This document shows positions 1 to 64,000 of a stretch of 64,000 nucleotides of DNA, piece by piece. The position numbers and the translations under genes are program-made. Source of the DNA: Nitrospirota bacterium (GTDB taxonomy: Bacteria; Nitrospirota; UBA9217). Under the pieces are notes generated by a model, which did not search any database, was not told where the DNA came from, and saw only the letters and a program-made list of their open reading frames with translations. Numbering within the stretch: the first letter of the stretch is position 1; every line of letters begins with the position of its first letter. Location of the stretch: contig OY760142.1 of NCBI GenBank assembly GCA_963663225.1, positions 704,001 through 768,000 of the forward strand. Reading direction: 5' to 3'.

Positions 1-987
1 GGGCAAGGCCGCACGGCGGGCAGACCACAGTTTGTCCCGTTCATCATCCGAGGTCGCCACTTTGAGGTCTCCATTGTTGGTCCTGACGACTTTTTGCACC
101 GCCTCTGCTTCCAGCTGCACGACGGCTTCTGCCATCCCATCCACCTCGATCAGCAGCAAGGCAGCGATATCGGTGGACAAACCTACTTTTGCATAGTCTT
201 CCACGGTCCGGATTGTTTTATTGTCCATAATTTCGAGGGTCGCAGGAATGACCTGAGCCGCGATAATTCCCGCCACGGTATTCCCCGCATCTTCCACCGT
301 TTTAAAGGTTGCCAGCATGGATCTGCGATATTTTGGACCGGGGATCAGTTTCGAGGTAATTTCAGTGATGAAGCCGAGAGTACCTTCGGAGCCGACAAAC
401 AAATTGGAAAAATCATACGCGGTGACATTTTTTACCGTCTTGCCGCCAAAGCGGACCTTATTGCCGTTTGCAAGGACCACTTCCATTCCCATGACATAAT
501 GCTTTGTAACCCCGTATTTCAGTCCCCGAAGACCTCCGGAATTCTGGGCCACGGAGCCGCCCATGGTCGCCGTGGTGACCGTACCGGGATCGGGCGGATA
601 CATCAAACCGTATTTCGCGACCGCATTATTGAGGTCCTGAATGATCACGCCGGGCTGGACCGTTGCGGTAAGGTTTTCCGCATCGACTTCGAGTATTTTA
701 TTCATGTGCTGAAAAGAAACAACCACTCCCTGCTTGAGAGGGACGCACGCACCGCAAAGATTCGTTCCTGCTCCTCTTGGATACAGAGCAACATTATTTT
801 CACGCGCCAGATTTACGATTTTTTGCACTTCTTCGGTACTCGACGGCATCACCACCACATCAGGCATCTGGCGGGGCATATCCGCGGTGGCGTCATAGCT
901 GTACGTCAACAAGTCGATTTTTTGCGTCAACATGTTCTCTTTACCAACAATGTCTCTCAGTTTTTCCACAATAGCCTTGTCAAGCAT
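1..987 (-). CDS. glcD: FAD-linked oxidase, GlcD/LdhD-like 2-hydroxyacid (glycolate/lactate) dehydrogenase subunit; 3' end runs off the window
   Basis: Not in the ORF track; translated by hand from ATG at 987 (SD AGGAG 996-1000): MLDKAIVEKLRDIVGKENML...YPRGAGTNLCG...YPPDPG...GGLRGLKYGVT...FVGSEGTLG, typical of the FAD_binding_4/GlcD family. Confidence 0.88.
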   Translation of the reverse strand, partial: MLDKAIVEKLRDIVGKENMLTQKIDLLTYSYDATADMPRQMPDVVVMPSSTEEVQKIVNLARENNVALYPRGAGTNLCGACVPLKQGVVVSFQHMNKILEVDAENLTATVQPGVIIQDLNNAVAKYGLMYPPDPGTVTTATMGGSVAQNSGGLRGLKYGVTKHYVMGMEVVLANGNKVRFGGKTVKNVTAYDFSNLFVGSEGTLGFITEITSKLIPGPKYRRSMLATFKTVEDAGNTVAGIIAAQVIPATLEIMDNKTIRTVEDYAKVGLSTDIAALLLIEVDGMAEAVVQLEAEAVQKVVRTNNGDLKVATSDDERDKLWSARRAALP

Positions 988-1013
988 AGTGCACTCTCCT
1001 CGTAAAATAAATT

Positions 1014-1076
1014 CTATCATACAGCTATCATACCAGTACTATTATCATACCAGTCTAGTGGTCAGACCACCAGACT
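1014..1076. promoter_or_regulatory. FadR/LldR-type operator array upstream of the glcD-like gene
   Basis: Palindrome AGTCT-A-GTGGTC-A-GACCAC-C-AGACT (1052-1076) with a TGGTCAGACCA core, plus TATCATAC(C)AG repeats at 1015, 1026 and 1043; next to a FadR gene. Confidence 0.8.
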
Positions 1077-1081
1077 AATAA

Positions 1082-1110
1082 TATTTACTCCTTACGCTTT
1101 ATATTGTCAA
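1082..1110 (-). promoter_or_regulatory. Putative sigma70 promoter of the glcD-like gene
   Basis: TTGACA (1110-1105), 17 nt spacer, weak -10 TAAATA; operators lie just downstream. Confidence 0.45.
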
Positions 1111-1340
1111 GCTGTTTTTACGTAAATTTTGCTTACTGTTGCGATGAGAGTCTGAGAAAAAACCGTTATGCCAACAAAACGGTCAGAAGGTTTTTTGTAG
1201 GAAGCCGAAAGGATTTTCTTATTGCACAGAACGACTATAACGAACCGTTTGTACGTTCTGCTCCTGCTCCATCAGCTGAAACTGAGGGATGTATGATTTT
1301 TGCTTTTTCTTATAAAACAGCGCAAGCACAGTATAAATGG

Positions 1341-2054
1341 TTAACCCATTCTTTTCGTCATCTCGCGTTCCGCATACGTCAGGTGCTCAAGCATGCTTTT
1401 TGCCGCTTTGTCTGCATTATGGTTTTTAATTGCCTCATAAATGCGGATATGCTGGTCGATGATTTTTTGAGGGTTGTGCGCGTCAGTGTACAGCTGTCTT
1501 CGCGCTGCGGAAACAGACCGTGAAAAGTCCTCAGTGATGGTTCTGAAAAGCCTGATCAGCAAAGCATTATGTGTCGCCTCTGCTACGGCATAATGAAAAG
1601 CCGTGTCGAACTCCTCTCCTTTTTCAGAATCCTGGACGTTCAATCGCTCTTTCATTTTTTCAAGGGCTATCTTGATCTGATGGATCTCTTCGTCGGTGGC
1701 AAGGGTGGCGGCCATTCTTGCTGAAGCCGTTTCGAAAATTCTGCGGATCTCAAGCATTTCAAGAAGTGAGCTTTTTTCGACGGCGAGAAACATCGCCAGA
1801 GGCTGAATGATTTCGTCGGTGTTGGTGTCCCGGACAAAGGTCCCGTCACCCGGCCGAATTTCCACAAACCCCATCATTTCAAGGGCTCTGATCGCTTCCC
1901 GGACCGAAGCCCTGCTCACCTGCAGTTTCTCGGCAAGTTCGCGTTCAGGCAGAAGCTTATCACCAGGTTTCAAGGCGCCGCCGGTCATCAACTGCCGGAT
2001 CTGCTCCACGACCTCTTCATATATTTTCTTGGCCTTGATCGGTTTAAAGTCCAT
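1341..2054 (-). CDS. GntR family, FadR subfamily transcriptional regulator (LldR/GlcC/LutR-like)
   Basis: wHTH LKPGDKLLPERELAEKLQVSRASVREA; FCD domain DTAFHYAVAEATHN. Confidence 0.93.
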   Translation of the reverse strand: MDFKPIKAKKIYEEVVEQIRQLMTGGALKPGDKLLPERELAEKLQVSRASVREAIRALEMMGFVEIRPGDGTFVRDTNTDEIIQPLAMFLAVEKSSLLEMLEIRRIFETASARMAATLATDEEIHQIKIALEKMKERLNVQDSEKGEEFDTAFHYAVAEATHNALLIRLFRTITEDFSRSVSAARRQLYTDAHNPQKIIDQHIRIYEAIKNHNADKAAKSMLEHLTYAEREMTKRMG

Positions 2055-2130
2055 ATGCAACACCCTGTCCTGAAAGATTATTACAAAAAAAAATAATAAG
2101 CAAGCTTAAAAAAACGAAATGGAAGCGGCA

Positions 2131-3507
2131 TCATCCCACGACATTATACTCGCGAACGCGCAGTTTGACGCCGAGGCGCTCGGCAATCGCGCGACAGGCC
2201 GCAATATCCACTTCGGGAAGCGCCACTACGGTGACGGAAACATCCGGTACATACTCTTTTGCTTTGGCGATAAAATCCAGAACCGCGGCATATGTTCCCA
2301 TGCCAAAATGGGGCTGGGTTACCTTGTTATAAAGTTCTTCATTCTGGGCGTTCAGGCTGACGCTTACCGCATCGACAAGACCGGCAAGTTCCGGCAGAAT
2401 ATTGCGTTTATGGATCAGGTTCGCATGCCCGTTTGTGTCAATACGAACCCTGCCTCCCCTTCGCTTGACTTCCGCAGCCACGGTCTTGACAACATCAAGC
2501 CGCAAAAGCGGCTCGCCGTACCCGCAGAATACGATTTCCGCATACTTCGCGGGGTCGTTTATCTGCTTGATAATTTCCTCGGGTGTCGGTTCCTGGATCA
2601 AGCGGAGATTGTGCCCTTTTACGAAGTCGGTGGAATATCGCACGCAGAAAGTGCAGGCAGCCGTGCAGCGGTTCGTAATATTAAGATATAAAGAGTTCCG
2701 GATGGGATAGGTTATCAATCCCTGCCGGGAAATTACGCCAATGCCGAACAGCTGCATGGCATTATAACTCGTGATTCTCGCAACATCGTCCCGGGAAAGC
2801 CCCTTGATCAGCGCTATGGCCTCGGCTGTATGGGACACATATGCAGGCTCATTTCGTTTTCCGCGCTTCGGCTGCGGAGCAAGATATGGCGCGTCCGTTT
2901 CTATCAGCATATGCTCTATGGGTATCTGCCGCACCACTTCACGCAGCACGTCTGCTTTCGGGTATGTCACGGGTCCGGCAATGGAAATATGGAACCCCAT
3001 CTCAATTACTTTGCGTGCCATTGCCGGGTCGCCTGAAAAGCAGTGTATGACCCCGCCCAGGCCGGGGGACCATTCCTCGGAAAGAATTTGGAGCACGTCT
3101 TCATGAGCATCCCGATCGTGAATAATGACCGGAAGATTGAATGCGCGGGCCTCACGCAGCATGATGCGAAGCTGCTTTTTCTGATCCTCACGGGGCGAGT
3201 GTTCATAATAGTAATCAAGCCCAACTTCTCCATAAGCGACCACTTTCGGGTGCTGCGCAAGAACGCGCAACGTCTCGGAGGATTGCGGCGGAGCATCTTT
3301 AATATCGTGCGGATGGACGCCAACCGCAGCATAGACGCAATCATATTGTTCTGCAAGCGACACTGCTGCGCGGCTGGACTCCACTGTCGTTCCGATAGCA
3401 ACAATATACTCGACACCCGTTTCCCGTGCCCGTGCAATCACGGAGTCGCGATCGGCGTCAAATTCGTGCGCATCAAGATGCGCGTGGGTATCTATAAGCA
3501 TTGCCAT
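2131..3507 (-). CDS. TatD family hydrolase fused to a TatD-associated radical SAM domain
   Basis: DTHAH, GVHPH, GEVGLDY, ETDAPY motifs; C-terminal YLNITNRCTAACTFC (CxxxCxxC) and FCGYGEP. Confidence 0.92.
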   Translation of the reverse strand: MAMLIDTHAHLDAHEFDADRDSVIARARETGVEYIVAIGTTVESSRAAVSLAEQYDCVYAAVGVHPHDIKDAPPQSSETLRVLAQHPKVVAYGEVGLDYYYEHSPREDQKKQLRIMLREARAFNLPVIIHDRDAHEDVLQILSEEWSPGLGGVIHCFSGDPAMARKVIEMGFHISIAGPVTYPKADVLREVVRQIPIEHMLIETDAPYLAPQPKRGKRNEPAYVSHTAEAIALIKGLSRDDVARITSYNAMQLFGIGVISRQGLITYPIRNSLYLNITNRCTAACTFCVRYSTDFVKGHNLRLIQEPTPEEIIKQINDPAKYAEIVFCGYGEPLLRLDVVKTVAAEVKRRGGRVRIDTNGHANLIHKRNILPELAGLVDAVSVSLNAQNEELYNKVTQPHFGMGTYAAVLDFIAKAKEYVPDVSVTVVALPEVDIAACRAIAERLGVKLRVREYNVVG

Positions 3508-3729
3508 AATCTACCTTCTCAAAAAAAGAGCGAGAGCAGCCATGGATTGAAAAAAGAGGAAGTAGGATTTAAACCGAATAAAGCTGCTGATATAGTGTAT
3601 GGTGAACTGGGCAAAGGTTCTGGAATTATTCAATCATTGGTTCGGAATATTCTTGAAAAAATTCTCGTTTCCTATCCATCAGAACCAAACCGCGACCTGC
3701 TTCTCGATTGTCCATAAAATGCAAAACCG

Positions 3730-5694
3730 CTATTTTACCTTGCTTCCCGGTTTTATTTCCCGGTCCAGCGTGATCACCGACAACATCTCGCTCGTGCTGG
3801 CGGCAAGGAGCATTCCCTGGGATTCCACACCCATAAGTTTTGCAGGCTTCAGGTTGGCCACCACTATAATGGATTTACCGGTAAGTTCTTCCGGCTGATA
3901 CGCTTTACCGATGCCGGCAACCACCTGCCGCTTTTCAGCGCCGATATCCACGATAAGCTTCACCAGTTTGTCGGATTTTTCCACGCGTTCAGCCGACAGG
4001 ATCTTTCCTACGCGGAGGTCTACCTTGATGAAATCCTCTATCCCGATCAGCGCCGATTCCTCAAGAGCGGGCTTTTCCTCTGTTTTCTTCTGTTCTTCCT
4101 GATTTTCCATCTTCTTCTCCGTATTCTTCTGCCGGTCTATCCTCGGAAACAGTTGCGCACCCTGCTGCACCTCTCTGCCGGATGCCAATTTCCCCCAGCG
4201 TTGTTCTGCACTCATGGTGCACATTTCAATCCGTACACTCAAGCCAAGAGCGTCCCATATCTTCTGGGACGTCAGCGGCATTACGGGAAACAAATATAAT
4301 CCAATCAGCCTCAGAGACTCCGCGAGATTGTAAAGCACGGTCCCGAGCCGCTCAAAATCCTTCTTCTTTGCCAGTGACCAGGGAGCGTTCACCTCCACAT
4401 AACGGTTTGCGGCCGTCACCAAAGCCCAGCAATTCTGAAGGTATTTTGTGAATGCGAGTTTGCCGAGATCTTCGTCTATCTTTTCCGGCAGGGTGGAGGC
4501 AAGCCCAGGCAATTCCACATCCGAAGGATGCTGTGCGCCCACCGGAGGTATCCTGCCGTCAAAATATTTAGCAATCATGGTAAGCACCCGTGAAAGCAGA
4601 TTCCCGAGATCGTTCGCGAGCTCTGTATTGAATCGGGTGATAAACGTCTCCGTGGAAAAATCGCCATCCAACCCAAAGGGGACTTCGCGCAGCAGAAAAT
4701 AGCGGAAGGCATCAGGACCATACGAATCGGCAATTTCGCCTGGATTGATTACATTGCCGAGCGACTTTGACATTTTTTTTCCGTCCTTGGTCCACCACCC
4801 GTGGGCAAATATGGTTCCGGGAAGCGGCAAGCCGAGCGCCATAAGCATCGTGGACCAATAGACACTGTGCGTCGTCAGAATGTCTTTCCCCACGAGGTGG
4901 TAATCCGCAGGCCACCAATATCGCTCACGAGCCGACTGGTCGGAGGATCCCTCCGCAGGAGGACTCAGATAACGCGTCGCTGAAAAATAGTTTACCAGCG
5001 CATCAAACCATACATAGGTAACAAAATCCCGATCGAAAGGCAACTCAATACCCCAGGACAATCGTGCCTTGGGGCGGGAAATGCATAAATCGCCGAGTTG
5101 CTGCGTCCTCAGGAATCCGAGCACTTCGTTTCGTCTGCTCTCCGGGTGAATGAAATTTTTATTTTCCTCGATATGCCTGATAAGTTGCTGCTGATACTTG
5201 CCCATGAGGAAAAAGTAGTTGACTTCGGAAATCCTCTCTACCGGCCTGCCGCAGTCCGGACATTTCCCTTCTACGATTTCTTTTTCGGTCCAGAAGCGCT
5301 CGTCGGGGGTACAATACCATCCTTCATATTTTCTTCTTTCAATCTCACCCTTGTCGTATAACTTCTGAAGAAGCTCCTGCACCACGGCAATGTGTGCATT
5401 ATCCGTGGTCCGGATAAATGCATCGTTGGTAATATCAAGCTTTTTCCATAGCTGCCTGAAATTTTCAACCATGCTGTCCGCATGAGACTTGGGTGTAAGA
5501 CCCCGTTCCTGGGCTGCTTTTTCAACTTTCTGGCCATGTTCGTCCGTTCCGGTCAGAAAGAAAACCTTATCGCCAAGCAGCCGATGATAGCGTGCAAGAG
5601 TGTCGGCGGCAATTGTCGTATATGCGTGTCCGATATGGGGAACGTCGTTTACATAGTAAATAGGGGTCGTAATATAGAAATTTCTACTCGCCAT
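3730..5694 (-). CDS. metG: Methionine--tRNA ligase with C-terminal tRNA-binding domain
   Basis: YITTPIYYVN, HIGH, KMSKS and C-terminal OB fold; start taken at MASRNFY. Confidence 0.97.
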   Translation of the reverse strand: MASRNFYITTPIYYVNDVPHIGHAYTTIAADTLARYHRLLGDKVFFLTGTDEHGQKVEKAAQERGLTPKSHADSMVENFRQLWKKLDITNDAFIRTTDNAHIAVVQELLQKLYDKGEIERRKYEGWYCTPDERFWTEKEIVEGKCPDCGRPVERISEVNYFFLMGKYQQQLIRHIEENKNFIHPESRRNEVLGFLRTQQLGDLCISRPKARLSWGIELPFDRDFVTYVWFDALVNYFSATRYLSPPAEGSSDQSARERYWWPADYHLVGKDILTTHSVYWSTMLMALGLPLPGTIFAHGWWTKDGKKMSKSLGNVINPGEIADSYGPDAFRYFLLREVPFGLDGDFSTETFITRFNTELANDLGNLLSRVLTMIAKYFDGRIPPVGAQHPSDVELPGLASTLPEKIDEDLGKLAFTKYLQNCWALVTAANRYVEVNAPWSLAKKKDFERLGTVLYNLAESLRLIGLYLFPVMPLTSQKIWDALGLSVRIEMCTMSAEQRWGKLASGREVQQGAQLFPRIDRQKNTEKKMENQEEQKKTEEKPALEESALIGIEDFIKVDLRVGKILSAERVEKSDKLVKLIVDIGAEKRQVVAGIGKAYQPEELTGKSIIVVANLKPAKLMGVESQGMLLAASTSEMLSVITLDREIKPGSKVK

Positions 5695-5776
5695 GTTATT
5701 TTGTATTCTGCAGTAAATTTGTCCTCTATAAAATATCTGATCAGGAGCAATTTGGTTCACCGTGAATCAGATCGTA

Positions 5777-6955
5777 TTATGTTTTTTCAGGCTCCGGTGG
5801 TTTGCTGTCGCCTTGTTGTTGGTTCTTCTTTTTCTTGCGCCAGAATCTGCGTCTTTTTTTCTTGTTTGATTTCTCTCCATTTTGCTGAGGCTGCGGGGGG
5901 CCCTGCGCCTGCAAAGATGGCTCTTTTTCAATTGTCTGATGCTGCATATCCTTGAGCTGCTCCGGCGAAGGCTGCGGCTTCCTCTCTTGCGGGAAAGCTT
6001 TTCGTGTCTCGGTTTTGCCGACGATTTTTTGACCGGCCTCCTTTGGTTTTTCCTGCCGTCGGTCTCGCTGCCGTTTCTTTTCTTCCGCCAGCCGCCGTTC
6101 TTCTGCAGCGCTGCGCTCTTCCTCAATGCGGTTTGCCTCTTCTTTTTTGTCTTTTGCTACCGCTTCCCGCATATCGGCGAGGTCTTTTTTAATCTCGTCA
6201 TACATCTCATACTCATACGACAGGCAGCAGAGGAGCCTCCCGCAGACGCCCGATATTTTCGCCGGATTCAGCACCATCTCCTGTTTTTTTGCCATCCGGA
6301 TTGAAACCGGTTCAAAATTTTTAAGAAAGGACGCGCAGCAGAGTTCCCTGCCGCAAGAACCGAATCCGCCAATCAGCCGCGCCACATCGCGCACGCCAAT
6401 CTGGCGCATCTCAATCCTGCTCTTGAGTTTATGCGCAAGTTCCTTGACCAATTCCCGAAAATCAACCCTCGTTTCGGAAAAGAAATAGAAAACCGCCCGG
6501 CTTGCATCAAAAGAATATTCCACGCGAATCAGTTTCATGGTCAGTTCGCGTTCGGCAATCATCTCCTGTGCTATCGCAAACGCCTCTTCTTCGTGCGTCC
6601 TGTTTGCTTCCTCGTGGGCGACATCATCGGCGGTTGCTTTGCGAAGAATTCTGCGCAAGGTTTTCAGCGTTTGTCCTTTTTCGGGCCGGGTGTCTGCGGA
6701 GGCCTTTATTTCCTCCACATCAGTCTCCACTTCCAATCCTTCGGGACCGGTGGTAGGCAATGTTGCAACGGCCGCGGCTTCGATTTTTTTGACACGAACC
6801 ACCTGGCCAAAACCAAGTCCTCGGTCTGAGTCTACAATTACCTTGTCTCCGACGGCAACATTGACTCCGGCGTCGTCGAAGTCATAGACTTTCCAATTTT
6901 CCCGGAAGCGAACACCTGCCACTTTTATAAAATTGTCTGTCTGCTGTTTTTCCAT
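5777..6955 (-). CDS. ricT: PSP1-domain protein RicT/YaaT with long charged C-terminal tail
   Basis: RVDFRELVKELA, RIEMRQIGVRD, GSCGRELCC, KISGVCGRLLCCLSYE; usual position between holB and metG; start uncertain (6955 or 6985). Confidence 0.9.
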   Translation of the reverse strand: MEKQQTDNFIKVAGVRFRENWKVYDFDDAGVNVAVGDKVIVDSDRGLGFGQVVRVKKIEAAAVATLPTTGPEGLEVETDVEEIKASADTRPEKGQTLKTLRRILRKATADDVAHEEANRTHEEEAFAIAQEMIAERELTMKLIRVEYSFDASRAVFYFFSETRVDFRELVKELAHKLKSRIEMRQIGVRDVARLIGGFGSCGRELCCASFLKNFEPVSIRMAKKQEMVLNPAKISGVCGRLLCCLSYEYEMYDEIKKDLADMREAVAKDKKEEANRIEEERSAAEERRLAEEKKRQRDRRQEKPKEAGQKIVGKTETRKAFPQERKPQPSPEQLKDMQHQTIEKEPSLQAQGPPQPQQNGEKSNKKKRRRFWRKKKKNQQQGDSKPPEPEKT

Positions 6956-6992
6956 GTGTTCTTTCTCGTGCTGTTTTTCCAGCAAAATCGAT

Positions 6993-7988
6993 TTATTCTT
7001 TTCCCAGTTTTAGAAACAGGTTCTCAGCCACCAGTTGAGCGCTCACATGGCGTCCGAGCAAAACCCTGCTCGCAACAAACAGCTCCATAAAGGCCAGCAG
7101 TTTCTGAAGAGGAAACCGCGCTTCCCATTCCCTGCACCGTTCCCTGTCGAGTGCGTACACAAGGAGTGCCGGATCGCCGGTCAACCGGAAAACTATTGCA
7201 TCACGAAGCCGCTCAACCCCTAAATCAAGCAGCCGTTCCAGCCGTTCCCGGTCTTTTGAAACCGCGTCGGCATGCGCGAGCACATCCGAAAAATTTACCG
7301 AGGAGAGACCGGATAAAAACGCCGTGATTTCTTCCCGGTCCGACTTTTCCTGTTCTACATCCATCTCAAATCCACGACCGATGCTCCCCTGGGCAAGCGC
7401 CGACAGAAACCAGGCGTTTTCTTCTGTAAGTTCGCATTTTTTCATAAACACGTGCGCGAGCGTACGCCGGGGAAGTGAATGAAATTTTATTTCCTGGCAC
7501 CGGGACCGAATGGTCGCCAGCAAGCTCTGCGGCAACGACGTGACCAGAATAATCAGTGAGTCTCCCGGCGGCTCTTCAAGTGTTTTTAAAAAAGCATTCG
7601 ATGCAGCCTGGTTCAGGCTCTCGGCCCTGTCCACGATTAATATTTTTTTCGATCCCTCGAATGGTTTAAGCGCAAGGTAATCCTGCACCTGCCGAATCTG
7701 ATCAATCTTAATATCATCGCCGTCCGGTTCCAGAAAATGCACATCCGGATGGCTCCGCGAAGCAATCTTTCGGCATGACGGACAGACACCGCAACCGCCG
7801 TCCGGCGACGCCTCCCGGCAGTTGAGAGCGGCCGCAAGCGCAAAAGCGGTCATTTTTTTTCCGACACCCTTCTCGCCGGAAAATAAATAGGCGTGTGCCA
7901 ATGACCCGTTTGTGAGCGCCCGCCTCAGGATGCGGACGGGCTGTTCATGACCTTCTATTGCAGCAAATGAATTATCGGATGACTTCAT
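6993..7988 (-). CDS. holB: DNA polymerase III subunit delta'
   Basis: HAYLFSGEKGVGK, CGVCPSC, HPDV, NAFLKTLEEPP, TIRSRC. Confidence 0.95.
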   Translation of the reverse strand: MKSSDNSFAAIEGHEQPVRILRRALTNGSLAHAYLFSGEKGVGKKMTAFALAAALNCREASPDGGCGVCPSCRKIASRSHPDVHFLEPDGDDIKIDQIRQVQDYLALKPFEGSKKILIVDRAESLNQAASNAFLKTLEEPPGDSLIILVTSLPQSLLATIRSRCQEIKFHSLPRRTLAHVFMKKCELTEENAWFLSALAQGSIGRGFEMDVEQEKSDREEITAFLSGLSSVNFSDVLAHADAVSKDRERLERLLDLGVERLRDAIVFRLTGDPALLVYALDRERCREWEARFPLQKLLAFMELFVASRVLLGRHVSAQLVAENLFLKLGKE

Positions 7989-8033
7989 GGTAAATAACAA
8001 AAAACAACAAAAGCAGCTTCCCCCGGCGGCCGG

Positions 8034-8438
8034 CTATTTAAACTCCGGCATGAGGCTCATCAGTCTCCAGCCCTGAATTCCCTGTTCGTCTTTATATGCC
8101 CACTCCTGCGTATCTCGCAGGGTTTTTACTTTGGTAGTAGAGAGAACATAGTAATCGACTTCAACTTCCACAATCGCCTTGCGCCTGATTTCATCATACG
8201 CCGTACTGACGATTCGGGAGTCCACAATTCTTACTTTTTTTGCTGTTTGTGCCCGTTGCCGGGCATCCTGTTTCAGAGAGTCGGTAACAAACGCGTTTGC
8301 GGTATCCAGGTCATTCCAGCGATAATAACTATTGTATTTTCTGAGGCTGTCATCGAATTTACCCCGGAGATCATAAACATAGTTACTACATGCGACAAGG
8401 GTGGTTAATGCGATAAGCGCATAAAACAGCTTTTTCAT
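8034..8438 (-). CDS. Putative lipoprotein of unknown function
   Basis: MKK, hydrophobic stretch, lipobox LVAC; SD GGAGG; co-oriented between tmk and holB. Confidence 0.8.
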   Translation of the reverse strand: MKKLFYALIALTTLVACSNYVYDLRGKFDDSLRKYNSYYRWNDLDTANAFVTDSLKQDARQRAQTAKKVRIVDSRIVSTAYDEIRRKAIVEVEVDYYVLSTTKVKTLRDTQEWAYKDEQGIQGWRLMSLMPEFK

Positions 8439-8464
8439 ATTTCCCTCCGAAAAGAGACGATGTG

Positions 8465-9100
8465 TTATATGACGGCATCGACGATCGTTCGAATGGTTGC
8501 CTGTATTGAATCCATTGATAACGATGCATCCACAATCCGAACTCGGTCTGGTTCTCGACCGGCCAATGCAAGATACCCTTGTCTTACTCGCTCATGAAAT
8601 GCTATTTTTTCGTTCTCAAACCGGGACTCCGCCTCAAGCCCGCAACAGGCATTTCTCTTGTGTGCCCGCTCGACTCCTTCGCCGGCATCAATATCAAGAA
8701 GAATAGTAAGATCGGGACGGATTCCGGCTGTTACAATCCGGTCTATTTCGCCGATCATTTCCTGCGAAAGACCCCGTCCATAGCCCTGATAGGCAAGCGT
8801 TGCGTCCGAGAAGCGATCACACAGAACAATCTTGCCTGCTGCACGCGCGGGATAAATAACTTCGTGCAGATGTTGCGCTCTGCTCGCCGCATAGAGAAGA
8901 AGTTCCGCAGCAGGATTCAGCGCTGTGTTCTCCGGGTTGAGCAAAATTTTTCTCACCTGGTCGCCGATCGGCGTTCCGCCCGGTTCCCGGGTGAGCATAA
9001 CTTCCTTGCCCCCGGACTTCAGATAGTTTGCAAGCAGGATTATTTGGGTGGATTTCCCGGAGCCTTCGATCCCCTCGAAGGTAATGAACCTTCCCTTCAT
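8465..9100 (-). CDS. tmk: Thymidylate kinase
   Basis: FITFEGIEGSGKST, TREPGGT, CDRFSDATLAYQG. Confidence 0.97.
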   Translation of the reverse strand: MKGRFITFEGIEGSGKSTQIILLANYLKSGGKEVMLTREPGGTPIGDQVRKILLNPENTALNPAAELLLYAASRAQHLHEVIYPARAAGKIVLCDRFSDATLAYQGYGRGLSQEMIGEIDRIVTAGIRPDLTILLDIDAGEGVERAHKRNACCGLEAESRFENEKIAFHERVRQGYLALAGREPDRVRIVDASLSMDSIQATIRTIVDAVI

Positions 9101-11004
9101 TATTTAAGCTCCGAAAAAACATCTCCCTCTGTTTTGAGGGCAGCGTTCGAGGAAAACAAGAGAACCTGCGTCTTGGAGCCGAGGGAGCGGAGAACCTGAT
9201 ATGCGGCTTTCTGACGTGCGAAATCGAAGCCCGCAAGCGGGTCGTCCAACAAAACCGGCATCCGGAGCTTCCCCACAAGGGCCTCAATCAGCCCGATTCG
9301 AAGGCAGAAATAGACAAGATCTCGGGTGCCATGGCTCTGGTCTTCAAACCTGATGACGGAATCGTTCTTTGCGTGAACAAGCGGCGGTCCGCCGTTCTGC
9401 CCCATATCCACCCTGACATATTTACCGTTGGTGATTGCTATGAGGTTTCTCTGGGCTGCAGCTTCTACCGCAGGCACCAGTGTTTCCAGTTCTATTCCTC
9501 CGATTCTACTGGCAACTTCAAGCTCAACGGTGAATCCTCCCTGTTTTCCGCTTGCAGGCGGAGCAGAGAAGTCCGCCGTCAAATCCGGCATTTCTGCAGT
9601 AAAATCCCAGGATGGCTCCGAAGGAAGCGCCGAGCCCTCAATCCGTTCGATGTCCTGACGTATGGCATAGGTATCCACGTTATATTGGGCTACAGCTCGC
9701 GCCGCCTTCTCCAGATCAAGCGCTTCCTGCTGCCGCTTATTGTATTCCTGCTGCAGCGCTTCCGGGTCGGCATCGTTGACAAGTCGGAGGCGCTGCTCTT
9801 CAATATCCGCTCGAAGCGAAGAAAAATAACGATAATTATCTGCTTTTTCTTTCAAGTCTCCCGGAGTGGAGGCGCCCACCGCCTTCATGCTGGCATATAA
9901 AGACGCATCTTCCTGATCCTTGCGCTTCTCCAAATCGTTGCGATCTTTCTCCAGCCCATCCAGCTCCTTCGCGAGTGAACTGCGCCGCACGTTTTTACGG
10001 GAGCCGTTATACCACGCAGCCGCCATCAACCCCGCTGCCAGGAGAACACCAAGCGGAAAAAAATGTTTATACTCCTCCGTAAGCAAGAACACTCCTGCAG
10101 CAATCGAAATAACCCCCAATACAATGCCGCCGATAAACAATTTATCGGTGACAAGATTTACCGAGGGGATGCCGGCAAGCTGAATCCTCAATCCTTCCAT
10201 CTGTTTGTTCAGGTCCTCTGTTTCGACCAGTCTTTGCCCGTGAAGCCGTTCATGTGTCTCAACAAGCTCGTGCAGGTTTTGCGGCAATGTTGCGCAGGCT
10301 TTAAGCTCATCAAGCTTTGCGTCGAGCTCCTTTTTCTTCTGATCTATGTCTTCGATAGACGCAAGTTTTTTGCGTATCTCGTCAAGAGCAATTTTAGCCG
10401 ACTGCGCCCGGTATTCAGCATCTGCGGCGTCCTCAGCTTTTTTGAGCGCCTCGCGGAGCTCGGCAAGCCTCGCCTGGTCTGCGACTGGCTGCCTGACTGG
10501 AGAGCCAATGGGTTTTGCCGGTTGTGTACGCGGCGCCAGTACAGGCGCAGATGCAGGCTGAGCAGACCGGTCTGCATAGTGGTCTCTCTTGAGAATAAAA
10601 ATTTTTGAAAAATCCTCTTCCGACATGCCGGTGGTAAGTGTGGCCATGAATGCTTCTGCATCGTTCCAGTCTTTATGAAGAAGGGCAAATTCCTTCTTTC
10701 CCGGATCATATTTGGAAAGGTTGACCGCCTGCTTTGAAAAATCCTGGATAATACGGTAATAGGCCCCATCGCCGGAAAACAACACCAGTGCCCCACGCGA
10801 GGCGTCAGGCTTCTGCCGTGACACAAGCGCGTCCATCGGCCCAGGCTGGCTGCTGGGAAAAAGCAGCCGTTTCGTGGTCTCCACTGCAGTGGTCTTCCCC
10901 GCTTCATTTCCGGCAGCTACAAAATTAAACCCGCTTTGAAATCTTAACCGTGCGAGTTCCCGAAAGCCGCGGATTCCCTGCATAACAAGTTCAACCAGGA
11001 ACAT
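9100..11004 (-). CDS. YhaN/SbcC-like split ABC-type ATPase with coiled coil and two central transmembrane helices
   Basis: Walker A AGNEAGKTT, long coiled coil, hydrophobic pair LFIGGIVLGVISIAAGVFLL / FFPLGVLLAAGLMAAAWY, signature QSHGT, Walker B VLLDDP; stop overlaps the tmk start. Confidence 0.8.
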   Translation of the reverse strand: MFLVELVMQGIRGFRELARLRFQSGFNFVAAGNEAGKTTAVETTKRLLFPSSQPGPMDALVSRQKPDASRGALVLFSGDGAYYRIIQDFSKQAVNLSKYDPGKKEFALLHKDWNDAEAFMATLTTGMSEEDFSKIFILKRDHYADRSAQPASAPVLAPRTQPAKPIGSPVRQPVADQARLAELREALKKAEDAADAEYRAQSAKIALDEIRKKLASIEDIDQKKKELDAKLDELKACATLPQNLHELVETHERLHGQRLVETEDLNKQMEGLRIQLAGIPSVNLVTDKLFIGGIVLGVISIAAGVFLLTEEYKHFFPLGVLLAAGLMAAAWYNGSRKNVRRSSLAKELDGLEKDRNDLEKRKDQEDASLYASMKAVGASTPGDLKEKADNYRYFSSLRADIEEQRLRLVNDADPEALQQEYNKRQQEALDLEKAARAVAQYNVDTYAIRQDIERIEGSALPSEPSWDFTAEMPDLTADFSAPPASGKQGGFTVELEVASRIGGIELETLVPAVEAAAQRNLIAITNGKYVRVDMGQNGGPPLVHAKNDSVIRFEDQSHGTRDLVYFCLRIGLIEALVGKLRMPVLLDDPLAGFDFARQKAAYQVLRSLGSKTQVLLFSSNAALKTEGDVFSELK

Positions 11005-11178
11005 AATAATGCCCCTTTCCCTTGATATTTTGCTACTATAACGCAAGTACACCGAAGTTGCAACAGGGAAATGGCTTCCTCTTCCGCAAAAAACTGATTG
11101 CAGACCGGACATTACAGGCGACCTGCACGCACCGGCTCGATAATCTCCGGCGCGATGTCATCATGCATGCCTGGCTTT

Positions 11179-12705
11179 TCATGAACGCTTTTGCAATATA
11201 TTTCCGAATAGCTCTGCTTCTTTGATTACTTCAAAATATTTATCTGTTGGATCCGAATCCCCAGTTACAAGCGCGCCTACCTGTACATGCTTTTTCCCAT
11301 CCTTGACCGTGATGGTGGCGGAGGCAATATTGAAATCCATATCGCCATTATTAGAAAAGTATCCAACAACACCGGCAAACAGACCGCGAGTTGCAGGTTC
11401 AAGTTCACCAGGAATTTCCATGCAATGCGCTTCTGGATCATCCGTTCTCATCGCTCCCGAAAATGCCGCAGAGATGAGGTCAACACTATTTCTGCCTTGT
11501 TTTAGAACGCCTTGCATGGTCGAAGCCGTGCTGCATTTTTTGTCGGGACCGGTCCTTTCTCTTTTGTTTACAATGATACTGCCGGGGTTGAGCATGGCGC
11601 CCAAGCCGTTGTTTTCAGCATACCTGTGCACAATGGTATGGGCAGGCTGTTCTATGATTTTTCCCGCAGCACCACCTTGCGGATGTGTCATTGTCGGCAA
11701 TTTCACATCAACAATTCCATCATGACATCGCACAAGGCGGTCATGCGAAAAGCTTACGGTCTGCAGATCTTTAAAATCAAAATGCGCGACGGAAGACGAT
11801 GCATCGCTCTTGTGCAGTATCGTGTGCAGTTGAAGAACATCCTGAGAATCTGTCGCAGCCGAAAACCGCAGAGACACAGTCGGTCGGCAAAGGTTTCCTT
11901 TCAGAATGGAGTCTTTGCATCTTCTCACCCTGTTTTCAAATTCAGACCTGGTAAGATCGGGAATGAGCGGACCAGCATTTCTCGTATCGTCGCTGGCCGG
12001 GAAAACAGCCCGCATTTCTGTTTTCGACGCTTTCTCAAGTTTTTGGGCAACATCTGCAATCCGAGAAACTGCTTCATCATAGTACCGCTCACCTTGTTCA
12101 GGAGCGGGGCGTCGGAACCCCAGCTCCTGCTCGCGGGCTCCTGGGTTTACGATTATCCATGCCTTATCCCGGCTATGGTCAAAAGCAAGAACCATATCAA
12201 CGAAGGCAAAGTAGGTCTCCGGAATTTTGATGTCCGTTTTTGCACTACGCGATACAGCGCTATGCTGTCGTGCAAAATCATACGAAAAAAGACCTATGGC
12301 GCCGCCGGTGAAAGGTGGAAGGCCGGCAATGCGTTCGGTTTGATAATTTGACAGAAGTTCCTTTAGCTTTTCCAGCGGCTTACGCCTCATTGTCGCCCGT
12401 TTTCCATATTTACCTGCAGGCGTTTCAGGCAAGCTGATTTCTACTTCATCACCATATGATTTGAAGATAAGATATGGATTTTCCGACACGAAAGAGTATC
12501 TTTTTGCCTCCTTGCAATCCGGGATGCTTTCGAAAAATATGGAATATCCTTCCGAGCTCAAGGATTCAAGCGCCGAAATAGGCGTAAGCCCCGGAAAGCC
12601 GATCTCTGCGTAAATGGGCAGCATTATTCCCGTTTTGATGGAATTGAGAAAATCTATTTTTTGCGGCCTGAGTGTATGCATGGCTGGAAGGAATTTTAGT
12701 TGCAA
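11179..12705 (-). CDS. Anthranilate/aminodeoxychorismate synthase component I-like protein (TrpE/PabB fold) with degenerate catalytic motifs
   Basis: N-terminal FFES...RYSF, PPFTGGAIGLFSYD, AFDH; C-terminal ELEPATRGLFAGVVGYF, GDMDFNI, VQVGALVTGDSDP; start uncertain (12705, 12681 or later). Confidence 0.8.
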   Translation of the reverse strand: MQLKFLPAMHTLRPQKIDFLNSIKTGIMLPIYAEIGFPGLTPISALESLSSEGYSIFFESIPDCKEAKRYSFVSENPYLIFKSYGDEVEISLPETPAGKYGKRATMRRKPLEKLKELLSNYQTERIAGLPPFTGGAIGLFSYDFARQHSAVSRSAKTDIKIPETYFAFVDMVLAFDHSRDKAWIIVNPGAREQELGFRRPAPEQGERYYDEAVSRIADVAQKLEKASKTEMRAVFPASDDTRNAGPLIPDLTRSEFENRVRRCKDSILKGNLCRPTVSLRFSAATDSQDVLQLHTILHKSDASSSVAHFDFKDLQTVSFSHDRLVRCHDGIVDVKLPTMTHPQGGAAGKIIEQPAHTIVHRYAENNGLGAMLNPGSIIVNKRERTGPDKKCSTASTMQGVLKQGRNSVDLISAAFSGAMRTDDPEAHCMEIPGELEPATRGLFAGVVGYFSNNGDMDFNIASATITVKDGKKHVQVGALVTGDSDPTDKYFEVIKEAELFGNILQKRS

Positions 12706-12736
12706 ACAAGAAGAGGGTCAAGATAATTCTATAAAA

Positions 12737-12765
12737 TTCACCTATCCTGAAAAATATGCTATACT
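12737..12765 (+). promoter_or_regulatory. Sigma70 promoter with extended -10, pointing into the structured intergenic element
   Basis: TTCACC, 17 nt spacer, TATACT with TG at 12757-12758. Confidence 0.6.
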
Positions 12766-12822
12766 ATAAGTAAGCTATTTCTTGCTGGATCGTAAGCTCT
12801 TTGAGAAGTTCAAGGGTTGTTG

Positions 12823-13138
12823 GGCGTTGCCGAACCATCACCGATAGGTGTACAGATGGTAACCCGTTATAAAGTGGAATAGGTACCGTTCTGGCGAATT
12901 ACCGAACCGGCAAGAGAGCTGCTAGTTGGGCAGTAACTCTCCCGGTTGTTTTACAGGTTTCCACCAGGACGGAAGAACTGAATGCCACTAAGCTTCGATT
13001 TCGTATAAGCGGGGAAGTTCTATATACACGAAGCTTCACAGGGTCTGCAGTGCGGAGCCGCAGAAGCAGGTTGTTCTTCCTGACAGCTGCCGAAGCTCAG
13101 CGGAATACCAATACAGGTTCGATGGCAACGCCTTTTTT
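12823..13138 (+). ncRNA. Candidate large structured non-coding RNA, family unassigned
   Basis: Closing stem GGCGTTGCC-GAACC (12823-12836) / GGTTC-gat-GGCAACGCC (13116-13132) followed by T6; at least five nested internal helices; upstream promoter; no long ORF. Confidence 0.6.
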
Positions 13139-13203
13139 ATTGTGACATTAGAAGTGCACTAGAGCCGTTTCCCTACCTTAATAATTACCCCTCATCTTTT
13201 CCT

Positions 13204-13232
13204 CGACAAAATAACAGAAATATTTTACACTG
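13204..13232 (+). promoter_or_regulatory. Putative sigma70 promoter for the thioesterase-trmN6 pair
   Basis: TCGACA, 17 nt spacer, TACACT. Confidence 0.5.
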
Positions 13233-13274
13233 GCTTAGTTTTTTCAAAACCTATCTTCTCCGAGACTAAACGAT

Positions 13275-13667
13275 ATGAACCATATCATGGAAATAAAAAT
13301 CTATTATGAAGACACGGATTGCGGAAATGTCGTATACTACGCAAATTATCTTCGCTACATGGAGCGGGCAAGAACCGAATACATGGCTGCCCGAGGATCA
13401 TCGATCAAAACGCTTATGGAGCAAGGATCGCTGTTCATGATCCTTCACGCAGAGGTTGATTATCGCTCACCCGCACATCTTGGTGACATCCTGGTTGTGG
13501 AAACCTGGGTTACGGAAACCACCGGTGCTACGATCACCTTCCAGCATACCATGAAAGAGAAAACAACAAACAGGCTTATCACGGAATGCAAGGCAACCGC
13601 CGTCTGTGTGGATGCAACCGGCAAACCAAAAAAAATCCCCCGCCAAGCACTGGAGAACCTGCGGTGA
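13275..13667 (+). CDS. YbgC/FadM family acyl-CoA thioesterase
   Basis: IYYEDTDCGNVVYYANYLRYMERARTE hot-dog motif. Confidence 0.92.
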   Translation: MNHIMEIKIYYEDTDCGNVVYYANYLRYMERARTEYMAARGSSIKTLMEQGSLFMILHAEVDYRSPAHLGDILVVETWVTETTGATITFQHTMKEKTTNRLITECKATAVCVDATGKPKKIPRQALENLR

Positions 13668-14392
13668 AAGAAGCGATTGCCGACACCATCTCGCTACGAG
13701 GAGCCGGCATTGTATCAATTCTGCAGCCAAAAAAGGGGCATCGTTTCACGCTTGACAGCCTTCTGCTCGCTGATTTCTGTCGTGTTAAACCTCGCTACAA
13801 CGTGCTTGAGCCTGGTGCTGGAACTGGCATCATCTCCATCCTCCTCGCAAGAAAATTCGCACACATAAAAATTACCGCCGTCGAAATACAATCAACAATG
13901 GCGGAGCTTTGCCGTTTGAATATTACCCAAAACGGCCTTACTGACCGTATAACCCTCGTCGAACAACCCATCACGAATTTGCGGAATTTTTTTCATCCAT
14001 CATCCTTCGATCTTATTGTCGCCAATCCACCCTATTTTCGAACAGGCGCCGGAAAGCAAAGCCCTTCACCTGAACGCTTTTTTTCACGCCATGACCGATT
14101 CGCCTCTCTGGATGTATGGCTTGATCTTCGGTTTTTTTTAAAAAATAACGGCCGGTTTGTTCTCGTTTTTTCAGCGGATCGTTTCGCAGATGCTATCACC
14201 TCGCTTCGGGTTCGCGGTCTAGAACCCAAGTGCATACGCTTCGTTCACTCCCGGCAGGAAAAATCGGCGTACCTTGTTCTGATCGAAGCGGTAAAGGCTG
14301 CCGGAACAGGTCTTGCAGTGCTTCCCCCGCTGATTATTCATGCATGCGGTCAAAACTATTCAGAGGAAATGAAAGAGCTCTATGGTTTATAA
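13664..14392 (+). CDS. tRNA1(Val) A37 N6-methyltransferase (TrmN6/YfiC-like)
   Basis: QPKKGHRFTLDSLLLA, LEPGAGTG, ANPPYF; GTG start overlaps the upstream stop (GTGA). Confidence 0.88.
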   Translation: MKEAIADTISLRGAGIVSILQPKKGHRFTLDSLLLADFCRVKPRYNVLEPGAGTGIISILLARKFAHIKITAVEIQSTMAELCRLNITQNGLTDRITLVEQPITNLRNFFHPSSFDLIVANPPYFRTGAGKQSPSPERFFSRHDRFASLDVWLDLRFFLKNNGRFVLVFSADRFADAITSLRVRGLEPKCIRFVHSRQEKSAYLVLIEAVKAAGTGLAVLPPLIIHACGQNYSEEMKELYGL

Positions 14393-14590
14393 TATTGCGG
14401 TTCTCACAACATAACCCTTTCATAAATAGTCTTTTTTGGTCTATCTTGATTTTACCAGTAATCTCTGATAAGGTGCTCTCAATAATGGAAGTTACCATTA
14501 TATCCCGCGGATGATAGTGGCGGAGACCGGTTTTCTCGATGCGAAAATCTATGTATTGCGGCATTGCGGTCTTACGATAAGGAGATGGAT

Positions 14591-15316
14591 ATGCGATTAC
14601 CGCTTGGAATACTGTTGATTTTGTTTCTTCTTCTTCCCGCATGTGCCGGGCCTCAGCCTGCACCATCGTGGAGTCTCAGCTATACACCTCCTGCTCATCG
14701 CGCCGTCTTCCGGGATACCATATCAATCTTGCTCATAAAACCGGTCTTTACGGGCTTGCAACAAGTAAGTGATAACGAGAGCGAACAACCCGGCCCTGCT
14801 GATACAATTGCACAAGCTTATAACACTGACTTTTGTTTGCGTCTGCAGGAAGCTATACAATCGGATATGGAAAAGATTTTCAAAATAAGAGGAATTACCA
14901 CAATTCATGTTGCCGATTCAGTTGAGCAGCTAACGCCTGGAGACAAGCAGAAAGCAGACATTGTGGTTACAACCAGTTTCAGCTTTGGGCCTCAGATAAA
15001 TAATTCACAAACGATATATCGCTACTTTGGCGGAGAGTCAATTGTTGCAAATACAGGCACTTTACAATTTGCCGGAACCGTCACCGTTGAATTTTTCGAT
15101 CCACGGTCAAACAATAAAGTCTTCACGAGGACGGTAGACGCGGCTTCTCTCAGCGCTAATACAACTGTCGAGTATGAAAACCAGAGTGAAGCAGAAAAAA
15201 AATTCAAAGATCAACTGAGCAGGATTTATCCGGGTTTAATGGAGAAAATTGAGAAAAGCATAACTGCCGACGATTTACAAGTTGTCTTAAAAAAGATCCG
15301 AAGTCGTACCGAATAA
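14591..15316 (+). CDS. Putative lipoprotein (possible remote HpaA/NLBH-like fold)
   Basis: SD AGGAG 14580-14584, signal peptide with lipobox LPAC; the fold is a weak impression from GTVTVEFFDPRS. Confidence 0.7.
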   Translation: MRLPLGILLILFLLLPACAGPQPAPSWSLSYTPPAHRAVFRDTISILLIKPVFTGLQQVSDNESEQPGPADTIAQAYNTDFCLRLQEAIQSDMEKIFKIRGITTIHVADSVEQLTPGDKQKADIVVTTSFSFGPQINNSQTIYRYFGGESIVANTGTLQFAGTVTVEFFDPRSNNKVFTRTVDAASLSANTTVEYENQSEAEKKFKDQLSRIYPGLMEKIEKSITADDLQVVLKKIRSRTE

Positions 15317-15859
15317 GTCCGCAAGCTTGATACAATGACCGGTTTGCAATATACTGAAACAAAAATCGATTATTCTTGTCGGACACCTCCTGCCTTTTCT
15401 CGATCAAATTAGCATCTGATCGAATACATCTGTTTTCTATTTTGCCGTCCGGCCTTATCGTTTTCAACAGTTCCGTTGACTTTCCACACACGCTGTTGAA
15501 AACCTGTTACTAATCCTGTGAAACTGTTTTCATCGTGCGCTGCCAATGCGTATCGTATGGAAACTGCTTAAGACAGTGGCACTGGTGTACCAAAAAATTT
15601 AACCAACTAAATATTATCCGAAAAAAGGAGCATATCGAGAATAAACTTATCGAATGGCGCGGCATTCTTTTGCTTGAACGTTCGTGTGATTATTCATTTA
15701 CAGCGCTTGCCACAAAAACCTGAAATATAAACTGCCGCACACGCGCACACGTAGAACTTATCCAGAAAGGAAAGACCAGGATAGTAGATGCAGATTTAGG
15801 AAGGATTAACCTCTGTAGCAAACCAGTTTTTATAAATCCAGCTTGTTCTTAAAGCTTGT

Positions 15860-16288
15860 TCAGCAGGCTCCATTAATCGGCTGGACCGGTGAAACCATGC
15901 AGGAAGTTTCCGGACTTTTTTGCCCCAATGCTTCAATTGCCATTTCTGCGATGTCCTCAAAGTGAAAGGGTTTCTCAATACACCGCATAATTCCCGTTTT
16001 CTGCACCAGCAACTCTAAATCAAGCGACCAGGAACCGGTCATAATAATCACTGGTATTGAAGGGTGGTTTTTTTTAGCATATTCAATAACCTGATACCCG
16101 TCTACATTCGGCATCTCCAGGTCTGTCAGGATGAGACTCACAGAATTGGATTTGGACTGCAGTATTTCAATTGCCTTTTCACCATCTTCAGCCGTTAAAA
16201 TATTAAAATTCCTTAACGTTAAACCAAAAAATGATGAAAGTGAATGAAGAATCATTCGGTTGTCATCCACAATGAGAATACTATCCAT
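15860..16288 (-). CDS. Single-domain response regulator (receiver)
   Basis: ILIVDD, LILTDLEMP, IIMTG, IEKPF; SD AGGAG. Confidence 0.92.
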   Translation of the reverse strand: MDSILIVDDNRMILHSLSSFFGLTLRNFNILTAEDGEKAIEILQSKSNSVSLILTDLEMPNVDGYQVIEYAKKNHPSIPVIIMTGSWSLDLELLVQKTGIMRCIEKPFHFEDIAEMAIEALGQKSPETSCMVSPVQPINGAC

Positions 16289-16936
16289 ACTTCTATCTCC
16301 TTTGGTAAGTCTGAAAAAAAGCTACCCTGCTGTTGCAATCGTGCAAATTTAGCACTTTATTATGTTTCTTGCTGAAAAATATAACATAACTTGTTGTAAA
16401 AATTACATTTATTTTTTCAAGGTTCCAATTAGCAAATTTATTTTTAAATATACCATATTAAAAAGTAAAAAGTAAATCACCAAATATGGGTATTTTTTAT
16501 GGTGTACAAAAAAAACAGTTTGCAATTTTATGTGCATTCTAAATTCCCTGTTTCTCCCCCTGATTCTTATGATTTTTATGCAGCATATTTTGTTGGTAAA
16601 GTACTATTTATGCCACCAGTATTAATTAGATTAGTACTTGTTCATAATAAGTTCAAGACTAAATTAAACATCAGATCTATGGCGATAATAAAACATAAAA
16701 ATGCATTTTTAGAAACTCTTTATACGAATGTATATCCTTTTTTCATGCTCAATAAATTCGTCACCCAAATAGCCACGTATTACGATGACTCCTTTTTAAA
16801 AGCTATTGTATTTTATGACTCCGATCATGAAATATCAATATTTACATATTATTATTGAGTTTTTTTGCGGCTCTAGCATACCGAAAATCTGCCCAAAAAT
16901 TAGTGGCTAAATTGGTACTTTACCCTTAAAAAAAGC

Positions 16937-16965
16937 TTGACACTCTGCCAGAAAATCTCTATCAT
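16937..16965 (+). promoter_or_regulatory. Sigma70 promoter of lactate permease copy 1
   Basis: TTGACA, 17 nt spacer, TATCAT; implies a ~270 nt 5' leader. Confidence 0.7.
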
Positions 16966-17149
16966 ATGAACCGATTTATCGTACTGCACGTCTTATCATC
17001 ATTCATTCACTACACCAACACAATTTCACCCGATGGAAAAGAGCAGGATAGTTGCAGATGTATGCTCAAAAGGGGTGCTTTTTGTGTAGACTGGAGGTAA
17101 GCAAAAAAGAACCGTACAGACTCAATCTTCCATTCAGTAATTGCTCTAT

Positions 17150-19051
17150 TTTAGTTTTTCGCTTGTATATGGCTGTACCGGGTAACAGATCCAGATGTGC
17201 GATTCTAAATAGACTTGTAGTGATTTGAAAGGAGGTTGTATGTATTTTCAGAATTACAATCCGCTCGGCAATGTCTTCCTTTCCACCATTGTGGCAGCAA
17301 TCCCGATCCTCGTGCTGCTGTACTTCATCGCCCTGCACCCGCATACTGATAAAGATGGTGTGAAACACCTCGGTATATCCGCCCCATGGGCAGCGCTTTA
17401 CGGCGTTATCGCGGCCTTCCTGGTTTCGTGCCTGCCTTTCGGGATGCCTTTTGCATCAGCCGCTTCCGCTTTTTGCCTCGGCGTTATGTCCGGATTTTTA
17501 GGGATCATCTGGATTGTTCTGGGGGCCATGTTCCTCTATACGATGACCGTCATAACCGGACAGTTCGAAATCGTGAAGGACTCCATTATTCACATCTCAT
17601 TTGACCGGCGTCTCCAGTGCGTGCTGATCGCCTTCTCCTTCGGTTCCATCATTGAAGGTACGTCAGGCTTCGGTACCCCGGTTGCCATTGCAGGAGCCGT
17701 GATGGTGGGTCTGGGATTTAGACCGTTCCAGTCTGCTGTTCTGAACCTTCTGGCCAATACCGCGCCTGTTGCGTGGGGTGCCATCGGAACGCCTATCGTA
17801 ACGCTTGCTGCCGTCAGCGGCCTCGACCAGGTCACGCTTTCTTCCATGGCAGGCCATCAGCTTCCTTTCTGCTCCATCCTGGTGCCGTTCTGGTTGATCG
17901 CAGCCTTCGTGTTTTATGAGGGTGGCACCTGGAAGGATGTCTTTGAAGTATGGCCGGCGGCCCTCTGCTCCGGCGGTTCTTTTGCTCTCATGCAGTTCTA
18001 CGCTTCCGGAACACAAGAATTCCACCTGATGACCGACGTGGTTTCGGGTGTGTTTTCCGTTATCTGCACAGCCCTCTTCCTGCGCTTCGTATGGCATCCT
18101 AAGACTCGCTTCCTGCTGAAGGAAGAGCGTGAAGCCCTGGCTAAAGCCGGTAAGAGTACTTCTACGACGACCGCCGATGCCTCGGAGTGGAAGTATCCCC
18201 ATACCACTGGTCAGACAATATATGCCTGGCTTCCCTGGACTATTCTGATCGTTTGCTGTGCCGTTTGGGGTATGCCGGTATGGAAAAAATACCTGAATGG
18301 TGTTATGTCAACAATCACGTTCAGCACCACCCTGCTCGGCTCCAAGTTTGCTGGATCGCTTTCTCTGCCGGTTTGGGATATGCCGTCATTACATAACATG
18401 GTGATGCGCACCCCACCGGTGGCTGTAGAACCAAAACCGGAAGCCGCTCGCTTTGTTATTAACTGGCTTTCCTGCGCAGGTACCGGCGTGTTTACTGCTG
18501 CGATTCTGACCGGTTTTGTGCTCAAAATGAATGCTTCTCAGTGGAAAGATGCAGTTATCCGCACGGCCCATCGTATGGTGATCCCCATTTCGGTTATCGC
18601 TCAGGTGCTCGGACTCGGGTTCCTTACCCGCTACGCAGGCACCGACGCGGTCCTCGGTCTGGCCTTTACGCATGCCGGCTTCTGGTATCCGTTCTTCGCG
18701 GCCTTCCTCGGATGGCTCGGCGTCTTCCTTACCGGATCCGACACAGCATCCAACGCCCTGTTCGGAAGCCTCCAGAGAATCACCGCACAGCAGTTGGGCT
18801 TGAACGAGTATCTGATCGTTGCCGCCAACTCCACCGGCGGTGTTATGGGTAAAATGATCGACGCACAGTCCATCATGGTTGCGTGCGCAGCATGCTACGA
18901 AGATCCGAAAGAACGCGCTCACTCTCTGGGCCCGATCTTCCGCGCCGTGTTCTGGCATTCCCTTGCCGGAGCTTGCGTGATCGGCATCATCACCATGCTG
19001 CAGGCCTACATCTTCACTGGCGCAATTCCAATCCCGCCGCTTGGTAAGTAA
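17150..19051 (+). repeat. Direct duplication unit 1 (leader plus permease); partner at 20488-22392
   Basis: About 90 nt of leader is identical and the CDS is a mosaic of identical and diverged blocks; start-codon offset 3338 nt. Confidence 0.95.
17240..19051 (+). CDS. lctP: L-lactate/glycolate permease (LctP/LutP/GlcA family), copy 1
   Basis: DRRLQCVLIAFSFG, EGTSGFGTPVA, NTAPVAWGA, FLTGSDTASNALFG, GGVMGKMI; SD AGGAGG before ATG 17240. Confidence 0.93.
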   Translation: MYFQNYNPLGNVFLSTIVAAIPILVLLYFIALHPHTDKDGVKHLGISAPWAALYGVIAAFLVSCLPFGMPFASAASAFCLGVMSGFLGIIWIVLGAMFLYTMTVITGQFEIVKDSIIHISFDRRLQCVLIAFSFGSIIEGTSGFGTPVAIAGAVMVGLGFRPFQSAVLNLLANTAPVAWGAIGTPIVTLAAVSGLDQVTLSSMAGHQLPFCSILVPFWLIAAFVFYEGGTWKDVFEVWPAALCSGGSFALMQFYASGTQEFHLMTDVVSGVFSVICTALFLRFVWHPKTRFLLKEEREALAKAGKSTSTTTADASEWKYPHTTGQTIYAWLPWTILIVCCAVWGMPVWKKYLNGVMSTITFSTTLLGSKFAGSLSLPVWDMPSLHNMVMRTPPVAVEPKPEAARFVINWLSCAGTGVFTAAILTGFVLKMNASQWKDAVIRTAHRMVIPISVIAQVLGLGFLTRYAGTDAVLGLAFTHAGFWYPFFAAFLGWLGVFLTGSDTASNALFGSLQRITAQQLGLNEYLIVAANSTGGVMGKMIDAQSIMVACAACYEDPKERAHSLGPIFRAVFWHSLAGACVIGIITMLQAYIFTGAIPIPPLGK

Positions 19052-19071
19052 CAACAGTATTTTCTAATAGT

Positions 19072-19106
19072 AACCTCCCCCGGCTTTATCGGGGGAGGTT
19101 TTTTTT
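19072..19106 (+). terminator. Rho-independent terminator after permease 1
   Basis: AACCTCCCCCG / CGGGGGAGGTT stem followed by a T-run. Confidence 0.9.
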
Positions 19107-19327
19107 ATAATCAACAACTATCCCCTCCGAATGGAATCATTCAGAACAGGTAAATAAATTATTTCGATAAAAGATATGCTTTTAAACATCATGGCTTCTC
19201 AATAACCGAAAAAACAACATATCAGACGACTTGTTTTCTCCAGACCCCCCGAGAATACCGCTGATGAAGGCTCCACAAATATACCTTCTTCACCTTACAT
19301 CGACTGCTACAAAATCCCTTTTTTTTC

Positions 19328-19376
19328 TTGACAAGAATACGCTAATCGTTGCATAATGACAGTTGCATAGAGAAAC
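19328..19376 (+). promoter_or_regulatory. marR promoter with overlapping putative MarR boxes
   Basis: TTGACA, 18 nt spacer, CATAAT; GTTG-N7-ACAG (19348) and GTTG-N7-AAAC (19362). Confidence 0.6.
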
Positions 19377-19384
19377 TAAATTAA

Positions 19385-19834
19385 ATGGCTAAAACGGCTC
19401 AAAAGTATTTACTGAATGACTCGTTATACTATTTGGCTGCACTTTATGCGCGGACTGTTCATAGACGCCTTAATCAGGAACTGAGCGGCAAAGGTTACAA
19501 AATTACGGCGGAGCAGTTGTCTTTCCTGGTTCATGTGTGGGCTCAAGGCGGGCAGACCCAGCAATTTCTTGCCGAAAAACTTTACAAAAATAAAACTACG
19601 ATGGCACGTCTGATATCCAGCGTAGAATCCCAAGGTCTTGTTGCACGCAAGGCGGGCAAACACGATGGCAGGGAAAAAACGGTGTTTATTACCCCTCAAG
19701 GGGAAAAAATAATCCATAAACTCTCTGAAATTGCCCAAAAACTGTGCTATACGAACGTGGCAAAAGGAATTTCGGAACGGGAAATAGCGCTATGTAAAGA
19801 TGTCCTGCGCAGAGCGCACCAAAACGTGGTGTAG
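19385..19834 (+). CDS. MarR family transcriptional regulator
   Basis: ITAEQLSFL, TQQFLAEKL, TTMARLISSVESQGLVAR, DGREKTVFITPQG. Confidence 0.92.
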   Translation: MAKTAQKYLLNDSLYYLAALYARTVHRRLNQELSGKGYKITAEQLSFLVHVWAQGGQTQQFLAEKLYKNKTTMARLISSVESQGLVARKAGKHDGREKTVFITPQGEKIIHKLSEIAQKLCYTNVAKGISEREIALCKDVLRRAHQNVV

Positions 19835-20007
19835 CTTTTTAATCGGTTGTGTATTAACCTTTTGCGATAATTTTTTACTGGAGTGCACCTAGCAACAATT
19901 TTCAGCAAATAGATGCAAAGTAGCTGGCTTCCAAAATACTAAACATACAAACTTGTATAGCGATGTCTCAAGGCCCAACGTGGAAATCGCTAATTTTTTT
20001 GAATATT

Positions 20008-20042
20008 TAGTTGTATTTAACAACTGTTGCTATTTACAACTA
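20008..20042. promoter_or_regulatory. Tandem palindromic operator (2 x GTTG-N7-CAAC), probably MarR-bound
   Basis: TAGTTGTATTTAACAACTGTTGCTATTTACAACTA. Confidence 0.7.
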
Positions 20043-20487
20043 TATCCCTTCCAAGTGTAAGGGATTGCTTAAAAAAGAACTGCCAACCTGCTTTTTAAAA
20101 TCTCTTGTTTAGCTTTTTTTTGTTGAATGTAGACTACCCCTCTCGTTTACTCAAATGGAGTATAACGTGGGCTCTTGGCATAACTTTAGGTACTTTTGTG
20201 AGCGTTTGTCCGGAGAAAGTCTCGCAAGTTTTTTACTTATAAGAAGTTGCATGAGCAGACTTTTCACGGAATTGAAATTCGCAAAATTGGACATTGAAAC
20301 AACCGAAACATCTGGTTTGAAGTGAAACTGATGTTTACAACATAAAGAAAGGAGGTATTCAGCCGCAGTTTCGCTTTCTAGTTTAAGGATGCAAGAACAC
20401 TTAACGACAGAAAGCATGGATTGGATAGTCAAGCAGCATATCAACAACTGGAGAATCCAATCTCCCTTTTCAGCAATTGCTCTATTA

Positions 20488-22392
20488 TTTAGTTTTTCGC
20501 TTGTATATGGCTGTACCGGGTAACAGATCCAGATGTGCGATTCTAAATAGACTTGTAGTGATTTGAAAGGAGGTTGTATGTATTTTCAGAATTACAATCC
20601 GCTCGGCAATGTCTTCCTTTCCACCATTGTGGCAGCACTCCCGATCATCGTGCTGCTATACTTCATCGCCCTGCACCCGCATACTGATAAAAATGGTGTG
20701 AAACATCTCGGTATATCCGCCCCATGGGCGGCGCTCTTTGGCGTTATCACGGCCTTCCTGGTCTCATGTTTGCCCTTCGGGATGCCTTTTGCGTCAGCTG
20801 CGTCTGCTTTCTGTCTCGGCACCCTGTCCGGATTTTTAGGGATCATCTGGATTGTTCTGGGGGCCATGTTCCTCTATACGATGACCGTCATAACCGGACA
20901 GTTCGAAATCGTGAAGGACTCCATTATTCACATCTCATTTGACCGGCGTCTCCAGTGCGTGCTGATCGCCTTCTCCTTCGGTTCCATCATTGAAGGTACG
21001 TCAGGCTTCGGTACCCCGGTTGCCATTGCAGGAGCCGTGATGGTGGGTCTGGGATTTAGACCGTTCCAGTCTGCTGTTCTGAACCTTCTGGCCAATACCG
21101 CGCCTGTTGCGTGGGGTGCTGTCGGAACGCCTATCGCAACGCTTGCTGTTGTCAGCGGACTCGATCTGGTCACGCTTTCTTCCATGGCAGGCCGTCAGCT
21201 TCCTTTCTGCACCATCCTGGTGCCATTCTGGTTGATCGGCGCCTTCGTGTTTTATGAGGGTGGCACCTGGAAGGATATTTTTGAAGTATGGCCGGCAGCT
21301 CTCGTAGCCGGTGGCTCTTTTGCCATCATGCAGTTCTGGGCATCAGGACAGGAAGCATTTCTGCTGATGACCGATGTGGTTTCGGGTGTGTTTTCCGTTG
21401 TCTGCACAGCCCTCTTCCTGCGCTTCGTATGGCATCCTAAGACCCGCTTCCTGCTTAGGGAAGAGCGTGAAGCCCTGGCTAAAGCCGGTAAGAGTACTTC
21501 TACGACGACCACCGATGCCACGGAGTGGAAGTACCCCCATACCACTGGGCAGACAATATATGCCTGGCTTCCCTGGACTATTCTGATCATCTGCTGCGCT
21601 ATCTGGGGTATGCCGGCATGGAAAAAATATTTGAACAATCTTTTCTCCACAATTACGTTCAGCACCACCCTGCTCGGCTCCAAGTTTGCTGGAACGCTTT
21701 CTCTGCCGGTTTGGGATATGCCGGCACTGCATAATTTAGTGATGCGCATGCCTCCCGTGGCTCCTGTCGATGCAAAACCGGAAGGCGCCCGCTTCATCAT
21801 TAACTGGCTTTCCTGCGCAGGTACCGGCGTGTTTACTGCTGCAATTCTGGCCGGTTTTGTGCTCAAAATGAATGCCTCACAGTGGATAGATGCTGTTATC
21901 CGCACGGCCCATCGTATGGTGATCCCCATTTCGGTTATCGCTCAGGTGCTCGGACTCGGGTTCCTTACCCGCTACGCAGGCACTGACGCGGTCCTCGGTC
22001 TGGCCTTTACGCATGCCGGCTTCTGGTATCCGTTCTTCGCGGCCTTCCTCGGATGGCTCGGTGTCTTCCTTACCGGATCCGACACAGCATCCAACGCTCT
22101 GTTCGGAAGCCTCCAGAGAATCACCGCACAGCAGTTGGGCTTGAACGAGTATCTGATCGTTGCCGCCAACTCCACCGGTGGCGTTATGGGTAAAATGATC
22201 GACGCACAGTCCATCATGGTGGCCTGCGCAGCGTGCTACGACGATCCGAAAGAACGCGCTCACTCTCTGGGCCCGATTTTCCGCGCCGTGTTTTGGCATT
22301 CCCTTGCCGGAGCTTGCGTGATCGGTGTTATTGTCATGCTGCAGGCTTATGTCTTTACCTGGATGATTCCAATACCGCCACTTGGAAAATAA
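20488..22392 (+). repeat. Direct duplication unit 2 (leader plus permease)
   Basis: Matches 17150-19051. Confidence 0.95.
20578..22392 (+). CDS. lctP: L-lactate/glycolate permease (LctP/LutP/GlcA family), copy 2
   Basis: Same family motifs as copy 1; SD AGGAGG before ATG 20578. Confidence 0.93.
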   Translation: MYFQNYNPLGNVFLSTIVAALPIIVLLYFIALHPHTDKNGVKHLGISAPWAALFGVITAFLVSCLPFGMPFASAASAFCLGTLSGFLGIIWIVLGAMFLYTMTVITGQFEIVKDSIIHISFDRRLQCVLIAFSFGSIIEGTSGFGTPVAIAGAVMVGLGFRPFQSAVLNLLANTAPVAWGAVGTPIATLAVVSGLDLVTLSSMAGRQLPFCTILVPFWLIGAFVFYEGGTWKDIFEVWPAALVAGGSFAIMQFWASGQEAFLLMTDVVSGVFSVVCTALFLRFVWHPKTRFLLREEREALAKAGKSTSTTTTDATEWKYPHTTGQTIYAWLPWTILIICCAIWGMPAWKKYLNNLFSTITFSTTLLGSKFAGTLSLPVWDMPALHNLVMRMPPVAPVDAKPEGARFIINWLSCAGTGVFTAAILAGFVLKMNASQWIDAVIRTAHRMVIPISVIAQVLGLGFLTRYAGTDAVLGLAFTHAGFWYPFFAAFLGWLGVFLTGSDTASNALFGSLQRITAQQLGLNEYLIVAANSTGGVMGKMIDAQSIMVACAACYDDPKERAHSLGPIFRAVFWHSLAGACVIGVIVMLQAYVFTWMIPIPPLGK

Positions 22393-22426
22393 TACTCTAG
22401 ACTGAATTTTCACACTATCTTTTTTT

Positions 22427-22458
22427 ACCTCCTCCGGCTTTTTGCCGGAGGAGGTTTT
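22427..22458 (+). terminator. Rho-independent terminator after permease 2
   Basis: ACCTCCTCCGGC-TTTTT-GCCGGAGGAGGT followed by TTT. Confidence 0.85.
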
Positions 22459-22480
22459 GTAAATTTTCGCGGGTATTCAA

Positions 22481-23296
22481 ATGACAAAGAGACATAAATG
22501 TCCTCGGTGTGGTTTTACAAAAGCGTATGCAATACGGAGAGAAAAGAAGCGCTGCCAACGCTGCAAATATGAGTGGCATCCAGGACGTCTTCCATTACAC
22601 TTGGAAACATCCGAGTGGAGAGGCGTAGTGACAACCTTCCTGAAGGGTTTTTCAAGCAGTGGAATCGCTCTTGAAACCGGATTTGAACGCAAACGTATTT
22701 TGCGGGCACTTCTCTGGATTCGAAAAGCAATGACGCTTGATATCCCAAAAGTGTTTAATGGAAAAATACAGATCAATGAAGCGTATCTCGACGGTCAGGG
22801 CAAAAATAATGCTGCCACACAAGAACCCGGAGACATAAAAGGACACCGAGGAACACTCAAAACTCCTGTTTTCGGAATTTTATACAGAAATGGCAAAGTA
22901 TGGGCAGAAGTTGTAGATGATGTTAGCGCACAGTCGCTGATACCCTTAATGAATGCAAAAAGAAAAGGAACTTCTTCTGCTTTTCCCGATATATCAAAAA
23001 ACTACTCAGGAATTGCAGCAAAGGGATGCTTCTACCATTTTGCGAAGCGTGAACCAGCAGAACGCCGTAGTATTGATACCGGAAACCGCATCAGCAGTAT
23101 TGAGGGTGGATTTTGGGGATACCTTAGACGCAAGTTGGCGACAAAGGGAGGTGTTCGAAAAGAACGGCTGCCTCTCTATCTTGGTGAATATGTCTGGCGT
23201 TATAATCAAAGAAGTTTATCGATAGAGGATCAGACTGATCGTATTCTTGCATTACTGCACAATCAAAAATCGCAGAAATTTGCAATTGAACATTAA
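22481..23296 (+). mobile_element. IS1595-family (ISXO2-like) transposase gene, probably degenerate; no terminal repeats found
   Basis: Zn ribbon CPRC...CQRC, HTH, GKIQINEAYLDG, KTPVFGIL.RNGKV, IEGGFWGYLRR, LPLYLGEYVWRYN. Confidence 0.82.
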
Positions 23297-23436
23297 TCTA
23301 GAATCTAATCGGCGCTTTTAGAGCTGCTTAAGCATACCATACTCAAAAAGTTTTATCATCCTAAGTATTACTAGCTCCCGTGTTGTATAATAGAATCCTA
23401 AAATACCGAAAACCAGAGTCCACATCAGCAACCTGA

Positions 23437-23895
23437 TCAATAACTTGTAAAGTTAATAAGGTTCTCCACCCATTTTGCAAGATCTGTTTTGTCTTTCGGC
23501 GCACCGTCAACTCTGATAATTTCCTTACCATTCTTATAAACAATAAACGTCGGCGTTTTCTCTATTTTAAAACGGCTGGCTAATTCGACATCAGACTCTA
23601 TATCCACTTTCAGGACCTTGAGTTTTCCTATTTTTTCTCTTGCGAGATTCTCCACCACCGGATCAGTAATTTTGCAGAAAAGGCATAGGGGGGCGGTAAA
23701 AACAACAAGCAGGGTTTCAGGCCAATGCGCAACTGCCCTATCAAAATTCTCCCTTTTAATCCACATCGACTGTCTTGGAAATTCAAGAATTGTTTTGCAG
23801 CTACCGCATAAAGGTTTTGTCAAAAGTTTATTTTCAGGAACGCGATTCAATGTTAAACAATTATAGCATCTAATAATTACAGAAGTATCGGACAT
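23437..23895 (-). CDS. TrxC-like thioredoxin with N-terminal zinc finger and atypical CLFC active site
   Basis: CYNC..LNRVP...PLCGSCK, then VFTAPLCLFCK, KVDIE, ASRFKIEKTPTF; start taken at MSDTS. Confidence 0.82.
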   Translation of the reverse strand: MSDTSVIIRCYNCLTLNRVPENKLLTKPLCGSCKTILEFPRQSMWIKRENFDRAVAHWPETLLVVFTAPLCLFCKITDPVVENLAREKIGKLKVLKVDIESDVELASRFKIEKTPTFIVYKNGKEIIRVDGAPKDKTDLAKWVENLINFTSY

Positions 23896-24104
23896 ACTTA
23901 TTCCTGTTAATTCGCTGTTGACTGAAATCCGTATTAAGCAAAGAAATACGACCTTTTCTTCACGGGAATGCAACCGTCGGGTTGAAAAAACAGCTAGATA
24001 TTGAGTACAGTACTTAAACATAGTTTAGTAAAGTGCAAGCCTTTAGTCAAGAAACCTTTTAACCAGCCGAGATATTAATTGTTTTTTTCTTACTTGGTTT
24101 TGGA

Positions 24105-25403
24105 CTAATCAACAGGCAATTTATCGCGCAAAGCTGTAAAAACTATCCCCTGGCCTGGTTGTAAGTTATAATGAAAGGGAGCCGATATGTAGTCCAGTTG
24201 ATCAGATGGCGATACGTCGACAAGCGTGCTTCCCGATTGCATATAGTTTCTTAAATTCTCAGCATAAAAATGCTGCTGTGAGTGTATGTCCTTATTCAAA
24301 ATAACAAGCGCCTCCTCGCGTGTTGCTACTGATGCTTTCCATATAAGCAAAATCCGGTTATTTGCATGATGTAACACATGAGTAGGACCGTCTTCCTGGA
24401 AAACACTGTGACTGCTTTTTATTCTATTTACAGTGCTGATAAATGTTCTTAAATCTATCTCAGTTTTTTCCCAGTCTTCCGGCTTCGTATTCACAACATG
24501 CAGTTTTTCGTGAAAACCGAACTCAAAGCCGATCGGCATCATAACACCGCCTGAAAAAAGAGCTGAAAAAAAATATCGCTGACGAAGCCCTTCTCTGTTT
24601 CCCTGTAACTCTGCAGCAAGTCTGTTCGTATCATGGCTTTCCGGAAATGCGACTGACGGACCAAGATCACGCGTTAACGCATATTGCTCCATAAGCCAAT
24701 AATCATCATAATTCCACCATTTAGAACTGTTGAAAATATAATCGAACCCGGCAGATGCCGTATTTCTTGTCATCTCCGAAGGAGAACCGAGGGTTTCCGC
24801 CAAAAAAAGAATGTCCGGATATTTTTGTTTTATTCTACCGATCAATTCAATCCACATACTTTTGGGGATCTGATAGGCGGCATCGCACCTAAAAGCCCTG
24901 AAACCCATTGATATCATATGCTCTATAATGCTTAAAAAAAATTCGATAAGACCTTTCTGATCTTTTGTATTCCGGTGGTCAAACTTCGCGAGATCCCTCC
25001 AGACGACCCGTTGGCCGTTTTCATCTGCGCCGGGATGAACGATGTTGTTTTGTTCCCATAAGAACCATTCCGGATGAGCGGTTATCAGCGGTGAATCAGA
25101 CGCGCAATGATTTATAACCAGATCCCCCATTACTTGCATACCAAGTTTTCCTGCAGTATTAATCATTTGCCGTACCTGTTCTGTAGCAGTCAAACCACAG
25201 TCAGAATCTATCAGCTCTTGATTAAAATCAAAATAATCTGCGATAGAGTAAAGGCTTCCTGATACTCCAGGACGCTGAATTGGATTTACAAAAACCCAGT
25301 TAAATCCCATTTCCGCTGCTCTTTTGAGATGAGTCTCCCAATTCGCGACTTTACCACATAACAAAGGAAATAGATTATAAATGAGCATTTTTCTATTAGA
25401 CAT
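24105..25403 (-). CDS. GH13 alpha-amylase family glycosyl hydrolase (short GlgE-like)
   Basis: DLVINH, FRCDAAY (nucleophile), FLAE (acid/base), ESHDT. Confidence 0.9.
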   Translation of the reverse strand: MSNRKMLIYNLFPLLCGKVANWETHLKRAAEMGFNWVFVNPIQRPGVSGSLYSIADYFDFNQELIDSDCGLTATEQVRQMINTAGKLGMQVMGDLVINHCASDSPLITAHPEWFLWEQNNIVHPGADENGQRVVWRDLAKFDHRNTKDQKGLIEFFLSIIEHMISMGFRAFRCDAAYQIPKSMWIELIGRIKQKYPDILFLAETLGSPSEMTRNTASAGFDYIFNSSKWWNYDDYWLMEQYALTRDLGPSVAFPESHDTNRLAAELQGNREGLRQRYFFSALFSGGVMMPIGFEFGFHEKLHVVNTKPEDWEKTEIDLRTFISTVNRIKSSHSVFQEDGPTHVLHHANNRILLIWKASVATREEALVILNKDIHSQQHFYAENLRNYMQSGSTLVDVSPSDQLDYISAPFHYNLQPGQGIVFTALRDKLPVD

Positions 25404-25551
25404 TTTCATTGTCCTCTCAATATTAATGCCTTCCTCCCATGCTAATGGATGAAAAGCTGCTCTTCTATTATTTTTTATCGGAAATTGATTCAAAAACTTA
25501 AATATTTCTGCTTCTTGCATTTATAATATCGTTGTGATATAAAAGTATTCA

Positions 25552-26115
25552 ATGATACTTAACCGCTTGTTTTCCTTTCTCGAGGACAGAACCGATTTTA
25601 TTTACTGCGTATCTCAGAAAATCCTTTTCCGGCTCGGCCTCGTAATTCAGGTAATAGGCCTGGCGATTCTAGCGGTTCTCTACCCTCTGGAAAGTCCTTT
25701 TTTCACAATCGGAATTATGGTCTTTGAGACTGGTGTTCTTTTTTCTTCTTTGTTTTTTCTGGGCAGTTGCTCCTGGCTGGATAAAGCTGTTTGTTTCCTG
25801 ACGGTTATTGGAATTTTGATTCAGTTTTTTGGATTTTATGCACCTGAGGAATATGCGGGACTAATCATCATCAGCGGGGTTGGTCTTATTTCTGCTGCAG
25901 CTGCTGTAATAACAGGCAATGTGCTTTATAGTCTAAAGCTCAACCGAGGACTTTTTGTCTTGGCGATATTTTTTCCTGTTATGCCTCTTATAAATATTTT
26001 CTTCAACATAAATCATGTCTTGAATGCCGCCGTATTTTCATCACTTTTTCTTTTGCTGCTGTTTCTTACAGGGAAAGCGCTTCGGCAGCTCCATCGCCGG
26101 AATCCTAGGAATTAA
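25552..26115 (+). CDS. Hypothetical integral membrane protein
   Basis: About six hydrophobic segments; fills the gap between flanking genes. Confidence 0.7.
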   Translation: MILNRLFSFLEDRTDFIYCVSQKILFRLGLVIQVIGLAILAVLYPLESPFFTIGIMVFETGVLFSSLFFLGSCSWLDKAVCFLTVIGILIQFFGFYAPEEYAGLIIISGVGLISAAAAVITGNVLYSLKLNRGLFVLAIFFPVMPLINIFFNINHVLNAAVFSSLFLLLLFLTGKALRQLHRRNPRN

Positions 26116-26161
26116 ATTACCTTATAAAGACTACCGCAAAAAATTTGCTGAATACTTTTTT

Positions 26162-27694
26162 TTACTGGATATCTGCCTTTCCGATATTTTCTCCTCCCTT
26201 AGTAGTTCCGGCAGTATACCCATTGGTAGATCGTTTCCCGAGTTTTAAAAGCCCTTTTTCTATCAATCGCTGAGCTGATTGTGCTACCTGCGGATCAAAC
26301 TGCCGCCCCGATTCCCTTGTAAGTTCCTGTAATACGTTTTCAGGAGGAATCATGCTTCGATACGGGCGTTCAGACACCATGGCTTCCACTGTATCAGCCA
26401 CCGCGAGAATTCTTGCCGTAAGCGTAATCTCCTCTCCGGCAAGTCCTTGTGGATATCCATTTCCATCGTATCGTTCATGGTGCTGGTGGATTGCATCAAT
26501 AATCTCGGGAGGAAATCCAATCGGTTCGAGAATCCTCACACCATACGCCGGGTGGTCCTTCATAATATTAAATTCTTCCTCGCTTAATTGGTTCGGCTTG
26601 CTGATGATGAGGTCACTAATGCCGATTTTGCCCACATCATGCAGAATGGCCGCGATATGAATATCCTCGAGTTCTATCGGTTTCACTCCCATGTCACGAG
26701 CAATTTCAACTGCATATCGTGCTACGTTGGTTGAGTGCCACCGAGTGTAAGGATCCTTTGCTTCAACCGCAGCGACGAGCGCTTGAATGGTACGAAAATA
26801 ATTCTCCTGCAAATCCTCAAAAAGTCCTGCATTTTCCATGGCAGTCACTACTTGCGTCGCCAGAATCGTAACAATCTGCAAGTCACTCGTAGTAAAAGCG
26901 GTACCGGAAAATTTACCTACGTTAAGAACGCCAAAAAACTTATTTTTCCCCATCAGCGGGACGGACATGCACGATGATGGGGAGTTCTCCTTGTTCATTG
27001 CGCTCATTACTTCTAGGTCTTGATGATGACCTGCAGAAATAATAAGTGGTTTTCCGTACTTGTACACTAAACCTGAAACTCCCTCTCCCTGTTTGCGACA
27101 TGCCCGGAGGGCAATATCAGCCGGAAGACCGTGGGAAGCACGAATCAAAAGATTTTCGGAAGCATCATCTACCAACATCAGGGAGACCCTGTCAGCGGAG
27201 AATTCCTGCACTAAGATATTAGTTATTAGCGTAAAGAGATTTTCGAGATCAATCTCTGTTACAAGCAGTTTACTGATTTCGAACAAAGGAATAAGTGCCT
27301 TGAGTCGAATATTTTCTTTTTTTAAACGGCAGCGATTTATCGTGCGATCCACGGCATTAAGAAGTTCTTCCTGGGTAAACGGCTTGAGCACAAAAGCATC
27401 TGCCCCCCGCCGGAGAGACTCAATAGCGATATCGAGAGTTGCATGTCCCGTGATTAAAATTATCATAATGTCCTGGTTCAAGCTCTTGGCCCGTTCAATA
27501 AGTTCTAAGCCGTCCATACCAGGCATCTTAACGTCTGTAATAAGGAGATCTGCAGATATGTGATTAAGTTCTTCTAAGGCTGCCGCAGCATTAGAAACAG
27601 TGTTGACTTGATATCCTTCGTCCATCAGCATATGATTGCATAAACTCCGGATCATGTGCTCATCATCTACAACCAGAATTTTCTCACCGGCCAT
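26162..27694 (-). CDS. REC-GAF-HD-GYP response regulator, putative c-di-GMP phosphodiesterase
   Basis: ILVVDD/LITDVKMP/KPF receiver; GAF with SCMSVPL; EAKDPYTRWHS, LHDVGKIG, HHERYDGNGYP. Confidence 0.93.
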   Translation of the reverse strand: MAGEKILVVDDEHMIRSLCNHMLMDEGYQVNTVSNAAAALEELNHISADLLITDVKMPGMDGLELIERAKSLNQDIMIILITGHATLDIAIESLRRGADAFVLKPFTQEELLNAVDRTINRCRLKKENIRLKALIPLFEISKLLVTEIDLENLFTLITNILVQEFSADRVSLMLVDDASENLLIRASHGLPADIALRACRKQGEGVSGLVYKYGKPLIISAGHHQDLEVMSAMNKENSPSSCMSVPLMGKNKFFGVLNVGKFSGTAFTTSDLQIVTILATQVVTAMENAGLFEDLQENYFRTIQALVAAVEAKDPYTRWHSTNVARYAVEIARDMGVKPIELEDIHIAAILHDVGKIGISDLIISKPNQLSEEEFNIMKDHPAYGVRILEPIGFPPEIIDAIHQHHERYDGNGYPQGLAGEEITLTARILAVADTVEAMVSERPYRSMIPPENVLQELTRESGRQFDPQVAQSAQRLIEKGLLKLGKRSTNGYTAGTTKGGENIGKADIQ

Positions 27695-27793
27695 AGTTCA
27701 CTCCATTTTTTTCACTGTTTCATATCAGGCCATCCGCAGTTTTTGCCGTTGGCCCATGTTTATGTTAATCATTAAGCTTTCGTATATTATCAC

Positions 27794-27828
27794 AAAAAAA
27801 AAACCCTGTAAACTCAGTACAGGGTTTT
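27794..27828 (-). terminator. Terminator of the alpha operon
   Basis: AAAACCCTGTA / TACAGGGTTTT stem with a long A-run on + (U-run on -). Confidence 0.85.
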
Positions 27829-27900
27829 CGTGGAACCAATAGTTTTCCATCGGCGTGTCACCAATCGGAAGTTATGTTTTGCGGTCAAGAAGATTAAAAC

Positions 27901-28416
27901 TTATTCTGCTGATTTTTCCGCTTTTTTCGTTGACGCATTTCTTTTCGTCTTTTGTTTCTCTGTGTCCTTAGCGTCTTCTGTTTTAGCGGGTTTTTTTGCA
28001 GCTTTTACTTCATTTTTTGATTTTTTTTCTGTTTTTTTAGGTTCAGCTGTTTCCTTCTTCTGCCGTTCCACAAATTCTATAACCGCCATAGGTGCGGCAT
28101 CGCCTAAACGATTGCGGGTTAATACAATTCTGGTATATCCGCCATTGCGTGAAGAGAATCTCGGAGCTACCGTTGTAAACAAGCTATTTACCACAGATTC
28201 GTCCTGGATAAAACTGAGTGCTTGCCGTCTGGAATGCAAATCACCACGTTTAGCCAAAGTAATCATTTTTTCAACAAGAGGCCTGATCTCTTTGGCTCTA
28301 GCAGTAGTTGTCTCGATTTTTTCGTTTTTTATTACTGCCCCTACAAGCATTCTCAACAATGCTTTGCGATGCCCTGAATCTCTTCCAAACTGTCTGCCTG
28401 CACAACCGTGTCTCAT
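27901..28416 (-). CDS. rplQ: 50S ribosomal protein L17 with Lys-rich C-terminal tail
   Basis: MRH...[24 protein letters not shown]. Confidence 0.97.
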
Positions 28417-28454
28417 TTTTTAATTCCTTATCTCTGTGATCGTAGGTAATATGT

Positions 28455-29477
28455 TTAAGCTTCGCTCGGCCGTTCTGCAAGAAGCCGCCGCGCTTCTGTC
28501 ACAATTTTATCATCAACTCTCATGCCGAGACTCAAACCCATTTCTGAGAGTATTTCTTTAATTTCATTAAGAGATTTTCTGCCGAAGTTCTTTGTTTTCA
28601 GCATTTCGCTTTCCGTTTTTTGCACCATCTCCGCAATGGTTTCAATTCCCGCATTTTTGAGACAGTTTGCTGCCCGGACAGAAAGTTCTAACTCATTAAC
28701 ACTCCGGAGCAGATTTTCATTAAACGGTGGGACCTTCCTGATTTCCTCTTCCAGAACCGGAGTTTCTTCTTCCTCCTCCGGCAGATGTATAAAAACGGCC
28801 AGATGATCTTTCAGGACTTTAGCCGCATGGGCTATAGCATCATCCGGACGGATGCTGCCGTCCGTTGAAACCTCAAGGACGAGCTTATCGTAGTCTGTGT
28901 CCTGTCCAACACGGGCATTTTCTACTTTGAAATTTACTTTGCGAATTGGAGAAAAAATCGAGTCAATCGGGATAACACCGATAGGCTGCCCTGGTTCTTT
29001 ATTCTTGTCTGAAGCGACATATCCCCTGCCGCGGCGCGCCCTCATTTCAATCTCCAGTTTGCCGCTTTTATCAATTGTTGCGATATGCAGATCCGGATTC
29101 AGTACTTCCACTTCCGGGTCGGATTCAATGTCCTTTGCAAATACATCTCCCGGGCCTTTTGCTCTAAGAAAAATAGTTTTCGTTTTATCTGTATGCAGTT
29201 TTAAACGGACTTCTTTTAAGTTTAGAATCAACTCCGTAGTATCTTCTACAACACCCGGAATGCTGGAAAACTCATGCTGAACTCCGCCAATTTTTAGCGA
29301 TGTAATAGCAGATCCTTCAAGCGACGAGAGAAGAACTCTTCGTAAGGAATTACCTAAGGTAGTGCCAAAACCGCGTTCCAGCGGCTCAGCTGTAAATTTT
29401 CCGAATGTATCTGTTATTTTTTTAGGATCGTATTGAAGCTTTTTAGGCATCTGAAAATCCTTGATTTTTTTAAGCAT
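28455..29477 (-). CDS. rpoA: RNA polymerase subunit alpha
   Basis: [42 protein letters not shown]. Confidence 0.98.
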
Positions 29478-29587
29478 GGCTCCTCCGAAACGGAGTGAAT
29501 AAAATAATTATGATTGAGCAAAAAAGATATATCTGTTGAGGTAAGTTTTTGCTCCAAGTTCTCTGAAATGTGGAAACCGATTAAGTC

Positions 29588-30217
29588 TTATTTTGAATAG
29601 AGTTCGACGACAAGCTGCTCTTTCACTGTCGGCAGAGTACACTCGTCCCTTGCCGGCAATGCCAAGACTTTTCCGCGAAATTGCGTCTTATCGATTTCTA
29701 GCCACGTAGGAAATCCTCGTTTCTCTACTGCAGATAGGGTTTGCTGTATCTGGGCTATGTTTCGGCTTTTTTCCTTCAGTTCTACAATGTCTCCTGCCTT
29801 CAGCACATACGAGGGGATATTGACCTTTCGTCCATTTACCAGCAAATGACCGTGACGAACAAGTTGCCGTGCTTCTTTTTTAGAACCAGCAAAGCCCATT
29901 CTCTGAATTATATTATCCAATCGCCGTTCCAAAAGCTGCAGCAGATTATCACCGGTAATACCCTTCATGCGCTCAGCTTTTTCGAAATAGCCCCGGAATT
30001 GCCTTTCCAGCACACCATATACCCGCCGGATTTTTTGTTTTTCTCTGAGCTGCAAACTATATTCAGACTGTTTGACTCTCGCTTGACCATGCTGTCCGGG
30101 CGGATAGCTTCTGCGAGTTATTCCGCATTTATCCGTATAACAACGCTCCGCCTTTAGAAAAAGCTTCATTCCTTCTCTTCTGCAAAGCTTGCAAACTGAT
30201 CCAATATATCGTGCCAA
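29588..30217 (-). CDS. rpsD: 30S ribosomal protein S4
   Basis: [22 protein letters not shown]; TTG start. Confidence 0.98.
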
Positions 30218-30261
30218 GTGTTTCTTCCTCCATTACTTACTGTTAAATACAGAAAAACTTA

Positions 30262-30636
30262 CTATACCCGTCTTCGTTTTGGCGGTCTGCAACCATTGTG
30301 GGGAATCGGAGTTACGTCCTTAATCGCAACAATTTCTAGGCCGGCGGCCTGTATCGATCTGATCGCAGATTCCCGGCCGGTTCCAGGGCCTTTAACATAC
30401 ACTTCAACCTGTTTCATTCCATGTTCCATTGCCTTTTTGGCCGCCGTCTCTGCAGCAAGTTGAGAGGCAAATGGGGTACTTTTTCTGGATCCTTTGAATC
30501 CTTTATTACCAGCACTTGACCAGGTAACTACATTTCCAGCCGCATCTGTAATTGTGACTATCGTATTATTAAATGAAGCATGGATATGGGCAATGCCGTT
30601 TGAAATATTCTTTTTTTCTTTCCCCTTTTTTGCCAT
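30262..30636 (-). CDS. rpsK: 30S ribosomal protein S11
   Basis: [25 protein letters not shown]. Confidence 0.98.
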
Positions 30637-30687
30637 TGTATCTCCTGTTATATATACAGCTTCAACCGCTATTGCTCAGCAACACGG

Positions 30688-31080
30688 CTACTTTTTCGCC
30701 AGGCCTTTTTTCTTCCCTCGACCGGACATCGCTGATTTTTTAGGTCCTTTTCTTGTTCTCGCATTGGTTTTCGTTCTTTGGCCCCGCGCAGGCAACCCTC
30801 TGCGATGCCTGAGACCCCGATAGCTGCCGATGTCCATCAGACGTTTAATGTGGGCCGTTATATCGCGCCGAAGATCGCCCTCGACGGTGAAATCGCGATC
30901 CAAAATAGTACGAATTTTGACTATATCAGACTCAGTAATATTTCCGCTCTTAGTATTCGGATCGACACCAGCAGCAGCAAGAATTTTTTTTGCGGATGTC
31001 GGCCCTATCCCATAAATATAAGTAAGCGCAATTTCAATTTTTTTATCTTTCGGTAAATCTATACCGGCAATTCGCGCCAC
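30688..31080 (-). CDS. rpsM: 30S ribosomal protein S13
   Basis: [23 protein letters not shown]. Confidence 0.98.
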
Positions 31081-31165
31081 GGTTCCTCCTCATACATACA
31101 TCGTCTTCCGTAATAGAGATCTGGTTCTGGACACCATGATCCCGCTGATGACAGAATTATTGATT

Positions 31166-31279
31166 TTACCCCTGCCGCTGTTTATGGCGTGCATTGTCAC
31201 AAATCACACGAACAATACCTTTTCGCCTGATGATCATACACTTAGGGCAAATTTTGCGAACTGACGAACGAACTTTCAT
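31166..31279 (-). CDS. rpmJ: 50S ribosomal protein L36
   Basis: Hand-translated [37 protein letters not shown]. Confidence 0.97.
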
Positions 31280-31332
31280 TTCATACCACATCCATTTCTT
31301 CAGGATTTTATGCGTATTTTGCAAACACAATG

Positions 31333-31551
31333 CTACTTGAAACGATACGTAATTCTCCCTCTTGTCAAATCATAAGGAGTAAGTTCAACTGTCACTTTGT
31401 CTCCGGGAAGTATTTTAATAAAATGCATGCGCATTTTACCGGAAATATGTGCCAGTATTTTGTGGCCGTTTTCCATTTCAACCCGAAACATGGCGTTCGG
31501 GAGCGTCTCCAGCACCGTACCTTGTACCTCTATGGAATCTTCCTTAGCCAT
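31333..31551 (-). CDS. infA: Translation initiation factor IF-1
   Basis: [25 protein letters not shown]. Confidence 0.98.
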
Positions 31552-31603
31552 CTTCCCGTTTTACCATGTTCCTATATAGTCTTGATTCCGTACTTAAAAA
31601 AGT

Positions 31604-32353
31604 TTATTTTGTCGTCAGTATCCAAGGACCTTCAGGCATAATTGCAACTGTATGCTCAAAGTGCGCCGAAAGACTGCCGTCTGCCGTTACTGCAGTCCAG
31701 TTATCATCCTTCACAACTGTTGCGCTTCCTCCCGTGTTGACCATTGGCTCAATAGCCAATACCATTCCCGGTTTCAACCTCGGTCCCTGGCCGCGGGTGC
31801 CGAAATTCGGAATTTGTGGATCTTCGTGAAGATTTCTTCCGATCCCATGGCCCACAAAATCCTTAACGACTGAATAGCCTTCTGATTCAACAAAAGCCTG
31901 TATTGCATACGAAACATCATACAAGTGATTTCCCGGCTGTGCTTTTTCTATCCCCAGCGCAAGAGCTTGTTCTGTGGTACGAATTAAGCGTTCCGCCTCA
32001 GAAGATACTCGCCCGACGGGTAGTGTTACTGCAGCGTCACCATAAAATCCATCAGCAATGGCCCCTACATCGATGCTGATTATATCGCCTTGCCGGAGAA
32101 CAACGTTTTCTGATGGTATCCCATGTACTATTTCATTGTTGAGCGAAGTGCATAGTGTTTTTGTATAGCCTCGGTATCCTTTAAATGCCGGCTTTGCTCC
32201 AGCCGCGCGTATAAACCTTTCAGCCTCTTCATCCAGATACTTCGTTGTGACCCCTGGTTGAATCATGCTGCGTATATGTTCGAGTACGTTGGCAACAATT
32301 ACGCTTGCTTTTCGTATTTTTTCAATTTCCTGGCGGGATTTAAGAATAATCAT
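31604..32353 (-). CDS. map: Type I methionine aminopeptidase
   Basis: VHGIP, GHGIG, HEDP, AIEPM, SAHFEHT. Confidence 0.97.
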   Translation of the reverse strand: MIILKSRQEIEKIRKASVIVANVLEHIRSMIQPGVTTKYLDEEAERFIRAAGAKPAFKGYRGYTKTLCTSLNNEIVHGIPSENVVLRQGDIISIDVGAIADGFYGDAAVTLPVGRVSSEAERLIRTTEQALALGIEKAQPGNHLYDVSYAIQAFVESEGYSVVKDFVGHGIGRNLHEDPQIPNFGTRGQGPRLKPGMVLAIEPMVNTGGSATVVKDDNWTAVTADGSLSAHFEHTVAIMPEGPWILTTK

Positions 32354-32368
32354 GATACATCCCGGCTA

Positions 32369-33667
32369 TCAACGTCTCCCCTTGATGGAAACACCTTTCA
32401 AAAAACCACCATAGTGTCTTTGTATTAAGTGCGACTCTATTTGCGAGACAGTATCCAGGGCAACTCCAATCACAATCAGCAATGACGTGCCGCCGAAATA
32501 AAAAGGCACATTAAAGAACCTGTAAAAAATATCGGGCAAAACACAGACCGCTGAAAGGTATAACGCTCCGCCGAGAGTGATGCGTGTAAGCACTCTATAT
32601 AAATAATCAGAAGTTTTCTTTCCAGGCCTGATGCCAGGGATAAATCCACCGTACTTCTTCAGGTTATCAGCAATATCCACAGGATTAAAGACGATAGCGG
32701 TGTAAAAATAAGCGAAGAAAACAATCATGAGAACATATACTATCGTATAAAGCCAGCTTCCTGGAGAAAGCTGCTGAGCTATTTGCTGCACCCATTCAAC
32801 TTGTGCAAATCCTGCAATTGTTGCAGGAAATAATAAGATAGACGATGCAAAAATCGGCGGGATAACTCCAGCCGAGTTGACTTTGAGAGGTAAGTGTGTA
32901 CTCTGACCTTTATAAATTTTACGGCCAACCATTCGTTGCGCATATTGGATGGCAATTTTTCGCTGGCCGCGTTCCATAATGATAATTGCAGCAACTACTG
33001 CAATAATAATGGCAAGAATGACAAATATCATGAAATATTGTATCTCGCCTGCTCTCATAAGCTGATAGGTATTCACCACCGCACTCGGGAAGCCCGCAAC
33101 AATACCTGCAAAAATTACAAGAGAGATCCCGTTCCCAATGCCTCTTTCCGTAATCTGCTCTCCAAGCCACATGATAAATGTGGTCCCTGCTGTCAGGGTG
33201 ATCATGGTGAGAATGCGAAATGTCCAGCCGGTCGATTCCACAAAAGCACCGTCTCCCATTTTTTCAATGCCGACAGCCATCCAGAAAGATTGAAAAGCAG
33301 ATATAAATACCGTGCCGTACCGTGTATATTCAGTTATTTTTTTCCTGCCTGCCTCACCCTCTTTCGCAAGCGCCTGCAATCGAGGAATTACCACTGTTAA
33401 AAGCTGGAGGACAATCGAAGCGGTAATATAAGGCATAATGCCAAGGGCAAAAATCGTAACCCTTGAAAGAGCACCACCGGAAAACATGTCAAAAAAACCC
33501 ATCAGGCCGCCTGCCGATTGGTGCAAAAACTGGCTCAGCGCCTCTCCCTTCACCCCAGGTGTAGGGATATGAGCTCCAATGCGGTACACAGCAAGCATCA
33601 TAAGCGTAAATATGATGCGATTTCTAAGCTCAGGGATATTGAATATGTTTTTCATGCCGGAGAACAA
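32369..33667 (-). CDS. secY: Preprotein translocase subunit SecY
   Basis: FALGIMPYITASI, GIGNGISL, GVIPPIFA, IPGIRPG. Confidence 0.98.
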   Translation of the reverse strand: MFSGMKNIFNIPELRNRIIFTLMMLAVYRIGAHIPTPGVKGEALSQFLHQSAGGLMGFFDMFSGGALSRVTIFALGIMPYITASIVLQLLTVVIPRLQALAKEGEAGRKKITEYTRYGTVFISAFQSFWMAVGIEKMGDGAFVESTGWTFRILTMITLTAGTTFIMWLGEQITERGIGNGISLVIFAGIVAGFPSAVVNTYQLMRAGEIQYFMIFVILAIIIAVVAAIIIMERGQRKIAIQYAQRMVGRKIYKGQSTHLPLKVNSAGVIPPIFASSILLFPATIAGFAQVEWVQQIAQQLSPGSWLYTIVYVLMIVFFAYFYTAIVFNPVDIADNLKKYGGFIPGIRPGKKTSDYLYRVLTRITLGGALYLSAVCVLPDIFYRFFNVPFYFGGTSLLIVIGVALDTVSQIESHLIQRHYGGFLKGVSIKGRR

Positions 33668-33670
33668 GAA

Positions 33671-34111
33671 TTATAGTACCTCTGCCTTCCCGCCAGCCGC
33701 TTCAATTTTCTCAAGTGCACTTTTGCTGAACTTATGGGCACGAACGACAAGCTTGAATTTAAGTTCCCCTTTGCCGAGTATCTTAACTTCTGACTTATTG
33801 TTCTTGATCAAACCCTTTTGTACAAGCAATTCAGGTGTTACGGAATCATTTCCCTGCAATTTGTCCAAGTCGGAAATATTTATAATAGCATATTCTTTTT
33901 TAAAGATATTAGTAAAGCCTCTTTTAGGAATTCTCCGCTGAAGAGGCATCTGGCCGCCTTCAAAACCGGGACCTTTCACACCACCTGAGCGTGCTTTCTG
34001 TCCTTTATGCCCCTTCGAGGCGGTTTTTCCTGAGCCGGACCCAACTCCTCGACCGACTCTTTTTGATTTTTTTGTTGCCCCTTGTGCGGGCTTTAATTCT
34101 TCTAATTTCAT
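33671..34111 (-). CDS. rplO: 50S ribosomal protein L15
   Basis: [16 protein letters not shown]. Confidence 0.98.
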
Positions 34112-34158
34112 AGTTAGCTCACGACCGTTCTAGTAAAGTGCAATAAAATAGATTTTAT

Positions 34159-34353
34159 CTATGCTTCTTCAACCTTAATGAGATGACCGACTTTATCAAT
34201 CATCCCGCGAATTTGAGGAGTATCTGTACGGATAACGGAATGATTCAGTTTTTTGAGGCCAAGCCCAAGAAGCACGGCTTTATGCTTTCCGGGCCGAGCA
34301 ATTGCACTTCTTGTCAGTGTAATTTTAATTTTTTTTGCGTCAGACTTTACCAT
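34159..34353 (-). CDS. rpmD: 50S ribosomal protein L30
   Basis: [21 protein letters not shown]; position in operon. Confidence 0.95.
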
Positions 34354-34355
34354 GC

Positions 34356-34865
34356 CTATGCTAGCTCCTCTACAGATTTACCGCGAAGTGACGCTACCTG
34401 ATCTACGCTTCTCAGCCTGATCAGGCCGTTGATCGTGGCGCTCACAACATTATGCGGATTGCTCGATCCCAGCGATTTGCATAGAACATTCCGGATCCCG
34501 ACGACTTCAAGCACAGACCTGCTTGCTCCGCCGGCGATCAATCCGGTGCCCTCTGAAGCTGGTTTGAGAAGTACTCTGCCTGCTCCATAATGGCCAAGTA
34601 TTTCGTGGGGGATAGTATCGCCCTTTAGAGAAACAAGAACCATGTTCTTTTTGGCGCGTTCCACAGCTTTCTTGATCGCTACCGGTGCCTCTGCAGCTTT
34701 TCCTTTGCCAACCCCTACCTTGCCGTTGCCATCGCCGACAACAACAAGCGCGCTGAAATTAAAACGTTTACCACCCTTAACCACCTTTGCTACCCGGTTC
34801 AGGTAAACGAGTTTATCTTTTAAACCATCGCTTTCTTCCGCTTCTTTGTTATATCTTTCTGCCAA
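34356..34865 (-). CDS. rpsE: 30S ribosomal protein S5
   Basis: [21 protein letters not shown]. Confidence 0.98.
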
Positions 34866-34890
34866 TGCCGCCTCCGCAGTAAATATCTTT

Positions 34891-35259
34891 CTAGAAATTT
34901 AACCCGTTATTGCGCGCCGCATCCGCTAGAGCTTTAATGCAGCCATGGTATTTATAACCGCCTCGGTCGAACACGACTTGCTTGATACTTTTACCCAGTG
35001 CTCGTTCCGCTATACATGTTCCGACTTTTTTGGCGGCTTCGACATTTCCGCCGTGCTTCAACTCGCTCTTCAGCGTTTTTTCCGTAGAAGACGCCGCAAT
35101 CAGTGTCTTTCCGGTCGTATCATCAATAAGTTGTGCGTAGATATGGCTTAAGCTTTTAAATACGCTCAACCTTGGTTTATCGGCAGTTCCATATATATTT
35201 TTTCTAACTCTAGCATGCCGTCTTTGTCTTGCTTTTAATTTGCTCTGCGACACAGTCAC
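34891..35259 (-). CDS. rplR: 50S ribosomal protein L18
   Basis: [20 protein letters not shown]. Confidence 0.98.
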
Positions 35260-35320
35260 TCTCCGTTCAGCACGATGCAGGTTGGTTCAAGTCCATCGCG
35301 TTTATAGCTAATGTATTGTT

Positions 35321-35872
35321 TTACTTTCCGCCAGTTTTACCGGCTTTTCCTTCCTTGCGCTGGATTATTTCACCGCCGTACTTGATGCCTTTTCCTTTAT
35401 AGGGTTCCGGTTTTTTCAAGCTTCTCAAGTTTGCAGCAATTTGCCCTACAAGCTGCTTATCAATTCCTTTAAGCGTAATCAGGGTTTGCTTTGAGTCAAC
35501 CGTCGCTTTAATGCCTTTTGGCAATGGATAGACAATAGGGTGAGAAAAACCGAGGTTTAAAATTAAGTTTGTTCCCTGTGCAGCGGCTTTAAAACCGACC
35601 CCGGATATTTCCAACGTTTTTTCATATCCCTTGCTCACTCCGATTACCATATTGGCAACCAAGTTTCTCGTCAGCCCGTGCAGCTCTCGATAAATTTTTT
35701 GATTTGACGGTCGTTCAACAGTGAGTTTATTATTTTCTTTTTTGATGGCCAAATTAGGATTAACATCCTGGCTGATTTCGCCCAGCGGCCCCTTTACAGT
35801 TACCTTCCCGGTCTCAAGCTTAGCATCGACACCGGACGGCAATTCAATTGGTTTTTTACCAACCCTTGACAT
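35321..35872 (-). CDS. rplF: 50S ribosomal protein L6
   Basis: MSRVGKKPI, PEPYKGKGI. Confidence 0.98.
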   Translation of the reverse strand: MSRVGKKPIELPSGVDAKLETGKVTVKGPLGEISQDVNPNLAIKKENNKLTVERPSNQKIYRELHGLTRNLVANMVIGVSKGYEKTLEISGVGFKAAAQGTNLILNLGFSHPIVYPLPKGIKATVDSKQTLITLKGIDKQLVGQIAANLRSLKKPEPYKGKGIKYGGEIIQRKEGKAGKTGGK

Positions 35873-35911
35873 AACAACTCCTAACGTTCTAATAGGCAAA
35901 AATTAAAAACA

Positions 35912-36307
35912 TCACCAAACGTGACAGATAACTTCTCCGCCGACATTGTCCTTTTTCGCCTGTTTTCCGGTTTGAATTCCCTTCGGCGTTGACATAATGG
36001 CTGTGCCAAGCCCTGCTAAAACTTTCGGAATCGCATCATTCCCTGCGTAAACCCTGCGGCCAGGCCTGCTAATGCGTTTCAAGCCCTGAATAATGGGAGC
36101 CTCATCTTCCGTATACTTAAGGTATATACGGATCAAACCCTGCCTGCGGTCTTTTACTAATTTTACGTTTTTGACATATCCTTCGTCTTTCAAAATCTTA
36201 GCAATTTCAATTTTCAATTTTGAGGAAGGAATATCAACTTTTTCTTGTTTTGCCTTACTGGCATTGCGAATACGCGTCAGCATATCCGCTATTGGATCGG
36301 TCATCAT
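35912..36307 (-). CDS. rpsH: 30S ribosomal protein S8
   Basis: [21 protein letters not shown]. Confidence 0.98.
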
Positions 36308-36327
36308 TGATTCAAACCCCTCTTTTT

Positions 36328-36513
36328 TTACCAGCTTGCCTTAATAACGCCCGGAATCTCTCCCTTAAGCGCTCTATTTCTAAAGCAGATTCTGCACATG
36401 TCAAACTTTCGCAGATACCCTCGTGCTCGGCCGCAAAGCGGACAACGGTTATACGTACGCACCTTGAATTTAGGGGCTCTGGTTGCTTTTGCTATAAGTG
36501 ACTTCTTTGCCAT
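36328..36513 (-). CDS. rpsN: 30S ribosomal protein S14, zinc-binding type Z
   Basis: RCPLCGR...MCRICFR, 61 aa. Confidence 0.97.
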
Positions 36514-36542
36514 AGTTCCTCCATTACATCCGGATTGCCGGT

Positions 36543-37268
36543 TTACTTCCGGTACGGCATACCCAGATGTCCGAGCAACGCCCTGCCTTCCTCATCTGTC
36601 TTCGCCGTTGTTACGATCACAATATCAAGGCCATGTATTGAGTCAACCTTGTCAAGTTCTATTTCCGGAAAAATAACTTGCTCTTTAACGCCGAGCGTAT
36701 AATTTCCTCGACCATCAAAGGATTTCGATGGTACTCCTTTAAAGTCGCGGATTCTCGGCAGCGCTGCGCTAATAAGGCGGTCGAGAAATTCATACATACG
36801 TTCACGCCTGAGGGTTACCATGCATCCGATCGGCATTCCCTCCCGCAGTTTGAATGTTGCAATAGACTTCCGCGCATGAGTTATAACAGGCTTCTGCCCT
36901 GAGATCCTGCCCAATTCATCTGCAGCATGCTCCAAGGCTTTTGCATTGGAAATCGCCTCTCCCATTCCAACATTCAACACTACTTTCAGGAGTTTTGGCG
37001 CCTGCATTGTATTTTTATAACGGAATTCCTTCATAAGCGCCGGAACAACAACCTCACGATATCGTTGTTGTAGTCGCGGAGTCGGAACTCGTTCTGGAGC
37101 CTGTTTTTCCACAGAAGCTCCAGAGGCGGCTTCATCTGGCTTTCCCTGCTTAGCTGATTCTTTCCCTTTTGACTTTCCTGCCGTCGTTTTCGGAGCTTTA
37201 GGCGAGGCCTGCTTTTCTCCGGGACCGCCTTTAGATTCTTTTGTCGTTTTATCTTTCTTGTCCGCCAT
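36543..37268 (-). CDS. rplE: 50S ribosomal protein L5 with ~60 aa N-terminal extension
   Basis: [35 protein letters not shown]. Confidence 0.97.
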
Positions 37269-37332
37269 AGTATCGCTTTCCTATTTTACCCGGTTCACCG
37301 TAATTCAAAGACCCGCTTCGATAACTTGTCGT

Positions 37333-37644
37333 TTAATCGATAACGGCATTGCAAAGTTTACATACGCGAGCGCGCGTGCCATCTCCCTGCACTTTGCGTG
37401 AAACCGAAGTAGGTTTATCGCACTTCGGGCAAATCAGTTTTGTATTCGACGCCGCTATCGGGCTTTCTTTTTCTACGATGCCACCCTGTTTTAATTGCTG
37501 ATTCGGCCGCGTGTGCCGCTTAATCATATTCAGTTTTTCCACAAGGAGCCGGTTTGCAGCAGGATATACGGTAATAACTCTGCCTTTTTTACCTTTTTCC
37601 TTGCCTGTAACGACCATCACGGTATCATTCTTTTTTATTTGCAT
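37333..37644 (-). CDS. rplX: 50S ribosomal protein L24
   Basis: IKKNDTVMVVTGKEKGK, GGIVEKESPI. Confidence 0.97.
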   Translation of the reverse strand: MQIKKNDTVMVVTGKEKGKKGRVITVYPAANRLLVEKLNMIKRHTRPNQQLKQGGIVEKESPIAASNTKLICPKCDKPTSVSRKVQGDGTRARVCKLCNAVID

Positions 37645-37687
37645 TTTCAAATCCTGCTTTGCACAAAAATGGTATGAAACGTTTAGG

Positions 37688-38056
37688 CTATAAAACTTCC
37701 GGTGCAAGTGAAATAATTTTCATAAAGTTCTTTTTTCGGAGCTCACGCGCTACGGGTCCGAAAATGCGCGTTCCGATTGGTTCGTTTTGATTATTGATCA
37801 AAACAGCAGCATTCCGATCGAACTTTATATACGAACCGTCCTGCCGGCGGACTTCTTTCGTCGTACGCACAACAACGGCTTTGGCAACTGTTCCTTTTTT
37901 AACTTGCCCCTCTGGAATTGCCATTTTAATAGCAACGACAATCACGTCACCCAGCGTAGCATAACGCTTGCGTGTGCCGCCTAATACTTTAATGCACATT
38001 ACTTTTTTTGCGCCGGAATTATCCGCCACATCCAATACTGTCTGCTGCTGAATCAT
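37688..38056 (-). CDS. rplN: 50S ribosomal protein L14
   Basis: [20 protein letters not shown]. Confidence 0.98.
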
Positions 38057-38088
38057 AGCTCATCCTCTGGAAAGCGTTAGTGTTCTGA

Positions 38089-38358
38089 TTATGCTGAGGC
38101 CTTTTCAACTATTTCGAGAACTTTCCACCGTTTTTCCTTGGAAAGCGGCCTAGTCTCGATGAAACGAACCACATCCCCGACCTTACACTCGTTTTTCTCG
38201 TCGTGTGCTTTAAACTTGGTGGTGCGCTTTATGGTTTTACCATAGCGTGCGTGCGCAATCCTCCTCGTTACCGCCAGCACAACAGTTTTATCCATCTTGT
38301 CGCTTACAACCTGCCCGATATACGTTTTTCTTTTTTTTGACTCATTAAGCGCGGCCAT
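38089..38358 (-). CDS. rpsQ: 30S ribosomal protein S17
   Basis: [16 protein letters not shown]. Confidence 0.98.
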
Positions 38359-38545
38359 ACTTTTCCTTTAAAACGGTTTTTGTTTTTGCAACATCCTTGC
38401 GCAGGATTCTAAGACGCATAGGATTTTCTATCTGCCCCATAGCCTGCTGGACACGAAGATTGAACAGTTCCTTCCTCATCTCCGCAACTTTCGCTGTAAG
38501 TTCGTCCTTGGATAAATCTCTTAATTCTTTTGCCTTCATCTTCAT
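38345..38545 (-). CDS. rpmC: 50S ribosomal protein L29
   Basis: [21 protein letters not shown]. Confidence 0.96.
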
Positions 38546-38958
38546 ATCTCTGCCTCGCGGGAAACGAATTTTGTCGCTACCGGCAGTTTATATGCGGCCA
38601 GGCGGAATGCTTCTCGGGCGACAGATTCCTCTACCCCTCCCATTTCGTAGAGCACCCGGCCTGGTTTTACCACTGCGACCCAGTACTCCGGCGCGCCCTT
38701 TCCCTTACCCATGCGTGTTTCTGCTGGTTTCTTGGTAATCGGTTTATCAGGAAATACGCGGATCCATATTTTCCCGCCGCGTTTGACATACCGGGTCATG
38801 GCAATGCGTGCCGCTTCTATCTGCCTACTCGTAATCCATCCCGGCTCAAGAACCTTCAGCCCATACTCACCATAGCTGACCTCAGCGCCACGGTATGCTG
38901 TTCCGTTGGTTCTGCCCTTTTGCATTTTTCTATGCTTAACTCGTTTTGGTGCTAGCAT
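38542..38958 (-). CDS. rplP: 50S ribosomal protein L16
   Basis: RQIEAAR, RMGKGKG. Confidence 0.98.
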
Positions 38959-39005
38959 GATTAAATCCTTTATTCAATCATAATAATGATGACGCGAAAA
39001 TAAAC

Positions 39006-39650
39006 TTATGCCGCCGGTGTTGACTGCTGCAAAATATCTCCACGATAAATCCAAACTTTGACACCAATCTGCCCCATCGTGGTTTTTGCCTCGAAAAATC
39101 CATACTGGATATCAGCGCGCAGCGTATGAAGGGGAACCCTACCCTCACGATACCATTCAGTCCGAGCTATTTCGGCGCCAGCCAATCTTCCTGCACAGGT
39201 TATTTTAATGCCCTGCGCGCCGAGTCGGAGAGCAGAGGTAACAGCTTTTTTCATTGCCCTTCGAAACGCGATTCTTCTTTCCAACTGAAGCGCAATGTTC
39301 TCTGCAACAAGCTGAGCTTCCAATTCAGGTCTTCTGATTTCCTGAATGTTGATATAAATCTGCTTTCCCGTCATGGCCTCAAGGTCTTTTTTAAGTTTGT
39401 CAACCTCTGCGCCTTTCTTGCCGATAATAATGCCTGGTCGCGCGGTATGAATATTAATTTTCGCCTTCTGGCCTGCCCGCTCGATCTCAACCTTGGAGAC
39501 ACCAGCATGCATAAGCCGCTCTTTTACAATTTTGCGAATTTTAATATCTTCATGCAGAAGTGCCGCATAGTTTTTTTGAGAAAACCAGCGCGACTCCCAT
39601 GTTTTTATAATTCCCAGCCTTAGTCCTATTGGATGAACCTTTTGCCCCAT
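39006..39650 (-). CDS. rpsC: 30S ribosomal protein S3
   Basis: [25 protein letters not shown]. Confidence 0.98.
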
Positions 39651-39667
39651 GACGCCTCCGTAAATAA

Positions 39668-39997
39668 TTACGCTGAGAGCACCAGCGTAATATGGCTTGT
39701 CCGTTTTTTTATCACGTTGCCGCGACCCATGGCCCGTGCCCGCATTCGCTTCATGGTCGCACCTTGGTTTACATAAGCCTTTGCCACCTTCAGCGAATCA
39801 AGGTCGCCGACCTTCTTTTGCTCAGCATTTGCGACTGCAGAGTCTAATAATTTTTTTACGATCCGCGCCGCATGCAGCGGAGTAAAGGTAAGAATATTGA
39901 GCGCCTCTCCGACCATTTTACCCCGGATCAGATCTACAACCTGTCTCGCTTTGCGCGGCGTAATGCGTATATGTCTTACTGTAGCTGTTGCTTCCAT
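39668..39997 (-). CDS. rplV: 50S ribosomal protein L22
   Basis: [26 protein letters not shown]. Confidence 0.97.
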
Positions 39998-40043
39998 ACT
40001 GGTCATCCTCACTCAAAATGCGCTGTATATGCGCAATGCAGCA

Positions 40044-40334
40044 CTATTTCGGAGCACTTGCCTTTTCTGCTGCTTTCGATCCTCCGTGCGCCTTGAACAT
40101 CCTTGTAGGTGAAAACTCACCGAGCTTATGACCAACCATATTCTCAGTGATATATACGGGGATAAATTTTTTACCGTTATGTACAGCCAGTGTATGTCCT
40201 ACGAAATCCGGCGTAATCGTCGACCTGCGGGACCACGTTTTCATAATCTTCTTTTCACCCGCATTATTCATAGTCTCCACTTTTTTCATAAGGCTTGCTT
40301 CAATAAAAGGGCCTTTTTTAACCGATCTCGGCAC
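40044..40334 (-). CDS. rpsS: 30S ribosomal protein S19
   Basis: [22 protein letters not shown]; GTG start. Confidence 0.97.
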
Positions 40335-40407
40335 CGTATCCTCCGTTTTCAATGCAGATCACAGGTTGGAGTTTTTGATTCTGTTTTAGCCTGCGATCGT
40401 AATTGTG

Positions 40408-41235
40408 TTATCTGCTCTTAGTTCTTCTGGAAAGAATATATTTATTCGTTTTCTTGTTGTGTCTGGTTTTTTTACCGTCTGGAAGCCCCCACGGCGAACA
40501 TCCAGGCCGTCCACCGGATGATTTTCCTTCTCCGCCGCCGAGCGGATGATCGACAGGGTTCATGGCAACTCCGCGCACGCGCGGTCGTCTTCCCAACCAG
40601 CGAGCCCTGCCGGCCTTCCCAATGCTGATATTTTCATGATCAAGATTCCCAACTTGACCTATTGATGCCATGCACTCCGAGCGAACCATCCTTACTTCGC
40701 CAGAATTAAGGCGAAGCGTAGCATATTCCCCTTCACGCGCCAACAGTTGAACTGAGGAGCCGGCACTTCTCGCGAGCTGCCCGCCGGCACCCTTTTTAAG
40801 TTCAATATTGTGAAGAACGGTACCTACCGGTATTGATGCCATCGGCAGTGCATTTCCCGGCTTGATATCAGCTTCCGGACCGGACATAACGCTATCTCCC
40901 ACTTTCAAACCAAGTGGAGCAAGAATATAACGCTTTTCACCGTCGATGTAATGCAAAAGTGCGATACGCGCCGTCCTGTTCGGGTCATATTCAATATGCG
41001 CCACTGTAGCAGGAACGCCGTTTTTATCACGGCGAAAATCAACGATTCGGTATTTCTTCTTGTGCCATCCTGCCCGATACCGAACTGTTATTTTACCGCG
41101 GTTGTTTCTTCCGCCGCTTTGGGCCAATTTAACAACCAAAGACTTCTCAGGTTTGGTCCGCGTCACATCTTCGAATGTAGATGTTGTCTGGAAACGTCTT
41201 CCTGCGGACGTTGGGTTATACGTTTTTACCGGCAT
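40408..41235 (-). CDS. rplB: 50S ribosomal protein L2
   Basis: [18 protein letters not shown]. Confidence 0.98.
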
Positions 41236-41529
41236 TTAAGCACCCTCAAAAATATCTATCTTTTCACCGGGCTTAAGCGTAACATAGGCTTTTTTCCAAT
41301 CTGATCTGCGGCCTATCCGCTGCCCCATGCGCTTGCTTTTACCCGCGTTCTTCACCGTGGTAATATCCGCCACTTTTACTTTAAAAATTCCTTCAACAGC
41401 CTTCCGCACCTGCACTTTATTGGCATTAACTTTTACTTCAAAAGTCAGGACGTTGTTTTTTTCCTTTAACCGCGTACCTTTTTCCGTAATACGGGGAATT
41501 CGTATAATATCGTAAAAATCAGTCATCAT
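41236..41529 (-). CDS. rplW: 50S ribosomal protein L23
   Basis: ITEK, WKKAYVTL. Confidence 0.97.
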   Translation of the reverse strand: MMTDFYDIIRIPRITEKGTRLKEKNNVLTFEVKVNANKVQVRKAVEGIFKVKVADITTVKNAGKSKRMGQRIGRRSDWKKAYVTLKPGEKIDIFEGA

Positions 41530-42149
41530 TTACCATACACCTCCTGCATAGCGCTTAGGACATCCTGCGTTGTTATGAGGTATCGGTATTTCAACAGATC
41601 GTAAACATTCACATTTTCAATTCTCAGCACTTTTACCGACGGAATATTTCGAGCAGCAAGAGCAACATTCTTATTATCTGATTTCACGAGGACAAGCGCA
41701 GTCTCTTGCACGCCAAGCGTCTTAAGCAACTGTGTCATCAACTTGGTTTTTGAATCTGCCAGATCAAGACTGTCTACCAAGATTAGCCTATTGTCCGATA
41801 CTTTTGAGGCAAAGGCATCCACGAGCGCCGCCCGCTTAGCTTTTTTGGGAAGAGCATAAGAATATTCTCTCGGCATCGGCCCAAAAACAGTACCTCCATG
41901 CCTCCAGAGTGGAGACCGACTGCTCCCGGCCCGTGCTCTGCCTGTTCCCTTTTGCTTAAACGGTTTTTTACCGCCGCCGCTCACAAGAGCCTTGTTTTTT
42001 GTAGCTGCCGTACCAGCTCGCTTATTTGCAAGCTGATTTACCACCGCAGAATGGACAAGATACGGCCTTACCTCCGTTGAAAACAGCGAGGGAAGGTCCA
42101 CATCCTTCACTTTCTTATTGTTTTGATCAACCATTACCACTGACGGCAT
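41526..42149 (-). CDS. rplD: 50S ribosomal protein L4
   Basis: KPFKQKGTGRARAGS, GGTVFGP. Confidence 0.98.
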   Translation of the reverse strand: MPSVVMVDQNNKKVKDVDLPSLFSTEVRPYLVHSAVVNQLANKRAGTAATKNKALVSGGGKKPFKQKGTGRARAGSSRSPLWRHGGTVFGPMPREYSYALPKKAKRAALVDAFASKVSDNRLILVDSLDLADSKTKLMTQLLKTLGVQETALVLVKSDNKNVALAARNIPSVKVLRIENVNVYDLLKYRYLITTQDVLSAMQEVYGK

Positions 42150-42181
42150 CTTATTAACCCTCTGTTATTTCTATCTCTTGA

Positions 42182-42796
42182 TTAATCTGCTTTATAAATG
42201 AGCAAAAACCCGTTTTCGCCACCCGGCACGGCTCCACGCACAAACAGCAGATTCTGATCCGGCCGCACATCAACAATCTCGATGTTTTTTATCGTAACAT
42301 TCACCGAACCCATGTGCCCGGGAAGTTTCTTGCCTGGCCATACACGGGATGGATACGCGCTCGCCCCAATAGAACCAGGAGCTCGGTTGAACATAGATCC
42401 ATGTCCGCCGGGTCCACCTGCAAATTTGTGCCGCTTCATGACACCGGCAAAACCTTTACCCTTACTCACACCGCTGACCGATATTAATTCACCTTTTTTA
42501 AATATATCGACGGTGACGACCTGGCCTTGCTCAAACACTCCGGTGCGAAATTCGCGGAGAATACGGTGTGGCTGCACATTTCCCTTCTTGAAGTGGCCGG
42601 CGATAGCCTTGGTCACCCGGTCTTTTTTCGGCATCTCTTCAAAAGCAAGCTGTACCGCTTCATAGCCGTCTTTCTCGGCGGTTTTCTTCTGCACTACAGC
42701 ACACGGACCAGCCTGAATTACAGTAACAGGAATCAGTTCCCCTTCGCTATACTGCTGGCTCATTCCGATTTTCTTTCCGATAATTCCCTTACTCAT
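42182..42796 (-). CDS. rplC: 50S ribosomal protein L3
   Basis: GKKIGMSQ, SKGKGFAG, RAPGSIG. Confidence 0.98.
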   Translation of the reverse strand: MSKGIIGKKIGMSQQYSEGELIPVTVIQAGPCAVVQKKTAEKDGYEAVQLAFEEMPKKDRVTKAIAGHFKKGNVQPHRILREFRTGVFEQGQVVTVDIFKKGELISVSGVSKGKGFAGVMKRHKFAGGPGGHGSMFNRAPGSIGASAYPSRVWPGKKLPGHMGSVNVTIKNIEIVDVRPDQNLLFVRGAVPGGENGFLLIYKAD

Positions 42797-42869
42797 TGCC
42801 TTTTCCCTCACCCACGCACGATGGCAGCTTTAGAACACGCTCATCATGAGTTTGCGGTCAGATTCATTC

Positions 42870-43175
42870 CTACAGCTTGATCTCCACGTCAATACCCGCA
42901 GCAAGATCAAGCTTCATAAGCGCATCCACGGTCTGCGGGGTAGGATCCAAAATATCCATGAGCCGCTTATGGGTTCTGACTTCAAACTGCTCTCTGGATT
43001 TTTTATCCACATGAGGAGAACGGAGTACGGTCCACCGGTTAATTCTGGTCGGAAGCGGAATAGGGCCGGACACTTTGGCTCCTGTTCTTTTTGCCGTATC
43101 CATGATTTCGACTGTCGATTGATCGAGCAATCTGTGGTCGTATCCTTTTAATCGTATTCTAATCTTCTGTGTCAC
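42870..43175 (-). CDS. rpsJ: 30S ribosomal protein S10
   Basis: [23 protein letters not shown]; GTG start. Confidence 0.97.
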
Positions 43176-43191
43176 GTGCTCGTTCCTTCCC

Positions 43192-44391
43192 TTATTCAAT
43201 TACTTCCGTGATGACGCCGGCGCCAACGGTTCTGCCGCCTTCACGAATGGCAAAACGAAGCTCCTTGTCCATCGCTATCGGCGTGATAAGTTCCACCGAG
43301 CAGCTCATGTTGTCCCCCGGCATTACCATCTCCACTCCCTCTGCCAGGGTCACAACTCCCGTAACATCCGTCGTCCTAAAGTAAAACTGCGGCCGGTAAC
43401 CCTTGAAAAACGGCGTGTGGCGGCCACCCTCTTCCTTCGTCAGCACATATGCCTCAGCCTTGAACTTCGTATGGGGCGTGATGCTCCCCGGCTTCGCCAA
43501 TACCATGCCGCGCTCCACATCCTCTTTCTTGACTCCTCGCAGCAATACTCCAACGTTGTCGCCGGCCTCGCCCTGGTCCAAAAGCTTCCGGAACATCTCT
43601 ACGCCCGTCACCACCGTCTTCTGCGTCGGCTTGATTCCCACTATCTCGATTTCATCGCTTACCTTGACCACTCCTCGCTCTATACGGCCCGTCACAACGG
43701 TACCGCGGCCCGCAATCGAAAACACGTCTTCAATAGGCATCAGGTACGGCTTGTCTATGTCGCGCTTCGGCTGCGGTACGTAGCTGTCAATGGCGGCCAT
43801 CAACTCAAAAATGCTCTTGTATTCCGCCGCATTCGAATCCTTGCTCTCGCTCTGAAGCGCCTTTAACGCGCTCCCCTTAATAATCGGTGTCTTGTCGCCG
43901 GGGAACTGGTACTTCGACAGCAATTCCCGAATCTCAAGCTCTACCAGCTCGATGAGCTCCGGATCGTCCACCATGTCCACCTTGTTCATGTATACCACGA
44001 TATACGGTACTCCCACCTGACGCGCTAGCAGTATGTGCTCGCGGGTCTGGGGCATCGGTCCGTCCGCCGCGGAAACTACCAGAATCGCTCCGTCCATCTG
44101 AGCTGCGCCGGTGATCATGTTCTTCACATAGTCTGCATGGCCCGGGCAGTCCACATGGGCATAGTGGCGATTCTCTGTCTGGTATTCCACATGCGCCGTC
44201 GCAATGGTAATACCGCGCTCCCGTTCTTCCGGAGCCTTGTCGATATTATCATACGATACAAAGCTCGCCATGTTCTTAAGCGCCAACACCTTCGTGATGG
44301 CTGCTGTCAACGTCGTCTTGCCGTGGTCCACATGTCCAATCGTACCCACGTTCACATGAGGTTTCGTCCTCTCAAATTTTGCCTTCGCCAT
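43192..44391 (-). CDS. tuf: Elongation factor Tu (str operon copy)
   Basis: [21 protein letters not shown]. Confidence 0.99.
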
Positions 44392-44481
44392 GCTCTCCGC
44401 CTCCTGTCCGGGAAGTGAAAAAAGTAAAAAAATATAATATCCGTAGGCCCTAGCGGCCTACTATGCAGATTATCTTAAAAC

Positions 44482-46578
44482 TTACCTTGTCTTAGCAGTT
44501 TCACCTTTAACTTTTGCAATAATTTGTTCAGAAATATTCTTTGGCACTTCTTCATAATGCTCAAACTGCATAGTATAGGTTGCCCTACCCTGAGTTTTTG
44601 ATCTGATGTCAGTTGCATATCCGAACATCTCGGAGAGCGGCACCTGGGCGGTGATAACCCTGCCTGCTCCTCTGATATTCATACCCTGCACCCGTCCCCG
44701 CCTTGAGTTAAGATCGCCGATGATGTCACCCATATATTCTTCGGGGCAAACCACCTCGACAGCCATGATTGGCTCAAGCAAAACAGGGCTGGCCTTCTGC
44801 GCACCCTCTTTGAACCCCATAGAACCGGCAATTTTAAACGCCATTTCCGAGGAGTCCACGTCGTGATACGATCCATCGACGATTTTCACCTTAATATCAA
44901 CCATTGGATATCCGGCAAGCACGCCGTTTTCCATGGCTTCCTCAATACCCTTCTGCACCGGCGCAATGTATTCTTTGGGTACCGAACCGCCTACAATTTT
45001 GTTTTCGAACTCAAACCCCTTGCCTGGTTCTTGCGGCTCCAACTCAAGAACAACATGTCCGTATTGGCCGCGACCGCCGGTCTGCCGAACATACTTGCCC
45101 TCTGCTGAAACCTTCTTTTTAATCGTTTCACGATACGCAACCTGCGGTTTTCCTACGTTTGCATCCACCTTGAATTCGCGCAGAAGACGATCAACGATAA
45201 TTTCCAAGTGAAGCTCGCCCATCCCCGAAATGATGGTCTGTCCCGTTTCTATATCAGTACGGACCCGAAATGACGGATCTTCCTGCATTAATTTTTGAAG
45301 AGACAAACCTAATTTTTCCTGATCTGCTTTGGTCTTCGGTTCTATGGCAATATGAATCACCGGCTCTGGAAAAGTCATAGCTTCCAGAACAACCGGCTTG
45401 TTTTCATCGCAGAGCGTATGCCCTGTAAGAGTGCTTTTCAAACCAACCGCAGCGCAGATATCACCGGAATAAATTTCCTGAATTTCCTCGCGCTTATTGG
45501 CGTGCATTTTAAGGAGCCTTCCGATACGTTCGCGCACACCTTTAGTAGAGTTGTACACGTATGAACCGGAATTCAGCGTTCCAGAGTATACCCTGATAAA
45601 AGTAAGCTGACCGACAAACGGATCCGTCATGATCTTGAATGCCATGGCCGAAAACGGCTCGGTATCCGAAGCTTTGCGAACATCCTCTTGGTCTGTCTTC
45701 GGATTCATGCCCTTTACCGGAGGAATGTCGACCGGAGAAGGAAGATAGTCTACGACAGCGTCAAGCAGAAGCTGCACACCTTTATTTTTAAACGCCGAAC
45801 CGCAGATGACCGGGAATATTTTCATTGCAATAGTCCCCTTGCGGATCGCTGCCTTAATTTCTTCTTCCGTAGGCTCTTCACCATTCAGGAATTTTTCCAT
45901 CACGGTGTCGTCTACGTCCGATATCGCCTCGATCATTTTTTCGCGATACTCTTTTGCCTTTGGCAGCAAATCAGCGGCAATGTCTTCCACAACGTATTTC
46001 GCGCCAAGAGTTTCGTCGTCGAATAAAACCGACTTCATGGACACCAGATCGACACAGCCACGGAATTTGTCTTCAGCTCCAACCGGGATCTGAATCGGCA
46101 CAGGCTTCGCTCCAAGCCGGTCGATCATACTCTGGACGCTCATGTAGAAATCAGCGCCGATGCGGTCCATTTTGTTCATGAACGCAATACGGGGAACCTG
46201 ATATTTATCAGCCTGACGCCATACTGTTTCCGATTGCGGTTCCACGCCGCTGACGGAATCGAACGCCGCGACAGCACCATCCAGCACGCGTAACGAACGC
46301 TCCACCTCAATAGTAAAATCAACGTGCCCCGGGGTGTCAATGATGTTGATGCGCTTGTCCTTCCAAAAACAGGTTGTCGCAGCAGAGGTGATAGTAATGC
46401 CGCGCTCCTGCTCCTGCACCATCCAGTCCATGACCGCAGTACCGTCATGCACCTCGCCGATTTTGTATGAGACACCGGTATAGTAAAGAATACGCTCTGT
46501 TGTCGTTGTCTTACCGGCATCAATATGCGCCATAATGCCGATATTGCGTGTATTTTCTAATGAATACTGCCTAGCCAA
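44482..46578 (-). CDS. fusA: Elongation factor G
   Basis: [24 protein letters not shown]. Confidence 0.99.
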
Positions 46579-46605
46579 AACTCCCTCCGCTCCTTCGTAA
46601 ACACC

Positions 46606-47076
46606 CTACCAGCGATAGTGGGCGAAGGCTTTGTTGGCCTCTGCCATGCGGTGTACGTCTTCTCTTTTCTTTACAGCCGCCCCGGTATTGTTCGAGGCAT
46701 CAAGTATTTCTCCGGCAAGCTTTTCAACCATTGATTTTTCCGGACGCTGCGATGCATACAGCCGAAGCCAGCGGTACGCAAGTGACATCCTGCGCGGCTG
46801 CTTGACTTCGATAGGAACCTGATATGAAGCACCGCCGACCCTGCGCGATTTGACTTCCAATGTAGGCTTCAGATTCTCAATGGCCTTCTTAAATATAGCA
46901 ATAGGATCGCTATTTGTCTTTTCCTGAATCCGATCGAGCGCCTTGTAGCAGATGGCCTCTGCCGTGCTCTTCTTGCCTTTGCGCATAAGCACATTCACAA
47001 ACTTTGCCAGCATTTTGCTGTTATATTTCGGATCAGGCAATGCTTCTCTTTTTACAACGACGCTTTTTCTTGGCAT
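46606..47076 (-). CDS. rpsG: 30S ribosomal protein S7
   Basis: [24 protein letters not shown]. Confidence 0.98.
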
Positions 47077-47125
47077 ATCGGTTTTACCTACTCCCTAAAA
47101 ACTTCAATACATTCGACCTCAAAAC

Positions 47126-47497
47126 CTATTTAGGACGCTTCGCACCATATTTGGAACGGCCTTGTTTGCGATTCGCAACCCCAACCGTATCAAGCGTTCC
47201 TCTCACAATATGATAACGCACCCCAGGCAAGTCCTTCACTCTGCCGCCGCGAATAAGCACAATGGAGTGCTCCTGAAGATTATGCCCGACTCCCGGAATA
47301 TAGCTGGTTACTTCCATTCCATTCGTAAGCCTCACTCTTGCCACTTTTCGGAGAGCGGAGTTTGGCTTCTTTGGGGTGGTGGTATAGACCCTGATACAAA
47401 CCCCCCGTTTCTGCGGGCAACTCTTCAGGGCTGGGCTTTTAGTCTTACTGGCAGCTAATGTTCTGCCTTTTCTGACCAGTTGGCTTATCGTCGGCAC
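47126..47497 (-). CDS. rpsL: 30S ribosomal protein S12
   Basis: [18 protein letters not shown]. Confidence 0.99.
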
Positions 47498-47561
47498 GGA
47501 AAATACTCCTTAAAATCATTTATATAGCAAACATAAAGAAAAGTTGAGTCAAAACCCGGTG

Positions 47562-47590
47562 ATTATAACTATTTACTGACCACTTGTCAA
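47562..47590 (-). promoter_or_regulatory. Consensus sigma70 promoter of the str operon
   Basis: TTGACA (47590-47585), 17 nt spacer, TATAAT (47567-47562). Confidence 0.9.
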
Positions 47591-47653
47591 GGTTTTTTTT
47601 AGTTGCATTTTAGAGCAATATCTCTGCTCAATGACAATTATATGTGCACATTG

Positions 47654-50600
47654 CTAGTTTTGCTCGGCTGTCTGCTGTGTTTCCTCCTCAACGGCGACAT
47701 AGGTGTTTCTATACTCGGTCATGCCTGTTCCTGCAGGAATCAGTCTGCCCATAATCACATTTTCTTTTAATCCGGCAAGCTCATCCACTGCACCCGTAAT
47801 AGAAGCCTCAGTCAGCACCCGAGTGGTCTCCTGGAATGACGCCGCAGAAATAAAGCTGTCCGTGGTAAGGGAGGCCTTGGTGATGCCAAGAAGTATCGGT
47901 CGCGCGGTCGCGGGCTTGCCGCCGTTTGCAATCACCGCTTCATTTTCCTTTGAAAACGCAAATCGATCCACCTGCTCTCCGATGAGGAATGAGGTATCTC
48001 CTGCATCTTCGATCCTGACCTTGCGCAGCATCTGGCGGACAATAACCTCAATGTGTTTGTCATTGATACTCACACCCTGGAGACGATAAACCTGTTGCAC
48101 CTCATCAACAAGGTACTTCTGGAGTTCTCTCGGACCAAGCACGCTCAGAATATCATGGGGATCAATCGGACCGTCCATAAGAGGCTCCCCGGCCGTTACC
48201 CAATCGCCTTCGTGCACATTAACGTGCTTGCCTTTCGGGATCAGATATTCCTTTTCATTCCCCATGCCATCCTTTACAAGGATACGGCGCATGCCCTTCA
48301 CAAATCCACCAAACTCCACGGTTCCATCAATTTCACTGATAATCGCCTGTTCCTTCGGTTTTCTCGCTTCAAACAGTTCGGCCACTCTCGGAAGACCGCC
48401 GGTAATGTCCTTTGTTTTGGTCGTTTCACGCGGAATTTTAACCAGAATATCACCCGGGAATATCTCATCACCCTTATCAACAAGAATATGCGCACCAGCA
48501 GGCAATAAGTAGCGGGCGACCACATTGCTCCCCGGCAGTTTCGCCGTCTTGCCGTGCTGATCCTTAATCGAAATCCTCGGACGGAGATTCTGGTTCGGGT
48601 AATCAATAATAACCTTGCGCGACAAGCCGGTAATCTCGTCGACCTCTTCCCTCATAGTGACGCCTTCGATAACATCGCCAAAAGCAATTTTCCCGCCTAT
48701 TTCCGTAAGGATAGGCAATGAATAAGGATCCCACTCTACAAGTTTTTGGGCGATATCAGCCTTTTGTCCATCCGCCACTTTGATGCGGGCACCGTAAATT
48801 ACTGCGTACTTTTCCTTCTCACGACCGGTGTCATCATAGATAGCGATACTTCCGCTTCTCGACATGGCTACATAGTCGCCTTCTTTGTTTTTCACGGTGT
48901 TCAGGTTGATATATTTTACGATACCTGAATTTTTCGCCTCAAGAACGGTCTGCTCGACAACCTTACTTGCTGTACCGCCGATATGGAACGTTCTCATCGT
49001 AAGCTGAGTGCCCGGCTCGCCGATAGACTGGGCGGCAATAATACCTATGGCTTCGCCGATTTCCACCAGTTTTCCGCGGCCGAGATCGCGGCCATAGCAC
49101 ATTTTACATACCCCACGCAGGGACTGACACGTGAGGACCGAGCGGATCTTGATTCGATCAATGCCCGCCTCTTCAATCTTTTTGACGAGATCTTCGTTAA
49201 TTTCTCTATGCGTCCCGGCAATAACTTCCTTCGTGATGGGGTCCTTAATATCCTCTGCGGCAACACGGCCGAGAATACGCTCTGACAGCGGCTCAATGAT
49301 TTCTCCGCCTTCCACAAGCGAGCCAACGATAATACCGTCCGACGTGCCGCAGTCATCCTGCGTAATGATCACATCCTGTGAAACATCAACAAGTCTGCGG
49401 GTAAGATATCCGGAGTTTGCCGTTTTGAGCGCTGTATCGGCAAGTCCTTTGCGCGCACCGTGGGTCGAAATAAAATACTGCAACACAGTGAGGCCTTCGC
49501 GGAAGTTGGCGGTAATCGGAGTTTCAATGATTTCTCCCGACGGTTTCGCCATAAGACCGCGCATTCCGGCAAGCTGCCTGATCTGCTGGGTGCTGCCGCG
49601 TGCGCCCGAATCGGCCATCATGAAAATATTATTGAATGAACGGGCTTCCTGCAGCTCCGATTTTTTGGCATCTCCGAGTTCAACCGCTTCCATGCCGAGT
49701 TCACCCATCATTTCGTCGGCTATCTTCTCGGTTACATTAGCCCATATATCGATTTCCTTGTTGTAGCGCTCGCCGTTTGTGATTAATCCTTCGGTATACT
49801 GGTGATGGATTTCCATCACTTCTTTTTGGGCCTGGTCGATAAACTTCTGTTTTTTGCTCGGAATATGCATGTCGGAGATGCAAATAGATATACCTGCACG
49901 CGTGGCAAACTTGAATCCCATTTCCTTCAGATCGTCAATAAGGACAACGGTGCGCCTGAGTCCCAGTTTCCGGTAGCATTCGTCAATGAGTTTGGCCAGT
50001 TCCTTCTTGTTCATCTCTTTGTTCACTGAAGAGAAGGGAATACCTTCCGGCAATATTTCACTGAAAAGAACTCTTCCGATCGTGGTTTCTTCTATTTTTC
50101 CGTTTATCCGGACTTTAACGCGGGCGTGAATTTCGGCCTCGCGCTGATCATAGGCAATACGGACCTCTTCCCGGCTCGAGAAGATTTTCCCCTCTCCCAA
50201 CGCGCCCGAACGAACCTTGGTGAGATAATAGCAACCGAGCACAATGTCCTGAGACGGCACCGTAATAGGCCGTCCGTTTGCCGGAGAAAGAATATTGTTG
50301 ACCGAAAGCATAAGCACTCTCGCCTCAAGCTGGGCTTCTACCGAGAGGGGTATGTGAACGGCCATTTGGTCGCCGTCAAAATCGGCATTGAACGCTGCGC
50401 ACACAAGGGGATGGAGCCGGATGGCCTTGCCTTCCACAAGTATGGGGTCAAAAGCCTGAATGCCCAAGCGATGGAGCGTCGGAGCCCGGTTGAGCAGGAC
50501 CGGATGCTCCTGGATGACCTCCTCCAGCACGTCCCAAACTTCCGGCCGTTCACGCTCAATCATCTTTTTTGCGCTTTTTATTGTTGTTGCATAGCCTTTT

Positions 50601-51793
50601 TCGTCAAGCTTGTTAAAAATAAACGGCTTAAACAGCTCAAGCGCCATTTTTTTCGGCAAACCGCACTGATGGAGTTTAAGGTCGGGACCGACCACAATAA
50701 CGGAACGTCCGGAATAGTCAACGCGTTTACCGAGCAAATTCTGACGAAATCTGCCTTGCTTGCCTTTCAGCATGTCTGAGAGGGACTTGAGCGGTCTTTT
50801 ATTCGGTCCGCGAAGGACCCGTCCGCGCCGGCCGTTATCAAAAAGCGCATCCACCGCTTCTTGCAGCATCCGCTTTTCATTTCTGACAATAACAGACGGC
50901 GCCTTGAGTTCTTCAAGTCGCCTGAGGCGGTTGTTTCTGTTGATAACACGGCGGTAGAGATCATTTAAATCAGATGTTGCGAAACGCCCCCCTTCCAGCG
51001 GAACAAGAGGACGCAGTTCCGGCGGTATCACGGGAATAACATCAAGAATCATCCACTCAGGCTTATTGCCGGACTTACGGAAGGACTCGATGACCTTGAG
51101 CCGTTTCGTCAATTTTTTCTTTGTGGCCATTGATGTAGCGGTATCGATCTTGCCTCTGATTTCGACGGATTCACTTTCCAGATCAATGGCTTTGAGCATT
51201 TCGCGAATTGCCTCTGCGCCCATGCCCGCTTTGAACGATCCGGGGCCGAATTCCGTCTGTATCTTGCGGAATTTTTCCTCGGTAAGGAGCTCTTTAACCT
51301 TCAGCGGGGTATCGCCGGGATCAACCACCACATAACTTTCAAAATACAGGACCTTTTCGAGTTGACGAAGGGTCATATCAAGAAGTGTTCCGATGCGGCT
51401 CGGCAGTCCTTTCAGAAACCAAATATGAGCGACCGGCGAAGAAAGTTCTATATGTCCCATGCGCTCACGGCGAACTTTGGACTGAATCACCTCGACGCCG
51501 CATTTATCGCAGACAATGCCGCGGTGTTTCATTCTCTTGTATTTTCCGCAGAGGCATTCCCAGTCTTTAATAGGCCCGAATATTTTTGCGCAAAAAAGGC
51601 CGTCTCGTTCCGGTTTAAAGGAACGATAATTAATGGTTTCAGGTTTTTTGACTTCACCATATGACCATTCTTTAATGCGTTCGGGCGAAGCGATTTTTAT
51701 GCGCATTGCGTCAAAGCTGATATCTTTTGGTTTTTCAAACAAGTTTATGACATCCGCTCTGGCCTTGTTTTCAGACAGTTGTTTTTCTTCCAC
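47654..51793 (-). CDS. rpoC: RNA polymerase subunit beta'
   Basis: NADFDGD, zinc finger CLCGKYK...CDKC. Confidence 0.99.
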
Positions 51794-51914
51794 AGAGGAC
51801 CTCCATTAATCAACCAAATCTCACGTTCAAGCAAACCAATGATGTATGCAGTCGCACAAGCGTTTGTCAGTCTGTGAGAATTACAGTTTGAAACTTTTTT
51901 CCTCTACCGTTACC

Positions 51915-54900
51915 TCATCTTGCCGAGGAAATTTTTTCCAGTCCGATAACTCGTTCTTTCTCGTTCTTGCGCTCAATAAGTTCTACATCCAAACACAAGC
52001 TTTGAAGCTCTTTGATCAACACATAAAAGGATTCCGGTAATCCGGGTTCCAGAGTATTTTCACCTTTTACAATGGCCTCGTATATTTTCGCTCTTCCCGA
52101 GACATCGTCCGATTTTACCGTAAGAAATTCCTGGAGGCAGTAGGCGGCACCATACGCCTGAAGCGCCCAGACTTCCATTTCTCCCAATCGCTGGCCTCCG
52201 AATTGAGCTTTTCCTCCGAGGGGCTGCTGGGTCACCAGGGAATAAGGTCCTATGGAGCGTGCATGCAGCTTGTCATCGACGAGATGATGCAGCTTCAGCA
52301 TGTACATGTATCCCACAGTAACCGGTTTATCAAAAGCCTCTCCGGTCCGCCCATCATAAAGTACGGACTGGCCCGTAACCGGAAGCTTCGCATCTTTCAG
52401 CAGAGAGCGGACCCGTTCTTCGGTCGCGCCGTCGAATACCGGTGTCGCAACGTGCAAACCGAGTGCTTTCGCCGCCCATCCCAGATGCGTCTCCAGTATC
52501 TGGCCCACATTCATACGCGACGGCACACCGAGCGGGTTCAGGACAATTTCGACAGGGGTGCCATCCGGAAGATATGGCATATCTTCTTCAGGCACAATCC
52601 TCGAAACCACACCCTTGTTGCCGTGCCTTCCTGCCATTTTATCTCCTACGGAGAGCTTTCGTTTCATGGCGACATATACTTTTACGAGCTTTACAACGCC
52701 GGGCGGCAGATCATCTCCGCGCTTCAGCCTGCCGATTTTTTCATCGTAAATGGCTTCCAGAATGCCGAGCTGATTCTCCGAGCTGTCCAAAATTTCCTGA
52801 AGCTTTGCGGGATAATCATCCGATTCTACCTTGATTTTTGCGTAATCCTTTTCCGGCACCTTATCAAGAATTTCAACCGTTATTTTCTTTCCTTTTGCGA
52901 GCTCGGTTTTTCCTGTTTTCGAATTGACGACCTTATCCGCGGCAGTTTTCCCTATAAGGATCCGGCGTATCCGTTTATACCGGTCCTCTTTCAGCGCGCG
53001 CATTTCATCCTGATATTCCTTCTGAAGCCGCGAGATTTCCTCGCTCTCCTGAGTTTTCAGCCGTTCATTTTTGTCTTCTCCTTTGCGGGAGAAAACCTTG
53101 ACATCAATTACCGTTCCTTCGATGCCCGGCGGTGCATACAGCGAAGCGTCGCGCACGTCACCGGCCTTCTCTCCGAAAATGGCGCGAAGCAGCTTTTCCT
53201 CCGGAGTAAGTTGCGTCTCGCCTTTCGGGGTCACCTTGCCGATGAGAATATCGCTGGGCATTACTTCAGCGCCGATACGAATAATTCCGTTTTCGTCGAG
53301 GTTGCGCAGCGTTTCTTCTCCCAAATTCGGGATGTCGCGCGTAATTTCTTCCTTGCCGAGTTTGGTGTCTCGCGCCTCGATCTCAAATTCCTCGATATGG
53401 ATGGAAGTATAGCGGTCTTCTTTTACCAATCGTTCGCTGATGATGATGGCATCCTCGTAGTTGTAGCCGCTCCACGGCATGAACGCCACGAGAACATTTT
53501 GTCCAAGGGCGAGTTCGCCAAGGTCCGTAGCAGGCCCATCGGTAATTACCTGTCCTTTTTTCACCTTATCGCCCACGCGGACGATTGGTTTCTGATTCAT
53601 GCAGGTATTTTGATTGGACCGATAAAATTTCGTCAAAGGGTAATTGTCAATGACCGTCTTTCCCTTGGCATCTTCGCCCTTCACGGTGATCCGGGTCGAA
53701 TCCACGGCTTCTACCATACCGTCGCGTTTTGCTGCGACAATGGCTCCTGAGTCCCGTGCGGCAACCCGTTCCATACCGGTACCGACAACCGGTGCTTGCG
53801 GCCGGAGAAGCGGCACTGCCTGTCGCTGCATGTTTGAGCCCATCAGCGCACGGTTCGCGTCATCATTTTCAAGGAATGGAATCAGCGCTGCAGAGACTGA
53901 AACGATCTGCTTTGGCGAAACATCCATGAACTGAACTTCTTCCGCGCTCACCAATTTGAATTCACCGCCGACGCGCGCCGACACGCTGTCAACGGCAATT
54001 TTCCCTCTGCCGTCGATTGGCGTATTGGCCTGAGCTATCACGTAATTCTCGCCATCCACAGCCGAAAGATATTCTATTTCATCCGTTACCTTGCCCGCCT
54101 TGACTTCCCGGTAGGGCGCTTCGATAAAGCCATAATCGTTCACGCGGGCATATGTTGCGAGTGAAACAATAAGTCCGATGTTCGGACCTTCCGGGGTTTC
54201 AATAGGACAAATCCTGCCGTAATGGGTCGTGTGCACGTCGCGGACCTCAAACCCTGCCCGCTCGCGGGTAAGACCGCCTGGTCCCAGAGCGGACAATCTG
54301 CGTTTGTGCGTAATCTCCGCCAAGGGGTTTGTCTGATCCATAAACTGGGAAAGCTGGCTTGATCCGAAAAATTCCTTGATGGTTGCAATCACCGGTTTGG
54401 GATTGATAATATCGTGCGGCATAAGCGCATCGATGTCTTGAAGGCTCATCCGCTCCTTGATGGCGCGCTCCATACGCGCGAGACCGACCCGAATTTGATT
54501 TTCGAGCAGTTCCCCGACGGATCGCACGCGGCGGTTTCCCAGATGATCGATATCATCCACTTCGCCCTTGCCCGTTCTGAGATTGATAAGGTAGCGGATC
54601 ACTTCGACTACATCCTGGGCGGTAAGCGTTGTTTTTTCAATCGCGATGTCCAACTTCAGTTTTTTATTAAGCTTCAGCCGGCCTACATTTGAAAGATCAT
54701 AGCGCTTCGCATTGAAAAACATGCTGGAAAACAAGTTTCTCGCCATGTCCACCGTCGGTGGCTCTCCAGGCCGCATCTTGCGGTAGATTTCGAGCAGCGC
54801 TTCATCCGGCGTCTGGACCTTGTCGGACAGCAGCGTATCGCGAATGGCGCCGATTACGTGGATACCGTCCATGTAAATCACTTCAATCTTTTCCACTTTT

Positions 54901-55907
54901 GTGGACACGATACGGGTCAGGAAGGCTTCCGTAATCTTCTCGTTTGCAGGAAGAAGCACTTCGCCGGTCTCTGGATCCACTACGTCGCGGAGCACCACGC
55001 GGTCAATCAACTCCTCACGGGGAATGGGAATTTCCGTGATTCCGGCCGCCTCCATTTTTTTGACGGCCAGGCGTGTAATCTTAGCGCCTTCCTTGACAAT
55101 TTGCTCACGGGTGTTCTTATCGGTAAGCGTAATGGGAGACTTCATGCCTGCCAGAACATCTGCATGAATGCTGCGCGTGAAGCCTTCCTTTTTTATCCGG
55201 ATATCTTCGATGGGATAATACATGCGAAGCAAATCTTCGTTGGAATAGCCGAAAGCCTTGAGAAGAATAGTGGCCGGTATTTTTCTTCTCCTGTCGATTC
55301 TTACATAGACAATGTCCTTGACGTCGAACTCAAAATCGAGCCAAGACCCCCGGTAAGGAATAATGCGGGCTGAATAGAGTATCTTGCCGCTTGCATGGGT
55401 TCTGCCTTTATCGTGCGTGAAAAACGCACCGGGAGAACGATGAAGCTGGCTTACGACCACGCGCTCGGTCCCGTTAACGATAAATGTTCCGGTTTCCGTC
55501 ATAAGCGGCAGGTCGCCGACATATACTTCCTGCTCTTTAATGTCCTTTACCCGTTTGGTGGCTGTCTGTTCGTCTTTTTCGAAAAAAACCAGCCGTGTTT
55601 TGATTTTAAGCGGTGCCGCATAGGTAGCTCCGCGCTGCAGACACTCCCAGATGCTGTACTTGGGATCCCCAAGAGAGTAGCCCAGGTAATCAACCATTGC
55701 GGTCTCATTGAAGTCGTAAATGGGAAATACACTTTTAAATGCGGCTTGAAGCCCCATGTCTTTTCGTTTTTCCGAAGCCGCTTCCTTCTGAAGAAAGAAA
55801 TCATATGACCGCTTCTGAATTTCAATAAGATCAGGGATATCAAGAATTGTAGGAATTTTTGAAAAATCTTTCCGTTCGCGAACAAATTCTTTTTTTTCCT
55901 TAGACAT
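51915..55907 (-). CDS. rpoB: RNA polymerase subunit beta
   Basis: [31 protein letters not shown]; start taken at MSKEK. Confidence 0.99.
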
Positions 55908-56056
55908 GCTCACACCTCTCAGGCAGCGTAAAATACAAAATGAAAAATGCAAACAGAAAAAAACATAAAATTGCGGCCGTTCTCTTTACATTTTTTATTT
56001 TGTGTTTCATGAAATCAATGGTTTCTGTAGTCTCCGCGCACTATATCCATAAACGC

Positions 56057-56100
56057 AAAAAGTCCTCTGCCCTTCGGACCAACGCCGAAGGGCAAGGACT
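56057..56100 (-). terminator. rplL-rpoB attenuator/terminator
   Basis: AGTCCTCTGCCCTTCGG / CCGAAGGGCAAGGACT stem with a U-run on the minus strand. Confidence 0.8.
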
Positions 56101-56123
56101 CAAAACAAAAAACTGTCTGTATC

Positions 56124-56507
56124 TTACTTTACCTCGACGGTGGCACCCGCTTCGGTAAGTTTCTTTTTCATGTTTTCTGCATCTTCCTTTGAAACACCTG
56201 TTTTCACAGGCTTGGGTGCTCCCTCCACCAAGTCCTTTGCTTCTTTCAGGCCAAGTCCGGTAAGTTCGCGTACCACTTTAATCACATTGATTTTCTGGGC
56301 GCCGGCATTTGCCAGAATGACGTCAAAAGCCGTCTTCTCTTCCGCCGCTGCGCCGCCTGCTGCCGCGCCCGCCGCACCCGCTGCCGCTATAGCCACAGGC
56401 GCTGCTGCTGAAACACCCCACTTCTCCTCAAGCATTTTGCTGAGTTCTGCTGCTTCAAGAACGGTCAGGCCGCTCAGTTCATCAACCAATTTTGCTAAAT
56501 CTGCCAT
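56124..56507 (-). CDS. rplL: 50S ribosomal protein L7/L12
   Basis: [24 protein letters not shown]. Confidence 0.98.
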
Positions 56508-56560
56508 TGAATTATCCTCCTAGAACCTGGTTATCTTTTAAGTTATCTGGGATTGCGTCT

Positions 56561-57073
56561 TTATCCTTTGTCTGCTTTTGCTTGTATGATTCGCGCCACC
56601 TGGCCTGCAGGTGCTGCAAGCGTACCAACAATTCTTGATGCAGGTGCCTGGAGAAGTCCAATAATCTTCCCCCGCAGTACATTAAGAGGCGGCAACGTTG
56701 CCAGCGCCTTGATATCAGCCGGCTGAAGCAGTTTTCCGTCGAGTATCCCGATTTTCAGTTGAAGTTTTGCCTGTGTTTTATTGAAATCAAAAAGTACTCG
56801 TGCAGGTGCAACAACATCATCATAGCTGAGCGCAATTCCCACGGGACCGACAAAATGATCTTTGAGCGGTTCAAGGCTGGTGCCCTCTGCCGCTTTTCTG
56901 GCCAGTGTGTTCTTTACCACTCGGTATTCAACCTGTGCCTTGCGCAACTTTGACCGCATGTCCGTGATCTGTTCCACATTAATACCGGCGTATTCCGTAA
57001 TAATTGCGGACTTGGCGCGTGCAAATTTTTCGTGCAGTACATCGGCTGCTTCTTGTTTTTCCTGCTTGTTCAC
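56561..57073 (-). CDS. rplJ: 50S ribosomal protein L10
   Basis: VVKNTLARKA, LATLP; position in operon. Confidence 0.97.
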   Translation of the reverse strand: MNKQEKQEAADVLHEKFARAKSAIITEYAGINVEQITDMRSKLRKAQVEYRVVKNTLARKAAEGTSLEPLKDHFVGPVGIALSYDDVVAPARVLFDFNKTQAKLQLKIGILDGKLLQPADIKALATLPPLNVLRGKIIGLLQAPASRIVGTLAAPAGQVARIIQAKADKG

Positions 57074-57079
57074 TGAGCC

Positions 57080-57232
57080 CTCCTTTCTTTCAAGAGTTCC
57101 TGATGATCCGCCCGGAAATCTTAAAAGAAAGCGGCATTGCGTGCGTTCTTTTTTACCCGGGTCTCGGCAGGCCCCGCTTCAGGAATTAAGCTGAAAGAAA
57201 AATTTTTCAGCGCCTGCTGTCTCGGACCGCAT
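57080..57232 (-). promoter_or_regulatory. Ribosomal protein L10 leader (autoregulatory RNA)
   Basis: Minus strand CCGAGACAGCAGG...TTAA...CCTGCCGAGAC, matching the L10-leader kink-turn pattern. Confidence 0.8.
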
Positions 57233-57343
57233 CTCTGTTTTTTTCAGAGATCGACCATTATCTGTTAAATTTTATATTTTTTATGGTGTAGCAAATCGCG
57301 TTGTAAACGGCGATATACAATTACTTGGTTCCAGCAAATGGAA

Positions 57344-58045
57344 TCAGCCGACCAATTTCTCGATTTGTGCAGTATCCATCTTAATGCCAGGCCCCATGGT
57401 CGAGGAAACATACGCACTAATAAGGTACTTGCCCTTGCTCGACGCCGGCTTTGCTTTTAGTATGGACTCCAGCACAGCCTTAGCATTTTCCACAAGCTTG
57501 TTTTCGTCGAAAGAAACTTTTCCCACCGGAACATGAACGATTCCGGCTTTTTCTACGCGGTACTCAACTTTACCGGCACGTATGTCCTTGATGGCTTTTG
57601 CCATGTCGAACGTAACGGTTCCGGTTTTAGGATTCGGCATCAACCCGCGGGGGCCGAGAACTTTTCCGAGTTTACCCACAAGACCCATGAGGTCCGGGGT
57701 TGCCACCACGGTATCAAAATCGACCCAGCCTTCTTTCTGAATTTTATCTGCCAGATCTTCGGCGCCCACATAGTCTGCGCCGGCGTCCCTAGCTTCTTTA
57801 TCCTTCTCCCCTTTGGCGAACACCAAAATTTTGACCTTTTTTCCCGTACCATGAGGAAGAACAACGGTTCCCCGCACCATCTGGTCGGCCTGTTTTGGAT
57901 CGACACCGAGTTTCAATGCGAGATCAACCGTCTCGTCGAACTTTGTTTTGGCGACCTTTTTAGCAAGCCCGATCCCCTCTTCAATGCCGTAAAGCTTGGA
58001 ACGGTCAACTTGCGCTGCAGCAGCTTTATACTTCTTTCCTGACAT
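57344..58045 (-). CDS. rplA: 50S ribosomal protein L1
   Basis: [20 protein letters not shown]. Confidence 0.98.
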
Positions 58046-58055
58046 CAGTCCTCCT

Positions 58056-58087
58056 CGCGGTGTTCACGGCCGTTGTCGGCCTCCCGC
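58056..58087 (-). promoter_or_regulatory. L1-binding mRNA element in front of rplA
   Basis: Minus strand GCGGGAGGCC-GACAAC-GGCCGTGAACACCGC mimics the 23S rRNA L1 site and abuts the SD. Confidence 0.7.
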
Positions 58088-58130
58088 TTTTTATACAGAT
58101 TGCCTCTGCAATTCAACATTACCTGCAAAC

Positions 58131-58556
58131 TTATTCGGTAATTTCAAGCCCCATGCTTTTTGCGGAACCTTCGATCATACGCATGGCCGATTCTACAGTT
58201 GCCGCATTAAGATCCGGAAGCTTTGTCTGGGCAATTTCTTTAATTTGTGCGCGCGTTACCTTGCCGATTTTTTCCTTGTTCGGCGTCCCGGACCCCTTTA
58301 TGATCCCGGCGGCTTTTTTAAGCAATTCCGCCGCTGGCGGCGTTTTCGTAATAAACGTAAAAGACCGGTCCGAATACACCGTAATAATAACAGGAACTAT
58401 CGTCTCTCCCATTTTTTGGGTTTTTGCGTTGAACGCTTTGCAAAATTCCATGATATTGACGCCGTGCTGACCGAGCGCGGGTCCTACCGGCGGAGCCGGG
58501 TTTGCTTTTCCTGCCGGAACCTGAAGTTTAATTTTTGCTGTAATTTCTTTTGCCAT
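58131..58556 (-). CDS. rplK: 50S ribosomal protein L11
   Basis: [20 protein letters not shown]. Confidence 0.98.
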
Positions 58557-58602
58557 TGATATGCTCCCACCTTACCTTAATTAACAATAGTAATAAGTAG
58601 TA

Positions 58603-59145
58603 CTATTTTTCTTTTTCCCGCTCTACCTGGAGAAACTCCAACTCTACCGGTGTTGAACGGCCAAAAATGCTTACCATCACGCGGAGTCTGCCATGGGTAG
58701 GATTTACATCTTCCACGGTTCCTATGAAGCTGCTGAACGGCCCATCGATCACCCTGACCCGGTCGCCTTTCTGGTATGCCTGCTTTGGCTGGGTTGGAGC
58801 AACGGCCCCTTCTTCAGTCTGCTTCAGGATTGTTTTCACTTCATCATCGCTTAACGGAGTCGGGTTCGTGCTGCCGCCGACGAATCCCGTTACCTTGGGG
58901 GTTTCCTTGATGATATGCCAGGAATTATCGTCCATCTCCATTTCAACGAGAATATATCCAGGAAAAAACTTTCTCTGTGACTTGCGTTTTTTTCCGGCCT
59001 TAATGGACATGACTTCTTCAGTCGGCACAAGAATCTGGCCAATTTTGTCCTGCAACCCGAGTTTGGAAACAGTTTCAAGAATACTGCTTTTCACCTTGTT
59101 TTCAAAACCCGCATATGTATGAACAACATACCAATTCATCGGCAT
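58603..59145 (-). CDS. nusG: Transcription termination/antitermination factor NusG
   Basis: WYVVHTYAGFE, FPGYILV, KOW VIDGPF, IFGRSTPVEL. Confidence 0.98.
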   Translation of the reverse strand: MPMNWYVVHTYAGFENKVKSSILETVSKLGLQDKIGQILVPTEEVMSIKAGKKRKSQRKFFPGYILVEMEMDDNSWHIIKETPKVTGFVGGSTNPTPLSDDEVKTILKQTEEGAVAPTQPKQAYQKGDRVRVIDGPFSSFIGTVEDVNPTHGRLRVMVSIFGRSTPVELEFLQVEREKEK

Positions 59146-59154
59146 ATTTAATCT

Positions 59155-59340
59155 CTATCTGAACGTGGCCGTCATAACGTTCGCCAGCGTCATATCAATC
59201 ACACCCAGAAAAAAGGCGGAAATAAGCACGGTAATGATCACCACCCACGTAGAGCCTATAACCTCCTTTTTCGTCGGAAATACAACTTTTTTGAGCTCAA
59301 GCTTTACTTCCTTGAAAAACTCAGCTATTTTTTTGAACAT
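59155..59340 (-). CDS. secE: Preprotein translocase subunit SecE
   Basis: EVKLELKKVVFP plus one TM helix; start at MFKKI. Confidence 0.95.
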   Translation of the reverse strand: MFKKIAEFFKEVKLELKKVVFPTKKEVIGSTWVVIITVLISAFFLGVIDMTLANVMTATFR

Positions 59341-59372
59341 ATGAAGAGGCCTCTTTCTGTGTAGGAAAAATA

Positions 59373-59449
59373 TGGCAGGCCAGGAGGGACTCGAACCCCC
59401 AGCAGCCGGATTTGGAGTCCGGAGCTCTACCAATTAGAGCTACTGGCCT
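59373..59449 (-). tRNA. tRNA-Trp (CCA)
   Basis: AGGCCAGTAGCTC...CT-CCA-AA...GGTTCGAGTCC...GCCA cloverleaf. Confidence 0.97.
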
Positions 59450-59475
59450 GTAATATGGCTTCCATAAACTACAAA

Positions 59476-59628
59476 CTACGCTTTTGTTTCCTTATGCGTG
59501 GTATGTTTACGACAGAACCGGCAATATTTTTCAAGGTTCAGTTTATCCGGCGTATTTCTCTTGTTTTTGGTTGTAGAATAGTTTTTACGCTTGCAGTCAC
59601 TGCAGGCGAGAAGAACGATTTCCCGCAT
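59476..59628 (-). CDS. rpmG: 50S ribosomal protein L33 (zinc type)
   Basis: Hand-translated [50 protein letters not shown]. Confidence 0.97.
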
Positions 59629-59717
59629 GGTCTCTTGCCTCTTTCTTTATAATTTCCACCACGAATCCCGGAAGGCATCATAAAAAATCAACTGACAACC
59701 GGAAATCCGCTGTTGAT

Positions 59718-60917
59718 TTATTCAATTACTTCCGTGATGACGCCGGCGCCAACGGTTCTGCCGCCTTCACGAATGGCAAAACGAAGCTCCTTGTCCATCG
59801 CTATCGGCGTGATAAGTTCCACCGAGCAGCTCATGTTGTCCCCCGGCATTACCATCTCCACTCCCTCTGCCAGGGTCACAACTCCCGTAACATCCGTCGT
59901 CCTAAAGTAAAACTGCGGCCGGTAACCCTTGAAAAACGGCGTGTGGCGGCCACCCTCTTCCTTCGTCAGCACATATGCCTCAGCCTTGAACTTCGTATGG
60001 GGCGTGATGCTCCCCGGCTTCGCCAATACCATGCCGCGCTCCACATCCTCTTTCTTGACTCCTCGCAGCAATACTCCAACGTTGTCGCCGGCCTCGCCCT
60101 GGTCCAAAAGCTTCCGGAACATCTCTACGCCCGTCACCACCGTCTTCTGCGTCGGCTTGATTCCCACTATCTCGATTTCATCGCTTACCTTGACCACTCC
60201 TCGCTCTATACGGCCCGTCACAACGGTACCGCGGCCCGCAATCGAAAACACGTCTTCAATAGGCATCAGGTACGGCTTGTCTATGTCGCGCTTCGGCTGC
60301 GGTACGTAGCTGTCAATGGCGGCCATCAACTCAAAAATGCTCTTGTATTCCGCCGCATTCGAATCCTTGCTCTCGCTCTGAAGCGCCTTTAACGCGCTCC
60401 CCTTAATAATCGGTGTCTTGTCGCCGGGGAACTGGTACTTCGACAGCAATTCCCGAATCTCAAGCTCTACCAGCTCGATGAGCTCCGGATCGTCCACCAT
60501 GTCCACCTTGTTCATGTATACCACGATATACGGTACTCCCACCTGACGCGCTAGCAGTATGTGCTCGCGGGTCTGGGGCATCGGTCCGTCCGCCGCGGAA
60601 ACTACCAGAATCGCTCCGTCCATCTGAGCTGCGCCGGTGATCATGTTCTTCACATAGTCTGCATGGCCCGGGCAGTCCACATGGGCATAGTGGCGATTCT
60701 CTGTCTGGTATTCCACATGCGCCGTCGCAATGGTAATACCGCGCTCCCGTTCTTCCGGAGCCTTGTCGATATTATCATACGATACAAAGCTCGCCATGTT
60801 CTTAAGCGCCAACACCTTCGTGATGGCTGCTGTCAACGTCGTCTTGCCGTGGTCCACATGTCCAATCGTACCCACGTTCACATGAGGTTTCGTCCTCTCA
60901 AATTTTGCCTTCGCCAT
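59718..60917 (-). CDS. tuf: Elongation factor Tu (tRNA-linked copy)
   Basis: Protein identical to 43192-44391. Confidence 0.99.
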
Positions 60918-60993
60918 GCTCTCCGCCTCCTGTCCGGGAAGTGAAAAAAAATAGTTATTATTCGATAATCAGGTAATACAACACACTCTGTAC

Positions 60994-61069
60994 TGGAGCC
61001 CATGAGCGGGATTGAACCGCTGACCTCATCCTTACCAAGGATGTGCTCTACCAACTGAGCTACATGGGC
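60994..61069 (-). tRNA. tRNA-Thr (GGT)
   Basis: GCCCATGTAGCTCAG...TT-GGT-AA...GGTTCAATCC...TCCA. Confidence 0.97.
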
Positions 61070-61108
61070 AACATAGCAACTCAAACGGTTTACACCGTCT
61101 CATAGATA

Positions 61109-61185
61109 TGGAGCGGGAAACGGGATTCGAACCCGCGACCCCCAGCTTGGAAGGCTGGCGCTCTAGCCAGCTGAGCTATTCCCGC
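61109..61185 (-). tRNA. tRNA-Gly (TCC)
   Basis: GCGGGAATAGCTCAG...CT-TCC-AA...GGTTCGAATCC...TCCA. Confidence 0.97.
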
Positions 61186-61200
61186 GTTCTACACAATTTA

Positions 61201-61286
61201 TGGTGGGGAGGGGAGGATTCGAACCTCCGTAGGCTGACGCCGACAGATTTACAGTCTGTTCCCTTTGGCCGCTCGGGAACCTCCCC
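61201..61286 (-). tRNA. tRNA-Tyr (GTA)
   Basis: GGGGAGGTTCCCGAG...CT-GTA-AA, long variable arm, ...ACCA. Confidence 0.97.
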
Positions 61287-61340
61287 ATTAAAAAAAACTA
61301 GCCGCTGAACAATTTACCGACTTGGCATTTCTAAAAAAAC

Positions 61341-61416
61341 TGGAGCCACCGAAGGGACTCGAACCCCCGACAGGCTGATTACAAATCAGCTACTCTACCA
61401 ACTGAGTTACGGTGGC
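61341..61416 (-). tRNA. tRNA-Thr (TGT)
   Basis: GCCACCGTAACTCAG...TT-TGT-AA...GGTTCGAGTCC...TCCA. Confidence 0.97.
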
Positions 61417-61539
61417 AGAACCTTCTGGACACACCACGTCCCCTCGTTTTACTGTTTCCTGAGGAATTTAGTTTTAGAATGCGTGTTACAAACACTATGA
61501 GGCTTGTAGAGAAACAACTGCCACGCCCAAAGAATTGTA

Positions 61540-61569
61540 ATTATAAAAGAATACAACTGTTCTTGTCAA
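61540..61569 (-). promoter_or_regulatory. Sigma70 promoter of the tRNA-tuf operon
   Basis: TTGACA (61569-61564), 18 nt spacer, TATAAT (61545-61540). Confidence 0.8.
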
Positions 61570-61634
61570 GGAAAAAGATAGCCGACTGCTAAAGGGGGTT
61601 TTTCTCAGAAACGGCCCGAGGAACAACGGAACCG

Positions 61635-62384
61635 TCATTTTTTATTCTTTTGTTGCTGCCGCAGGATTTCATACAATATTACTCCCGCCGCAACCGACAC
61701 ATTAAGCGAAGTAATTTTTCCCATGAGCGGCAAGGAAACCACATAATCACAGTGGTCACGCACTAATCTGCGGATTCCACTGTCCTCCCCTCCAAGAACA
61801 AGGGCAGTTGGACGACACAGGTCTGCATCCCAGTAAACCATATCACCGTCCGCTTCAACTCCGACTACCCATACTCCGTTCTTCTTCAACTCTTCTATTG
61901 TATTAACGATGTTTACTACTTTGACAACCGGCACGTATTCCAATGCGCCCGCCGCCGTCTTTGCCACTGTTTCCGTCAGCCCCACGGCCCGGCGTTCAGG
62001 AATTATCACGCCATGCACACCTGCAGCATCAGCCGTCCGCAGGATTGCGCCGAGGTTTCTCGGGTCTTCCACGCCGTCCAGAATAATAAAAAGCGGCGCT
62101 TCTCCCCGCTGGGCGGGAATACGCAAAACGTCATCAAGCGTGGAATATTCAACAGCCGCGGTTATCGCCAGGACGCCCTGGTGCAGGGCATGCGGCACTT
62201 CCCGATTCAAATGTTCACGCGTCGCAAATCTGACTTCAATTCCTTTTTCCTGTGCGAGCCTGATAATTGCCAGCACATCCCGGTCTTTCTTGCGCTGCTC
62301 TGAAACGAGAAGCCGTTGGACGGGACGGCCTGCTTTAAGCGCCTCAGCCACCGGGTTAATACCGACTATTTTATCTTTGGACAT
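61635..62384 (-). CDS. rlmB: 23S rRNA (guanosine-2251-2'-O)-methyltransferase
   Basis: HQGV, LDGVEDPRNLGAILRTA, LGGEDSG, SLNVSVA (SPOUT); follows cysS. Confidence 0.95.
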   Translation of the reverse strand: MSKDKIVGINPVAEALKAGRPVQRLLVSEQRKKDRDVLAIIRLAQEKGIEVRFATREHLNREVPHALHQGVLAITAAVEYSTLDDVLRIPAQRGEAPLFIILDGVEDPRNLGAILRTADAAGVHGVIIPERRAVGLTETVAKTAAGALEYVPVVKVVNIVNTIEELKKNGVWVVGVEADGDMVYWDADLCRPTALVLGGEDSGIRRLVRDHCDYVVSLPLMGKITSLNVSVAAGVILYEILRQQQKNKK

Positions 62385-62446
62385 AAATTCATATTTACCA
62401 TTGCGGGGGTTTTAAACATCAACGTCCAAACGTCCGATCTGCGTTT

Positions 62447-63922
62447 CTACTTCGGTTTCCAGGCAGTGCCGTCCGGCCGGTCGAAAAGCTCTATGCCGCC
62501 TTCATCAAGAACTTTCCTGATGCGGTCTGCTTCCGCCCAATCCTTGCGCTGCCGGGCCTCGTTCCGCAAACCGATATATTCTTCTATTTGCTCCACCGAC
62601 ATCGTCACTTTGCTGTCCATCCGCCGGCCTTCCTGGAACCATTCTTCCGGATCGCGGACGAACAGCCCGAGTGTTTCGCCTACATTGTTGAAAGCTTCGA
62701 GGGCCGTCGAAAGAATAATATATGCGGCATCTTCACGTTTTTGATCGATTTCCGCCAGATATTTGTTCACGTCACGCACTAGATCGTAAACAATGCCGAT
62801 GGCAAACGCGGTGTTAAAATCATCGTCCATGGCTTCTTCGAAAGCGTGCGGAAGGTTCAATATTTTTTCGTACAGGGGGCGGGCGGCCGCCTCAATGACT
62901 TCCTCGGGTTTGACCGGAGGAGGAGTCTTGCCCGAAAGAAATTTCTTGAGCGATTCTTTCATCCGGTAAAAACGGTCCAAACCCGCGCGCGCGTCTTTGA
63001 GGTTTGCATCGGAAAAGTCTATCGGGCTGCGATAATGCGTCGAAAGAAGAAACAGACGGACAATTTCGGCATCATACTGGTCAAGTATTTCTCGAATAGT
63101 AAAAAAGTTGCCGAGTGATTTCGACATCTTTTCAGCGTTGATATTCACAAAACCGTTGTGGAGCCAATAGTGCACAAACGGCTTGCCGGAATATCCTTCA
63201 CTCTGGGCAATCTCATTTTCATGGTGCGGAAACACGAGGTCTTTGCCCCCGGCATGGATGTCAAATGTTTCCCCAAGATGTTTGAATCCCATGGCGGAAC
63301 ATTCGATATGCCAGCCGGGCCTTCCCGGCCCCCACGGGCTTTCCCATGCAGGTTCGCCCGGCTTGGAAGCTTTCCACAATGCAAAATCGAGAGGATCGAT
63401 TTTGCGGTCATCCACCTCAACACGGGCGCCCGCTTTCAGGTCATCGAGATTTCTTTTGGAAAGCCTGCCATAGTCCTTGAAACTCGACACGCGGTAATAG
63501 ACATCGCCGTCCACAACATACGCATGTCCCTTCGCAAGCAACCCCTTGATTACCTCGATCATCTCCGGGATATGCTCAGTGGCTTTTGGTTCAATGTCCG
63601 CCTTCCCCACTCCGAGGCGCCTCATATCGGTCTGATACGCTTCAATATATTTACGCGCCACTTCTGCCGGGGTGATCCCTTCTTCATGAGCGCGGTTGAT
63701 GATCTTGTCGTCAACATCGGTGAAATTTCGGACATACTTCACCGCAAAACCTTTGCGCCTAAAGTACCGCTGGATCAGATCAAATGCCACGGCGCCGCGC
63801 GCATGTCCGAGATGGGAATAGTCATACACCGTAACACCGCACGCATACATCGTTACCTTGCCGGGGTGCAAAGGAACAAATTCCTCCTTTTTCCCGGTAA
63901 GCGTGTTAAACAGTTTAATCAT
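62447..63922 (-). CDS. cysS: Cysteine--tRNA ligase
   Basis: YACGVTVYD, HLGH, GRPGWHIECSAM, KMSKS. Confidence 0.98.
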   Translation of the reverse strand: MIKLFNTLTGKKEEFVPLHPGKVTMYACGVTVYDYSHLGHARGAVAFDLIQRYFRRKGFAVKYVRNFTDVDDKIINRAHEEGITPAEVARKYIEAYQTDMRRLGVGKADIEPKATEHIPEMIEVIKGLLAKGHAYVVDGDVYYRVSSFKDYGRLSKRNLDDLKAGARVEVDDRKIDPLDFALWKASKPGEPAWESPWGPGRPGWHIECSAMGFKHLGETFDIHAGGKDLVFPHHENEIAQSEGYSGKPFVHYWLHNGFVNINAEKMSKSLGNFFTIREILDQYDAEIVRLFLLSTHYRSPIDFSDANLKDARAGLDRFYRMKESLKKFLSGKTPPPVKPEEVIEAAARPLYEKILNLPHAFEEAMDDDFNTAFAIGIVYDLVRDVNKYLAEIDQKREDAAYIILSTALEAFNNVGETLGLFVRDPEEWFQEGRRMDSKVTMSVEQIEEYIGLRNEARQRKDWAEADRIRKVLDEGGIELFDRPDGTAWKPK

Positions 63923-64000
63923 GGATAGTGTTTCCTCGTATACTTCTGATATACTGTAATTAGTTTTATTATAGTCTAAAAAAATGAAGCCAGTGCAAAG

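Follow-up and report, generated by a model that had tools for sequence, protein, structure and literature searches.

What is encoded between a divergent trpE gene and a downstream thioesterase gene on the chromosome of a Nitrospirota bacterium, in a gap devoid of any long open reading frame (ORF)? The locus lies in a stretch of 64,000 nucleotides (contig OY760142.1), which is referred to as the window and to which the positions below refer. An earlier note on this sequence had proposed an undescribed, stand-alone, large structured non-coding RNA (ncRNA), a proposal that would be refuted by a match to a known Rfam family, by many dispersed copies, or by lack of a transcript, conservation and covariation; none of these was found. 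From the evidence compiled below, window positions 12822-13138 (+ strand) very probably constitute a stand-alone gene for a stable, multi-branched ncRNA of ~315 nt, representing an uncatalogued family. No account of such an RNA from Nitrospirota was found in the literature outside subscription journals and supplements.

Few bacterial ncRNAs of more than 300 nt with an intricate conserved fold are known. Where their function has been solved, they proved to act as ribozymes, as cores of ribonucleoproteins or as particles that assemble themselves. The RNA described here is universal in one family of Nitrospirota, whose uncultured members come from anoxic habitats, both engineered and natural. It is apparently abundant and, thus, offers a concrete target for structure determination and partner pull-downs.

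Distribution and genomic neighbourhood

Using blastn, the RNA was detected in 22 of 24 genomes of its own family and in none of 16 genomes from other families. A covariance model (R1), covering only the 3′ half of the RNA, matched all 27 other genomes of the family and had no hit among 123 genomes representing 21 further families of the phylum. When 185,579 species genomes were scanned for an exact motif, 43 loci were returned, all of them titled Nitrospirota, Nitrospirae, Nitrospiria or Nitrospiraceae. The homologue collection suggested earlier has been assembled and reveals strong conservation within one Nitrospirota family; in the sampled genomes, every member of this family carries the RNA and no other family does.

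The RNA is single-copy in this 3.26-Mb genome, and the dispersed copies expected of a miniature transposable element (MITE) are missing. Across the family, one to three copies per genome occur, including tandem copies with a promoter each in G006 (three) and G007 (two). In addition, five genomes contain a leaderless paralogue with a separate terminator, termed type B (type A being the form found in the window). Type B was recognized through five stronger second matches to R1, which proved to represent a true paralogue type. Weak second matches (27 bits) in G000 and G004 were not counted; the one in G000 lies in apparent coding sequence.

The gene located 5′ of the RNA is the divergent trpE; a TrpE homologue is the nearest upstream ORF in 46 of 51 copies, an adjacency that may be a matter of inherited synteny only. 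On the 3′ side, genes for a YbgC-type thioesterase and a TrmN/HemK-like methyltransferase follow on the same strand. Among the 47 copies having a downstream ORF of at least 80 aa, the largest such ORF encodes a methyltransferase homologue in 20, and the downstream gene differs in over half of the loci. Neither is any Pfam family common to the neighbours of the five type B loci, nor does gene order suggest a protein partner. Phage, plasmid and viral collections were without a match.

A protein-coding reading of the locus was tried and rejected, as the longest ORFs on either strand comprise 41-103 codons and the frame is not kept among homologues; the lengths of 51 RNA homologues modulo 3 are distributed 22/20/9 over the three residues, bearing out the earlier impression of a gap lacking a long ORF, in that none is conserved.

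Conserved fold

The extent of the RNA and the elements of its fold are as follows:

12822..13138, + strand: conserved RNA, reaching from the P1 base through the U-tract, defined by conservation, covariation and RNA-library contigs over 12823-13129
12823..12836, + strand: 5′ strands of P1 (12823-31) and P1b (12832-36), pairing with 13124-32 and 13116-20, respectively
12839..12850, + strand: P2 hairpin, CACC-GATA-GGTG
12857..12868, + strand: 5′ strands of P3b (TGGTA, 12857-61; partner TACCA, 13106-10) and P3 (CCGTT, 12864-68; partner AGCGG, 13099-103)
12874..12988, + strand: arm A, closed by P4 (12874-77/12985-88) and a GGT/ACT helix (12882-84/12977-79)
about 12886-12904, + strand: short variable hairpin in the interior of arm A
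12905-12947, + strand: P7/P7b/P7c stack of arm A with a conserved 7-nt loop
12956-12970, + strand: P6 hairpin of arm A, often with a GNRA-type loop in relatives
12971-12978, + strand: conserved junction GGAAGA(A/G)C of arm A
12991..13097, + strand: arm B, a long irregular rod of P9, P10, a variable middle, P8, a conserved 3x3 internal loop and an apical stem
12991-97/13091-97, 13010-15/13077-82, 13033-37/13063-67 and 13041-48/13052-59, + strand: P9, P10, P8 and the apical stem of arm B, respectively
13099..13132, + strand: 3′ strands of P3, P3b, P1b and P1, interrupted by a bulge of 3 nt (13121-23)

Folding z-scores, which the earlier note had recommended, were obtained for the stretch 12772-13140. 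The predicted folds are more stable than those of shuffled sequences on both strands, amounting to -128.4 kcal/mol on the + strand (z -4.07) and to -117.7 kcal/mol on the - strand (z -3.89), with 0 of 100 shuffles reaching the respective value.

The fold was assessed in three MAFFT alignments (A1-A3) of up to 51 sequences, which were not fitted to the structure. In A1, which was scored over 81 pairs, 87.7% of cells are paired in comparison to 31-45% in slid controls, the corresponding values being 88.8% versus 35-46% in A2 and 86.0% versus 26-44% in A3; as the structure was partly hand-derived from the same sequences, these comparisons with controls are flattering. In A1, 39 pairs have changed on both sides versus 22.5 in shuffles, a value reached by 0 of 500 shuffles. 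Covariation throughout the fold appears strong, with many double changes.

The helices differ in the firmness of their support. P1 is 98.2% and P1b 96.0% paired (25 sequences), and P2 is 96-97% paired. The GGCGTTG of P1 is invariant in 25 of 25 sequences and recurs in all 12 additional loci found with the model; in the 26 pattern-found sequences, invariance of P1 and the U-run is given by construction. P3 is 93.6% paired, while P3b, which varies by clade (TGGTA/TACCA, TGATA/TATCA, TTTTAAC/GTTAAAA) and whose strands are misregistered by MAFFT, reaches only 71.9%. Within arm A, pairing is 96.1% for P4, 92.2% for P7c, 93.5% for the GGT/ACT helix (3/3 pairs changed on both sides) and 89.4% for P7 together with P7b (9/9 pairs changed on both sides); P6 is weak, with 51-61% in the MAFFT alignments. 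The rod of arm B, into which an extra hairpin is inserted in some clades, is reproduced by individual folds, and its stems are 77.9% (P9, with 8/9 pairs changed on both sides), 94.0% (P10), 95.3% (P8) and 98.0% (apical stem) paired among 51 sequences.

Two of the six helix sets perceived in the single sequence survive comparison with homologues. These are GGCGTTGCC-GAACC (12823-12836) with GGTTC-gat-GGCAACGCC (13116-13132) followed by T6, which corresponds to P1/P1b (96-98% paired), and AACCGG/CCGGTT around GAGAG/CTCTC and CTGC/GCAG, which corresponds to P7/P7b/P7c. The remaining four had to give way to better-supported helices. Of the supposed GGTACCG/CGGaaTACC pairing, CGG belongs to P3 and TACCA to P3b, and GGT at 12882-84 pairs with 12977-79. 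The first arm of GGAAGAAC/GTTCTTCC is the conserved junction, and TTCC goes to P10. Instead of AAGCTTCG/CGAAGCTT, AGCTTCG (12991-97) pairs with CGAAGCT (13091-97) in P9, and GCTTC (13033-37) with GAAGC (13063-67) in P8. ACCATC/GATGGT is found in this genome alone and is incompatible with P1b and P2.

Tertiary contacts did not emerge from a covariation scan of all column pairs, which returned only clade-correlated columns, i.e., noise. A candidate contact between the P7c loop (GTTGAGC in most sequences) and GCTCAAC at the 3′ strands of P9/P3 was not adopted, as it competes with P3/P9 and only some variants compensate.

The + strand contains many G-U pairs that would be A-C if read on the other strand; e.g., three such pairs are GU in 21/51, UG in 23/51 and GU in 17/51 sequences. 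Together with the promoter, the boxA-like element and the U-tail, all of which read on the + strand, these settle the orientation, for which the earlier note had only expressed a preference.

Promoter, leader and 3′ end

The elements flanking the conserved core are the following:

12737..12765, + strand: promoter TTCACC-17-TATACT with an extended -10 box (TG one base before the -10; 9/12 hexamer matches)
12772..12821, + strand: precursor leader outside the conserved core, its sequence unconserved save for the boxA-like element
12796..12807, + strand: boxA-like element GCTCTTTGAGAA, presumed NusB/NusE loading site, as in rRNA leaders
13133..13138, + strand: U6 tract directly after P1; P1 + U6 is shaped as an intrinsic terminator with the whole RNA as its "loop"

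The extended -10 promoter, recognized earlier, has an equivalent (TGnTAnRnT) within 110 nt upstream of 49 of 51 homologues, and transcription is expected to start near 12772. Conservation, as judged from blastn matches in relatives, begins at 12822/3 and not at 12772. The transcript of ~310-365 nt (about 12772-13138) envisaged in the earlier note is, thus, retained as a putative precursor, but not as a structured RNA over its entire length: the conserved RNA measures ~315 nt (12822-13138), and the first ~50 nt are a leader with a boxA-like element that had escaped notice. In type B, the -10 box is situated 8-9 nt upstream of GGCG and, hence, transcription would start at the first bases of the core. 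Overall, leader length ranges from about 8 nt (type B) to >60 nt.

The upstream sequences of the homologues are unalignable except for one motif, TCTTT[GA], which precedes GGCG by 23-48 nt in 42 of 51 homologues and is absent in 9. In the window, this motif is represented by GCTCTTTGAGAA, which is nearly identical to the genome's own rrn boxA, GGTCTTTGAAAA in the 16S leader and GTTCTTTGACAA in the spacer; the 16S leader carries GGTCTTTGAAAAC and the 16S-23S spacer GTTCTTTGACAAC, and the 16S-leader motif is identical in three further genomes of the family. The element lies downstream of the -10 box and upstream of the core, i.e., in transcribed-leader position. By likeness and position, it is a candidate boxA. 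Upstream of the genome's RNase P RNA, tmRNA, 6S RNA and SRP RNA, no boxA-like motif is present. In three g17 genomes (G054, G086, G140), the leader carries TCTTTCTAAA instead, with the rRNA leaders of G140 and G086 keeping the standard motif, and one of the G007 copies (G007a) has a short leader without the motif.

According to a published account, boxA suffices for the rrn antitermination complex and is also found upstream of suhB and CRISPR operons (PMC13753749). The element described here shares with these boxA sites that it is a short, U-rich motif tens of nucleotides past the promoter of a long untranslated transcript, and differs from them in preceding a single 315-nt stable RNA gene; moreover, one genus has a variant of it. 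Neither boxB, boxC nor a leader-trailer helix was identified at the RNA gene. The same source states that the rrn complex interferes with intrinsic termination, which counts against the boxA reading (PMC13753749). The RNase P RNA of this genome also ends in P1 and a U-run without a boxA; a long-range terminator can, thus, do without this element. The discriminator of the RNA promoter is A/T-rich, unlike that of an rrn P1-like promoter, and co-regulation with rRNA is, therefore, not supported.

At the 3′ end, a stem of 9 bp (P1, 7 G-C) followed by U6 encloses a "loop" of about 290 nt, and a simple scan finds no local hairpin terminator. A T run follows P1 in the 25 blastn-found homologues, and two model-found members (G130, G019) are without a clean run. 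A promoter-like site at 13203-13231 agrees with the earlier prediction that the next gene has its own promoter.

Expression

The core is represented in environmental RNA libraries: in four studies, contigs with 95-99% identity to the window fall on 12823-13129. One contig in X14, 300 nt in all, covers 12828-13127 with a word depth of 283.8 in a run of 25 million letters; another, in X16, from a more distant relative, has 27 further letters upstream, which contain CTTTGACA and, thus, place the boxA-like motif ahead of the core. This evidence consists of contigs, which convey neither strand, exact ends nor a reliable level, and RNA libraries can hold DNA; RNA abundance is, with this proviso, apparently high. 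The four runs contain no contig over 12650-12822 or 13134-13300, which says nothing about the RNA ends.

Alternative explanations

One alternative is that the RNA is a highly diverged representative of an established class, be it RNase P RNA, tmRNA, SRP RNA, a 6S/Ms1-type RNA, a Y RNA, a nuclease guide RNA or the remnant of a group I/II intron. This is suggested by its size and closing 5′/3′ stem, which recall several stable RNAs, and by the apical words of arm B, which, by eye only, loosely recall SRP RNA domain IV of this genome. The Rfam comparison that had been called for yielded no match to the window RNA at E<=10 and, among 20 homologous loci of both types, six stray matches, none of which is recurrent; the one that falls on the RNA (L010, E 9.7) is antisense to it. 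For RNase P RNA and SRP RNA, no model matches at E<=10, and the true copies are located at C1:1140699-1141069 (280.5 bits) and C1:1207837-1208049 (68.9/77.9 bits), respectively. ARAGORN predicts 0 genes in 12000-14000, the true tmRNA residing at C1:1634374-1634725 (199.5 bits). The exclusion of these three RNAs in the earlier note is, thus, confirmed. 6S RNA is dismissed by the lack of a match, by a fold that is multi-branched rather than a rod with a central bubble, and by the true copy at C1:1011616-1011797 (101.1 bits). A Y RNA/YrlA identity is contradicted by the lack of a Y RNA model match and of the TROVE/Ro gene (PF05731, 0 matches in the 98.99%-complete genome), and a split or extra rRNA piece by the 23S match, which spans model positions 1-2925 (2940 bits), and by complete 16S and 5S, all of these rRNAs residing elsewhere in the genome. 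As for an intron or guide RNA, neither a reverse transcriptase nor an IscB/TnpB-type nuclease is among the flanking ORFs scanned (5 with Pfam, 9 with NCBIfam, 17 with Pfam), where three of the 9 NCBIfam-scanned ORFs were without any family match and the scans covered a minority of the downstream ORFs; furthermore, the nearest upstream ORF is the TrpE homologue in 46 of the 51 copies. A diverged known class is, hence, highly improbable.

Nearly as improbable is a cis-acting leader, i.e., a riboswitch or attenuator controlling the thioesterase and methyltransferase genes via the P1/U-tract terminator. The same-strand arrangement of these genes and the recurrence of the methyltransferase homologue downstream would accord with it. 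However, the stem of the terminator closes the conserved fold as a whole instead of forming as an alternative to it, the downstream genes vary, the type B neighbours are unrelated, tandem copies have promoters of their own, the next gene is preceded by a promoter-like site, and the 300-nt RNA-library contig lies wholly within the RNA. A mobile or repeat element (MITE, phage or plasmid remnant) would explain the terminal inverted repeat P1/P1b, readable as MITE ends, yet there is a single copy in the genome, a constant chromosomal neighbourhood in 46/51 copies and no match in the mobile-element collections; a chance fold is at odds with compensatory changes across the whole structure. The probability left for either of these is negligible.

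Resemblance to other large bacterial RNAs

The raiA motif RNA is likewise stand-alone and highly structured, with strongly conserved unpaired nucleotides, clear covariation, apparently high abundance and no assigned function, as described in the literature (PMC12968392). In contrast to raiA, which occurs in >2700 species, the Nitrospirota RNA is restricted to one family, has a boxA-like leader and is without a match to any Rfam family. With OLE, ROOL and GOLLD, the RNA has in common a length of >300 nt, a complex conserved fold without assigned biochemistry and a fixed core with clade-specific helix insertions; it is smaller than these, chromosomal, syntenic, not phage-linked and, again, without Rfam match. 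raiA, OLE, ROOL and GOLLD are all among the Rfam models; raiA is ~205 nt long, and the Nitrospirota RNA exceeds it by ~110 nt. The genome's own RNase P RNA is similar in that its ends form a closing helix P1 with a U-run directly after, while the core of the Nitrospirota RNA differs, does not match the RNase P models and has an invariant P1 sequence.

Possible biogenesis and role

The proposed route would begin with the extended -10 promoter (12737-12765), starting a ~365-nt precursor near 12772. The boxA-like element in the ~50-nt leader would load NusB/NusE, and RNA polymerase would take on the rRNA-type antitermination/chaperone form, shielding the untranslated transcript from Rho and possibly aiding closure of the long-range P1 helix. 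The leader would then be trimmed to the P1 base, the end of the transcript would be set by P1 + U6, and the RNA would act in trans as a folded particle.

For the role of this particle, we tentatively lean towards a ribonucleoprotein scaffold, recognized through P1, with its invariant sequence, and through the conserved junctions rich in purines, without granting it even chances. A self-assembling RNA-only particle or ribozyme, requiring no dedicated protein, is somewhat unlikely. Its merits are the size, the multi-branch layout and the strongly conserved unpaired junction nucleotides of the RNA, the GNRA-type P6 loops in several relatives, the clade-specific helix insertions, the lack of a conserved neighbouring protein gene and the precedent of GOLLD, ROOL and OLE, which are reported to form homo-oligomers (PMC12286853). 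These are countered by the lack of a self-complementary conserved loop, by the tertiary covariation scan, which gave nothing beyond noise, and by the fact that neither a cleavage site nor a substrate is suggested; moreover, invariant sequence in a paired stem such as P1 looks more like a protein recognition site. Roles other than these or that of a sponge or regulator are rather unlikely, and a protein sponge or regulator distinctly so.

Beyond the scaffold reading, it is possible, though doubtful, that the RNA is the first lineage-specific stable RNA of housekeeping grade to have its synthesis coupled, via its own boxA leader, to the rRNA antitermination/chaperone machinery, and that it represents a new ribonucleoprotein or catalytic class tied to the translation/transcription apparatus of the family, with a boxA-led type A and a leaderless type B. 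If true, a boxA-type element devoted to a small stable RNA gene would extend Nus-factor antitermination/chaperoning beyond rRNA, suhB and CRISPR arrays, and the leader would provide a compact natural system for asking whether the antitermination complex helps long-range helices close. The alignments at hand, comprising 51 sequences plus the second subtype, are enough to seed an RNA family model.

Structure of the RNA Gene

The 570-nt gap between a TrpE-like gene and a YbgC-type thioesterase gene very probably contains a genuine gene whose product is a stable structured RNA, belonging to a family not yet catalogued, with a core at 12822-13138 (~315 nt). Its fold was derived from a MAFFT alignment of 25 homologues (A1), RNAalifold, single-sequence folds of the 3' half and column-pair counts. 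Helices P1 and P1b close the molecule and, beyond the small P2 hairpin, P3b and P3 lead to a junction of two arms. Arm A additionally contains a variable hairpin and the P6 hairpin, while arm B is a long rod of P9, P10, a variable middle, P8, a conserved 3x3 internal loop and an apical stem.

Features of the locus (window positions)
11179-12705, -: TrpE-like gene (model matches)
12721-12693, -: promoter of the trpE-like gene, near-consensus (TTGACC, 17 nt, TAAAAT)
12737-12765, +: RNA promoter (TTCACC, 17 nt, TATACT; TG ahead of the -10)
12796-12807, +: leader motif, GCTCTTTGAGAA
12823-31 with 13124-32, +: P1
12832-36 with 13116-20, +: P1b
12839-50, +: P2
12857-61 with 13106-10, +: P3b
12864-68 with 13099-103, +: P3
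12874-77 with 12985-88, +: P4, closing arm A
12882-84 with 12977-79, +: three-pair helix, closing arm A with P4
12905-47, +: P7/P7b/P7c stack of arm A, with a conserved seven-base loop
12971-78, +: conserved purine-rich junction of arm A
12991-97 with 13091-97, +: P9, arm B
13010-15 with 13077-82, +: P10, arm B
13033-37 with 13063-67, +: P8, arm B
13275-13667, +: YbgC-type thioesterase gene (model matches)

Folding against dinucleotide shuffles, a check proposed in the earlier note, finds 12772-13140 stabler than shuffled sequence on both strands, with -128.4 kcal/mol (z -4.07) on the plus strand and -117.7 kcal/mol (z -3.89) on the minus strand; none of 100 shuffles was as stable in either case. 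Collecting homologues and examining covariation, likewise proposed there, gave 86.0-88.8% paired cells versus 26-46% when the 3' partner was slid as a control; the alignments were not fitted to the structure, which nevertheless derives partly from the same sequences and is to that extent favoured over the slid versions.

Pairing in three MAFFT alignments
A1, full length: 25 sequences, 81 pairs, 87.7% of cells paired versus 31-45% slid
A2, 3' half: 51 sequences, 26 pairs, 88.8% of cells paired versus 35-46% slid
A3, 5' half: 51 sequences, 31 pairs, 86.0% of cells paired versus 26-44% slid

In A1, 39 pairs are changed on both sides, compared with 22.5 in shuffles, and none of 500 shuffles reaches this number. 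Weak as aligned are P6 (51-61% paired) and P3b (72%), the latter owing to a register shift between clades. Of the six sets of complementary segments proposed from the window alone, two are retained, namely the stem that closes the molecule, together with the U-tail, and the stack built on AACCGG/CCGGTT; the other four proved specific to the window genome and are replaced by covarying alternatives.

The strand, previously left unsettled with a leaning towards plus, is now settled as plus. Several pairs are often G-U or U-G, three of them, for instance, in 21, 23 and 17 of the 51 sequences of A3, and would be A-C mismatches on the minus strand; the promoter, leader motif and U-tail are all read on the plus strand as well.

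The P7c loop (12925-12931), GTTGAGC in most homologues and GTTGGGC in the window, is complementary to GCTCAAC (window: GCTCAGC, 13093-13099), a segment running across the 3' ends of both P9 and P3. The complementarity may mark a switch or an alternative pairing; only some variants show compensation.

Distribution and Subtypes

Blastn detects the element in 22 of the 24 other genomes searched within its uncultured Nitrospirota family, but in none of 16 that represent ten further families of the phylum; the matches start at 12822-12823 and stop near 13141. R1, a covariance model of the 3' half (146 positions, 26 pairs), matches all 27 other family genomes, including two missed by blastn, and none of 123 genomes of 21 other families. 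An exact-motif scan of 185,579 prokaryote species, one genome each, gave 43 loci with 45 copies (26 new, 19 duplicates of homologue sequences already collected), and all 43 record titles name Nitrospirota, Nitrospirae, Nitrospiria or Nitrospiraceae. Across the family, genomes carry one to three copies. Tandem genes, each with its own promoter, occur as three in one genome (L053, G006) and as two 3 kb apart in another (G007:C67:84598-87837). A weak R1 match of 27 bits in the window genome (G000:C1:3003021-3003179), which reads as coding and has no P1 motif, is taken to be a false positive; R1 E-values near 1e-4 are therefore unreliable.

Weaker R1 matches, confirmed by the P1, P3 and P8 motifs, revealed a more distant second subtype of ~295 nt with unrelated neighbours, termed type B, in five genomes (L116, L117, L118, L119 and L120; G151, G015, G103, G107 and G023).

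Promoter, Leader and Ends

The extended -10 promoter described in the earlier note is present, with a comparable site upstream of the RNA in 49/51 homologues, 23 to 94 nt from -10 to core. The stretch in between is unalignable save for one motif, mostly GATCTTTGAAA in other homologues; in 42/51 copies, TCTTT[GA] precedes the core by 23-48 nt. In the window genome, the 16S leader carries GGTCTTTGAAAAC, letter-identical in three further family genomes, and the 16S-23S spacer carries GTTCTTTGACAAC. In rRNA operons, boxA occupies these two locations. Six stable-RNA genes of the genome were compared, and only the rRNA operon and the RNA have the motif within 150 nt upstream. Given this likeness to the genome's own rRNA-operon motifs, the position and the absence before other stable-RNA genes, we read the leader motif as a putative boxA-type NusB/NusE site.

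According to PMC13753749, boxA suffices for formation of the rrn antitermination complex, which blocks Rho, and is also found upstream of suhB and CRISPR operons. Several points count against the boxA reading, however. That source also has the rrn complex interfering with intrinsic termination (PMC13753749); nine of 51 copies do not have the motif as defined, and the leader of tandem copy G007a, 28 nt long, shows no boxA-like motif. Three genomes of genus g17 have TCTTTCTAAA in the RNA leader; the rRNA leaders of the two examined (G140 and G086) retain the standard motif. Furthermore, the discriminator of the RNA promoter is A/T-rich, unlike rrn promoters, and the genome's RNase P RNA ends in P1 and a U-run without any boxA.

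The core starts with GGCG in every homologue (25/25 in A1; 12/12 further model-found loci). Type B has neither leader nor boxA, and its -10 box lies just 8-9 nt upstream of GGCG, so transcription must start with the core's opening bases; this lends support to a mature 5' end at 12822/3 in type A, the subtype with a leader. At the 3' end of the window RNA, P1 is directly followed by U6, in agreement with the U-tail noted earlier. Two diverged type A members have no clean U-run, and type B has instead a separate local hairpin terminator ~30 nt downstream. In the RNase P RNA gene (G000:C1:1140699-1141069), the closing helix is likewise followed directly by eight T, and a long-range helix with a U-run may be a common ending of stable RNA genes in the lineage.

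Presence in RNA Libraries

A word index lists seven RNA runs containing part of the stretch. The four examined, from four studies, all have contigs 95-99% identical to the window on 12823-13129, which attest presence rather than ends, strand or level; DNA, moreover, can occur in RNA libraries. Run X14 (25 million letters) has one contig, 300 nt in all, covering 12828-13127 at a word depth of 283.8. A 95-nt contig of run X16, from a more distant relative, begins 27 letters before the core, in a stretch that contains CTTTGACA.

Identity and Possible Function

The earlier proposal of an undescribed large structured ncRNA is borne out: a cmscan search of the full set of 4227 Rfam families at E<=10 has no match on the element (one stray match, speF, 11.8 bits, lies outside at 12574-12654 on the minus strand), and ARAGORN found nothing at the locus. 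The housekeeping identities are rejected, with clear genes elsewhere in the genome for RNase P RNA (280.5 bits), tmRNA (199.5 bits), 6S RNA (101.1 bits) and SRP RNA (68.9 and 77.9 bits). A split rRNA piece is ruled out because 16S, 23S (model positions 1-2925 covered) and 5S rRNA are present elsewhere, and a Y RNA would have no partner, since the genome has no TROVE/Ro gene. Full-text literature searches returned no description of such an RNA. The nearest known counterparts, alike only in kind, are raiA, OLE, ROOL and GOLLD among the large orphan bacterial RNAs and, as regards the leader, boxA sites.

With moderate confidence, we infer that transcription would start at the extended -10 promoter, that the putative boxA would yield a boxA-modified polymerase, that the leader would be trimmed back to P1, giving the mature 5' end of type A, and that P1 with the U-tract would end the transcript.

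As to function, a ribonucleoprotein scaffold is tentatively favoured because P1, although base-paired, keeps an invariant sequence in both subtypes, the purine-rich junctions are conserved, the RNA occurs throughout the family in one to three copies and its abundance seems high. The next candidates, an RNA-only assembly and a ribozyme, are less likely even when taken jointly, and a sponge or regulator is less likely again, but all of these are live alternatives. It is unlikely that the element is a diverged known RNA or a cis-regulatory leader. The same applies to a mobile element, against which stand its single copy in the 3.26-Mb, single-contig genome and the lack of anything similar in phage, plasmid or viral collections.

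Neighbouring Genes

Gene order suggests no protein partner for the RNA: a divergently oriented TrpE homologue is the largest upstream ORF in 46/51 RNA copies; 47 copies have a downstream ORF of at least 80 aa, the largest of which is a methyltransferase homologue in 20; and the genes flanking the five type B loci have no Pfam family in common. The RNA-trpE link may be inherited synteny. The two promoters lie back to back, and GGTCAAG is conserved upstream of the RNA promoter in most homologues because it is the -35 box of the trpE-like gene.

This TrpE-like gene has a decayed look in the host's genus. Its score on the trpE model is 191.8 bits versus 455-483 bits for two complete relatives' copies, and its protein is 44% identical to one relative's TrpE, preserved at both ends but divergent in the central catalytic part. 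Identity to the reference is 38-50% for the four copies of genus g1, mostly 61-74% for the other matching copies and 90-93% for two close relatives of the reference; the window gene may be a paralogue in decay or a pseudo-enzyme. Downstream, the thioesterase ORF shares 82 nt, in a different frame, with the longest methyltransferase ORF (13586-14392, +), and the true methyltransferase start probably lies further downstream than that of the longest ORF.
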